A stretch of DNA of 64,000 bases from Eledone cirrhosa. Taxonomy: Eukaryota. The notes beneath the pieces were generated by a model. It saw only the letters and a program-made list of their open reading frames with translations, did no database searches and was not told where the DNA came from. The translations under genes and the position numbers were made by a program. Positions within the stretch are counted from its first letter, which is position 1, and the number at the start of each line of letters is the position of its first letter. Shown piece after piece: positions 1 to 64,000 of this stretch. The stretch spans positions 26,350,001 to 26,414,000 of the forward strand of contig OZ024758.1 of NCBI GenBank assembly GCA_964016885.1. The letters are read 5' to 3'.

Positions 1-3
1 TAG

Positions 4-625
4 CAAGTCAAGCAGGCAGAAAGAAGCTCTCTCTTGTTGGCTCGTAAGAGTTTGAAAATTGTTTCTGATTTTGTGTTTGTTTACCAGATGGGCGGCTTAA
101 TCTTGGATGTGTACTTTAAATCAATATCATAGATAAATCTTAGTCTAAGTTGCCAGCTATAGCTACTACCTATTTCAATGCCTTCACAGTCTAATTCGAA
201 CTTATGGGATAACCATAATAAACATATGATGTCTGTTTATGTGGTTATCAATATCCATTAACACTTAACCATGCAATTTATTTTCCCTCACAAATAATCG
301 AGAACTTACACAGAACAAGAAACACAAGAAATAATAAATATTCTTAATATCTTAATATCATCAAATATAGCCTTCCATTATTATTGCTACACACCACCAT
401 CTGTGCTACAAATACACCACCTATACGAAGTAATATTTGCTATTGGTATTCTTATTCTTATAGTTGAAAATATTTTAATTTACTGTCTAAATGTTCAAAT
501 ACTAGCTAAATATTTTTACAGCATTCTGTGAACAATATAGCTCCATGGTTTCTACAATGGACCAACCACTGGTTCACTGCTTTTACTTTTACGATAGCAG
601 GAGTGACCAGGGAGTATCTGTGCAG
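4..625 (+). CDS. Candidate two-exon fragment (4-43 and 522-625) of an unidentified gene
   Basis: tag|exon 4-43|gtaaga, then tttttacag|exon 522-625|gtcaag. Spliced frame is open: [48 protein letters not shown]. No homolog recognised, second donor is weak and other frames are also open. Confidence 0.25.
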
Positions 626-637
626 GTCAAGTGGAAC

Positions 638-3188
<2,551 letters not shown>

Positions 3189-3348
3189 ATAATAAAAAAT
3201 TTGAAGACTAAAATCCAAAGAGGGCTCAATGAGGATAAATATATATCAAATATATAAGAACCGTAGAGCAAATATTTATTAAAAAAACAGATTAAAATTT
3301 AAGCAAAGAATCGCTGCTTTCACCCTTAACGGGATCTTCTGAAACTCA

Positions 3349-3375
<27 letters not shown>

Positions 3376-3379
<4 letters not shown>

Positions 3380-3675
3380 TGTTGGTGCCGCGCCATCCAG
3401 GCCGAAACAAATGAGATCGTGTAGGTGTCACGACAAAAAAACACACAGTCCACGCTGTAATGTGGCCGTGTAGGCAACACGGTAAAAACCTCCCAGACCC
3501 ACACTGTAAATGTGGTTGGTGTTAGGAAGGGCATCCAACTGTAGAAAACCTGCCAGACAGTCCTATGCGAGCAAGACAATCACTCTTGCCTCAAGTGGGA
3601 CTACCCCCGTCCAAACCCATGCAAGCGTGGAACACGGACGTTAAACGTTGATGATGATGATGATGATGATGATGA
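3376..3675 (+). mobile_element. RTE-type LINE 3' UTR fragment (family C) with (ATG)n tail
   Basis: Matches the 3' UTR following the RTE ORF end at 17897-18510 and 60818-61217. Confidence 0.75.
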
Positions 3676-3821
3676 TATAAGACGAAGAAGATAGAATCAA
3701 TCGACTTTCGTCTAATCGGATCAAGGAAACAATGTTTTTGTCGGTTTTTTTCCAGTTGCTAGTACTATCTATTGGTCGCAACTCCAGGTAGAAGGAGCAA
3801 CGTGAAATAAAGTGTCTTGCT

Positions 3822-3958
<137 letters not shown>

Positions 3959-3971
3959 GTATATGTATATA

Positions 3972-4077
<106 letters not shown>

Positions 4078-4096
4078 TATGTAAATATATATATAT

Positions 4097-4447
4097 AGCC
4101 GACCTTACCCAATTACACCTCTCAAAGGCGCTGACACACGACCGTGACCTCTGGCATCACGCAGTAATACAGAAGACCCAACCTCCCACGGGTACAAGCG
4201 GAAGCTGAAGCATATAGACAATATGCCTCCACACCCTGCCACTGCAGAGTGGTCGTGGAGGTGCAACGGCAAAAAAGCACCTAGCCCACACTGTAAATGA
4301 GGTTGGCGTTAGGAAGGGCATCAAGCCAGAATCAGTTCCCGTATGACCAAGACAAGGTCAGCCAACCGGACACTGCCCATAACCCGTCTAACCCATGCTA
4401 GAGTGGAAGAACGGGCGTAAATCGGTGATAATGATGATGATGATGAT
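4097..4447 (+). mobile_element. RTE-type LINE 3' end (family B)
   Basis: ORF end [27 protein letters not shown], then 3' UTR and (ATG)n tail; relatives at 33500-33765 (+) and 40441-40835 (-). Confidence 0.75.
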
Positions 4448-5402
4448 ATATATAAATATATATACAAATATATATATATATAAATAAATATAAGCGTGGA
4501 ACACGGACGCTAAACCTGATGATGATGATGATGATGATGATATATAAATATATATTTATATATATATTTTGCCGTGGAGGCAAATTTATATATATATTGC
4601 CGTGGAGGTGCCACGGCAAAAAAGCACCCAGCCCACACTGTAAAGTGGACGTGTAGGCGCCACGAAAAAGCACCCAGCACTCACTGTAAATGAGGTTGGT
4701 GTTAGGAAGAGCGTCCAGCTGTAGAAATCAAGCCAAATCAGTTCCTGTATTTCTGTTTTTGCATAACATAAACAAACATCATAGTTGCTGTATAGTGGTT
4801 GGTAATAGGAAGGGGGTCCAACTATAGAAACCAACTCATGCCAGTCTGGAAAAGCAAATATAGACAGTGGACACAAATACTCTAATCTACAGAGAGAGCT
4901 TCAAGCATTTTCTTCACTGTTTTAATATTTACCTTTATGTTTTATTCATGATTTTAGCCTAGCAGTGAGAATCACCATTTATTTCCTGCCATCTTCTTTA
5001 CCAGTTCACTCTTCCACAGAAAGAGGAGAGGGTTGTTAGGAAACACTCTACCTAGGAGTTATTCCTAATCACTTCATATTCCTGCACCCCCCACCCCCAA
5101 CTCCTGACTCACGTGTATGTGCACACGTGTGCAGATATGCATGTTTATGTATGATGAATGATAACAACATTATAATCCCCCCCCACACACACACATACAC
5201 ACACACTTCCTATATATTTTCCTATCTACCATCATGATGAGTAGTTCTTTCTTGTCAGCTAGTTTTCTCTGTCTGAGAAACTGGTGACGCCCAGAATAAC
5301 AGGCTGCTGGATTAGCCAAAATAAATAATCTATATAATTATAGTTTTCAATTTGCAATATTGTTTCAGTACTGACCTCCTCAGAACTGAAGTTTCTGGCG
5401 CG

Positions 5403-5456
<54 letters not shown>

Positions 5457-6758
5457 AAAGGGATAAACAGGAGGGGGAGGGAGAAGGAAGAGAAGACAAA
5501 ACAGAAGGGGGGGGGGGCGTAATGTAGGTGGAGTTTGAATTTAAATTTTAGCATAAATTAAATCAATGTAGAAAAAAATGAGTTAAAGAAACAAGGGGAG
5601 GTAACTAGAACTAACTGTAGCAATAGAAATTTTACAGAAGATTATATGATTCACCAACATTTAAAGTAAAATTGTTGACAGCAATTTATTTATCATAATA
5701 TTAATCCTTTAGCATTTACATTACTCTATATTTACTATTATATTTTCGTGGTTTAAATGCTGAAGGTTAAAGAAGCAGAGATAATGCAGAAAGCATAAAG
5801 TTGAAATTATACCAAATATTAAAGAAATACTAAAAACTTATTATACAAACAAATAAAAAGTAATTTTTTTTAAAGTAGGCAAGCAATGTACGTGGTGTAT
5901 AACGTGTGTAATAAGATTGGTCGGAAACATGGTAAGAGGTTTGAATGAGTAGGATGTAGTAAAGTTGTTAAAACAATAAAATAATACTTATCTAAATGCT
6001 GCTGAAATGTTAAGAATCAGGAAATCAGATAAATACTGCTTACAAACTAAAGACTGGGGTGGGGTTGAGCTGGAGGTGGGGTGTGGTGGAGGTAACTACA
6101 ATATTTAAACTAAGAAAATGGCGAGAGAAATAGAAAAATAAAATGAATAGAAATAGTGATTCATATATATATATAAACGGTGATTATATATATCATCATC
6201 ATCATCATCACCGTTTTACGTCCGTCCACGCTAGCATGGGTTAGACGGGTTGTCCTGTTGTGGGCAGTGTCTGGTCAGCTGACCATGCCTTGCTCATACA
6301 GGAACTGATTTGGCTTATATATATATATAAATCAAGAAAGAAGAGTGACACGGTTTGCTATACAATGAGGGCTACATCTAAGTGGACTACCTAAAACAAT
6401 AATTTGTTATCCCATATATATATATATATATTTGGCCACAAAAGGTTTCTCTCTAAAAATGAAAGGCAGATTGTATGATGCCTGTATACGAACAGCAATG
6501 CTACGTTGTATTTTCGCGGTAAAGGCTTTATCTCAAATAATATCTCACATAATATCGAATCTATGGGATTTTGATGTTATTTATTTTGAGAACAATACCT
6601 TAACATCGGTATGAGTGGCTGGTTACAGCCAGTTTGAACAGAAAGAGGTGAGAGAATTCTGGCCGGATTCAGCCAGTTTAAATGCTAAAGGGTTAATACA
6701 CAGGCACACATCAAAAGACACAAACATCTTTTTCAAACATTGTTGATACAAACCTTAC

Positions 6759-6782
6759 CACTACTTATTTGTAACTTTAAAT
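6759..6782 (-). CDS. Candidate 24-nt phase-1 microexon (xLKLQISS-G)
   Basis: tgtttgttag|ATTTAAAGTTACAAATAAGTAGTG|gtaagg; 17/24 identical to the end of the 46490-46522 candidate. Confidence 0.3.
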
Positions 6783-6895
6783 CTAACAAACATTTTGTAC
6801 TACTTATACTGTATTAGCATTGATAGCATTGGAGTCATCCATATTGACATATTGAATTATTGATTCTTTTATGCAATGCATACTATCCTCTAATG

Positions 6896-7214
6896 CAGCG
6901 TTTCTCAACCTTTTTACCCTTGTGGAACCCTTGAAATAGGTTCATGTCTCAGGGAACCCCTACATAAAAATTATTATATACCATTATTAATATCTATCTC
7001 TTATATTGACCTAGTTTTAAATAATGTAAGAGGTTGAAGCCTTTCTTAAAATAAACAACGATTTTCTGAAAATATGCCGTAAATGTATATATAGTAAAAT
7101 TACAAATATAAAATTAAACAAAAATTACTTTTTAAAATACATTAGTTTATTTATCACTGGTTCTCGCAGAACCCCTAGCAACCTCTTGCGGAACTCTAGG
7201 GTTGAGAAATGCTG
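6896..7214. mobile_element. hAT (Charlie-like) MITE
   Basis: TIR CAGCGTTTCTCAACC...GGTTGAGAAATGCTG; 8-bp TSD ctctaatg/ctccaatg. Confidence 0.85.
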
Positions 7215-7271
7215 CTCCAATGTTAAAAAATAAAATAAAATGGTTATCATCTCTTTAGAGAATATCATAGT

Positions 7272-7477
7272 CGCAATCAACTACCTGCATCAGTTGTTAG
7301 CTGTCAGGACACTGCCATGCTTCCCGAAATTCGCCAACACTACACCTGATATTCCACCTCCATACACACACATACGCATGTATCTGTTCGCTTTCCTGAC
7401 ATCTGTATATTATTCTACGTATTATACATGCACCTTTGATGAGTTGTAGTGCACCTGAGCACTGTATACAATAATTT

Positions 7478-7520
<43 letters not shown>
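7272..7520 (+). mobile_element. CR1-type LINE 3' end with (ATT)n tail, followed by a truncated S2 SINE (7521-7660)
   Basis: Homologous to the 3' end of the 9530-10440 element. Confidence 0.8.
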
Positions 7521-7699
7521 GATCTGAGTTCAAATCCCGCCGAAGTTGACTTTGCCTTTCATCCTTACGGGGTCGATAAAATAAAGTACCAGTAATGCAC
7601 TGGGTAATTGCTGGCCTTGTGCCTAAAGTAGAAACAATTATTATTATTATTATTATTATGTGGCAAAATTAAAGTGGTATGAGATGATATAATAGTATA

Positions 7700-8497
7700 T
7701 TAACCCTTTAGTGTTCAAACCAGCCAAAATCGGCCAGAATTCTCTGCCTCTTTCTGTTGAAACTGGCTGTAACTGGTCACTCATACTGATGTTAAGGTAT
7801 TGTTCTCAAAATAAATACTTTCAAAATCTCATAGATTCGATATTATGTGAGATAATTATGTGAGGTAAAGCCTTTACCATGAAAATACAATAGTATATAT
7901 AGAATAATGTATATGTTATGTGAGGTAATTATGTGAGGTAAAGCCTTTACCATGAAAATATAATAGTATATATAGAATAATGTATATGTTATGTGAGGTA
8001 ATTATGTGAGGTAAAGCCTTTACCATGAAAATATAATAGTATATATAGAATAATGTAAATGTTATGTGAGGTAATTATGTGAGGTAAAGCCTTTACCATG
8101 AAAATATAATAGTATATATAGAGTAATGTAAATGTTATGTGAGATAATTATGTGAGGTAAAGCCTTTACCATGAAAATATAATAGTATATATAGAGTAAT
8201 GTGAATGTTATGTGAGATAATTATGTGAGGTAAAGCCTTTAAAATGAAAATATAATAGCATATATAGAATAATGTAAATGTTATGTGAGGTAATTATGTG
8301 AGGTAAAGCCTTTACCATGAAAATATAATAGTATATATAGAGTAATGTGAATGTTATGTGAGATAATTATGTGAGGTAAAGCCTTTAAAATGAAAATATA
8401 ATAGCATATATAGAGTAATGTAAATGTTATGTGAGGTAAAGCCTTTACCATGAAAATATAATAGTATATATAGAGTAATGTGAATGCTAAAGGGTTA
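7700..8497. mobile_element. piggyBac-type MITE with an internal 73-bp tandem expansion (about 9 units)
   Basis: TTAA-CCCTTTA...TAAAGGG-TTAA ends; period 73 (7861, 7934, 8007). Confidence 0.85.
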
Positions 8498-9343
8498 AAT
8501 ATCAAATGATACATATTATATATAAATATAGTAAAATAAAAAACATATATATTTATTTATACATAGTATATATTAAATTATTTATTATATGTAAATTAAC
8601 GATTTAATTTATTATATATTATTTACAATTTGCGTGTAGACAGATCTCTCTAGAAATAGGGTTGTGGGTGCTGAAGATATCACGTGGCCCCAAAAGTTTG
8701 AGAACCTCTGATTTACATGGAAAGAATGAACTGCTCTTCAGACGTAAAATATGCCAACTAGTTACACTTCAGTATGAAACAACTGCATTTGCAAGTTGTG
8801 TTTGTTGCTCTACTGAGCAAAATCATGCTATAAAAAATGTACAGTAACTAACAACATCAACAATGAAGTAGATTCTGCCCTTGAGAAAATTGTTAAAAAT
8901 AAGAACCACAACCTAAAACATAAATAACAAAAACACAGAAATAGGACTATCACCATTACATAGACATATTGTAGCTACTTATTAACAAATAGAAATGAGT
9001 GAAGTATACAGACAGCTAAAAACATAGCCCACAGCAAGATTTCTGATCTGTATTTATTACACCATCAAAAAAACTAAATGAAACAATGATTTTAGCATGA
9101 GTTCATAAAAAAAACATATTAAGTTGCTTTTATCAATAATCAATCAAGCTGATACAGAATACCTATCACAAATCGAAGTTCCCAGTATTTGGACATTGAA
9201 TGTCTTGCTTGTTGTATGATGTTGTAATCACCATTTGTCAAGAGACAGAATTACAAATTGATCGTAATGTTAACATATAAACCAAAATGGATTAGTTCTT
9301 GCAAAAATTAACACAGACAGACTATGTAAAAACATTGGATACT

Positions 9344-10482
9344 TTAACCCTTTAATGTTCAAACCGGCCAAAATTCTCTATCTCTTTCTGTTGAAACCGG
9401 CTGTAACTGGTCGCTCAAACTGATGTTAAGGTATTGTTCTCAAAATAAATACTTTCAAAATCTCATAGATTCGATATTATGTGAGATAATTATGTGAGGT
9501 AAAGCCTTTACCGTGAAAATATAATAATGAAATAATAATAATGAAATTATTGTGTAAAGTGCTCAGGTGCACTACAACTCGTCAAAGGTGCATGTATAGT
9601 ACATAGAATAATATACAAATGTCAGGGAAGTGAACAGCGTATGAGTCATGATATACATGTGTGTATGTGTATGGAGGGGGAACATTAGGTGTAGTGTTGG
9701 CGAATCTCGGAAAGCATGGAGGTTTTAAAGGATGCAGTGTCTCGACAGCTAACAACTGATGCAGGTAGTTTGTTCCATGGAGGTTTTAAAGGATGCAGTG
9801 TCTCGACAGCTAACAACTGGTGCAGGTAGTTTGTTCCATGGAGGTTTTAAAGGATGCAGTGTCTCGACAGCTAACAACTGATGCAGGTAGTTTGTTCCAT
9901 GGAGGTTTTAAAGGATGCAGTGTCTCGACAGCTAACAACTGGTGCAGGTAGTTTGTTCTATGCTTCAGCAACTCTGAGCGTGAATAAATGTTTCTGAAAG
10001 TCATGGAAACTGTGCTGTTTTCTGACTTTGTAGGCATGCCCACGTGTGTTAGACACATGGAAATCGAAAAGGTACTCAGGGTTGTTGTTGGCAAGATGGT
10101 TAATAATTTTGTGGGTGTTTTCCAAGGTAGTTGCCAGGTGTCGGAGCTTCAATGTATCCATGCCCAGGGAAGCAAGGCGTTCAGATGGAGGGTATTCGCT
10201 TGGTTGCACATCTCTGAACAGTTTCCAGGCGGTCAATGTTCTGAGCAAGATATGGGTTCCAGACTGGTGATGTAAATTCTAAGTGTGGCCGCACCATAGC
10301 CATGTACAGCTTTAAATATATAGCTGGAGAGTGGCTGACAAAGGTCTTGCTGAGTGATGCTAAGACACCCTCGGCCCTCTTGACAATTTTAGAGACGTGC
10401 TTCGTCCAACGCAAATCGCTGCTGACCGTAATGCCCAGGTCATAATAGTATATATAGAGTAATGTAAATGCTAAAGGGTTAA
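9344..10482. mobile_element. piggyBac-type MITE split by a CR1 insertion
   Basis: Left part 9344-9525 and right part 10442-10482 rejoin to the consensus; ATAATA is duplicated at the junctions. Confidence 0.8.
9530..10440 (-). mobile_element. 5'-truncated, frameshifted CR1-clade LINE (RT C-terminus and 3' UTR) with a 61-bp x4 internal repeat
   Basis: DLGITVSSDLRWTKHV...LYMAMVRPHLEFTSPVWNPY...IDRLETVQRCATK, TRGH and FTLRV motifs typical of CR1 ORF2 ends; repeat at 9715-9958. Confidence 0.9.
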
Positions 10483-10880
10483 CATAGAGTAATGTAGTTA
10501 ATACGAAGCATTGTGAGGTATATAGTAAAAGAGCAATAATTTTCAAAAAGCCAGTATAATCATCATCATCATCACCATCACTGTTTAGCATCCATTTTTC
10601 CATGCTTGCATGGGTTAGATGAGTTGTCCACGTTGGGAGACAAATCTGGCCAGAAGTGACCTTGCTCCAACAACGATTGTAAATTTACCCAGGTATTTTA
10701 CAGCTGGATGCCCTTCCTAACACCAACCAGATTTATATGTGGTAAAAAAAAAATACGAAGGGCATCAGATACAAAGTAAAAAATGAATTCCTGAACCAAC
10801 AACTATGACTTTATGGTAGACCTTAAAAAAATATTATAAGGAATTGTGAATGAGACACCCAAAGGTAAACTGATTGGCTT

Positions 10881-11097
10881 TAACCCTTTAACATTTACAT
10901 TACTCTATATATACTATTATATTTTTATGGTAAATGCTTTATCTCACATAATTATCTAACATAATATCAAATCTATGAGATTTTGAAAGTATTTATTTTG
11001 AGAACAGTACCTTAACATCAGTTTGAGTGGCCAGTTACAGCCGGTTTGAACAGAAAGAGGTAGAGAATTCTGGCCGGTTTGAACATTAAAGGGTTAA
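10881..11097. mobile_element. piggyBac-type MITE, full-length about 215 bp
   Basis: TTAA/CCCTTT termini. Other copies at about 5701-5770, 6505-6696, 12286-12475, 12473-12893, 13074-13289, 19965-20119, 23356-23570, 47137-47352, 54400-54570, 55536-55750, 55909-56125 and 60389-60613. Confidence 0.88.
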
Positions 11098-11389
11098 TCC
11101 TTTTGATACCAACCTGCCTAAAACCATTCTATCTGCCTCCATGGAACAAAGTTACCCATTTTTAAATGGCTCTGATTTAAATTAAAATCTTCCAACATAA
11201 TAGTGATGGTGGTGGTGGTGGTGGTGATGATGATGATGACACATAGATTAAAGAGACATATACACCTATAACATGATTGCAAGTACACCCACACATTAAC
11301 TGGTTTAAATATTCACAAATTCTTGGAACTGTATTGACTGAACAAAAACCTATTTACTTAAATATATCTCAAAGAAAAACATCATTACA

Positions 11390-11827
11390 TAAACACACAT
11401 ACATACATACATACACACACACAGACACACACACACATACACATACATACATACATATAATTATCATATATACATACATATATACACATACATACACACA
11501 CATAAATGCATACACACACAAACAGACACACACACATATATATACATATAATGACCATATATACATATATACACATACATACACACACACATACATATAT
11601 ATATAATGATCATATATACATACATATATATATACACATACATACACACACACACACACACATATAATGATCATATATACATAAATACACATACATTAGA
11701 CTCACACATATGCATACACACACACACATACACACACACACACACACACATGCATGCATGCATGCATACACACACACACACACATGCATGCATGCATGCA
11801 TGCATGCATGCATACACACATACACAC
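11390..11827. repeat. Compound (CA)n/(CATA)n/(CATG)n microsatellite
   Basis: Direct reading. Confidence 0.95.
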
Positions 11828-13611
11828 GAATCACTAACCATTTCCATCCATTTTACTTTTTTCAAATTCTCTATCTTACCACTTATTTTGTTGTTGTCCG
11901 TCTAATATTGTACTTAACTCCACTTAAAAACCCTCTCGTCTATTGTCTAGTGCGTATTACAGCACTTCTATTCTAAAATAACATTTAAACTATTAATTTA
12001 CGGTCTTAACAACACACCACTTATTCAAAGCTCTTATCATTCTTCTAACTGATCTTATTCCTTACTAATTATATACAGACACTGTAAAAAGGAAAAAAAA
12101 AATGTTTCTATTTATTTAATTATTTATTTATTTATATTTTTTAAAATTTTAGTATTTCTATAAAACTTTCATGGTTATATTTGAAATGAGTAAATTGCCT
12201 ATGGGTTTCAATTAATTTTCAATATAATCAAAATTTTTAAAAGATTTTGAAATATATCATCCATAACTTTATAAATTTGGTAAATTAACCCTTTAGCATA
12301 CACATTACTCTATATTTACTATTGTATTTTCATAGTAATCACTTTATCTCACATAATATTTGAATTTACAAGATTTTGATATTATTTATTTTGAGAAAAA
12401 TACCTTAACATAAGTATAAGCAGTTAGTTTGAACAGAAAATGGCAAGAGAATTCTGGCCGGATAAGTCCGGTTTAACCCTTTAACATTTACATTACTCTA
12501 TATTTACTAGTGTCCTGGGTATGACATTAAACTGCATCCAGTGGCAAGGCTCCAGTTTGGGAGTTCAGGAGCTGTGGGGAATACCCCTCAGTTGTTATCA
12601 CTCACAGGTCTGCTCTGACCCGGAGTAGTAGTACTTGTTAGGGTCCCATTTATGGGTTAAATAATTACCTTATTCGAGCGGCGCCGGTAAAGTATTGAAA
12701 AGAACAATTTACCATTGTATTTTCACAGCAATGGCTTTACTTCACATAATATCAAATCTATAAGATTTTGATATTATTTGTTTTGAAAACAATACCTTAA
12801 CATTAGTATGAGCAGACAGTTACAGCCGGTTTGAACAGAAAGAGGTGAGGGAATTCTGGTTGGATACAGCTGGTTTAGATGCTAAAAGGTTAACCAACTG
12901 AAATCTTATCTTAGCATTCATTTTATGGGATTTTGTCAGAGATGGGCAGGTTGGTATTAAAAGAGTTAATAATTGGTGTATTTTCAACATTTTATGATTA
13001 TATTTTATGCATCTTATAGGCATTATATTTGCTTCTTTTATATTATTACAGATAATTGACCAAATAAAATGTTTTAACTCTTTAGCATTTAAACCGGCCG
13101 TATCTGGCCAGAATTCTCTCACCTCTTTCTACTCAAACCAGCTGTAACCAGCCACTCATACTGATGTTAAGGTACTGTTCTCAAAATAAATAATATCAAA
13201 ATCTCATAGATTCAATATTATGTGAGGTAAAGCCTTTACCACGAAAATACAATAGTATATATAGAGTAATGTAAATGATAAACGGTTAAATAATAACAGA
13301 TCATATCTATAAACTTCTATTACCATAGCTGGCTCTAGTTACCTCTTGTCTATTTGATTTAATTTTCTTTATTAATTTAATCTAAGCTAAAATTATTCAA
13401 ACTCTATTTTTGGTTCTATACACACTTTATTCTAGAACAGTTTTAGTTCTAACTCAATCAACGTTCAGTATTTTCCTCCTGTTCCACTTTTCTTTTGTCA
13501 TCTTCTCCTTTACTATCTTCCTCAACCTCTCACCCCCCTCCCAATTCTCTTCTATGTTTCACCTCCATTCTCCCCCATTTCTTCCTTTTAATCACCTTTA
13601 TATATATATAT

Positions 13612-13865
13612 ATCTATCTATCTATCTAAGGCGGGTAAAATTCCCGAGATCCATGGACGAGTTCTCTCCAGCGGTCTCTGTCCCTCATTATCGCTGCCAT
13701 GTCCTGCGTCTCCAATAGACCAGTGTCTGTCCTTAGGGCATCAACATACGTTAACCTTGGTCTTCCTCTTCTAGTGTGTCCATGTAGGGGCTCCCAAAGG
13801 AGCACTGAGTGCAATGTCAACTCTGGATGTTGGTGAGCATGTCCAGCTAACCTCAGTCTCCTCCC
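13612..13865 (-). mobile_element. RTE-like LINE 3' end (family D) with (TAGA)n tail
   Basis: HSVLLWEPLHGHTRRGRPRLTYVDALRTDTG...MRDRDRWR; further copies at 35727-35780 and 39183-39352. Confidence 0.8.
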
Positions 13866-13951
13866 AAAAGTCAGCTCAAAAGATATATATATATATATAT
13901 ATTAGTTTAATGCTTCATATAGTAGGAAAATATATATATTGTATATTTATA

Positions 13952-13988
<37 letters not shown>

Positions 13989-14369
13989 GCACAGATACAC
14001 TGATATGAGAGAGGAGGGAATTGGACCAAGGAAACTATGTTTCCATTGCTTTATCGATTGAGCACAACTCCTGGCAAAAGTGTCTCGACTGGAGATAGGA
14101 TTCCAACTCAGAACATATAAAGTCAGTTCTGAGATTATTAAAACTTCATGCACAGCATGATATATTAGAAAATCTAAGATAATTATAATGTAGGTGTAGC
14201 TACATTATAATTATTTATAAGACTTGCTGTGAAAATATAAACAAATATGAAAAACACCCTGCTAGTTTCTTGGTACACAGAAAAACATTAAGGATTGTTT
14301 TTATATTTTTTACAGCTGGTTAGATGATCATTAAAAGATAAGCATCCTTATAATTCTATCTACAAAGGA

Positions 14370-14925
14370 AATTTATGGAAATTTCCCCCTGATTCCTCCC
14401 TATAGGAGTCTATTTAACAGACACGCTTTTAAGATAAGTTACAATTGTATCCCAAATGTGAGGAATATCATTTTGTACAAACCCACATCCACAACTGAAG
14501 AAATCTATTCATGCAGAAATGTCAACAACTTCTCTCTAAAGGGTTTGTTTAACACCAAAGCTATCATCTATCAAGCAGTGGTGGAATATCTAAGCACTAA
14601 CCAAGACTACAGCACAATTAAATGGTAAATAGGCCCAACATAAGATAAATTCAAAACATGATACAATAACCAACTGTTGAACTTCAGAGACCCCCAGTGA
14701 GCAGTGGAAAACTAAACCCTCCAGTTGTACCTGATCTTTAAATGAAACAGTCTCTAATTACAACATAAAATGGAACAACTGAAAATATCCAGACACTCTA
14801 GGAATGGCAGCAAACAGTTTAATTTATGCACTGCAAGAAAATAATAATTTTAAATGATTTTAAACCATCAGATATGTACCTGAATTCCCAAATAGAAATT
14901 CCGAGTAAATACAGGCATGAATAGG
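14370..14925 (+). pseudogene. Decayed Penelope-like element ORF: linker and C-terminal GIY-YIG endonuclease
   Basis: Single frame from 14431 reads KISYNCIPNVRNII...YSCRNVNNFSLKGLFNTKAIIYQAVVE...KW*IGPT*DKFKT*YNNQ, later YNIKW. This matches the PLE pattern KISYSCMPN / CNCR..CPL.G.C / IIY..YIG / FK.RY.NH. Multiple stops. Confidence 0.8.
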
Positions 14926-15732
14926 AAGTAAATCCTAAAGTTGTAGTTAGAATCACCCTGAATAATTCAGAGTAAATGGACATAAAAGAAAAGTTGGGCT
15001 TGACAAGCTGAACTCTACATCAACATGCTTTCTATTTGCTTAGATGAAACTGTATTTTGGCAGGGGTTTTTACAGCTGGATGCCCTTCCCAACACCAACC
15101 ACGTTCAAATTCTATGTAAATAAGGTTTAGAGTTTTGCCCATTTCTCAGACATAAAATAGTGGAGTTGGCTTATATTCGAGTATATACAATATTTAAATG
15201 AGGTAGAGGCTATGCAAATAGGATTTAGGATTATCTGATGAATGAAGAATGTTTTTTGAATGAAATAGTTTTATAATATGAGAATCAAGTAGTGTTCAGT
15301 TCACTCAGTTACATTACATTAAATGTCTTGATGTCAGGATTGAATGGTTTCACTTTTTATGTGGTTTTTACCCTTGTGTGTGTGTGTGTGCATGTGTGTA
15401 TGCATGTTTGTGTTTGTGTGTTTATGTTTACTATAGCAACGAACATCATAGATTTACGGGATTATTCTTTGAAGTCCAGTTAATGCAGGTGTCCAGTGGA
15501 GAGTGTGATAAAGTTATATGATGCAACTAAAATAAGAAAACAAGGTGGGGTTTTTTTTTGGGGGGGGGGGGGGATAAAAGACAAAATAAAGATATTTATG
15601 AGGGCTTATAGGTTTACTTCTCTAGTCAATGACTATACTAGATACTTCAGAGATAACGGCACGTAGATATATGCTGAAAGTAACGCAGATAACTAATATA
15701 AAAACAGAAATGTTTGTGTGTATGTATGTATG

Positions 15733-15800
<68 letters not shown>

Positions 15801-15803
<3 letters not shown>

Positions 15804-17105
15804 AGGGAGTATAACATGCAGTTATTGTAGGTTCACCTGAGTGAGCACTCGTTGCATAGTTTCCAGTCTTTAAAGAGGTGTAGGACTAAGCAGAGTGTAA
15901 ATATAATAGTAAAAGGACGATTTGTTGTCTTCATAATTGTCTCTACTTTAGGCACAAGGCCAGCAATTACCCAGTGCATTACTGGTACTTTATTTTATCG
16001 ACCCCGTAAGGATGAAAGGCAAAGTCAACCTCGGCGGGATTTGAACTCAGATCGTAAAGGGACGTAACTATGCGGGAAAGCATGGCGTCCGACCCTCTAC
16101 CGATACTGCCAATCCACCGCCCTAACATGGCGTCCGACCCTCTACTGATACTGCCAATCCACCACCCTAGCATGGCGTCCGGCCCTCTACTGATACTGCC
16201 AATCCACCACCCTAGCATGGCGTCCGGCCCTCTACTGATACTGCCAATCCATCACCCTAGCATGGTGTCCAACCCTCTACTGATACTGCCAATCCACCAC
16301 CCTAGCATGGCATCTGACCCTCTACCGATACTGCCAATCCACCACCCTAGCATGGCATCTGACCCTCTACCGATACTGCCAATCCACCACCCTAGCATGG
16401 CGTCCGACCCTCTACCGATACTGCCAATCCACCACGCTAGCATGGCGTCCGACCCTCTACCGATACTGCCAATCCACCACCCTAACATGGCGTCCGACCC
16501 TCTACCGATACTGCCAATCCGCCGCCCTAACATGGCGTCCGACCCTCTACCGATACTGCCAATCCACCACCCTAACATGGCGTCCGACCCTCTACCGATA
16601 CTGCCAATCCGCCGCCCTAACATGGCGTCCGACCCTCTACTGATACTGCCAATCCACCACCCTAACATGGCGTCCGACCCTCTACTGATACTGCCAATCC
16701 GCCGCCCTAACATGGCGTCCGACCCTCTACCGATACTGCCAATCCACCACCCTAACATGGCGTCCGACCCTCTACTGATACTGCCAATCCGCCGCCCTAA
16801 CATGGCGTCCGACCCTCTACCGATACTGCCAATCCACCACCCTAACATGGCGTCCGACCCTCTACCGATACTGCCAATCCACCACCCTAACATGGCGTCC
16901 GACCCTCTACCGATACTGCCAATCCATGTCTTCATAATGCCCTATAGGTTCACTCTGTCATTACCACAACAGAGGTCCGACGAGCTTTTGATTCCAGAGT
17001 CGGGCTAGATCAATACAGATCGAACCTTGAGCTGATCAATAGCAAAACGCGTATCACTACTCAATAAACGAAATGAAGACATAATAAATCATCCTTTTAT
17101 TATAT
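15801..17105. mobile_element. Penelope-like fold-back fragment (same family as 61595-61990) interrupted by an S2 SINE
   Basis: 15903-15933 is inverted relative to 17073-17105; shares gatcaatacagatcgaaccttgagctgatc...aaacgcg with 61746-61800; flanked by (TA)n. Confidence 0.65.
15934..16926 (-). mobile_element. tRNA-derived SINE S2 whose 5' head is amplified as a 45-bp minisatellite (about 19 units, 16081-16926)
   Basis: TSD tgtcttcataat on both sides; unit catggcgtccgaccctctaccgatactgccaatccaccaccctaa. Confidence 0.9.
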
Positions 17106-17160
17106 ATATATATACGATATATTAACAAATGGAAACTATATTTATAAAACCATATTTATT

Positions 17161-17217
17161 TCATTATACATATTTCAAGGACACCAAGTTAAATTATGGT
17201 GTGCTTTCATCAGATAA
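17161..17217 (-). ncRNA. Minimal type-I hammerhead ribozyme in the left arm of fold-back element 17111-17560
   Basis: UUAU-CUGAUGA-AAG(cacacca...uggugu)cCUU-GAAA-UAUGUA-UA/AUGA. The mirror copy at 17364-17420 has AUGAUGA instead of CUGAUGA. Confidence 0.75.
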
Positions 17218-17688
17218 AATATAATATAGAGCAGTTTTATAAATATATATTGACATACCCTTAAAAGAATGCAACCATTACTGTTGGAAGCTCCAGGATA
17301 GTAATGGTTGCATTCTTTAAGGGTATGTCAATATTTATTTATAAAACTGCTCTATATTATATTTTATATGATGAAAGCACACCATAATTTAACTTGGTGT
17401 CCTTGAAATATGTATAATGAAATAAATATGGTTTTATAAATATAGTTTCCATTTGTTAATATATCGTATTTTTACTCCAATTATTTGTTGAGTGCTTTAT
17501 ATCAGTTATAAAAATATTTGTTTGTTGTATCCCAACAATTTAAATAGAACTCTTACATATATATATATATATATATCTGAAGTATTTCCGTAGGAAAGGT
17601 ACAGGAAAAGAGAGTGCTCTATGTAGGTTACAGAGCTTATTTGTTATGTAATAAAATAATTATCTTATGTTGTTTATTACATAACTAA

Positions 17689-17719
<31 letters not shown>

Positions 17720-17798
17720 GATTCAATCGGAGGTAACCACAGTTAGTAAGGTACTCATTGCATTAGTAGAGTGTAAACATCAAGTTTAATATAGAAAT

Positions 17799-17850
17799 GG
17801 CTTCTACAGGACTAGAACTGTTTCATTCAAAAGAAATCATCAGGAAAGCC
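17799..17850 (-). ncRNA. Type-I hammerhead-like motif in element 17720-17875
   Basis: GGCUUUC-CUGAUGA-UUUCUUUUGAAU-GAAA-CAG(uucuaguc)CUG-UA/GAAGCC; stem II is weak (U-U closing). Family copies at 35515-35706 and 52270-52415. Confidence 0.6.
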
Positions 17851-17896
17851 CTGATGATCTGATGATTTCTTTTGGACACACATATATATATATATA

Positions 17897-18510
17897 TCAT
17901 CATCATCATCATCATCATCATCGTCGTTTAACGTCCTTGTTCCACGCTTGCATGGGTTTGGACGGGAGTTTTCCCACTTGAGGCAAAAGTGGTTGTCTTG
18001 CTCGCATAGGACTGTCTGGCGGGTTTTCTACAGCTGGATGCCCTTCCTAACACCAACCACATTTACAGTGTGGGACTGGGAGGTTTTTACCGTGTTGCCT
18101 ACACGGCCACATTACAGCGTGGACTGTGTGTTTTTTTGTCGTGACACCTACACGATCTCATTTGTTTCGGCCTGGATATTGTGGCACCAACATAACTTTA
18201 CATTGAAAGGGGCGGTGTAGATGGGGTGAGGGTGGTGGGACGGGGGGGTGTATTTTGTTAGAGATGCCTACTGACTGTAGTAGGTTTTACTATGCATTTA
18301 GGTAAGGCGGGTCTTCTCTATTACTGAGTACCGCCAAAGGTCTCGGTCCAGTGACATTGTCTTGGAGAGGTGTAAGTGTGTGATGTCGGAGTTTATCAGC
18401 TCGTCCCAGGTTTTTCTGGGTCTGCCTACTCCGTGGCTACCGTCTATCTTTATTGCCCTGCACTTTTTTATACAGCTGTCGTCTTTCATGCGCATCACGT
18501 GTCCATACAG
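17897..18510 (-). mobile_element. RTE-type LINE 3' end (family C)
   Basis: YGHVMRMKDDSCIKKC...GRPRKTWDELINSD...DRDLWR, then about 400-bp 3' UTR and (ATG)n tail. Confidence 0.88.
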
Positions 18511-18553
18511 ACACATACATATATATATATATACATAATGTGTTGTGTGTGTG

Positions 18554-18586
<33 letters not shown>

Positions 18587-18607
18587 GCATGCATGCATAT
18601 ATGCATA

Positions 18608-18812
18608 TACGGGGGTTAGCTGAAAACTTCATAGGCTGACTATAAAGGAGTGATGCCAGAGCTACTGTGAAATCTTGCATGCATTCATTTCATCAACTCT
18701 TATTAAATAACTGCATTGCTTCTTTCCAGGGACTATGTTGAAAAATAAAATTCATTTGGTCATTCCATGAGAGTATCTTGGTAAGCCTATTAACTTTTCA
18801 GTCGATCCTCAG
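18608..18812. mobile_element. Mariner-like MITE (degenerate)
   Basis: Imperfect TIRs cgggggttagctgaaaacttcataggct / agcctattaacttttcagtcgatcctc. Confidence 0.5.
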
Positions 18813-19149
18813 ATGCACGCACGCACACACGCGCACACACCTAATCTAAAATTAATAGAAATAAATAGACTGAAAATAAATAAATAATATACATGTATAA
18901 AAATTTAAATGTAATTGCAAATATGATCTAACAATTCTTGAAATATTTTCAAACTGTTAAGAGTTGCCTTTATCATGTATAAAAAAGCCGATCCAATTGA
19001 TCAAAGCTTTGCGTATCATATAAATAAATAAACAAACATTTGATAGTATACTTGTACACTAGTAGTATGAAAAATACAATCTCTCAATGTATATTTAGAT
19101 GGATTATCTCTCCAGCATTGAATATTGAGAGCATATATATATATATGTA

Positions 19150-19558
19150 TATCATCATCATCATCATTTTACATCTGCTTTTCCCTGCTTGCAAGGGTGG
19201 GACGGGAACTGATTCTGGCTTGATTTCTACAGCTGGATGCCCTTCGTAACACCAACCTCATTTACAGTGAGTGCTGGGTGCTTTTTTTTTCCGTGGCGCC
19301 TACACGTCCACTTTACAGTGTGGGCTGGGGGCTTTTTTGCTGTGGCACCTCCACGACCACTTTGCAGTGTGGGCTGGGGGCTTTTTTGCCATGGCACCTC
19401 CACGACCTATCATCTCATTTCTACAGCTGAGTAAACTGGAGCAATGTGAAATAAAGTGTCTTGCTCAAGGAAACAACACATCACCCGGTCTGAGAATTGA
19501 ACTCACAACCTTTTGATTGCAAGCCCAATGCTCTAACCACTAAGCCATGTGCCTCCAT
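19150..19558 (-). mobile_element. tRNA-derived SINE S1
   Basis: Head GGAGGCACATGGCTTAGTGGTTAGAGC...GAGTTCAATTCTC (Pol III A/B boxes), CORE-like cttgagcaagacacttt, RTE-type tail. Copies at 26490-26830, 29152-29497, 32050-32400, 32600-32970, 41333-41658, 49300-49687, 61234-61582, 61992-62160 and 63927-64000. Confidence 0.9.
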
Positions 19559-19560
19559 AT

Positions 19561-19664
<104 letters not shown>

Positions 19665-20799
19665 CAGAGAGGGTGGGGTAAGATACCAGGTGAACCATAA
19701 CCCACCAGAGTACTCAATACTTAGGGTAGTAGAGTGGGTAATATGAAAAGATTCAGGACCCCGATGGCTGAGCTCTGGCGGTTTCAACATCTAGATCCGT
19801 GTGTTCCAAAAAAAAAAGGTATACACACTTTAACAGCATTCTAATAAATATTGCCTGTACGGGTAATCAAAGTGTGTATACATTTTTTGGAGACACCCTG
19901 TGTGTGTGTGTGTGTGTGTGTTATTAGTACAGATTAAAAGTTTAAGCAATAAATTACTGCTTTTACCTCTCATAATATCAAATCTACAAGATTTTGATAT
20001 TATTTATTTTGAGAACAATACCTTAACGTCAGTATGAGCAGCCAGTTACAGCTGGTTTGAACAGAAATAGGTGAGACAATTCTGGCCAGATATGGCTAGT
20101 TTAAATGCTAAAGGGTTAACATATTTAGTGACCGTCACTCCTGAATTCCTACATAATTGAATCAAAAGACTAAAAAAGCCAGGTGACGATGTACTCTCAC
20201 CAGTACACTAAACGTTGATGTAGTTTGTGCACCTGGGTGCATATCCTGAAACCCTATATATCCACATAGACTTCTCTCAGTGTTTAACAAATTATACCTC
20301 ATGGGAACCTATTAAAGGTCTTTTTATTTTTTTCAGATCAACAAAGATAAGTAATATAGAGTTGTTTATGCCTGGTTAAGAACTACTCCTGTGGTTGTTT
20401 TTACTAGAAACATAACACCATAACTATTGTAATTATATATAAATCAGGGGCAGTGGAACGTCTCACCACCCCCTCCCTCCAAATAATTATATTTTTCTCC
20501 CCAAACTACCAAAACACACATCTATTTGGATATGCGCTACAATTTATGTACATATTATGTTTATCACATGTCAAAGTTTTCTGACCATTTTAGAGTGCAA
20601 AGAGCTAAACTAATGACTACAACTAAATTGACCAAATTTGCATTAGAAATGCTTCCACCACCCCTGTAAATATGCATCTTATTAAATCCTTCTTATTTGA
20701 GTTTAGAATTTACTGCGATAACGTTTGCCTCTAATTTACTAGTAGTGTAATTAGCAACTGTAAAATGTGTAATTGGAAACAAAGTCTATACAGAACTAC

Positions 20800-21520
20800 A
20801 GATCTGTCAACTCTCCACGGCTGACAGGGAGATCTCCCACCCACTTTGGGGTGAGTGAGAGATGTCTTCTCTTGTGAAAATGGGTTTGGCTTTCATTATG
20901 TAAAATCTTCCCATTTTGCCTCATTTCTCCCCGTTTTGGGGCACTTTTTATCCATGGTACTCCCCGTTTGGGTTTTTAGAGGTTGGCAGGTTGTTATTGT
21001 TATATTTGGGTAGGGTCATGTCCTAATATTGCCAAAAAATATCTGTTTCAATACACAATTTCATATCAAAAACCTTGCAAAACAAATACATCGCCACCAA
21101 GAAATGTTTATTTTCAAAAAGCTATATATACCAGACCTGCCAACTCTCCCATGGGACAGGGAGATCTCTCACCCGCTTTGGGGTGGGTGAGAGATGACAT
21201 CTCTTGTGAAAATGGCTATAGCTTTTATTATGTAAAAGGTGGTGGATTGGCAGTATCGGTAGAGGGTCGGACGCAATCCTTTCCAGCATAGTTACGTCCC
21301 TTTACGATCTGAGTTCAAATCCCGCCGAGGTTGACTTTGCCTTTCATCCTTACGGGGTCGATAAAATAAAGTACCAGTAATGCACTGGGTATTTGCTGGC
21401 CTTGTGCCTAAATTAGAAACAATTATGTAAAATCTTCCCATTTTGCCTCATTTCTCCTCGTTTTTGAGCACTTCTTTTCATGGTACTCCCTGTTTGGGTT
21501 TTTAGAGGGTGACAAGTCTG
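20800..21520. mobile_element. Two copies of a ~190-bp TIR element (20800-20992; 21132-21520, the second split by an S2 SINE at 21238-21425)
   Basis: TIR CAGACCTGCCAAC...GTTGGCAGGTCTG-like; SINE TSD attatgtaaaa; third copy at 57286-57483. Superfamily (hAT?) is uncertain. Confidence 0.75.
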
Positions 21521-21654
21521 GAACTAAGACATGTTTTTTAGTTAAGTTTTGCTGTAACAAAAGTAATTTGTTACACTTGTAGTGAGATTTAGAGAGAAAT
21601 TCCCTAATTGGATGACAATATAATTGATGTTGATGTGAAGAATAAAGTCTAAAG

Positions 21655-21918
21655 TCTGGCTTAAGCCAGAAAGCTCATCAGACCAGCGTTTATCCCGGTT
21701 TCATGGCGTGAAGTAATTAGAGTACAAGACTTCCCCCCTGGACAGGACACCAGTCCATTGCAGAGTTAAACCCCCAGCTATTGGTGGTACTCATTTTCAG
21801 CTGAGTATACTAGAGCAACATGAACACAACACAACACGCAACCCAACCCAGGTATCGAACCCACAACATTATGATTGTAAGTCCAATACCCCTTACCACT
21901 AGGCCACATGCCTCCATG
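21655..21918 (-). mobile_element. tRNA-derived SINE, third family
   Basis: Head ggaggcatgtggcctagtggtaagg...ggttcgatacc; relatives at 39965-40225 (-) and 56735-56920 (+). Confidence 0.75.
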
Positions 21919-22052
21919 AAAAATAAAGAGCTTATAAAGATACCAACGATAAAGTCAAGCAAAATAATTTTTTAAAAAATGGCATTATGCTTGACAATTT
22001 TGTTTCATCCTTGACATCATAAAGAAAAGCAGATGTTAGTGATGATAGAGAT

Positions 22053-22353
22053 AATAATTGTTTCTACGTTTGGCACAAGGCCAGCAATTACCCCAGTACA
22101 TTACTAGTATTTTATTTTATCGACCCCGTAAGGATGAAAGGCAAAGTTAACCTCGGCGGGATTTGAACTTAGACCATTAAGGGACGTAACTCTATGCTGC
22201 AAAGCATGGCGTCCAACCCTCTACCGATACTGCTAATCCACCGCCATCACTTAATTGTTTCAACTTTTTGCACAAGGCCAGTAATTACCCCCCAGTGCAT
22301 TACTGGTACTTTATTTTATTGACCCCGTAAGGATGAAAGGCAAAGTTGACCTC
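22053..22353 (-). mobile_element. Tandem pair of S2 SINEs
   Basis: Both match the S2 consensus; the pair is flanked by duplicated gatgatagagataat. Confidence 0.85.
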
Positions 22354-22368
22354 AGATGATAGAGATAA

Positions 22369-22858
22369 TCTTAACTATAATAAAGGAAGGTCTGCGTACG
22401 GGACTGCGTACGTTGTTTTTTTTTTAATCCCGTTTGTAAAATAAGTTGGATTACTTTGAATAAATAATGAATGAATATTACATAATTTATCTACTAAATT
22501 TCGTGGCTGTTCATTAAATATATTTTGTTTATTTAAAGATTCACTTCTTTAAAATTTCTGAAATGTCAACACTTCCGGTTGGCGATCGCTTAAATAAACA
22601 TACTAATTTTCTGTCACTAATTTTCTCCTAATGCAGTTTATATATAATACCGTCTTTTTAAATGTATCATGGATTACGTTACTGATTAAATAAGACAGTG
22701 TAACACAGTCTTCGTTCAATTTCTATGTATTATAAATTGTCAATTACGATTTTATTTGATGTATCATATCTACAAGCATATATACTTGCGTATAATATCA
22801 ATATACACACTACACATGATAGCAGAAAAACCACCCCGAGGGGTGGTTTTTCTGCTAG
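22369..22858 (+). mobile_element. Non-autonomous Helitron-like element
   Basis: A|TCTTAACTATAATAAAG 5' end, 3' end CTAG|T, perfect 18-bp hairpin at 22820-22857, no TSD. Confidence 0.7.
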
Positions 22859-23627
22859 TAGTGTTAATAAGCTATGAAACACACACATAGAATTCTATAA
22901 CTGACAAAACTTGATATTGCTAATAAAACATATGCTACAGCCTCATAGCAAACTTCACTACAAACTAATAATTCACCATCTGGTATTTAAAGCTAACCAC
23001 ATGCGAAAATATTAGTGCATTATTAACAAACACGTTTTTTACTGACTTATCAAAAATAAACATACCATACTATAGTCTTATTATACTATATCAGTAAATA
23101 CATCAAATAGATAAAATTGTTGTTATTGTTGTTATAGTGATGTTTTGGAGGGTGGGATGGGTGTGGGAGTGTTGTATGTGTGTGTTTTTTTTTTTGCAAA
23201 TATTATATATAATACTCTCTACTTTCATTCATAAGCAGTGGATATTTTTAGTAGAAATACAATAATTACAAACATAAAACATAACACATTACTTTAGGCC
23301 ACTGTTGGATCACAGCTTCTATATAGTGTTGAGCAAATTGAGAAAAATTTCCACTTAACCCTTTAATGTTCAAACCAGCCAAACCTGGCCAGAATTCTCT
23401 ACCCTTTTCTGTTGAAACTGGCTGTAACTGGTCGCTCAAACTGATGTTAAGGTATTGTTCTCAAAATAAATACTTTCAAAATCTCATAAATTCGATATTA
23501 TGTGAGATAATTATGTAAAATTTACTATGAAAATATAATAGTATATATAGAGTAATGTGAATGCTAAGATACCAGTCCAGCAAAGATTAAATTTTCCAAT
23601 CCCTTCTGATGTATATTGGTACACACT

Positions 23628-24708
23628 TAACCCTTTAGCATTTAAACTGGACATATCCAGCCAGAATTCTCTCACCTCTTTCTGTTTAAACCGGCCTTAA
23701 CAGGCCACTCATATTGACATTAACCCTCTAGTGTTCAAACCGACCAAACCGATCTACCCGTTTCTGTTGAAACTGGCCGTAACTGGTCGCTCAAACTTAT
23801 ATTAAGGTATTGTTCTGAAAATAAATACTTTCAAAATCTCATAGATTCGATATTATGTGAGATAAAGCCTTTACCATGAAAATATAATAGTATATATAGA
23901 GTAATGTGAATGCTAAAGGGTTAAGGTATTGTTCTCAAAATAAATAATATCAAAATCTCATAGATTCGATATTATATGAGATAAAGCCCTTACCATAAAA
24001 ATACAATAGTATATATAGAGTAATGTAAATGTTAAAGAATTAACGTTGGTATGAGTGGCCAGTTACAGCCAGTTTGAACAGAAAGAGGTGAGAGAATTTT
24101 GTCCAGTTACAGCCAGTTTCAACATAAAGAGGTGAGAGAATTTTGTCCAGTTACAGCCAGTTTCAACATAAAGAGGTGAGAGAATTTTGGCCAGTTACAG
24201 CCAGTTTGAACAGAAAGAGGTGAGAGAATTTTGGCCAGATACAGCCAGTTTGAACATAAAGAGGTGAGAGAATTTTGTCCAGTTACAGCCAGTTTCAACA
24301 TAAAGAGGTGAGAGAATTTTGGCCAGTTACAGCCAGTTTGAACATAAAGAGGTGAGAGAATTTTGGCCAGATACAGCCAGTTTGAACATAAAGAGGTGAG
24401 AGAATTTTGGCCAGATACAGCCAGTTTGAACATAAAACGGTGAGAGAATTCTGGCCAGATACAGCCAGTTTGAACATAAAGAGGTGAGAGAATTTTGGCC
24501 AGTTACAGCCAGTTTGAACATAAAAAGGTGAGAGAATTCTGACCAGATACAGCCAGTTTGAACATAAAGAGGTGAGAGAATTTTGGCCAGATACAGCCAG
24601 TTTGAACATAAAGAGGTGAGAGAATTTTGGCCAGTTACAGCCAGTTGAACATAAAAAGGTGAGAGAATTCTGGCCAGATACAGCCAGTTTAAATGCTAAA
24701 GGGGTTAA
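23628..24708. mobile_element. Nested piggyBac-type MITE cluster with a 44-bp minisatellite (24055-24690, about 14 units)
   Basis: Copy 23721-23924 sits in the internal TTAA of copy 23628-24043; an adjacent partial copy carries the array and ends ctaaaggggttaa. Confidence 0.85.
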
Positions 24709-24989
24709 AGCTATGTGAACTTGGTTTTTGAGAGTTAAATGACTTGATCATCATACAGGCAGTGTTAGTAAAAGATTACCAAAGCTACCAACTATAGGAT
24801 AGTTGATAGGTACTCTGTTAACTAGTATATCTCTGCTCTCTCAGCATGTTCTGAGGCTTTTAGTTTGCTTTATAATCGTATTTAGTGAACATTAGTGTTG
24901 TTGATTACAGGTTTCCAATGAACCAGTCATTCATTCACTGCATTTCTTGTAGATACATTGGCGACGAATAGATGCATACATACAAACAT

Positions 24990-25068
<79 letters not shown>

Positions 25069-25763
25069 CTGCTTGAGATCACTGTGTCCAAATTGCTGGG
25101 TACTAGCATAAAAAATACAATGGTACAGAGGCCCTAAATACACACACACATGCGTGTGCTTATATATATATATATGATGATGATGAAATATATAGCTTAC
25201 AAAACACTCTAGAGTGATTACTGTGCACTTAGGAGTCTTCATTAGGGAAATGGCCTTGTTCAGTATGTAAAGTAATTGGGGGGGGGGGGGGGGACTCCAT
25301 ACAGCATGCCCATTGAATACTATGAGTGCACAATAGGTGTAGTAGTATTGTAGGCAGGCTAACATAGAAGAGGCATTTTTTGTGTAGCAGATGTACAGAT
25401 GTACAAGGATAATTAGTACTAAGAGTATCAGTGAAATATACTGTTTCCAATCCAAGGAAGGTTCCATAGAAATAGTTGCTAGCTTCTAATTAGCAGTGGA
25501 AGAAAGTGGTCTCAGAGCATAGTAACGAAAATATGAATAAGTGGGTAGGGGAGTTCAGGGAGCTACTACCTGTATTGGTAATAAAGGGACTCTTCAATCT
25601 GAGCAAAGGGTGGACTGTATGATGCCTAGATGGCAGTGAGACATGGGCAATGAATGGAGAAGATGTGTAAAGACTAGAAAGAAAGAAGTGAGCATGTTCT
25701 GTTGAATGTGCAATGTTAGTGTACATAATGGAAATATTGATAAGAAAGTAAATTTAATTATAA

Positions 25764-26202
25764 TGATGCTGCATGGTAGTGAGACATGGGCAGCAACTGC
25801 AGAAGATATGCGACGGCTGGAGAGAAAAGAAGCAAGTATGCTCCGTTGGATGTGCAATGTCAATGTACGTGAACGACCAAGCATAGACGAGTTGAGAAAG
25901 AAACTGGGTATAAGAGGGATAAGTTGTGGTGTGCAGGAGAGAAGGCTGAGATGGTATGGACATGTGATGCGCATGGAGGATGACCGATGGGTGAAGAAGT
26001 GCCAGGAAGTCCCAGTGGAGGGAAGACGCAGTAGAGGAAGATCACGAAAGACATGGGCGGAGGTGGTGAGAGCAGACCTCAGATCGCTGAAACTCACGGA
26101 GGAGATGACGAAGGACCGTGACAAGTGGAGAGATGCTGTGCTGAATAGGACCCGTCCAACCCTTGCAAGCAGGGAAAAGCGGACGTAAAATGATGATGAT
26201 GA
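25764..26202 (+). mobile_element. RTE LINE 3' end (family A), preceded by an older RTE remnant at about 25540-25740
   Basis: MLHGSETWA...ASMLRWMC...RLRWYGHVMRMEDD...GRSRKTW...DRDKWR; (ATG)n tail directly after the stop. Confidence 0.92.
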
Positions 26203-26242
26203 TATATATAGTTATGTAATAAACAACATAAGACAATTATTC

Positions 26243-26309
26243 CATTTACCAAAGGTTTCACGAAGACAGACGAGCTCGACAGAGACGTCTGAAATCGCTC
26301 ATCAGAATG
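26243..26309 (-). ncRNA. Type-I hammerhead ribozyme in the left arm of fold-back element 26207-26480
   Basis: CAUU-CUGAUGA-GCGA(...cagacg...cgucug...)UCGU-GAAA-CC-UUU-GG-UA/AAUG: complete core and three stems. The mirror arm lacks the first core C. Confidence 0.82.
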
Positions 26310-27119
26310 AAATTTTATTTGATGAGCGATTTCAGACGCCTGTGTCGAGCTCGTCTGTCTTCGTGAAACCTTTGGTAAATGGAATAATTATCTTATGTTG
26401 TTTATTACATAACTATATATATCTGTAGCTTACATAGAGCACTCTCCTTTTTTTACCTTTCCTACGCAAACACTTAATATATATATCATCGTCATCATCA
26501 TTTCATTTTACGTCCGCTTTTCCCTACTTGCAAGGGTGGGACGGGAACTGATTCTAGCTTGATTTCTACAGCTGGATGCCCTTCCTAACACCAACCTCAT
26601 TTACAGTGAGTGCTGAGTGCTTTTTTGCCGTGGCACCTCCACGACCACTTTACAGTGGAATGATAGGGACCCCAGTCCCTATCATCTCATTTCTACAGCT
26701 GAGTAAACTGGAGCAATGTGAAATAAAGTGTCTTGCTCAAGGAAACAACACATCACCCGGTCTGAGAATTGAACTCACAACCTTTCAACTGCAAGGCCAA
26801 TGCTCTAACCTCTAAGCCATGTGCCTCCATATATAGCACCAATACCACACTGTAAAGTGATCATGTAGATGTCATGACAAAAAGCACCCAGCACACACTG
26901 TAATTGTGGTTAGCATTAGGAAGGGCATCCAGCTGTAGAAATCTAGCCAGAAACAGTTCTGTATGAACAGGACATGGTTATCTGACCCAACTTGCCTCAA
27001 ATGGGACAACCTGTCTAACCCATGCTAGCATGGAAAGTGGACGTTAAACAATAATGATGATATATATATATACCAAGATATTATATGAATGGAAACTAAT
27101 TTATAAAACCATATTTATC

Positions 27120-27176
27120 TTATTATATATATTTCAAGGGCACCCAAGCCAGCCTTGGTGCACTTTCATCAGATAA
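27120..27176 (-). ncRNA. Minimal type-I hammerhead ribozyme in element 27070-27258
   Basis: UUAU-CUGAUGA-AAG(ugcacc...ggugc)cCUU-GAAA-UAUAUA-UA/AUAA; palindromic loop III; related to the 17161 motif. Confidence 0.8.
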
Positions 27177-27254
27177 AATACAAAGTGTTGAGTGATCTAA
27201 ATCAGTTATAAGCATTTATGTTTGTCGGAATTCCAACAAATTAAATACAAATTC

Positions 27255-27311
<57 letters not shown>

Positions 27312-29496
27312 ATGAAAATCACATATCTCATATATATTAGCACAACCAATGCTATCGTGGAAGATGGACGTTAAACGATGATGATGATGATGATGATGAT
27401 GATTAAACAATTTTATTGTATTTTAGTCATGCAACAAAAATATCTTAAATTGAATTTAATTGAAAAAGATATAGAAACTGTCAGACAACAAAATAGAGAG
27501 AAAAGGAATATTGACAGAGATATGAAAATGTCATGTCATTTAATTTGATATTTTCATAATTACATACCCCAACAAACTCATGATTACTTGTTATATATAT
27601 ATATATATATATATAAATTTCTGTGATTCTGTCAACATGTAAAGAGAGGGGAGTAGTTTGACTACCTCATACTACTCCCCTCTCTTTACATCTGCTGCCT
27701 GTGTGAATGTATGTGTGTGTGTGTGTGTGTGTAAAAGGCAGGAAGGGGGTGGTGAAAAAACTACAGCAAAATAGTGGCTGGTGTTTCATTTGCTATGCTG
27801 TGTATGTGTGTTTGTGTTTGTCTTTGTGTGAATGTATGTGTGTGTGTTTGTGTGAATGTATATGTGTGAGTGTATTTTTATGAGGTGCTTTTTATGTGAC
27901 TCATATATATATATATAGAGAGAGAGGTAGATAGATAGATAGATATAGATAGATACATGACGGACTTCTGCAGTTTCAATCTACCAAATTTCATATGGGT
28001 CCTCAATGTCATGCAGTGGGGATTGAACCCAGAACTACAATGGTTGCAAAGGAAACTTCTTTATCACACACATATGTCTGTGACTACGGCCACAATTATT
28101 TTTCATATTTAAATTATGATACTTTCAAAGTTATCAAGTTTAATCTAGATAACAAGACAGTTATAGGTTTGAACGAGTGTGAGATGAACGTTTCAAAGTT
28201 ATCAAGTTTAAGCCACTAACTATATTCAAACTTCTTTGATGTTTGAAAGATTTATAATAGATATATTTTATGATATATATCTATTAGATTATTAAGATAA
28301 CATAATAGTATTATTAAGATTTCTTGATATATGAAAAAGTAATAACATTGGAAGTTGAAAATTAAGGTATCGTCAGTCTATCATCTTTTCAAGAAAAGAA
28401 TTTAGACAGAATTTCAAGTTTGTAAATTTGATTACTATCTAATCTATTTAATGGACATTTTTCTTTTTATTATTCCAAAATTTTCAGTATACTTTCTTCT
28501 CGTTGTTTGAGGTTGTGGATTGGTAGAATCTACTAATATGTGTATTTGTCCATCACACACTAGAGATGACTGAGGAAGGACGGGGTGAGTTTGTGTATTT
28601 GTATCACTTGTGTGAGTGAGCACAAAGGAACCGACCACCAAACCAACAAACCAACAAACATCTCTTTTTTATATTATGTATAGATATTACAATCAGCCAT
28701 CATTTTTTATGGCATGGGCCAGCTAGTCTCTCTCTATATATATATTTGAATGACTTCTGTCTGTCAAACAATGTCTCTGTGTGTGTTTGTGTGAATGTAT
28801 GTCTGTGAGTGTGTATTTTTGTGTGTCTGTGTTTGCGTGTTTATATTTATATACTCACACATTTAAATGCTTTTTTTTCTACTTAGGTCAAAGTACCAGT
28901 CAAATAAAGGGGTTAATTTCAGTGACAGTTCCACCAGCCAAAGTTGAGGCCTCGTGCCTATGTCAAAAGATCAATATTATGTGTATATAAAGTACCATAG
29001 ATAAAATAAAGTACCAGTAATACACTGGGATAATTGCTGGCCTTGTGCCAAATGTAGAAACAATATTCTGTGTATATATATTTTAAGTGTGTATTATGTA
29101 TATATATTTTTGTCTTGCTTAAGGAAATAACACATCACCTGGTCTGAGAAATGTGAGTTCAATTCTCAGACCGGGTGATGTGTTGTTTCCTTGAGCAAGA
29201 CACTTTATTTCACATTGCTCCAGTTTACTCAGCTGTAGAAATGAGATGATAGGGACTGGGGTCCCTATCATTCCACTGCAAAGTGGTTGTGGAGGTGCCA
29301 CGGAAAAAAAGCACCCAGCCCACACTGTAAAGTGGACATGTAGGTGCCACGGAAAAAAAACACCCAGCACTCACTGTAAATGAGGTTGGTGTTAGGAAGG
29401 GCATCCAGCTGTAGAGATCAAGCCAGAATCAGTTCCCGTCCCACCCTTGCAAGCAGGGAAAAAGGGGACATAAAATGATGATGATGATGATGATGA

Positions 29497-30275
29497 TGTT
29501 AAGTGTGTATTATGTATATATATATATGTGTTAAGTGTGTATTATGTATATATATATATGTGTTAAGTGTGTATTATGTATATATATATATGTTAAGTGT
29601 GTATTATGTAGCACTGGGTAATTGCTGGCCTTGTGCCTAAAGTAGAAACAATTATGTATATAAGGGTCGGACGCCATGCTTTCCAGCATAGTTACGTCCC
29701 TTTACGATCTGAGTTCAAATCCCGCCGAGGTTAACTTTGCCTTTCATCCTTACGGGGTCGATAAAATAAAGTACCAGTAATGTACTGGGTAATTGCTGGC
29801 CTTGTGCCAAAAGTAGAAACAATTATGTATATATATATATATATGTTAAGTGTGTATTATGTATATATATATATGTGTGTTAAGTGTGTATAATGTATAT
29901 ATATTTATGTGTTAAATGTGTATTATGTATATATATATGTTAAGTGTGTATTATGTATATATATATATATGTGTTAAGTGTGTATTATGTATATATATAT
30001 ATGTGTTAAGTGTGTATTATGTATATATATATGTGTTAAGTGTGTATTATGTATATATATATATGTGTGTTAAGTGTGTATTATGTATATATATATGTGT
30101 TAAGTGTGTATTATGTATATATATGTGTTAAGTGTGTATAATGTATATATATATATGTGTTAAGTGTGTATTATGTATATATATATGTGTTAAGTGTGTA
30201 TAATGTATATATATATATGTGTTAAGTGTGTATAATGTATATATATATATATGTGTTAAGTGTGTATAATGTATA
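29497..30275. repeat. ~30-bp minisatellite (gttaagtgtgtattatg + (TA)n) with S2 SINE pieces at 29610-29825
   Basis: Direct reading. Confidence 0.9.
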
Positions 30276-30429
30276 AGCACTGTATGTAAAATATATGAAG
30301 CGTATATTTATATAGACAACTGTGAGAAGGTGAGTTTGAGAGAGTATGTGTGTGCGTGTACATGCGTATGTAACTGTGTGTGTGTGAGAGTGTGTGTATG
30401 TGTGTGTAACTATGTTTTTGTGTGTGGGA

Positions 30430-30661
30430 GAGAGAGAAAGAGTGTATGTGTGTGTGCATGTGCAACTCTGTGTGTGTGTATGAGAGAGAGAGAGAGTGAG
30501 TGAGTGAGAGAGAATGAGTATGTGTATGTATAACTCTGTGTGAGTGCATGTGTAACTGTGTGTGTGTGTATGAGAGAGAGAGAGAGAGTGAGTGAGTGAG
30601 AGAATGAGTATGTGTATGTATAACTCTGTGTGAGTGCATGTGTAACTGTGTGTGTGTGTGT

Positions 30662-30694
<33 letters not shown>

Positions 30695-31228
30695 TGAGTG
30701 AGTGAGTGAGAGAGAATGAGTATGTGTATGTATAACTCTGTGTGAGTGCATGTGTAACTGTGTGTGTGTGAGAGAGAGAGAGAGAGAGTGAGTGAGTGAG
30801 AGAGAATGAGTATGTGTATGTATAACTCTGTGTGAGTGCATGTGTAACTGTGTGTGTGCATGTGTAACTGTGTGTGTGTGTATGAGAGAGAGAGAGAGAG
30901 AGAGAGAGTGAGTGAGAGAGAATGAGTATGTGTATGTATAACTCTGTGTGAGTGCATGTGCAACTGTGTGTGTGTGAGAGAGAGAGTGAGTGAGTGAGAG
31001 AGAATGAGTATGTGTATGTATAACTCTGTGTGAGTGCATGTGTAACTGTGTATGTGTATGAGAGAGAGAGAGAGAGTGAGTGAGAGAGAATGAGTATGTG
31101 TATGTATAACTCTGTGTGTGTGCATGTGTAACTGTGTGTGTGTGTGTATGAGAGAGAGAGAGAGAGAGTGAGTGAGTGAGAGAGAATGAGTATGTGTATG
31201 TATAACTCTGTGTGAGTGCATGTGTAAC

Positions 31229-31266
<38 letters not shown>

Positions 31267-31496
31267 TGAGTGAGTGAGAGAGAATGAGTATGTGTATGTA
31301 TAACTCTGTGTGAGTGCATGTGTAACTGTGTGTGTGTATGAGAGAGAGAGAGAGTGAGTGAGTGAGAGAGAATGAGTATGTGTATGTATAACTCTGTGTG
31401 AGTGCATGTGTAACTGTGTGTGTATGAGAGAGAGAGAGAGAGTGAGTGAGTGAGTGAGAGAGAATGAGTATGTGTATGTATAACTCTGTGTGAGTG

Positions 31497-31585
<89 letters not shown>
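30430..31585. repeat. Composite ~80-95-bp satellite built from (TG)n, (AG)n and (TGAG)n plus fixed core aatgagtatgtgtatgtataactctgtgtgagtgcatgtgtaactg
   Basis: About 12 units, read directly. Confidence 0.92.
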
Positions 31586-33031
31586 AACAAGATTTGTAAA
31601 AGAATTCCAAAAGCTATCAATAAAGTAAAACTGAAGCCTGAAATCTGATCCAGTGACCCTAGTAAATATTTTACAGCTAACTTTATCTGGTTACCATGTA
31701 AAGCTACAAAATCATATATCCATTCTCTTACATCACTAGTTGACATTTTCACTTGTCCCACTTCCTTTTATACAAATTCACTACAAAAACACACTTTTTT
31801 TTTTTTTATCTCCACAACAACAGAATCCTCTTTTTTTTGTTAATCTTTTGTAGAATCTTTCTCAACTACAACTGGAACACAAATAATTCTACAGATGTTA
31901 CCAACATAAAAACTGTTACTATCTTCAACACTACTACTTTACTTTTCAGCTCAAACTTATTGCCATATTGCTATGTATTTCTCTCTTTACAGACTTGTTT
32001 GTACCTATGAACCCACTAACACATAGGTTATTTTATGCATTTTATTTATATCATCATTTCATCATCATTTCATTTTTACGTCCGCTTTTTCCCTGCTTGC
32101 AAGGGTGGGACGGGAACTGATGCTGGCTTGATTTCTACAGCTGGATGCCCTTCCTAACACCAACCTCATTTACAGTGAGTGCTGGGTGCTTTTTTGCCGT
32201 GGCACCTCCACGACCACTTTGCAGTGGAATGATAGGGACCCCAGTCCCTGTCATCTCATTTCTACAGCTGAGTAAACTGGAGCAATGTGAAATAAAGTGT
32301 CTTGCTCAAGGAAACAACACATCACCCGGTCTGAGAATTGAACTCACAACCTTTCGATTGCAAGGCCAATGCTCTAACCACTAAGCCATGTGCCTCCATA
32401 TATACTATTATAAAGATTATGTACTTAGAATCCTCAGAGAAGAAACATACCTAACTTTAGTCACTACCTTAAATTTATAACGAAAGGCCTTCAAAATGTT
32501 TTTAAATAAACGTACAGTATATTATTAATTATACAATATGTACATTCATATATACATCCCTATTTCAGAGCACCAACACAAATATATATGTATATATATC
32601 ATCATCACCATCATCACCGTTTTTTACGTCCGTTCTTCCACGCTAGCATGGGTTAGACAGGTTGTCCTGTTGTGGGCAGTGTCCGGTCGACTGACCTTGT
32701 CTTGCTCTTACCGGAACTGATTCTGGCTTGATAGCTGGATGCCCTTCCTAACACCAACCTCATTTACAGTGAGTGCTGGGTGCTTTTTTTCCGTGGCGCC
32801 TACATGTCCACTTTACAGTGAGGACTGGGTGCTTTTTTGCCGTGGCACCTCCACGACCACTTTGCAGTGGAATGATAGGGACCCCAGTCCTATCATCTCA
32901 TTTCTACAGCTGAGTAAACTGGAGCAATGTGAAATAAAGTGTCTTGCTCAAGGAAACAACACATCAGTTGGTCCGAGATATATATATATATATAAAGAAG
33001 AAATTAAAAGATGGTTAAAAAAGTTCCATAT

Positions 33032-33098
33032 ATTTTATTAGGCGCATTTCGAAAATAACATCATCCTGGGACAAAATTGTGTTCTCATCAGATAAAAT
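33032..33098 (-). ncRNA. Minimal type-I hammerhead motif in element ~33000-33255
   Basis: AUUUUAU-CUGAUGA-GAA...UUC-GAAA-UGCGCC-UA/AUAAAAU; 7-bp stem I; stem III has one mismatch relative to a UGCGCA palindrome. Confidence 0.7.
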
Positions 33099-33252
33099 AA
33101 GGTAACATATGAGGCCTAAAAATACTTGTGAATAAAAAAAGTATCCAGTCAACATATATTCTTTATATATACTCCAGTTCTACCAACTGTTGAGTGCTAC
33201 TTATCTGATATATGTATAGTTTTATTGTTCTACAATATTACTCACCTCCTAC

Positions 33253-33287
<35 letters not shown>

Positions 33288-33417
33288 ACAGTATGTCCCC
33301 CAAAAATATATACACACTTCAACAGCATTCTGATGTGTATGCATTTTGGGGGGATTCCCTGTATGTGTATGTATATATGTATGTATATATGTATGTGTGT
33401 GTGTGTATATATGTATG

Positions 33418-33503
<86 letters not shown>

Positions 33504-33867
33504 GGGTACAAGCTGAAGCATATAGACAATATGCCCCCATCCCGTCCCACTGTAAAGTGGTCGTGGAGGTGCCATGGCAAAAAAGCACCCAGCACTCACT
33601 GTAAATGAGGTTGGTGTTAGGAAGGGCATCCAGCTGTAGAAATCAAGCCAGAATCAGTTCCTGTATGAGCAAGGCATGGTCAGCCGACCAGACACTGCCC
33701 ACAACAGGACAACCCGTCTAACCCATGCTAGCATGGAAGAACGGACGTAAAATGGTGATGATGATATATGAATCTAGTAAGATATCCATTCTCAGATGAG
33801 TTTGTTAAACCAGTAAGTTGTGAGGATTGGTTATCTGGTAGAGCACTAAATCCGAAGGACAAGTTGT

Positions 33868-34005
33868 GATATATAGTTATTTATTACACTAACAGGCTTA
33901 CTGGAGAGGTGTTTCATTGATATTGTCAACTCATTAATCCAGACTGATGAATTGAAACATGTGTCTCTGGTAAGCCAGATCTTTTAGTGTTATAAATAAC
34001 TATAT
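33868..34005. mobile_element. Degenerate fold-back hammerhead element
   Basis: Plus arm CCAGA-CTGATGA-att-GAAA-CATGTG-TC/TCTGG (stem II deleted); minus arm keeps stem II GTTGA/TCAAT but has a mutated core; outer arms are inverted. Confidence 0.6.
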
Positions 34006-34399
34006 GTGTGTGTGTGTATGATGGCTGCCCCCTCGTTATCAAGTATGCCCATTGCACGAATAACCATTATTAATTATTATTAATTAATTCTATCGTGCAA
34101 TGCCCGTGCGTGAAGATATTTTTTAAAGTGAGGAAAGACTGTGCACTGAACCAATCCCACTCTCTGAGCGACAGTAGCTATAACACGAAAAGAAGAAAAG
34201 ATCAACATCATCGGTAACTACTGAGCTGCAGGTTTTATATCGGAGTTATCCCAGTTTCCTGAGTTGCCTTCTAGAAGAATGCCCTGACAAAGGCTAGGGG
34301 TCCTTCACTCACAGTGGTTTAACCGTGCGGTACATGTGTATATATATATTTACACACTTTTGGATGGCCGTTGACTCTCATGAGTTCTTCCGCCCTTTG

Positions 34400-34449
<50 letters not shown>

Positions 34450-34699
34450 CATACATACATACACTCACACACATATAGTATACACACGTGTGTGTGTACT
34501 ATATACCTCACTTTTTTAATGAGCTACACTGCAAATAGTGATACAGTGTCTTAGCATCCCAAACCATAAAGACATCCAGATGACAGCTGATGAGTGAGTA
34601 ATCAGAGCTTTCAATGTCCTTCGTTTTGTCCACTGTGTTGCCCCAACATGGCCACAGTCTACATTTTTGAAACCAGTAAAACAGTAATATATACATATA

Positions 34700-35345
34700 C
34701 GCTATAGAAGTGGTGGATAGCTTCCGGTACCTAGGAGATCAGATTAGCATGGGAGGAGGGTGTTCTCCGAGGCCATAGTATCTAGAATAAGGACGGGTTG
34801 GAAGAAGTTTAGGGAGCTGCTTCCTCTGTTGACGAAGAAGGGTTTCTCCCTGCGTACGAAAGGCCGGTTGTATGATGCCTGTGTGAGGAGCGGGATGCTG
34901 CATGGTAGTGAGACATGGGCAGCAACCGCAGAGGATATGCAACGGCTGGAGAGAAATGAGGCAAGCATGCTCCGTTGGATGTGCAGTGTAAATGTGCGTG
35001 AACGACCCAGCATAAATGTGTTGAGAGAGAAACTGTGTCTGAGAGGGATAGAATGTAGTGTACGGGAGAGGAGACTGAGGTGGTATGGACATGTGATGCG
35101 CATGGAGGATGACCGATGGGTGAAGAAGTGCCAGGAAATGCCAGTTGAAGGAAGACGTGGTAGAGGTAGACCACTAAAAACATGGGCGGAGGTGGTGAGA
35201 ACAGACCTCAGATCATTGAAGCTCACGGTGGAGATGACGAGGGACCGTGACGAGTGGAGAGATGCTGTGCTGAATAAGACCCGTCCCACCCTTGCAAGCA
35301 GGGAAAAGCGGACGTAAAATGATGATGATGATGATGATGATGATG
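34700..35345 (+). mobile_element. RTE LINE 3' ~650 bp (family A), open frame
   Basis: VVDSFRYLGDQIS...SRIRTGWKKFRELLPLL...KGRLYDACVRSGMLHGSETWA...RLRWYGHVMRM...KTW; (ATG)n tail. Confidence 0.95.
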
Positions 35346-35483
35346 ATACACATATACACACACAGTTGGATCAGCAGATATGGACCTGTATTAAGCTTGA
35401 TTACCCTTCCTAACACCAACCCCATTACAGTGTGGACTGAATGCTGTTTGTCATGTCAGCAAAACAACCACATAGCGTGCGTG

Positions 35484-35514
<31 letters not shown>

Positions 35515-35706
35515 CAGGTTCAATTGGGGCTAACCACAGTAAGTAAGGTACTCAATACATAGTAGAGTATATACAATATTTAATATAGAAATGTCTTCTA
35601 CAGGACTAGAATTGTTTCATATGAAGGAAATCATCAGGAAAGCCTGATGATTACCTTTGAATGAAACAGTTTTAGTCCTGTATAAGCCATTTCTATATTA
35701 AATATT
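35515..35706. mobile_element. Fold-back hammerhead element (family of 17720-17875)
   Basis: Inverted arms 35575-35638 and 35643-35706; CTGATGA...GAAACA...CTGTA on both strands. Confidence 0.65.
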
Positions 35707-35938
35707 ATATATATATATATATACATATCTATCTAAGGCGGGTAAAATTCCCGAGATCCATGGACGAGTTCTCTCCAGTGGTCAGTGTAATTAGGGGCTC
35801 TAACCCTAGTGCTGGTAGATCGACTCTCCAAAAATATACGGTAGTGTCCAATCCGTATGAAGAACTCAATGTAATCCAAATATCATGAAAAGAGATGTAT
35901 TCAAACATTTTTTCGATCACAGGAAAACAGAGTCAAGA

Positions 35939-37319
35939 TAAATTAATAAAAACAATGAATAAAAACAAAGAAACAGTTCCTTATATTAAAAAATTCATCA
36001 TTTTACGATCGTTTCTAGGATATATATGTGTGTGTTGGTATGTATATCATATAGATCTATGTAAAAATATTACATTCAGAGGGAATATACATACCTACAC
36101 ATATATATGCTATCTTCAGAAATAATTGTTTATAATTTTTGGCACAAGGCCAGCAATTACCCAGTACATTACTGGTACTTTATTTTATCGACCCCCGTAA
36201 GGATGAAAGGCAAAGTTAACCTCGGCGGGATTTGAACGCAATCCGTAAAGGGACGTAACTGTGCTGCAAAGCATGGCGTCCGACCCTCTACTGATACTGC
36301 CAATCCACCCAGAAATAATTGTTTCTACATTTGGCACAAGGCCAGCAATTATCCAGTACATTACTGGTACTTTATTTTATCGACCCCGTAAGGATGAAAG
36401 GCAAAGTTAACCTCGGCGGGATTTGAACTCAGATCGTAAAGGGACGTAACTATGCTGGAAAGCATGGCGTCCGACTCTCTACCTATACTGCCAATCCACC
36501 GCCCTATACTGCCAATCCACCCAGAAATAATGATATTTGTTTATTGTAAAAAACCAACAAAGATTTAATATAATAGGTCTGTTTGGGAACAGGTTTTGAA
36601 TTGACCAATAGAAGAGTAGTAAGTGGTCAAGTTGATAGAATAGAAGTAGTAGAAATTTAATTTAGGGGTAGAGGAATGCAGACTTAAATTTTGAATGGAA
36701 AGAATACTTTGAATGAAAAGATTACTTTGGGGATGAAAAGAGGTCAAGCCGGTGAAAGGTACACGAAAATTTGATGTTATTAAAGAATAATGCTAATGTT
36801 AAAATTGAAGGAGAATAAAATTTTAGGGTAAATGTGTTAGTGAGAAATACCAATCTTATTTAAAACACAAGGAATTTAGATCTATAACAAGAAATTAAAT
36901 TAATTTAATTGATAGGTATACTTATGGGGATAAATTTATATTAATTCATATAGATGTGATAAATAAGAGTTAGATGTTATTAAAGAATGTTAAAAACGAA
37001 GGAAAAAAATTTTTGGGGGATAAATGTATTAGTGAGAAATACCAAACTTATATAGACTACAAGGAATTTAGATTCATAACAGGAAATTAAAATTATTTGT
37101 TTTTTTTTTTTCAATAAACAAATATCATTATTTCTGAAGACAGCATATATATGTGTAGGTATGTATATTCCCTCTGATAGTTTGTAAATTTTTTACATAG
37201 ATCTATATGATATACATACCAACACACACATATATATCCTAGAAACGATCGTAAAATGATGAATTTTTTAATATAAGGAACTGTTTCTTTGTTTTTATTC
37301 ATTGTTTTTATTAATTTAT
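35939..37319. mobile_element. Element with ~200-bp inverted termini; left arm interrupted by two S2 SINEs (36124-36520)
   Basis: 35939-36126 plus 36530-36546 mirror 37112-37319; internal ~190-bp direct duplication; identical peptide prefixes in ORFs 35895(+) and 37302(-). Confidence 0.8.
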
Positions 37320-37424
37320 ATATATATATATATATATATTAAAATAACAGATTAAAGTTTAAGCAAAGAATCTTTGGATTTTAGTCTTCAAATTTATTAT
37401 TATTACTATTATTATTATTATTAT

Positions 37425-37469
<45 letters not shown>

Positions 37470-37599
37470 AATTCTAGTACAGCATTAACGAAGCCTTAGT
37501 TTGCGACCAAGCTAACGAATGTAAATTCGTTATGTAGCTTTAGCACTCGAATGGGAATAGTACCCCAGAGTAATAACAATACGTTTAGACAGCTTAGCA

Positions 37600-37637
<38 letters not shown>

Positions 37638-38232
37638 AGGGGAGGGGTGAGAGTAGTGTGGAAATATTTGGCATTAAACAAGGAATAAAGTGTCCATGTA
37701 ACGTATTTTCCTTCACATAAAATTAATTTGATAATCAGATGCTAACCTCTCAGTAAATATAACTTTATTTTCATTCTTCTTTATGAAATTATAAAACTCT
37801 AACTTCTCTTTTCTTCTTCAAGGTATTTGAGTTAATAAAAATATTGGTCAAACATATAATCTGCAATGCTATCACTCTTTTCCATGATATGCCATTTTAA
37901 GTTGATATATATGGTATTATATGTATCATTTCAGCCAGACCTCTACTTAAGGATAGGATAAAGATTCCATAACTCCTTGTGGAATAGTAGAGGCACCATC
38001 ATACAGTATGTCTAGGGTGTGTCTAGATTTTTTTTCTATAGAGAAAGAATCGACCCCAGTACTGGACTGGTACTTTTTTTTTATCAACATCGAAAGGATG
38101 AAAGGCAAAGTTGACCCTGGCGGGATTCGAACTCAGAGCGTGCAATGAGGTGGGACGAATACCATAAGACATTCTATCCGACGCCTTAACGACTCTGCCA
38201 ATTCACCACCTATTAGACCTCTACTTACTTAC

Positions 38233-38327
38233 AAGCTAAATTCTGGCATAATATATACAGGATCTTCTCAGCTAGAGTAGAGTTAATAATCATGGCTCTT
38301 CTTAAGTTTCTGTTTGCATTTTGAAGT
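38233..38327 (-). CDS. Candidate internal exon (LQNANRNLRRAMIINSTLAEKILYILCQNLA)
   Basis: cttttatcag acceptor, gtaagt donor, only one open frame, non-repetitive sequence. Confidence 0.35.
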
Positions 38328-39376
38328 CTGATAAAAGTATCTTTCTCTTTTCCACTTTGATGTGGAGTATGTTGCTGCAAGATCATGCAATCTCTCACCA
38401 CATGCAATATTTTTTTAGTTTAATTCACACCAATTATGTCAACAGTAGATATCTTTCATCTTTCTGTTTATTCAACATTAATCCATTCATATTTCCTTTA
38501 ACATCAAACTTATTTCTTCATACATAATTACTTCTTGCTTTCTAAGCCCTCGAGTGCACGTACATGCATGTGTGCACAGGGTTTCCATAATTTCTTATCT
38601 AATAACAACAAAATTACATAGGATATATAAACAGTACAGTCTACTAAGATCTGAAGACTGCAAAGACAGTCAATTGTCAGTGACCTAAGTAGGTTATCTG
38701 TTTTCTCTATCATCCTAAGTAGATATGGCATAATTTGTACTATTTAATGAAAAGAAAGATTTTTGCCAAGATCAATAGATAATATTAGTTCGCTCTGGAA
38801 TCATAAAAGCATCTCGTTATTGTTTTTAAAGCTGCCATAATAATAAAAGCTTCGTAATAACCAGCCAGAATTGAACAGTTTTAATGACAATTCCGCACTA
38901 ATGGTTGGTGTAAGGAGATTACCACATGTACCCATGTATAAGTCACACCGTTTCCCACAAAAATATGACATGAAAAACCAGCATGCGGCTTATCCACTGG
39001 ATCTACAAAACTTCAATTCAAAATATACGGTACATTGTAAAAGTATGTAAAATGGAGATGGAGTCTCTCTCTCTATCTGTGTGACATATACATAAGTATA
39101 TATAGTATACAATTACTATTAAGTCCACAAAATCAAAGAGGTTCATAAATGGAGATGCCGTCTCTCTCTCTATCTGTGACATATCTATCTATCTAAGGCG
39201 GGTAAAATTCCCGAGATCCATGGACGGGTTCTCTCCAGCGATCTCTGTCCCTCATTATCGCTGCCATGTCCTGCGTCTCCAACAGACCAGTGTCTGCCCT
39301 TAGGGCATCAACATACGTTAACCTTGGTCTTCCTCTTCCAGTGTGTCCATGAGTATATCTAAGTATAAAGTTTGTC

Positions 39377-39965
39377 TTAACCCTTTAGTGTTCAAACCGG
39401 CCCAAACCAGCCAGAATTCTCTACCTCTTTCTGTTGAAACTGGTTGTAACTGGCCACTCATACTGATGTTAAGGTATTGTTCTCAAAATAAATACTTTCA
39501 AAATCTCATACATTCGATATTATGTGAGATAATTATGTGAGGTAAAGCCTTTACCATGAAAATATAATAGTATATATAGAGTAATGTGAATGTTATGTGA
39601 GATAATTATGTGAGGTAAAGCCTTTACCATGAAAATATAATAGTATATATAGAGTAATGTGAATGTTATGTGAGATATTATGGGAGGTAAAACCTTTACC
39701 ATGAAAATATAATAGTATATATAGAGTAATGTAAATGTTATGTGAGATAATTATGTGAGGTAAAGCCTTTACCATGAAAATATAATAGTATATATAGAGT
39801 AATGTAAATGTTATGTGAGATATTATGGGAGGTAAAACCTTTACCATGAAAATATAATAGTATATATAGAGTAATGTGAATGTTATGTGAGATATTATGT
39901 GAGGTAAAGCCTTTACCCTGAAAATATAATAGTATATATAGAGTAATGTGAATGTTAAAGGGTTA
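39377..39965. mobile_element. piggyBac-type MITE with a 72/73-bp internal expansion (about 6 units)
   Basis: Same unit and junction as 7700-8497. Confidence 0.85.
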
Positions 39966-41103
39966 CGCCAGAAGGCTCTTTAGGCCGGTGCTTATCTCAG
40001 TTTCGTGGCATGAAACTGAGAGTACAAAACTCGCCCCTGGACAGGACACCAGTCCATCACAGGGTTAAACCCCCAGCTATTGCTGGTACTCAGCTGAGTA
40101 TACTGGAGCAACGTGAAATGAAGTATTTTGCTCAAAAACACATCACACAACCGAGTCCAGGAATCAAACCCTCGACATTATGATCGTAAGTCCAACACCC
40201 TTACCACTAGGCCACACACCTCCATGTATATGAGATATGCAGACATAAAAAACTAGCATTTATATATATATAATGGTATCTTATGTAGGCACAATGCCTA
40301 AATTGACCACCGTGCATTACTGGTACTTTATTTTATCAACCCTGTAAAGATGAAAGGCAAAGCTAACCTCGGCAGGATTTGAATCCAGAACATAAAGGGC
40401 CGTAACTCTATGCTGTACAGCATGTTGTTCGATACTATGTATCATCATCATCATCACCGTTTTACGTCCGTTCTTCCACGCTAGCATGGGTTAGACGGGT
40501 TGTCCTGTTGTGGGCAGTGTCTGGTCGGCTGACCATGCCTTGCTCATACAGGAACTGATTTGGCTTGATCTCTACAGCTGGATGCCCTTCCTAACACCAA
40601 CCTCATTTACAGTGAGTGCTGGGTGCTTTTTAGTGACGCCTACACGTCCACTTTACAGTGTGGGCTGGGTGCTTTTTTGCCGTGGCACCTCCACGACCAC
40701 CTTGCAGTTGGAGGGTGTGGGGGCATATTGTCTACATGCTTCAGCTTGTACCCATGGGAGGTCGGGTACTCTGTATTACTGTGTGACGCCAGAGGTCACG
40801 GTCGTGTGTCATCACCTTTGAGAGGTGTAATTGGTATATATAATATATCTAAATTATGTACTTTATTTTGATGTTTAATAATAGACTTCATCATACCTAT
40901 ACTCTTTTACTCTTTTACCTGTTCCAGCCATCCAGCTGAGGCCATGCTGGGGCACTGCCCTACATATACTGACTAACTACATTAAAATATAAATACCCAT
41001 AGCACACACATCTGCAAACAGACGTGTACACACACACAACTGACAACAACACACATACACACACATATGATGCATCACATTGATATATGAATGGACATAC
41101 AAA

Positions 41104-41243
41104 TACAGGGTGTCCCAAAAAATATATTTACTCTTTTACCTGTTCCAGCCATCCGGCTGAGGCCATGCTGGGGCACCGCCCTGGTACACACTTTGATTAG
41201 AATGCTGTTGAAGTGTGTATACATTTTTGGGGGACACCTTGTA
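41104..41243. mobile_element. Tc1/mariner-type MITE (TA target) with a short retro-tail insertion
   Basis: TA-CAGGGTGTCCCAAAAA...TTTTTGGGGGACACCTTG-TA; relatives at about 19797-19900, 33288-33363 and 58741-58826. Confidence 0.7.
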
Positions 41244-41654
41244 TACTAATAAAAATGTAATACATATACACACACATACATACACAATCGAAAAGATAAA
41301 GGCAGTACTTATATATATATATATATATATATCATCATTTTACGCCCACCTTTCCCTGCTTGCAAGGGTGGGACGAGAACTGATTCTGGCTTGATTTCTA
41401 CAGCTGGATGCCCTTCCTAACACCAACCTCATTTACAGTGAGTGCTGGGTGCTTTTTTGCCATAGCACCTCCACGACCACTTTGCAGTGGAATGATAGGG
41501 ACCCCAGTCCCTATCATCTCATTTCTACAGCTGAGTAAACTGGAGCAATGTGAAATGAAGTGCCTTGCTCAAGGAAACAACACATCATCCAGTCTGAGAA
41601 TTGAACTCGATTTCGATTGCAAGGCCAATGCTCTAACCACTAAGCCATGTGCCT

Positions 41655-41804
<150 letters not shown>

Positions 41805-42616
41805 ATATTAAATAACAACTGCATGTAATATATAAAAGAAATATATGTATCAGAATAAGATAACTTAAAAAGCAAGATAACATTACTAGACCAATCTATG
41901 AGCTTTTGACAGCTTAGCCAACACATAGCACTGCATCTAAACAATGACTCATTTTTATTCATCGTTTTCTCTAGAATTTTGTCTCTGATGTTCTTTAATG
42001 TTCGTCTTTTCTTTGTAAATTGCTATTTTATTTATGTTGCTACAATTCTTCTTTATATTTCTGCTGGCCCATTCATCCTAGAAGACTCCACCCCATCTTT
42101 CTATGGATTCAGGTTGTTTAAACTGAAAGTTCTAAAGATAACAGCTATTCATGTATTCCCCACCCACCTTGTATTCAATGCGTTGCTTTCTTTAATTGAA
42201 TTCTTTTAAAGCAGAACTTGAGATTAGAATGGCACATGTTGCCTCAATCTTCTGTTTTCTTTAGTAGGTATTTTTTGTTTTATATATAATGTTAGTTTTT
42301 CTTTATTTTTATTTGTTGTGAAAAAATAAACCAGCACTGAAAAGATACAACATTAATTCTTTTTAAGTAGATCTTTGCTATTTAGTATAAATTGAGGGAA
42401 AGAGGTTGGGGGAGTCTTAAAAACTCAGGTATAGTTTGGCATTCTGCTGAATAAGTGCAGACTAAAAATAAAATGAAACTCTACAGATCTAATTGACTCC
42501 CAAAGAAAGAATCCTTCTTGTATGACAATTTCCATAGCTGCATAACTAATTTGTCAACCAAGATGAGCTTTCCTATAAAAATTCTTATAAATAATCTTTA
42601 CTGCTCCATATCCCAC

Positions 42617-42637
42617 CTGAATCACATTTTTTCCTAC
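42617..42637 (-). CDS. Candidate 21-nt phase-1 microexon (G-RKKCDS)
   Basis: catctttttcag|GTAGGAAAAAATGTGATTCAG|gtggga; donor is weak. Confidence 0.2.
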
Positions 42638-43189
42638 CTGAAAAAGATGAACAACATATTTTAACCCCTTTTATACCAAACTACCTGGAACTGCCTTTGG
42701 TGCTACAATACTAAACTGTTTATTTCAAAGTGTTTATATTTATCTGAAAACTTCCATCATAATTTTATATAAAAACATGTAAGTTATGTTCCAAAAAGAA
42801 GCTTAATAAACAGAAATTTTGCTATTTTACAAAGTCCTCCCAAATTGTTATTTTCAAAATGATTTGAAAACAATAGTGAATGTTCTTCTTTAGAAATATG
42901 GTAATAAAGGGGTTAACTGTTTCATTCTGTTGTCTCAAAAGTTGCTATATAGATGCTATACAAAAATAAATTGTTAGTAACTTTTAAGTTTATATTGTTG
43001 TTGTCTTTATGGGGTTCCATATCTTTTTGTCTTAATGTATTATAACCACAAAGAAGAGGGACAGGTCTTCTCATATGTGTTACTGTTAAAAAAATGTGGG
43101 CCTCAATCAAGGACCAAGTACTTCATTATATAATAGCTACTCTCTTACTATACATAATATTTATGTGTATTAACTGTTCAATTTAATTA

Positions 43190-43566
43190 CTGTATTTCCT
43201 GGTGTCGAAGACACTACTTTTTTCCTAAAATAAGTCTCAAAAATCTACCATGCGTCCTGGAGGCCGAAGGTTGTTTATTATTTATTTTTCAAATGGTGGC
43301 CAGTGGATTGGCAGTATCGGTAGAGGGTCGGACGCCATGCTTTGACGCATAGAGTTACGGGCCTTGCCATTCTGAGTTCAAATCCCGCCGAGGTTAACTT
43401 TGCCTTTCATCCTTATGGGGTCGATAAAATAAAGTACCAGTAATACACTGGGTAATTGCTGGCCTTGTGCCAAAAGTAGAAACAATTATTTATTTTTCAA
43501 ATTTTTGGTTGTCAAAATTAGGGTGTGTCCTCAAGGACGAAGCGTCTTCGGGGCCGGGAAATACGG
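43190..43566. mobile_element. Tc1/mariner-superfamily MITE split by an S2 SINE (43295-43490, +)
   Basis: TA-CTGTATTTCCTGG...CCGGGAAATACGG-TA; SINE TSD attatttatttttcaaat. Confidence 0.78.
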
Positions 43567-43614
43567 TATGTGCATTTAGATGTTTATGAATTTGTATGAA
43601 TGTAAGTCTTTCTT

Positions 43615-43925
43615 ACGACGATGTATGTTCCAGCTGATCCGACCAACAGAACAGCCTGTTCGTGAAATTAATATGCGAGCGGCTGAGTATTCCACAGACA
43701 TGTGTAACCCTTTATGTAGTTCTCAGGGAGATTCAGTGTGACACAGTGTGTGACAAGGCTGGTCCTTTGAACTACAGGTACAACTCATTTTTGCCAAATG
43801 AGTGTATTAGAGCAACATGAAATAAAGTGTCTTGCTCAAGGACACAATGCGCTGCTGGGAATCGAACTCACAACCTTACAATTGTGAGCTAAATACCCTA
43901 ACCACAAAGCCACGCGCCGTCACTA
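43615..43925 (-). mobile_element. tRNA-derived SINE, fourth family
   Basis: Head gacggcgcgtggctttgtggttagg...gagttcgattccc and CORE-like gtccttgagcaagacacttt. Confidence 0.75.
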
Positions 43926-44260
43926 CAATAATATATAGATAAAAGCCAACAGAAATAGCAAGTAAATTATTGTCAGATAGAAAAGGGAGTTATGTGTAGG
44001 AACCGTTTATTTAGGTATTTTTTATCTTATTTTACACTGCTTTCATGTTTATCTAATTATTGATTTGTATTTATTTAAGAGGCAACCATCTTGTTACAAA
44101 TACTGTCAGCTGTAAGGAATGATAGAGGGGCATCTTATTTAGTGTTCAGTCTTACATCACCAGTGTTTCAGTTAGGGTTTAATGTCTATACACAAGTTTG
44201 GGAGGTTTGTGAACACATATATACACCCCACCCCTCTCTCTCTCTCTCACACATTCTCTT

Positions 44261-45868
44261 ATGATAAAAGCTGACCTTGCGCAACTGAACCTCTCAAAGA
44301 CGATGACACGGGCATTAAGCAGTAATACAGAAGACATGTCTTCCCATGCACACAGTCGCAAACATACATCTAGTAAGCACCTCTTAACCACTTTACCTCC
44401 ACCCACTCACTCCTGTCCACATCAACCTTACACTGTAAATAAAATATATCCAGCCCTCACTGTAAAGTGGTCATGTAGGCGTCACAACAAAAAGCACCCA
44501 GCCCACACTGTAAAGTGGTCATGTAGGCGTCACAATAAAAAGCACCCAGCCCACACTGTAAAGTGGTCATGTAGGTGTCACAACAAAAAGCACCCAGCCC
44601 ACACTATAAAGTGGTCATGTAGGTGTCACAACAAAAAGCACCCAGCCCACACTGTAAAGTGGTTATGTAGGTGTCACAACAAAAAGTACCCAGCCCTCAC
44701 TGTAAAGTGGTCATGTAGATGTCACAACAAAAAGCACCCAGCCCTCACTGTAAAGTGGTCATGTAGGTGTCACAACAAAAAGCACCCAGCCCACACTGTA
44801 AAGTGGTTATGTAGGTGTCACAACAAAAAGTACCCAGCCCTCACTGTAAAGTGGTCATGTAGATGTCACAACAAAAAGCACCCAGCCCTCACTGTAAAGT
44901 GGTCATGTAGGTGTCACAACAAAAAGCACCCAGCCCTCACTGTAAAGTGGTCATGTAGGCGTCTGAACAAAAAGCACCCAGCCCTCACTGTAAAGTGGTC
45001 ATGTAGGCGTCTGAACAAAAAGCACCCAGCCCTCACTGTAAAGTGGTCATGTAGGTGTCACAACAAAAAGCACCCAGCCAACACTGTAAAGTGGTCATGT
45101 AGGTGTCACAACAAAAAGCACCCAGCCCTCACTGTAAAGTGGTCATGTAGGTGTCACAACAAAAAGCACCCAGCCCTCACTGTAAAGTGGTTATGTAGGT
45201 GTCACAACAAAAAGTACCCAGCCCTCACTATAAAGTGGTCATGTAGGTATCACAACAAAAAGCACCCAGCCCACACTGTAAAGTGGTCATGTAGGTGTCA
45301 CAACAAAAAGCACCCAGCCCACACTGTAAAGTGGTCATGTAGGCGTCTGAACAAAAAGCACCCAGCCCACACTGTAAAGTGGTCATGTAGGCGTCACAAC
45401 AAAAAGCACCCAGCCCACACTGTAAAGTGGTCATGTAGGTGTCACAACAAAAAGCACCCAGCCCACACTGTAAAGTGGTCATGTAGGTGTCACAACAAAA
45501 AGCACCCAGCCCTCACTGTAAAGTGGTCATGTAGGTGTCACAACAAAAAGCACCCAGCCCACACTGTAAAGTGGTCATGTAGGCGTCTGAACAAAAAGCA
45601 CCCAGCCCACACTGTAAAGTGGTCATGTAGGCGTCACAATAAAAAGCACCCAGCCCACACTGTAAAGTGGTCATGTAGGCATCACAATAAAAAGCACCCA
45701 GCCCACACTGTAAAGTGGTCATGTAGGCGTCACAATAAAAAGCACCCAGCCCACACTGTAAAGTGGTCATGTTGGCGTCACAATAAAAAGCACCCAGCCC
45801 ACATTGTAAAGTGGTCATGTAGGCGTCACAACAAAAAGCACCCAGCCCACACTGTAAATATGGTTGGA
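44261..45868 (+). repeat. Old RTE 3' end whose UTR segment is expanded into a 48-bp minisatellite (44450-45858, about 29 units)
   Basis: IKADLAQLNLSKTMT ORF remnant; unit cagcccacactgtaaagtggtcatgtaggtgtcacaacaaaaagcacc. Confidence 0.9.
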
Positions 45869-46313
45869 GCACAACTTAATAAAGGTTCTTCGATAAAATT
45901 ATAGCAGAAGGTTTGTAGATAAATATAAACACTTTAAATTTGGAACATAACTTAATAAAGGTTCTTAGATAAAATTATAGCAGAAGGTTTGTAGATAAAT
46001 ATAAACACTTTAAATCTGGAACATAACTTAATAAAGGTTCTTAGATAAACTTATAGTAGGTTTGTAGATAAATATAAACATTTTAAATTTGGAACATAAC
46101 TTAATAAAGGTTCTTAGATAAAATTATAGCAGAAGGTTTGTAGATAAATATAAACACTTTAAATCTGGAACATAACTTAATAAAGGTTCTTAGATAAACT
46201 TATAGTAGGTTTGTAGATAAATATAAACATTTTAAATTTGGAACATAACTTAATAAAGGTTCTTAGATAAAATTATAGCAGAAGGTTTGTAGATAAATAT
46301 AAACACTTTAAAT
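45866..46313. repeat. AT-rich 76/73-bp tandem repeat, about 6 units
   Basis: Unit starts at 45866, 45942, 46018, 46091, 46167 and 46240. Confidence 0.92.
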
Positions 46314-46489
46314 TAAGCAGGTTTGTATATGTGGTTTGTGATCAAAAGAATTAATTTTCAGTATCTTGTTAACACACAAGCATAATTCAATCTACTGACA
46401 ATAGAGATATAAATAGCACACACATAGCACTAGAATGCCAAGCTCTTCTATTCAACTGTACAACTGGTAAAAAATAAATATGTTCTTAC

Positions 46490-46522
46490 CACTACTTTTA
46501 GTTTCTTTTAAATACTCCTTAC
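46490..46522 (-). CDS. Candidate 33-nt phase-1 microexon (xKEYLKETKSS-G)
   Basis: ttttattttatattgcag|GTAAGGAGTATTTAAAAGAAACTAAAAGTAGTG|gtaaga; strong splice sites, one open frame. Confidence 0.4.
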
Positions 46523-47659
46523 CTGCAATATAAAATAAAATGATTGTCAAATTTTTAACAAATACTACATAATTTTTTTTTTTATCATTATAAATACAAA
46601 AAAAAATGACAACTTACAAAACAATGAAAATTTAAAACAATTTTGAGATCTTTGGTGTTATGCGCATGGACTCAAACATACATCTAGTGGGCACCTCTTA
46701 ACCACTATACTCCCTTCCATACACCCCCACCCCCACCCCTACATCCACCCACCCACTTCTGTCCACACCACCCCTATACTGTAAAGTTAGGTTGGTATCA
46801 CAAAAAAAAGCATCCAGTCCACACCCTAAAGTGGTCATGCAGGAGTCACAACAAAATGCACCCGGCACATGCTGTAAATGTGGTTGGTGTTAGGAAAAGC
46901 ATCCAGACGTAGAAACCTAGCCAGAAACAGTTCTATATGAGCAAGACACAGTCACCTGACACAACTTGCCTCTAATGGGACAACCCGTCTAACCCATGCT
47001 AGTGTGGAAAATGGACATTAAATGATGATGATATGAGGGGCAGTGTATATTATCAAGAGATTTGACTTTCTTCTCATTCTTTCAGAGTCAATAAAATAAG
47101 CACCAATTAAACACTGCAATCAAGTATGTACCCTTAGTTAACCCTTTAGCATTCACATTATTTCATATATACTATTATATTTTCATGGTAAAGGCTTTAT
47201 CTCACATAATATCGAATCTATGAGATTTTGAAAGTATTTATTTTGAGAACAATACCTTAACATCAGTTTGAGCGACCAGTTACAGCCAGTTTCAACAGAA
47301 AGAGGTAGAGAATTCTGGCCGGTTTTGGCCGGTTTGAACATTAAAGGGTTAAACCCATCTCTTTTATATGGACTTAGGACTGAATAGTCTCCTCATTTCA
47401 CAAAAGAATGCAGTGAATGAGGAGATGCTGTGGTCAGAAGGACCCATTCATATCATGAAAACATGGGAAAAAATGAACGTAAAAACAATGGTGATGATGA
47501 TGATGATGATTTGAGTAACAATAACCAGGTGGAAATCAACTGGTTCTGAGAAAAACTAGAGGAAGAAAGCGAAAGAAGATTCACCCCCAATACTTGACTG
47601 GTACTTTGTCATTAACATTTATAAAGAGCCCCAACCATTAACCTGGTGCCTGCAGGAAA

Positions 47660-47978
47660 TAATTGTTTCTACTTTTGGCACAAGGCCAGCAATTACCCCC
47701 AGTGCATTACTGGTACTTTATTTTATTGACCCCCGTAAGGATGAAAGGCAAAATTAACCTCGGTGGGATTTGAGCTCAGAACATTAAGGGCCGTAACTCT
47801 ATGCTTTGAAGCATGGTGTCTGACGCTCTACCGATACTGCCAATCCACCACCTTCAGGAAATAATTGTTTCTACTTTAGGCACAAGGCTAGCAATTACCC
47901 CAGTGCATTACTGGTACTTTCTTTTATCGACCCCGTAAGGATGAAAGGCAAAGTAAACCTCGGCAGGATTTGAACTCA
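47660..47978 (-). mobile_element. Tandem pair of S2 SINEs
   Basis: caggaaataat is present before, between and after the two copies; a similar pair lies at 49905-50265. Confidence 0.85.
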
Positions 47979-48104
47979 GGAAATAATAATGATGAAGATG
48001 TAGAAGAAGACCCAGGAACAATATAAATATTAAGTTAATGTTAACATATTCAATGCAGGAAGCATGCAAAAACTAACTAGAAAACAAAAAATACTGTATT
48101 TATT

Positions 48105-48670
48105 CGTGTATTATATGTACTTGTGTATTATATATCACTTGTGTATTATATATCACTTGTGTATTATATATCACTTGTGTATTATATTATATGTACTTGT
48201 GTATTATATATCACTTGTGTATTATATATCACTTGTGTATTATATGTACTTGTGTATTATATATCACTTGTGTATTATATGTACTTGTGTATTATATATC
48301 ACTTGTGTATTATATGTACTTGTGTATTATATATCACTTGTGTATTATATATCACTTGTGTATTATATATCACTTGTGTATTATATATCACTTGTGTATT
48401 ATATGTACTTGTGTATTATATATCACTTGTGTATTATATATCACTTGTGTATTATATGTACTTGTGTATTATATATCACTTGTGTATTATATGTACTTGT
48501 GTATTATATATCACTTGTGTATTATATATCATTTGTGTATTATATGTACTTGTGTATTATATATCACTTGTGTATTATATATCACTTGTGTATTATATAT
48601 CACTTGTGTATTATATATCACTTGTGTATTATATATCACTTGTGTTTTATATGTACTTGTGTATTATATA
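48105..48670. repeat. 17/18-bp minisatellite (cttgtgtattatatgta / cttgtgtattatatatca)
   Basis: Direct reading. Confidence 0.95.
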
Positions 48671-50264
48671 TTTAGGACAAATGAGGCCCTGTGTTAGTTA
48701 AACCATGAGAACCCTTACTTGAGCCCTGAAGGAGGTAAAAAAGTATTTTGGCAGGAAGATTGGCACCCCCTGGCCAACGGGGCCCTGTACTTAAACACAC
48801 CTAAGCACAATGGTAAATCCGGTACTGTATGTCACCCAATTATGGACAATGAAATCTTGGAAAAAAATAACTTCTGTGTTTAAATAATTAGTGACTTTTG
48901 TTCAATATTACGATGTATAGAAAAAAAAAAAGAGTGTTTAGATTTATAATAATTGCTATATAGGATACATTGAAAACATTCACATATCCAAAAGCAAACA
49001 AAAATCAAATTCAAACATGACCTTTGACCTTTTACTCACGTAGACTGTAAAAGTGCACCTGTTGTAAAGTCAACATTGTGGAAATCACACAATCATGTTT
49101 TTACTTTTTCTAGAAAATCAATTTGATTTTCATACTAACAATGTAGTTAAGTAAGTTTATATTCAATTTTACTATTCAGTTATAATATATTTTAGTTTTA
49201 AATCAAGGCAGTTCCCTAGCATGGTTGCAGTCTAATGACTGAAAACAGTAAACACATACATACACATACACATACATATTATTTTACTTTTTACACTATT
49301 GGAGGTGCATGGCTTAGTGGGTAGTGCTTGGGCTTGCAATCGAAAGGTTGTGAGTTCAATACTCGGACCGGGTGATGTGTTATTTCCTTGATTCACATTG
49401 CTCCAGTTTACTCAGCTGTAGAAATGAGATGATAGGACTGGGGTCGCTATCATTCCACTGCAAAGTGGTCGTGGAGGTGCCACAGCAAAAAAAAGCACCC
49501 AGCCCACTCTGTAAAGTGGTCGTGTAGGCGCCACGGAAAAAAAGCACCCAGCACTCACTGTAAATGAGGTTGGTGTTAGGAATGGCATCCAGCTGTAGAA
49601 ATCAAGCCAGAATCAGTTCCCGTCCCACCCTTGCAAGCAAGGAAAAGCGGACGTAAAATGATGATGATGATGATGATGATGATGATGGCCTGACTACAGC
49701 AGATTTCTTCCAGAGAAGGATAGAGAGTGAGAAAGAGATATAGAGGAAGAATCGACTCCATTGAAAGGATGAAAGGCAAAGTTGACCGTGGCAGGATTTT
49801 GAAATCAGAGAGTAGAGAGCTGGACAAATACCACAAAGTATTCTTTCTGACATTCTCTGCCTTACTATTTATATAAGTTGAAAAATACTTGCAGAATTAT
49901 TAAATAATTGTTTCTACTTTTGGCACAAGGCCAGAAATTATCCCAGTGCATTACTGGTACCTTATTTATTTCGACCCCGTAAGGATGAAAGGCAAAATTA
50001 ACCTCGGCGGGATTTGAACTCAGAATGGCAAGGGCCGTAACTCTATGCATCAAAGCATGGCGTCTTCTACCGATACTACCAATCCACTAAATAATTGTTT
50101 CTATTAAAGGTACAAGGTCAGCAATTTGGGGAGAGGAAAAGTTGATTAAATTTACCCCAGTGCATTACTGGTGCTTTATTTTATCAACCCCGTAAGGATG
50201 AAAAGCATAGCTGACCTTGACTGGGTTTGAAGTCAGAACGTAAAGAGACATAACTCTATGAAGC

Positions 50265-50570
50265 ATGCTACCACCACCACCACCACCACCACCACCATCA
50301 ACACCATCATTATCATCAATCATTATTTTACATCTATCTAGATAGGCAGTTATGTTCTGAATCTATATTCTAATATCATCACTACCACCACCACCACTAC
50401 CAAAACCATCACCACCACCACCACCACTACCAAAACCATCACCATCACCACCACCAAAACCATCACCACCATCACCACCACCACCACCAAAACTACAACC
50501 ATCGCCACCACCACTACCACCACTGCCATCACCACTGCCACCACCACCACCACCACCACCACCATCATCA
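50265..50570. repeat. Degenerate (ACC)n/(ATC)n trinucleotide tract
   Basis: Direct reading. Confidence 0.9.
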
Positions 50571-50766
50571 ATCACTGTTTTACATCTATTTTCCATGCAT
50601 GCATGGGTTAGACAGGTTGTCATGTTCTGAGACTACTGTCTTACTCTCATACATTCCATTTTAGCATGGTTTTTACAGTTGCATGCCCTTCCTGATACCA
50701 ACCACTTTACAGTATGTAATGGCTTCATTTTCTCATGGCACCAACAACTACCATCTAACAAGGTAT

Positions 50767-52020
50767 ATCATCATCATCATTTTACGTCTGCTTTTCCGTT
50801 TGCAAGGGTGGGACGGGTCTTATTCAGCACAGCATCTCTCCACTTGTCAGTCTTTCGTCATCTCCACCGTGAGCTTCAGCGATCTGAGGTCTGTTCTTAC
50901 CACCTCCGCCCATGTTTTTCGTGGTCTACCTCTACCACGTCTTCCTTCAACTGGCATTTCCTGGCACTTCTTCACCCAGCGGTCATCCTCCATGTGCATC
51001 ACATGTCCATACCACCTCAGTCTCCTCTCTCGCACACTACATTCTATCCCTCTCAGACAGTTTCTCTCTCAACACATCACATGTCCATACCACCGCAGTC
51101 TCCTCTCTCGCACACTACATTCTATCCCTCTCAGACACAGTTTCTCTCTCAACACATCACATGTCCATACCACCTCAGTCTCCTCTCTCGCACACTACAT
51201 TCTATCCCTCTCAGACACAGTTTCTCTCTCAACACATCACATGTCCATACCACCTCAGTCTCCTCTCTCGCACACTACATTCTATCCCTCTGACACAGTT
51301 TCTCAACACATCACATGTCCATACCACCTCAGTCTCCTCTCTCGCACACTACATTCTATCCCTCTCAGACACAGTTTCTCTCTCAACACATCACATGTCC
51401 ATACCACCTCAGTCTCCTCTCTCGCACACTACATTCTATCCCTCTCAGACACAGTTTCTCTCTCCAAACATCACATGTCCATACCACCTCAGTCTCCTCT
51501 CTCGCACACTACATTCTATCCCTCTCAGACACAGTTTCTCTCTCAACACATCACATGTCCATACCACCGCAGTCTCCTCTCTCGCACACTACATTCTATC
51601 CCTCTCAGACACAGTTTCTCTCTCAACACATCACATGTCCATACCACCTCAGTCTCCTCTCTCGCACACTACATTCTATCCCTCTCAGACACAGTTTCTC
51701 TCTCAACACATCACATGTCCATACCACCGCAGTCTCCTCTCTCGCACACTACATTCTATCCCTCTCAGACACAGTTTCTCTCTCAACACATCACATGTCC
51801 ATACCACCGCAGTCTCCTCTCTCGCACACTACATTCTATCCCTCTCAGACACAGTTTCTCTCTCAACACATCACATGTCCATACCACCTCAGTCTCCTCT
51901 CCCGTACACTACATTCTATCCCTCTCAGACACAGTTTCTCTCTCAACACATCCATGTTGGGTCGTTCACACACATTGACATTGCACATCCAACGGAGCAT
52001 GCTTGCCTCATTTCTTTCTA
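50767..52020 (-). mobile_element. RTE family A 3' end with an 80-bp coding segment amplified about 12 times (51001-51950)
   Basis: Flanks are colinear with 34950-35330; the unit corresponds to 35017-35096. Confidence 0.93.
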
Positions 52021-52414
52021 TACTAGGTGCTTATTTTCATGGCACCAGCAATGTCATTCTACAGTTGTAATGTCACTGGTGCCAAGTTGTGTCAGCCTTT
52101 GTCTTTCTCTTGGACAACATTGGTGGCAAGTAGAGAGAAAGAGACTGGCCTGCATGGGCAACTGGTGGTCTTCCACAAACAAACCCTTCCCAGTCTTGTG
52201 CCTTGGTGGGGTCTTTACCGCCCACCCCCTCTCTCTCTCTCTATATATATATATATATGATAAGTTATCCCAGGTTTAATCGGGGGGTAGCCACAGTAAG
52301 TAAGGTACTCAATACATAGCAGAGTATAAATGTTTTAATATAGAAAAGCTTCTACAGGCTAAATGATAAGTTATTCCGGGTTGAATCAGAGGGTAAACCA
52401 CAGTAAGTAAGGTA

Positions 52415-52476
<62 letters not shown>

Positions 52477-52593
52477 ACTTAAATATTTTGACATATAATT
52501 GTATTGATATAAACCTGCAAAACATGCTAAGCGTGTCTTCAGTTGAAGTGAAAGAAGATCTGGAAATGTTGAGCTTCGCAAAAAGATTTATAT

Positions 52594-52692
<99 letters not shown>

Positions 52693-52800
52693 GAAAAATG
52701 AAACGAAATTTCATTTCCCACTCTTAGTACGGCTGTATGTATGGGTATATATATACATACTTCTGTATGTCTGTATACATATATGTATGTACGTGTACAT

Positions 52801-52914
<114 letters not shown>

Positions 52915-53757
52915 TTCTGTATTGGAAACATGTATAGAAACATCTATTAAATTGATGATGTCAATGTGGTTGATGATGATGATGATGATGATGATGATGC
53001 TGATGCTGATGCTGCTAGCCGCCATGAGATCATGTTTTATAAGATTTGCTGTCAGTAAATTCAAATAACTAGGTGTCAATATTATTTTTTGCTTGTTTAT
53101 TTCATCTTCTTTCAGAAACTAATATACAATGATGCAGTTTTATCATGACCACCATTTGAGATTGGTGAAATAATAAATTTTCAACTCATTTTATTTTCTT
53201 ATATTTTATTCCTTCTTATTATAATATCTAAAGCTGTCTCTCAATCTCCATCTCAATATTGTGTTTTGTGAGAAAAGAAAAGTTTCATTTAAGGGAATAA
53301 GCAAATAGATTTTTTTTTCCCATCTATCTCTTCTATATTTTCTACTATATCTTCTATAGTTCTGATTACAACTGAACTACTACCAAACAAAATTTTTATT
53401 CCTTTAGGATTCATTTATTTTATACTTGTCACTAGACAAAATTGCATCAGCTATCTTCCATCTGTGACAAATAAATCCAGAAGGATTCACATTAAGACCA
53501 CTCAATTAGAAATATTTTATTGGGATTGTCATGTGCTATTAGCCATCCATCTGAATGGCTTTTACACTGCCTCAATGCATCAGTGAAGACCAGCGGGCGG
53601 TTGTATAGTTTTTGTGAGCATAAGATAATCTAATTCAGTTATGGAAATTGTGAAATAAGAATTACAGTTAATTGAAAGTAATAATTCTAATAAAACGTAT
53701 AAATAAACCTAGCTTAGCTGCATATGAAATTATCATTATTCCCATGTGAATACTTAC

Positions 53758-53813
53758 AACTGAGACTCCACAAAAACTGCATCACAGACTACCTGTCTAG
53801 GAGCGCAGTAATT
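53758..53813 (-). CDS. Candidate internal exon (NYCAPRQVVCDAVFVESQ)
   Basis: gttcttattcag acceptor, gtaagt donor, one open frame (phase 0 to 2), GC-richer than its flanks. Confidence 0.35.
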
Positions 53814-54055
53814 CTGAATAAGAACTGATAAAGAGTGGAGTAGACTTTTTAGTTCTTCTCACATGAGAAAATCTCTATCGTGTTGATGGGATGATTAAAT
53901 GTATATAGTGCACTCTGTACATAGAGTTAACATTATCCTATATGTCTGTCCTTATCATAAGATAAGGTGTGATTTGAGGTAAGTTTGGCTGCTACTTCTA
54001 TGACATTAAAATGATGCAAGAGATCAAGATTAATGATATTTATCATTCCAAGACC

Positions 54056-54221
54056 CAGTGCCAGATTTAGGACAAATGAGGCACTGTGCTAGTTAAGTTA
54101 TGAGGCCCTAAACATTTGAAAAAATTCATTGTAAAAACATTTTTTGGCAGGAAGATGGGGTGCCCCGGCCAATGAGGCCTTTGCTTAAGCATACCTAAGC
54201 ACAAAGGTAAATATGGCACTG
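54056..54221. mobile_element. hAT-type MITE
   Basis: TIR CAGTGCCAGATTTA/TAAATATGGCACTG; 8-bp TSD ccaagacc/ccgagacc; truncated relative at 48670-48827. Confidence 0.8.
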
Positions 54222-56961
54222 CCGAGACCTAGATACCATATACAATTGAGTAAATGCCACAGAATTCCATGTCCTCTGTTACAAAAACAAAATCTCTTAT
54301 AAAATTAACTAACTTGACCCAAACAAAGAAACTATTCAAAATTCTGAGCACATTCATGACTTGAATATATTTGAGGATGTAGATGCATGTTTCTCTAACT
54401 ATACTCACAGGTTGCAGCCATAACTTGCCACTCGTACTGATGTTAAGGAATTGTTTTCAAAATAAATAATATGAAAATCTCACAGATTTAGTATTATGTG
54501 AGATAAATAAAGTCTTTACTGCGAAAATACAATAGTAAATATAGAGTAATGCAAATGCTAAAAGGGTTAAAGACAAAGAGCTTTAAACTCTGAAGGTGAT
54601 GCTCCAGCATGGACTTGGTCATGATGGCTAATGTAAACTGAAGAATTAAAATAAAGACCAGTAAAAAAGAAATATAGAAAGGAAAAAATAGAGGGGAAAA
54701 AATGAAAAATGTAAGGAATGCTAAAAACCTGTCATTGTAAATTAAAACTTGACATCTGATGTCAAAATCAATCTTTCTCAAAATAGACTATTTCATAGTT
54801 TTCTAAGTTCATTCATGTCTTTTCTATAGTATTTCCTCTTAGCTTTTTCCATTTTGAGAATTCCATATTGAATGTAAGAAGTTATTTGTCATCAAATCTA
54901 TTCAATAATGATTCTAACTCGCCTTTAAGAACAAAGGAAACATGTATGTCTAAATATATAATTCAAAGTTATTTATTCTTGGAATTAATGTCTACAGGCT
55001 TTAGATATATGAAACTTTAGATATTTGTGTTAACTTATAGCATTTTAAGACAGTAAATTGGCAGAGTTGTTAACACATTTGATACAATGGTTTGTGTCAT
55101 TCATTCTGGTACTCTATGCTCTCAGCTAAAAATCCCACTGAGGTCAACTTTGCCTTTCATCCTTTCAAGGTCAATATATAAACTAGTTCAGTACTAAAGT
55201 AAATTCACAGCAAAGACTACATTCTTTCTTCAGAATATATTTCAACTTTGAATGACTGTTAACCCTTTAGCATTTACTTTACTCTATAGTAAACTGACCC
55301 TCGTATTTGGGTATCCATTTACTTTACTCTATAGTAAACTGACCCTCGTATTTGGGTATCCATTTTTCACTAAATATTGTCTATAACAATGGGGGGGGGG
55401 GTAATTTTAGTGGGATCTGTGGGATAATTCATTTAGCTAGAATGGTTTTGTTGTAATGAAAAGGTTGGAAAACACTGCTCTATCATCTTTAAAAAAATGA
55501 AAGGACACACTGAACAATGTACTCCCTGGTACACTTAACCAATTAGCATTTAAACCGGCTGTATCTGGCCAGAATTCTCTCACCTCTTTCTTTTCAAACT
55601 GGCTGTAACCAGCCACTCATACTGATGTTAAGGTATTGTTCTCAAAATAAATAATATCAAAATCTCATAGATTCGATATTATGTGAGATAAAGCCTTTAC
55701 CATGAAAATACAATAGTATATATAGAGTAATGTAAATGTTAAAGGGTTAAAGATAAGATGGTCATGGTTGGAAAGGTTTTTCATCAAACATCTGACTGAC
55801 CAGAGCTGGTCTGAGCTGGTCTAAACAACAACAAGGTAGAATTGATTATTACTAACAATTTTAATCATTCTTTGTTTTATTTGCAAGATACTCAAACCAT
55901 AAATTTCATTTAACTCTTTAGCATTTACATTACTCTATATTTACTATTATATTTTCACAGGGAAAGGCTTTATCTCACATAATATCAAATCTAGGAGATT
56001 TTGATATTATTTATTTTGAGAACAATACCTTAACATCCGGTGAGTGACCGGTTACGGCCAGTTTGAACAGAAAGATGTGAGAGAATTCTGGCCAGATACA
56101 GCCGGTTTAAATGCTAAAGGGTTAACCTGGAAAGCATCATATTTTTTTGTGTGATTATAACAAGGGCTTGATTGTCAGGTCTTTGAAAGATATATTAGCT
56201 GAATCAGTCATTTTTATATCCTATAAACTATATTAGCACACACTGCATAAACCGACATAAACAATATCAGTTTACACAATAAATCATTCTATGTATGTAG
56301 TGTATTATCTACAGTAGAATACTGAGGCAGTAATTTGATATGATGTTTTTATATCAATATCAGCTAACTGAATCAGTCAGCCATTAAATTTAAGGCATTT
56401 CACAGACTAAGAAGTTTGTTAGAATAAAATTTAAGTATAGACCTACTTAAGATTAACTGTTATTATTTATCTACTTATCTATTATTATGTTTTCTGCAAG
56501 GTGATATCAGACACCAACAATAAATAATGTTATTGTAAATACTGCAAAATAATGGTTCTTTCACCAAGAACAACTGCGAGAAACAAACAAAGAGATATCA
56601 AACCAACCCAGCTGAAACATCTCTCAAGAATTATGATATCTTATCATAATTCAAAAGATCATATTGTAGTAATTTATAAAAGATATACACAAATACACTT
56701 ATGTGAATTTATATAGATATGAGCATAAATACATGGCAGCATGTGGCCTAGTGGTTTGAGTGTTGAGTTTACAATTGTAATGCTGTGGGTTCAATTCCTG
56801 GACTGGCTGGTACATTGTGTTCTTGAGAAAAACACTTCATTCCACGTTGCTCCAGTCCAACTCATGTGAAAATGAGTACTAGAAGTAGTTAGGGACATAA
56901 GCAATAGACTGGTGTCTTGTATTCTCAGGTGCTTCAGATCAGATCAGAGACTCTTAAGTCT

Positions 56962-57208
56962 TGAGGGAGTCATAGGGACACTGCCTAGACTTACAGTGTT
57001 TCTAGGGCATTTTTAAATGTGGTGAAACCCATCATCTCAGCCCAGCTCTGAATATCCTGAGGGAGTCATAGGGACACTGCCTGGACTTACAGTGTTTCTA
57101 GGGCATTTTTAAATGTGGTGAAACCCATCATTTAAGCCCAGCTCTAAATATCCTGAGGGAGTCATAGGAACACTGCCTAGACTTACAGTGTTTCTAGGGT
57201 ATTTTTAA
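56962..57208. repeat. 96-bp tandem repeat, about 2.5 units
   Basis: Unit starts at 56962, 57058 and 57154. Confidence 0.9.
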
Positions 57209-59137
57209 TACAGCAGATTTTCTCCAGAGAAGAATAGAGAGTGAGAGAATGGAAGTGAGAAAGAAATATAGAATCAACACCAGTACAGACCTGACAACTC
57301 CCTCCAGCGGACCGGGAGATCTCCCTGTTTCAGTGGGATGGGTGAGAGTTGTCTTCTCTTGTGAAAATGGGCATAACTTTCATTAAGTAAAATCTACCCA
57401 TTTTGCCTCATTTCTTTCTCCCCATTTTGGGGCACTTTTTTTCATGGTACTCCCCGTTTGGATTTTTAAAGGTTGGCTGGTCTACCAGTACTAGACTGAT
57501 ACTTTTTTTTATCGACCTCGAATGGAAGAATAATACAAATGAAACCGGAACAAGTTTCAACCTGACAGATACCCCCCCCCCCCCCCCCCCATTCTTAATA
57601 CATTCTTTAACATTTAAGTACATAAATGTTTATGGCCATTTTTTCCTGTGAAAATTATTCTGCCTACTATCTCCTATACAACCCAAATCTCTTATATCAC
57701 AAATAACAACTATCTTACACTAAATCTTTAGCCTAGCCTACTTTTGCTTTCACTAATATCAACAGTTAACTAATAACACATTTCTACTCAGCTTCCATCA
57801 TGTTCTCATCACATTTCTAATCCTTTGCTGCTGTTGTGTGTATTTAGCTCAAATTTACTGGGTACGTTCGTCCATCCATTCTCTCTTACTCTCTCTCTCT
57901 TTGCCTGCCTGTCTCTCTCTCTCTCTCTCTCTATCTATATATATATATATATCACTCTTCATGATGATGATGATTATCATCATTTAATGTGCGTTCTCTC
58001 TGCTAGCAAAATTATTTATCTGCGCGTGTCTGTATCGGTTTAGAATAAGTACATGCATCCCTGTGTCATATGAGGTGACTAAAAGGGTTGGCATCAGGAA
58101 GGGCATCCAGCTATAAGACTGATGATAATGATATGTGTATTCATGAGATTATATCATAAACACTAATTTGTGGTATAATTGGACTCTCGTAGTATCAATT
58201 TGACACATTTGTTGATGAAATCTGTATTTTACTTTACCTTAGAGAAAGAACATTTATTCATACTAAAGTTGTATTATCATTATCATCATCATCATCATCA
58301 CCATCACCATCATCCTCATTAATGTCTGCATTGCCTGCTAGCAAGGGTTGGACAAGTCTACATAAATCAAGTCAGTATTGAAGCAAGGCTACTGACCTAG
58401 ACAAGCCAGGGGAGTCTGGATCACGCTTATGTACAGTCTCGCGTTCTACCGAGTGCACAGGAGAGGTTGTCATGTTTTTGACACAACTGAAGGGTGCTCC
58501 CAACCCTTTATTAAACAAGCTTTCTACGGCTAGATGCCCTTCATATCACCAACCACATTCCAGTGTGTACTGGCTTTTATCCTGTAGATCACCAGCACTA
58601 GAGAGAGTGTCATGTCCTTGACACCTTTTATTTAACAAGCTTTCAACAGCTGGATACACTTCCTATCAATTGTGTAATAGATTAAATTTCAAAGAAGATA
58701 GTTGACCAGTAATCATTAACATAACACCAAAATGCAAATATACAGGATGTCCCCCCCCCCTCCAAATGTATACACATTTATTAGAATGTTATTGAAAAGT
58801 GTATACATTTTTGGCGACACCCTGTATATATATATATATATATATATAAAAAAATAAAAACAAACTTATTTTCTATTTCAACACTACAACAAAAAAGATA
58901 GTTCCAGTAAGATTGAGATCTTTTATTTAGAACAAAAGAAATGCATATATCTTTATAAATATGAATATTTAATCAAACTTCATATGATTCATTAGAGTTT
59001 ACTGTTATTTTTTGGTGAAAAGATTGATGTTTTTTAACCAATATCATATATTTATAAAAATATCCTCCATTACAAATCTTACTGATGAAGAATGAGTGCA
59101 AAAATAGATATAAAAATATCACAAGATATATATTATT

Positions 59138-59816
<679 letters not shown>

Positions 59817-61594
59817 CATACAAATATATTCTTTGTACTCTTGACAAAGAGACTATGATGGCAGCATATTTCATGTTTACAATCAACTCGTTTACTCAGA
59901 ATATTTTAAAATAACAATAGAGATTCAAATGTAAGAAGAGACAAAAGTTATAATAATTGGCTTTCGAAATAAAATAAAATGAAAATCATTTTATTTCTGA
60001 TAATAGCAACATCTATCATAACTTTTCTGTTAATAGTAACATTTAATTGTTGGTGGATAGTAGCTGTTAGGTTTGAATATTTGATGTTAGAATGTTAGAT
60101 AGACATAGGGAGGTTTTTCTTCTTCATAACAGAATAAATGTTTGACAGTAGCTATGAATCAGCTATGAAAACAAAAACTTACTAATGATTAAAAGATCAT
60201 ATCCAGAAGCAAATAACAGAAAAGAGTTGGTTGGCATTGGCACTTTAAGTACTTATATATCAAAGAAGGGTGACAAACATGAAGAGAAAAATGATAAATG
60301 AGTAAAAGAGGCCAAAGAAAGAGTGGAATAAAGAGATAAAAAGAAAATCTACTTCTGATTGATAAAAATAGGTAAATTTACTTCATAGTTAACCCTTTAT
60401 CATTTAAACCGGCCGTATCCAGCCAGAACTCTCTCACCTCTTTCTGTTCAAACTGGCTGTAACTAGCCACTCATACTGATGTGAAGGTATTGTTCTCAAA
60501 ATAGATATCAAAATCTCGTAGATTCGATATCATGTAAGATAATTATGTGAGGCAAAGCCTTTACTGTGAAAATATAATAGTAAATATAGAGTATTGTAAA
60601 TTCTAAGGGTTAAAGAAGGGTGACAAAGATGAAGAGAAAAAATGATAAAAAGAAAATCTAGTTCAACGTAGATATGTTAAATATATCCTTTGATTGATAG
60701 AAATAGGTAAATTTACTTTATAGTTAAAGCATATATTGTCAATATATTACTTATAATTGGTGTTCAGTAATCTTATATGATACATAAAGCATTTACATAT
60801 GTGTGTGTATATATATATCATCATCATCATCATCATCGTTTAACGTCCATCTTCCACACTTGCATGGGTTTGGACGGGAGTTTTCCCACTTGAGGCAAGA
60901 TTGGTTGTCTTGCTCGCATAGGACTGTCTGGCGGGTTTTCTATGGCTGGATGCCCTTCCTAACACCAACCACGTTTACAGTGTGGACTGGGAGGTTTTTA
61001 CCGTGTTACCTACATGGCCACATTACAGCGTGGACTGTCTGTTTTTTTGTCGTGACACCTACATGACCTCATTTGTTTCGGACTGGATGTTGTGGTACCA
61101 ACATAACTTTACATTGAAAGGGGTGGTGTGGATGGGGTGTGGGTAGTGGGGCAGGGGTGTATTTTTGTTAGAGGTGCCTACTTACTGTAGTAGGTTTCAC
61201 TTTGTACTTAGGTAAGGTATATATATATATATATGGAGGCACATGGCTTAGTGGTTAGAGCATTGGCCTTGCAATCGAAAGGTTGTGAGTTCACTTCTCA
61301 GACCAGGTGATGTGTTGTTTCCTTGAGCAAGAGACTTTATTTCACATTGCTCCAGTTTACTCAGCTGTAGAAATGAGATGATAGGGACTGGGGTCCCTAT
61401 CATTCCACTGCAAAGTGGTCGTGGAGGTGCCACGGAAAAAAAGCACCCAGCACTCACCGTAAATGAGGTTGGCGTTAGGAAGGGCATCCAGCTGTAGAAA
61501 TCAAGCCAGAATCAGTTCCCGTCCCACCCTTGCAAGCAGGGAAAAAGCGGACGTAAAATGAAATGATGATGATGATGATGATATATAATATATA

Positions 61595-61990
61595 TAGTTT
61601 AAAGATAACAAGGATGATAGGTTACTCCTTCATTACATTTATTGATAGGTGACGCGCGTTTCGCCACTGATCAGCTCAAGGTTCGATCTGTATCGATCTT
61701 ACCCGACTCTGTAATCTGCGGTTTGTCGGACCCCTTGTAATGGTAGATCAATACAAATCGAACCTTGAGCTAATCAGTGGCGAAACGCGCGTCACCTACC
61801 AATAAACGTAATGGAGGAGTAACCAATCGTCCTTGTTATCTTTTTACTATTATACACTCTGTCTCTGAAATGAACCTAAATGAAATGAACCTAAACATTG
61901 AGTGCTCACCCGGGTGAACCTACAGTAACTCCAAGTTACTGTAGGTACACCCGAGTGTACCTACAGTAACTCCAAGTTACACCCCCTGGA
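61595..61990. mobile_element. Fold-back Penelope-like pLTR fragment
   Basis: Arms of about 105 bp (61595-61699 and 61745-61852), each with GCGAAACGCGCGTC, the classic PLE minimal-hammerhead 3' half; CUGANGA half is absent. Confidence 0.72.
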
Positions 61991-62417
61991 TATCATCATC
62001 ATCATTTCATTTTACGTCCACTTTTCCCTGCTTGCAAGGGTGGGACAGGAACTGATTCTGGCTTGATTTCTACAGCTGGATGCCCTTCCTAACACCAACC
62101 TCATTTACAGTGAGTGCTGGGTGCTTTTTTGCCGTGGCACCTCCACGTCCACTTTACAGTCTATATATGGGTGTATATATATATATATATATTTTAGAAA
62201 CGATCGACTTTCGTCAAATCGGACCGAGGGAACAATGTTTCCGTTGGTCTTTTCAATTGCTAATACTATCTATCGGTCGCAAACTCCAGGTAGAAGGAGC
62301 AACGTGAAATAAAGTGTCTTGCTCAAGGACATAACGCATCGCCTGGTCCACGAATCAAACTCACAATCTTACGATTGCGAATCCAATTCTCTAACCACTC
62401 AGCCACACACCTTCACT

Positions 62418-62695
62418 AAATATATATATATATACACACATAAATATAAAATATATATATATATACACACATAAATATAAAATATATATATATATACACA
62501 CATAAATATAAAATATATATATATATATACACACATAAATATAAAATATATATATATATATACACACATAAATATAAAATATATATATATATATACACAC
62601 ATAAATATAAAATATATATATATATACACACATAAATATAAAATATATATATATATACACACATAAATATAAAATATATATATATATACACACAT
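62418..62695. repeat. ~29-31-bp minisatellite (cacacataaatataaaa + (TA)n)
   Basis: Direct reading. Confidence 0.92.
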
Positions 62696-63061
62696 ATATA
62701 CAGTTGTCCCCTGGTATTCGTAGGGGTTACGTTCCTAAAGCCCTCATGAAGATTGAAAAGCTGCGAATATTGGACGTGGTACATAAAAAGGCCTATAAAC
62801 GTCAAAATATAACATAAAATATTTTTTAAAAAGAGGGAGTATCTTATGTGAAGGGCCGTCCAATAGGCAGGCAAATACAGTATATTGTTATTAATTATTT
62901 ATCGTTAAAAATATATATATTTGCCACAAAGATATTTACAATTGCATGAATATGCGGTGGTTTCCACAAACAATTATTATTTAGGTTCTCAGGAAAATCC
63001 CTCGAATAACCAGGACCGAGAATGTTGGAGGTACACTGTATTGTGTCATGGTTGCTGTAAA

Positions 63062-63195
63062 TATAATAATAATAATAATGAAATATTGTGTACAGTGCTC
63101 AGGTGCACTACAACTCATCAAAAAGTGTATGTATAGTACATAGGGTAATGTACAAACATCAGGAAAATGAACAGTGCATGAGTCATGATACACAC
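63062..63195 (-). mobile_element. CR1-type 3' tail fragment
   Basis: Matches 9530-9660. Confidence 0.75.
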
Positions 63196-63635
63196 TTATA
63201 ATTGGTGTTCAGTAATGTTATATAGCATAAAGCATGTATATATATTTATATATAATGTATACAACGTCTGTAGTTAGTGTTTTGGGTTGTTGTTGTTTTT
63301 TAAATAATTCATTGTTACTGCTGTGAAAAAATATGTTCAATGTGTGTGTGTGTCATTATAGTGTTATACTCATTGAAGCATAGGGTGGGGCCATGAAAGA
63401 GTTATTTGTCTTGCTCTCTCTCCTACTCAGCAAGGGTTCCACCTCCAAGACCAGCCTACTGTTCTTTAAATTCATTGAAAGATTAATTAAAGATTATTAG
63501 TGGGTCATGAAGGAGGGAGGTAGGGATGTTTAGAGAGAAATACTATGAATAGGAGTTCAAAGGAGGGTGGAGAGTGAAAGCAGCTGAAATAAGAGAGCAT
63601 AACAATAGAACTGAGAATAATAATATAACAATATA

Positions 63636-63835
63636 ACTCTCCAAATATAAAGATCTAGAGATAGAAATAACTCGAATGTGGAAATGAAAACAGAAACAAT
63701 ACCTATAATGATAGGTGCCCTAGAAATGATAAAAACGCAGTCAAATACATAGCCAAAACCCCAGGACTTACAAATATATACAGCATGCAAAAGATAACAC
63801 TGGGCCTGCATGCATTATATAGAGTACCCCAAGTC
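63636..63835 (+). pseudogene. Decayed C-terminus of a restriction-like-endonuclease non-LTR retrotransposon (R4/Dong-like)
   Basis: KYKDLEIEITRMW / KTETIPIMIGALEMIK / MQKITLG with a frameshift; matches the KY.DL..EI..MW...IP..IGALG...QK..LLG pattern. Confidence 0.7.
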
Positions 63836-63883
63836 TTATAGACACACACATGTGTGTATATATATATATATATGTGTGTGTAA

Positions 63884-63929
<46 letters not shown>

Positions 63930-64000
63930 AGGCACATGGCAATTTGCAGACCGGGTGATGTGTTGTTTCCTTGAGCAAGACACTTTATTTCACATTGCTC

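Follow-up and report, generated by a model that had tools for sequence, protein, structure and literature searches.

Published insertions of Penelope-like elements (PLEs) combine an inverted, 5'-truncated copy with a one-sided tail and a microsatellite target (PMC8557442). A junction palindrome between head-to-head copies has been described for Adineta vaga Penelope, and self-priming was proposed for the inverted pLTRs of that species (Arkhipova et al. 2013, PMC3846280). Truncated PLEs also give rise to paired hammerhead ribozymes on opposite strands, 100-700 bp apart (PMC4209133). Studies of the Anolis Poseidon element PAc indicate that the protein cuts and extends both target strands in vitro, that reverse transcription has two start sites bracketing the tail, that uncleaved RNA is the main template, and that hammerhead cleavage needs both the protein and core position C3 (Frangieh et al. 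2024, PMC11167929). As monomers, or when no protein is present, hammerheads of PLEs often show weak activity or none (PMC4209133, PMC11167929), and dimerisation via helix III has been described for them (PMC4209133, PMC6765202). How PLEs make inverted copies and what the hammerhead contributes are both stated to be unresolved (PMC8557442, PMC11167929).

The PLE clade most relevant here is Hydra, which is defined by protein motifs (RWK, DKT, a CxCX5C linker and no CCHH) together with RT phylogeny (Craig et al. 2021, PMC8557442). Counts taken by eye from the Hydra tables in the same source give a (TA)n preference in 26/27 listed families, a U before GAA in 17/25, a G10.1.U11.1 pair in 2/25 and a helix III of 3 bp capped by a UUU loop in at least 2/25. 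Naiads have the same (TA)n target but no canonical hammerheads (PMC8557442). In O. vulgaris, PLEs account for 6.83% of the genome (PMC13282606).

A fold-back with this anatomy lies in the window, the 64,000-nt stretch of Eledone cirrhosa DNA (contig OZ024758.1) analysed as a whole here. The preferred reading, held at a probability of roughly 0.85, is a truncated PLE insertion in which two hammerhead-bearing 3' ends stand head to head in a TA microsatellite, one of them with a tail. The mirror copy is then the standard inverted, 5'-truncated PLE copy rather than a dedicated switch, an origin that the first-pass annotation had missed. The features shared with PLEs are a type I hammerhead in a terminal repeat, a head-to-head inverted and 5'-truncated copy with a palindromic junction, and a tail at one end only, which measures 55-63 nt here against 30-40 bp in published cases.

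The palindrome (26201-26423) is spacer-less, with arms at 26201-26312 and 26313-26423 and its axis at 26312/26313, and both arms read outward from the axis. The short arm, a PLE 3' end truncated on its 5' side at the edge of hammerhead helix I, runs on the minus strand (26211..26312) and abuts a TA run. The mirror arm, an inverted copy on the plus strand (26313..26413), carries a hammerhead without C3, with G12 at 26365 and GUA at 26375-26377. A palindromic hexamer common to both arms (26310-26315) marks the inversion junction (26310..26320). Aligned with each other, the arms differ in 5 of 112 columns, namely at 26309/26316, at the missing C3 and at 26285/26339, 26282/26342 and 26234/26390. 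Two of these five (26309/26316 and the missing C3) fall within 8 nt of the axis, a clustering with P = 0.046. The window is AT-rich, with many microsatellites and repeats. The folding energy of the fold-back stands at z = -31.9, and 0 of 200 shuffles did as well. The differences at the junction also create an AATAAA on the minus strand (26319-26314), directly upstream of helix I; another occurs at 26406, and both would be buried in the hairpin.

Hammerhead positions follow the standard numbering. An intact type I hammerhead occupies the minus arm (26239..26313), its helices and core read by descriptor and by folding. Helix I comprises 8 bp (26313-26306 with 26246-26239), one of them G.U; the core CUGAUGA spans 26305-26299, with C3 at 26305; helix II consists of 4 bp, a 3x3 loop and 6 bp; GAAA lies at 26259-26256, with G12 at 26259; and helix III (26256-26248) has 3 bp and a UUU loop. 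The triplet is GUA, and the cut is predicted after 26247, that is, between 26247 and 26246. The three helices (8, 4 and 3 bp) close on the core with the core-adjacent pairs formed, and the arm agrees with the type I core consensus C3-U4-G5-A6-N7-G8-A9, G12-A13-A14, A15.1-U16.1 and H17 (PMC3088659). Pair 10.1-11.1 is G.U in both arms (G10.1 at 26298 and U11.1 at 26260 on the minus arm), a point that the first-pass annotation did not mention. The alternative, G10.1-C11.1, is absent from 26239..26313; it is strongly preferred, not invariant, and is termed highly conserved in metazoan PLE hammerheads and retrozymes (PMC4209133, PMC7229834). CpG decay was considered as the source of the G.U pair and dropped, because both arms have it and Hydra-clade hammerheads show G.U as well. 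The plus arm lacks C3 through a one-base gap at 26319/26320. Both the hammerhead motif and the fold-back are real, as the first-pass annotation had held in calling the minus arm a full-core hammerhead with extended helix II, 3-bp helix III and GUA, and the plus arm a near-identical copy without C3.

A strict hammerhead descriptor finds one site in the window, the minus arm, and none in 30 shuffles. A relaxed descriptor finds four sites against one match in 200 shuffles, and the three additional sites (17213 minus, 27172 minus and 33944 plus) are further intact type I hammerheads. The Rfam hammerhead models give no match within the fold-back even at E<=10 (0/13 and 0/122 matches), and they likewise miss the other hammerheads between 15000 and 37000. 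At gathering level the whole window yields no Rfam hammerhead, its one match being a tRNA-like SINE head. Among Rfam microRNA families the best match reaches 39.8 bits against a cut-off of 98, and the matches are of the generic hairpin kind.

The two flanks and the tail complete the anatomy. Remnants of a (TA)n target are found at the left (26203..26210) and right (26477..26486) ends, so that for the insertion at 26201-26476 both flanks are TA runs, in which a target-site duplication cannot be read. The one-sided PLE tail (26422..26476, plus) ends at about 26476, carries a 13-nt word at 26433-26445 and is 85% identical to 17634-17569; a sister copy of the same family lies there (17578..17692). 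That copy bears the tail and a 13-nt arm on the minus strand and a 38-nt arm on the plus strand; it too sits in (TA)n with TA on both sides and has its tail on one arm only, and the hammerhead is not retained. Between mirror arm and tail lies an 8-nt TA run (26414..26421, plus), a mirror image of the left flank that stands in place of 8 nt present in the sister copy. Hydra termini agree with the sister copy over these positions, and the run was likely copied from target DNA. To the left stands a LINE 3' fragment with an (ATG)n tail (25706..26202, plus), which we take to be of RTE type and which supplies the first minus-strand T4, at 26190. A LINE frame elsewhere in the window (34748-35314) is about 90% identical to it at the DNA level. 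Among the 45 matches of that frame are named relatives in oyster and in Octopus bimaculoides (70% identity, covering 32% of the query), which points to an octopus-like mollusc as the probable host.

Several observations point to the Hydra clade in particular, and membership is probable, though not proven. The locus combines (TA)n insertion with the hammerhead motif. Hydra-clade elements (Hydra-2_Ajap, Hydra-1_Ajap, Penelope-13_HM, Penelope-17_HM) share with it a type I hammerhead near the 3' end, the frequent U before GAA (with G.U in two families), a short helix III, the (TA)n target, the inverted 5'-truncated copy and the spacing of the terminal 13-nt word; helix II, in contrast, is far longer at this locus, where about 39 nt separate the two halves of the core, and there is no ORF (PMC8557442). 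The 13-nt word lies 55 nt after the predicted cut, against 53 nt (counted by eye) at the 3' end of Hydra-2_Ajap, and it occurs also at the 5' end of Hydra-1_Ajap. By chance it would be expected about 0.009 times in the 584-kb supplement file of PMC8557442. Among the matches listed for its inner 8-mer, two of three are these Hydra termini and one is unrelated. The comparison of termini covered six new Hydra consensus sequences, the ends of Neptune, Poseidon and Nematis elements lying outside the file. A 15-nt core word of the arm is absent from the same supplement, in which line breaks could hide a match. Identity with Hydra-1_Obim, the only octopus Hydra family listed there, was rejected, as its hammerhead differs by eye.

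No RT or GIY-YIG domain was found by Pfam in 300 scanned frames (507 frames of at least 45 aa in the window, of which 315 passed the complexity filter), which is expected of short, 5'-truncated 3' fragments. The same scan gave two weak matches below curated cut-offs and no host exon, and ARAGORN reported no genes in the window. With no such frame among those scanned, what ties the locus to an autonomous element is its anatomy and the 13-nt word compared by eye. The fold-back likely represents an uncatalogued Hydra-clade family in an octopus-like genome.

There are likenesses to other PLEs as well. Adineta vaga Penelope has the same head-to-head terminal repeats, junction palindrome and optional one-arm tail; its inverted repeats, however, flank ORF-bearing copies, often with readable target duplications, whereas only two short 3' ends are present here (PMC3846280). 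PAc likewise has a tail between two 3' ends, an AT-rich target and insertion across an uncleaved hammerhead, and a change of C3 abolishes its cleavage (PMC11167929). It belongs to a different clade, and its ORF starts within helix II, where no ORF start is evident in the present locus. The minimal hammerheads of metazoan PLEs and non-LTR retrozymes show the same type I topology with a weak, self-complementary, dimerisable helix III, but they differ from the locus in having G10.1-C11.1 rather than G.U, in pairs that are spaced rather than abutting, and in tandem arrays, of which there are none here (PMC4209133, PMC7229834).

About 11 other loci in the window show this anatomy or parts of it (12 with the fold-back itself, grouped by eye). 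Beside the fold-back and its sister copy (family A), family B includes 17107-17555, 27070-27257 and about 33000-33255, and family C includes 35515-35705, 17720-17890 and about 52260-52360; both repeat the layout of short arm, long arm and tail. Further loci with this layout or parts of it lie at 33872-34004, 61589-61950, 785-995 and 19660-19800. Four PLE-like pieces from different families are piled up in 17000-17890, mostly separated by microsatellites: a fragment of the 61589 family, a family B fold-back, the sister copy and a family C locus.

The individual loci preserve different parts of the ribozyme. The minus-strand hammerhead of 27070-27257 (C3 at 27172) is an intact type I motif with a fully palindromic helix III; being without a mirror arm, it is not caged in cis and would depend on a second molecule for dimerisation. 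At 17213, in a locus of the same family, the three helices are all preserved although the sequence has changed. A minimal PLE-type hammerhead on the plus strand (33933-33970) has a 1-bp helix II, a palindromic helix III and GUC, and a palindromic hexamer adjoins its helix I at the fold-back axis. Another fold-back family (61589-61854 and 17000-17065) has a hammerhead-like core with C at position 8 in both arms, a minimal G-C helix II and a palindromic helix III; a helix I is not apparent. In two related loci (785-913 and 19660-19800) the junction lies inside helix II, and only the 3' half of the hammerhead, with a 6-bp helix III, and the tail are kept. The tails of several families share a GAG-containing motif (near 940, 17488, 26435 and 33190 on the plus strand and 17621, 17758, 19717, 35555 and 52312 on the minus strand), which in folding predictions often closes a small hairpin with changed pairs (-2 to -8 kcal/mol). 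Similar words end Hydra-2_Ajap and Hydra-2_Amil, and the hairpin is a candidate protein-binding or RT-start element.

The position of the inversion junction relative to the hammerhead shows a pattern. In five of eight core-retaining loci, from four families, the junction falls within 13 nt upstream of core position 3, at the helix I edge (C3 at 26305, 27172, 35637, 17843 and 33944). In the other three it is more distant: about 75 nt at 17213, 23-62 nt at 33091 and about 48 nt at 61674, where the core is atypical. Four further loci (the sister copy, one of family C and two labelled F1 and F2) end downstream of core position 3 and lie outside this count. Under an assumed exponential truncation with a mean of 50, 100 or 200 nt, five of eight has P = 0.019, 0.0011 or 5e-5; with the two family C loci merged, four of seven has P = 0.053, 0.0057 or 5e-4. 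The pattern is statistically modest: it was noticed post hoc, the truncation null is assumed and family C helices were read by eye, and the initial count of five of six became five of eight, with weaker P, on adding 33091 and the atypical locus (E1). In D. virilis an intron end maps to the same helix I edge (PMC4209133). No account of junctions clustering at helix I was seen in the literature listings and texts covered.

One tentative interpretation, which we rate as rather improbable, is that the PLE hammerhead acts as a structural boundary and not just as a cutter, with cDNA ending or turning at the 5' edge of helix I. With similar reserve, the folded ribozyme might shield or define the template's 5' end, or might trigger self-priming.

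A variant of the PLE reading, and not an alternative to it, is that fold-back and tail together form a mobile, non-autonomous PLE derivative copied as a unit, so that junctions are inherited from a master copy and the shorter loci arise by internal deletion. The two family C loci share an identical junction (35640 and 17847), as this would predict, and the sister copy at 17.6 kb could be such a unit minus its centre. Junctions vary within families A and B, however, and a 103-bp hairpin would be a poor template for RT; copying as a unit is considered unlikely.

The near-perfect, TA-flanked palindrome is also of a size typical of MITEs, and a DNA fold-back transposon with long terminal inverted repeats at TA could carry a hammerhead by chance. 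The ends are asymmetric, with a tail on one arm only in three families, and arm lengths vary between copies; moreover, the tail resembles PLE termini and the hammerhead has PLE traits, which leaves a MITE origin very improbable. Descent from part of a non-LTR retrozyme (type I hammerheads in tandem repeats, with circular RNA) that was inverted later is scarcely credible, for although the hammerhead is near-canonical type I, retrozymes occur in molluscs (PMC7229834) and an origin from PLE pLTRs has been proposed for them (bioRxiv 10.64898/2026.07.22.740005), no tandem direct repeat covers the locus, the core occurs in only two copies within the window, on opposite strands, and two fixed 3' ends (the short end and the tail) are the signature of PLE insertion.

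A PLE insertion of this form could be built by the following route. A PLE protein acting in trans would nick the TA tract and copy uncleaved element RNA from two 3' start sites. The short arm would stem from cDNA begun at the inner start site, with the left TA nick as primer. This cDNA would run through the hammerhead, stop at the edge of helix I and fold back with a mispaired end, which may account for the loss of C3. Copying its own sequence, the folded-back cDNA would then extend back into the TA run of the target, and the last step would be its joining to a tail-only cDNA made at the right nick. Three observations support the fold-back route: the weak clustering of arm differences at the axis described above; the TA run of the long arm, which mirrors the left flank where the sister copy has other bases; and tail-only pieces joined to single arms at 27186 and 33154. 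Folding back of the cDNA is the least certain part of the mechanism, and the same sequence could have come about by later mutation, by conversion between the arms or from two cDNAs made separately. Simple decay does occur, as a family B locus lost C3 on its plus arm far from the axis (17368, C to A, one of eight arm differences there). In that locus and in the fold-back alike, the arm with the damaged C3 is the one that bears the tail.

The mirror arm has consequences for the ribozyme. A read-through transcript is predicted to form a hairpin of 103 bp (-168.5 kcal/mol), which supports computationally the earlier suggestion that a hairpin of about 100 bp would sequester the motif. In a free arm, the hammerhead fold is predicted to lie 1.9 kcal/mol above the ensemble (P ~0.045), with pair probabilities mostly above 0.85 for helices I and II and about 0.2 for helix III; the folding energy of the arm is itself unremarkable (z -1.66; 14 of 200 shuffles did as well). 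The modelled probability of the hammerhead fold is 0.044 with 11 nt of mirror arm, falls to ~1e-5 (1.5e-5) with 15 nt, and is between ~1e-66 and ~1e-65 in the whole fold-back. In any RNA read through the locus, the intact ribozyme is thus predicted to be paired shut by the mirror arm, and only a transcript starting within about a dozen nucleotides of the axis would set it free. As the arms stand head to head, the antisense arm would always be made first, and no kinetic window for co-transcriptional cleavage is expected. When two arms are co-folded in silico, they form a double hammerhead in which both cores are rebuilt via helix III, 3.9 kcal/mol below two monomers. Given how often monomeric or protein-free PLE hammerheads are weak or inactive, an inactive single arm would not refute hammerhead identity.

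A possible source of read-through RNA adjoins the locus. A tRNA-derived SINE (26487..26829, minus) points into the fold-back, with its A box at 26819 and B box at 26774. Under the usual Pol III rules for these boxes and for T4 termination, it is a candidate source of a transcript of about 640 nt, as no T4 occurs on the minus strand until 26190. The predicted 643-nt RNA would have 106 inter-arm pairs, and the minus-strand hairpin is modelled with an unbroken run of 81 bp and 69 paired A. Relative to three of the four other full heads listed, the A box at this SINE has one change. Such tRNA-headed SINEs are abundant in the window (26829, 32397, 41656 and 19556 on the minus strand, 61235 on the plus strand); at the 3' end they agree with the neighbouring LINE's tail, and the Rfam tRNA match (19490-19547) is one of their heads. 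Long minisatellite arrays are found at 16081-16926, 24056-24690, 44450-45858 and 50997-51957, of which the latter two correspond to internal parts of the SINE and the LINE.

These elements raise the possibility of a host-used RNA device, in which the hairpin would be transcribed from the SINE or a host intron and then processed by ADAR or Dicer, with possible release of the caged ribozyme. The orientation of the SINE, with both boxes and an open path to 26190, and the predicted pairing are in keeping with this idea, as is the very high level of octopus hyper-editing, most of it in inverted repeats (PMC5625713). PLE small RNAs are known in rotifers (PMC3846280). Against it, T4-free runs of 300 nt are common (26% of window positions), four other SINE copies run 362-606 nt from head to first T4, the A box is changed, and several other fold-backs in the window make the locus unexceptional; editing would also be expected to strike the core adenosines. 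A dedicated device is judged very improbable. Use of the hairpin by ADAR or Dicer is plausible, as for any inverted repeat, and would not be specific to this locus.

As a PLE insertion, the locus today is most likely an inert relic that, if transcribed, would yield a long hairpin rather than a cleaving ribozyme. Alone it is of little import, being most likely one of many PLE scars. It suggests, however, a hammerhead-bearing and probably Hydra-clade family that is uncatalogued and that Rfam does not detect, and fold-backs of this kind would offer ready substrates of long dsRNA to a lineage with extreme A-to-I editing. The clustering of junctions at helix I, together with the conserved tail hairpin, is a mechanistic lead of more value than the locus itself. 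If the boundary interpretation is true, PLE hammerheads would gain a non-catalytic role in determining the form of insertions, and every such fold-back would keep its own ribozyme locked within dsRNA.
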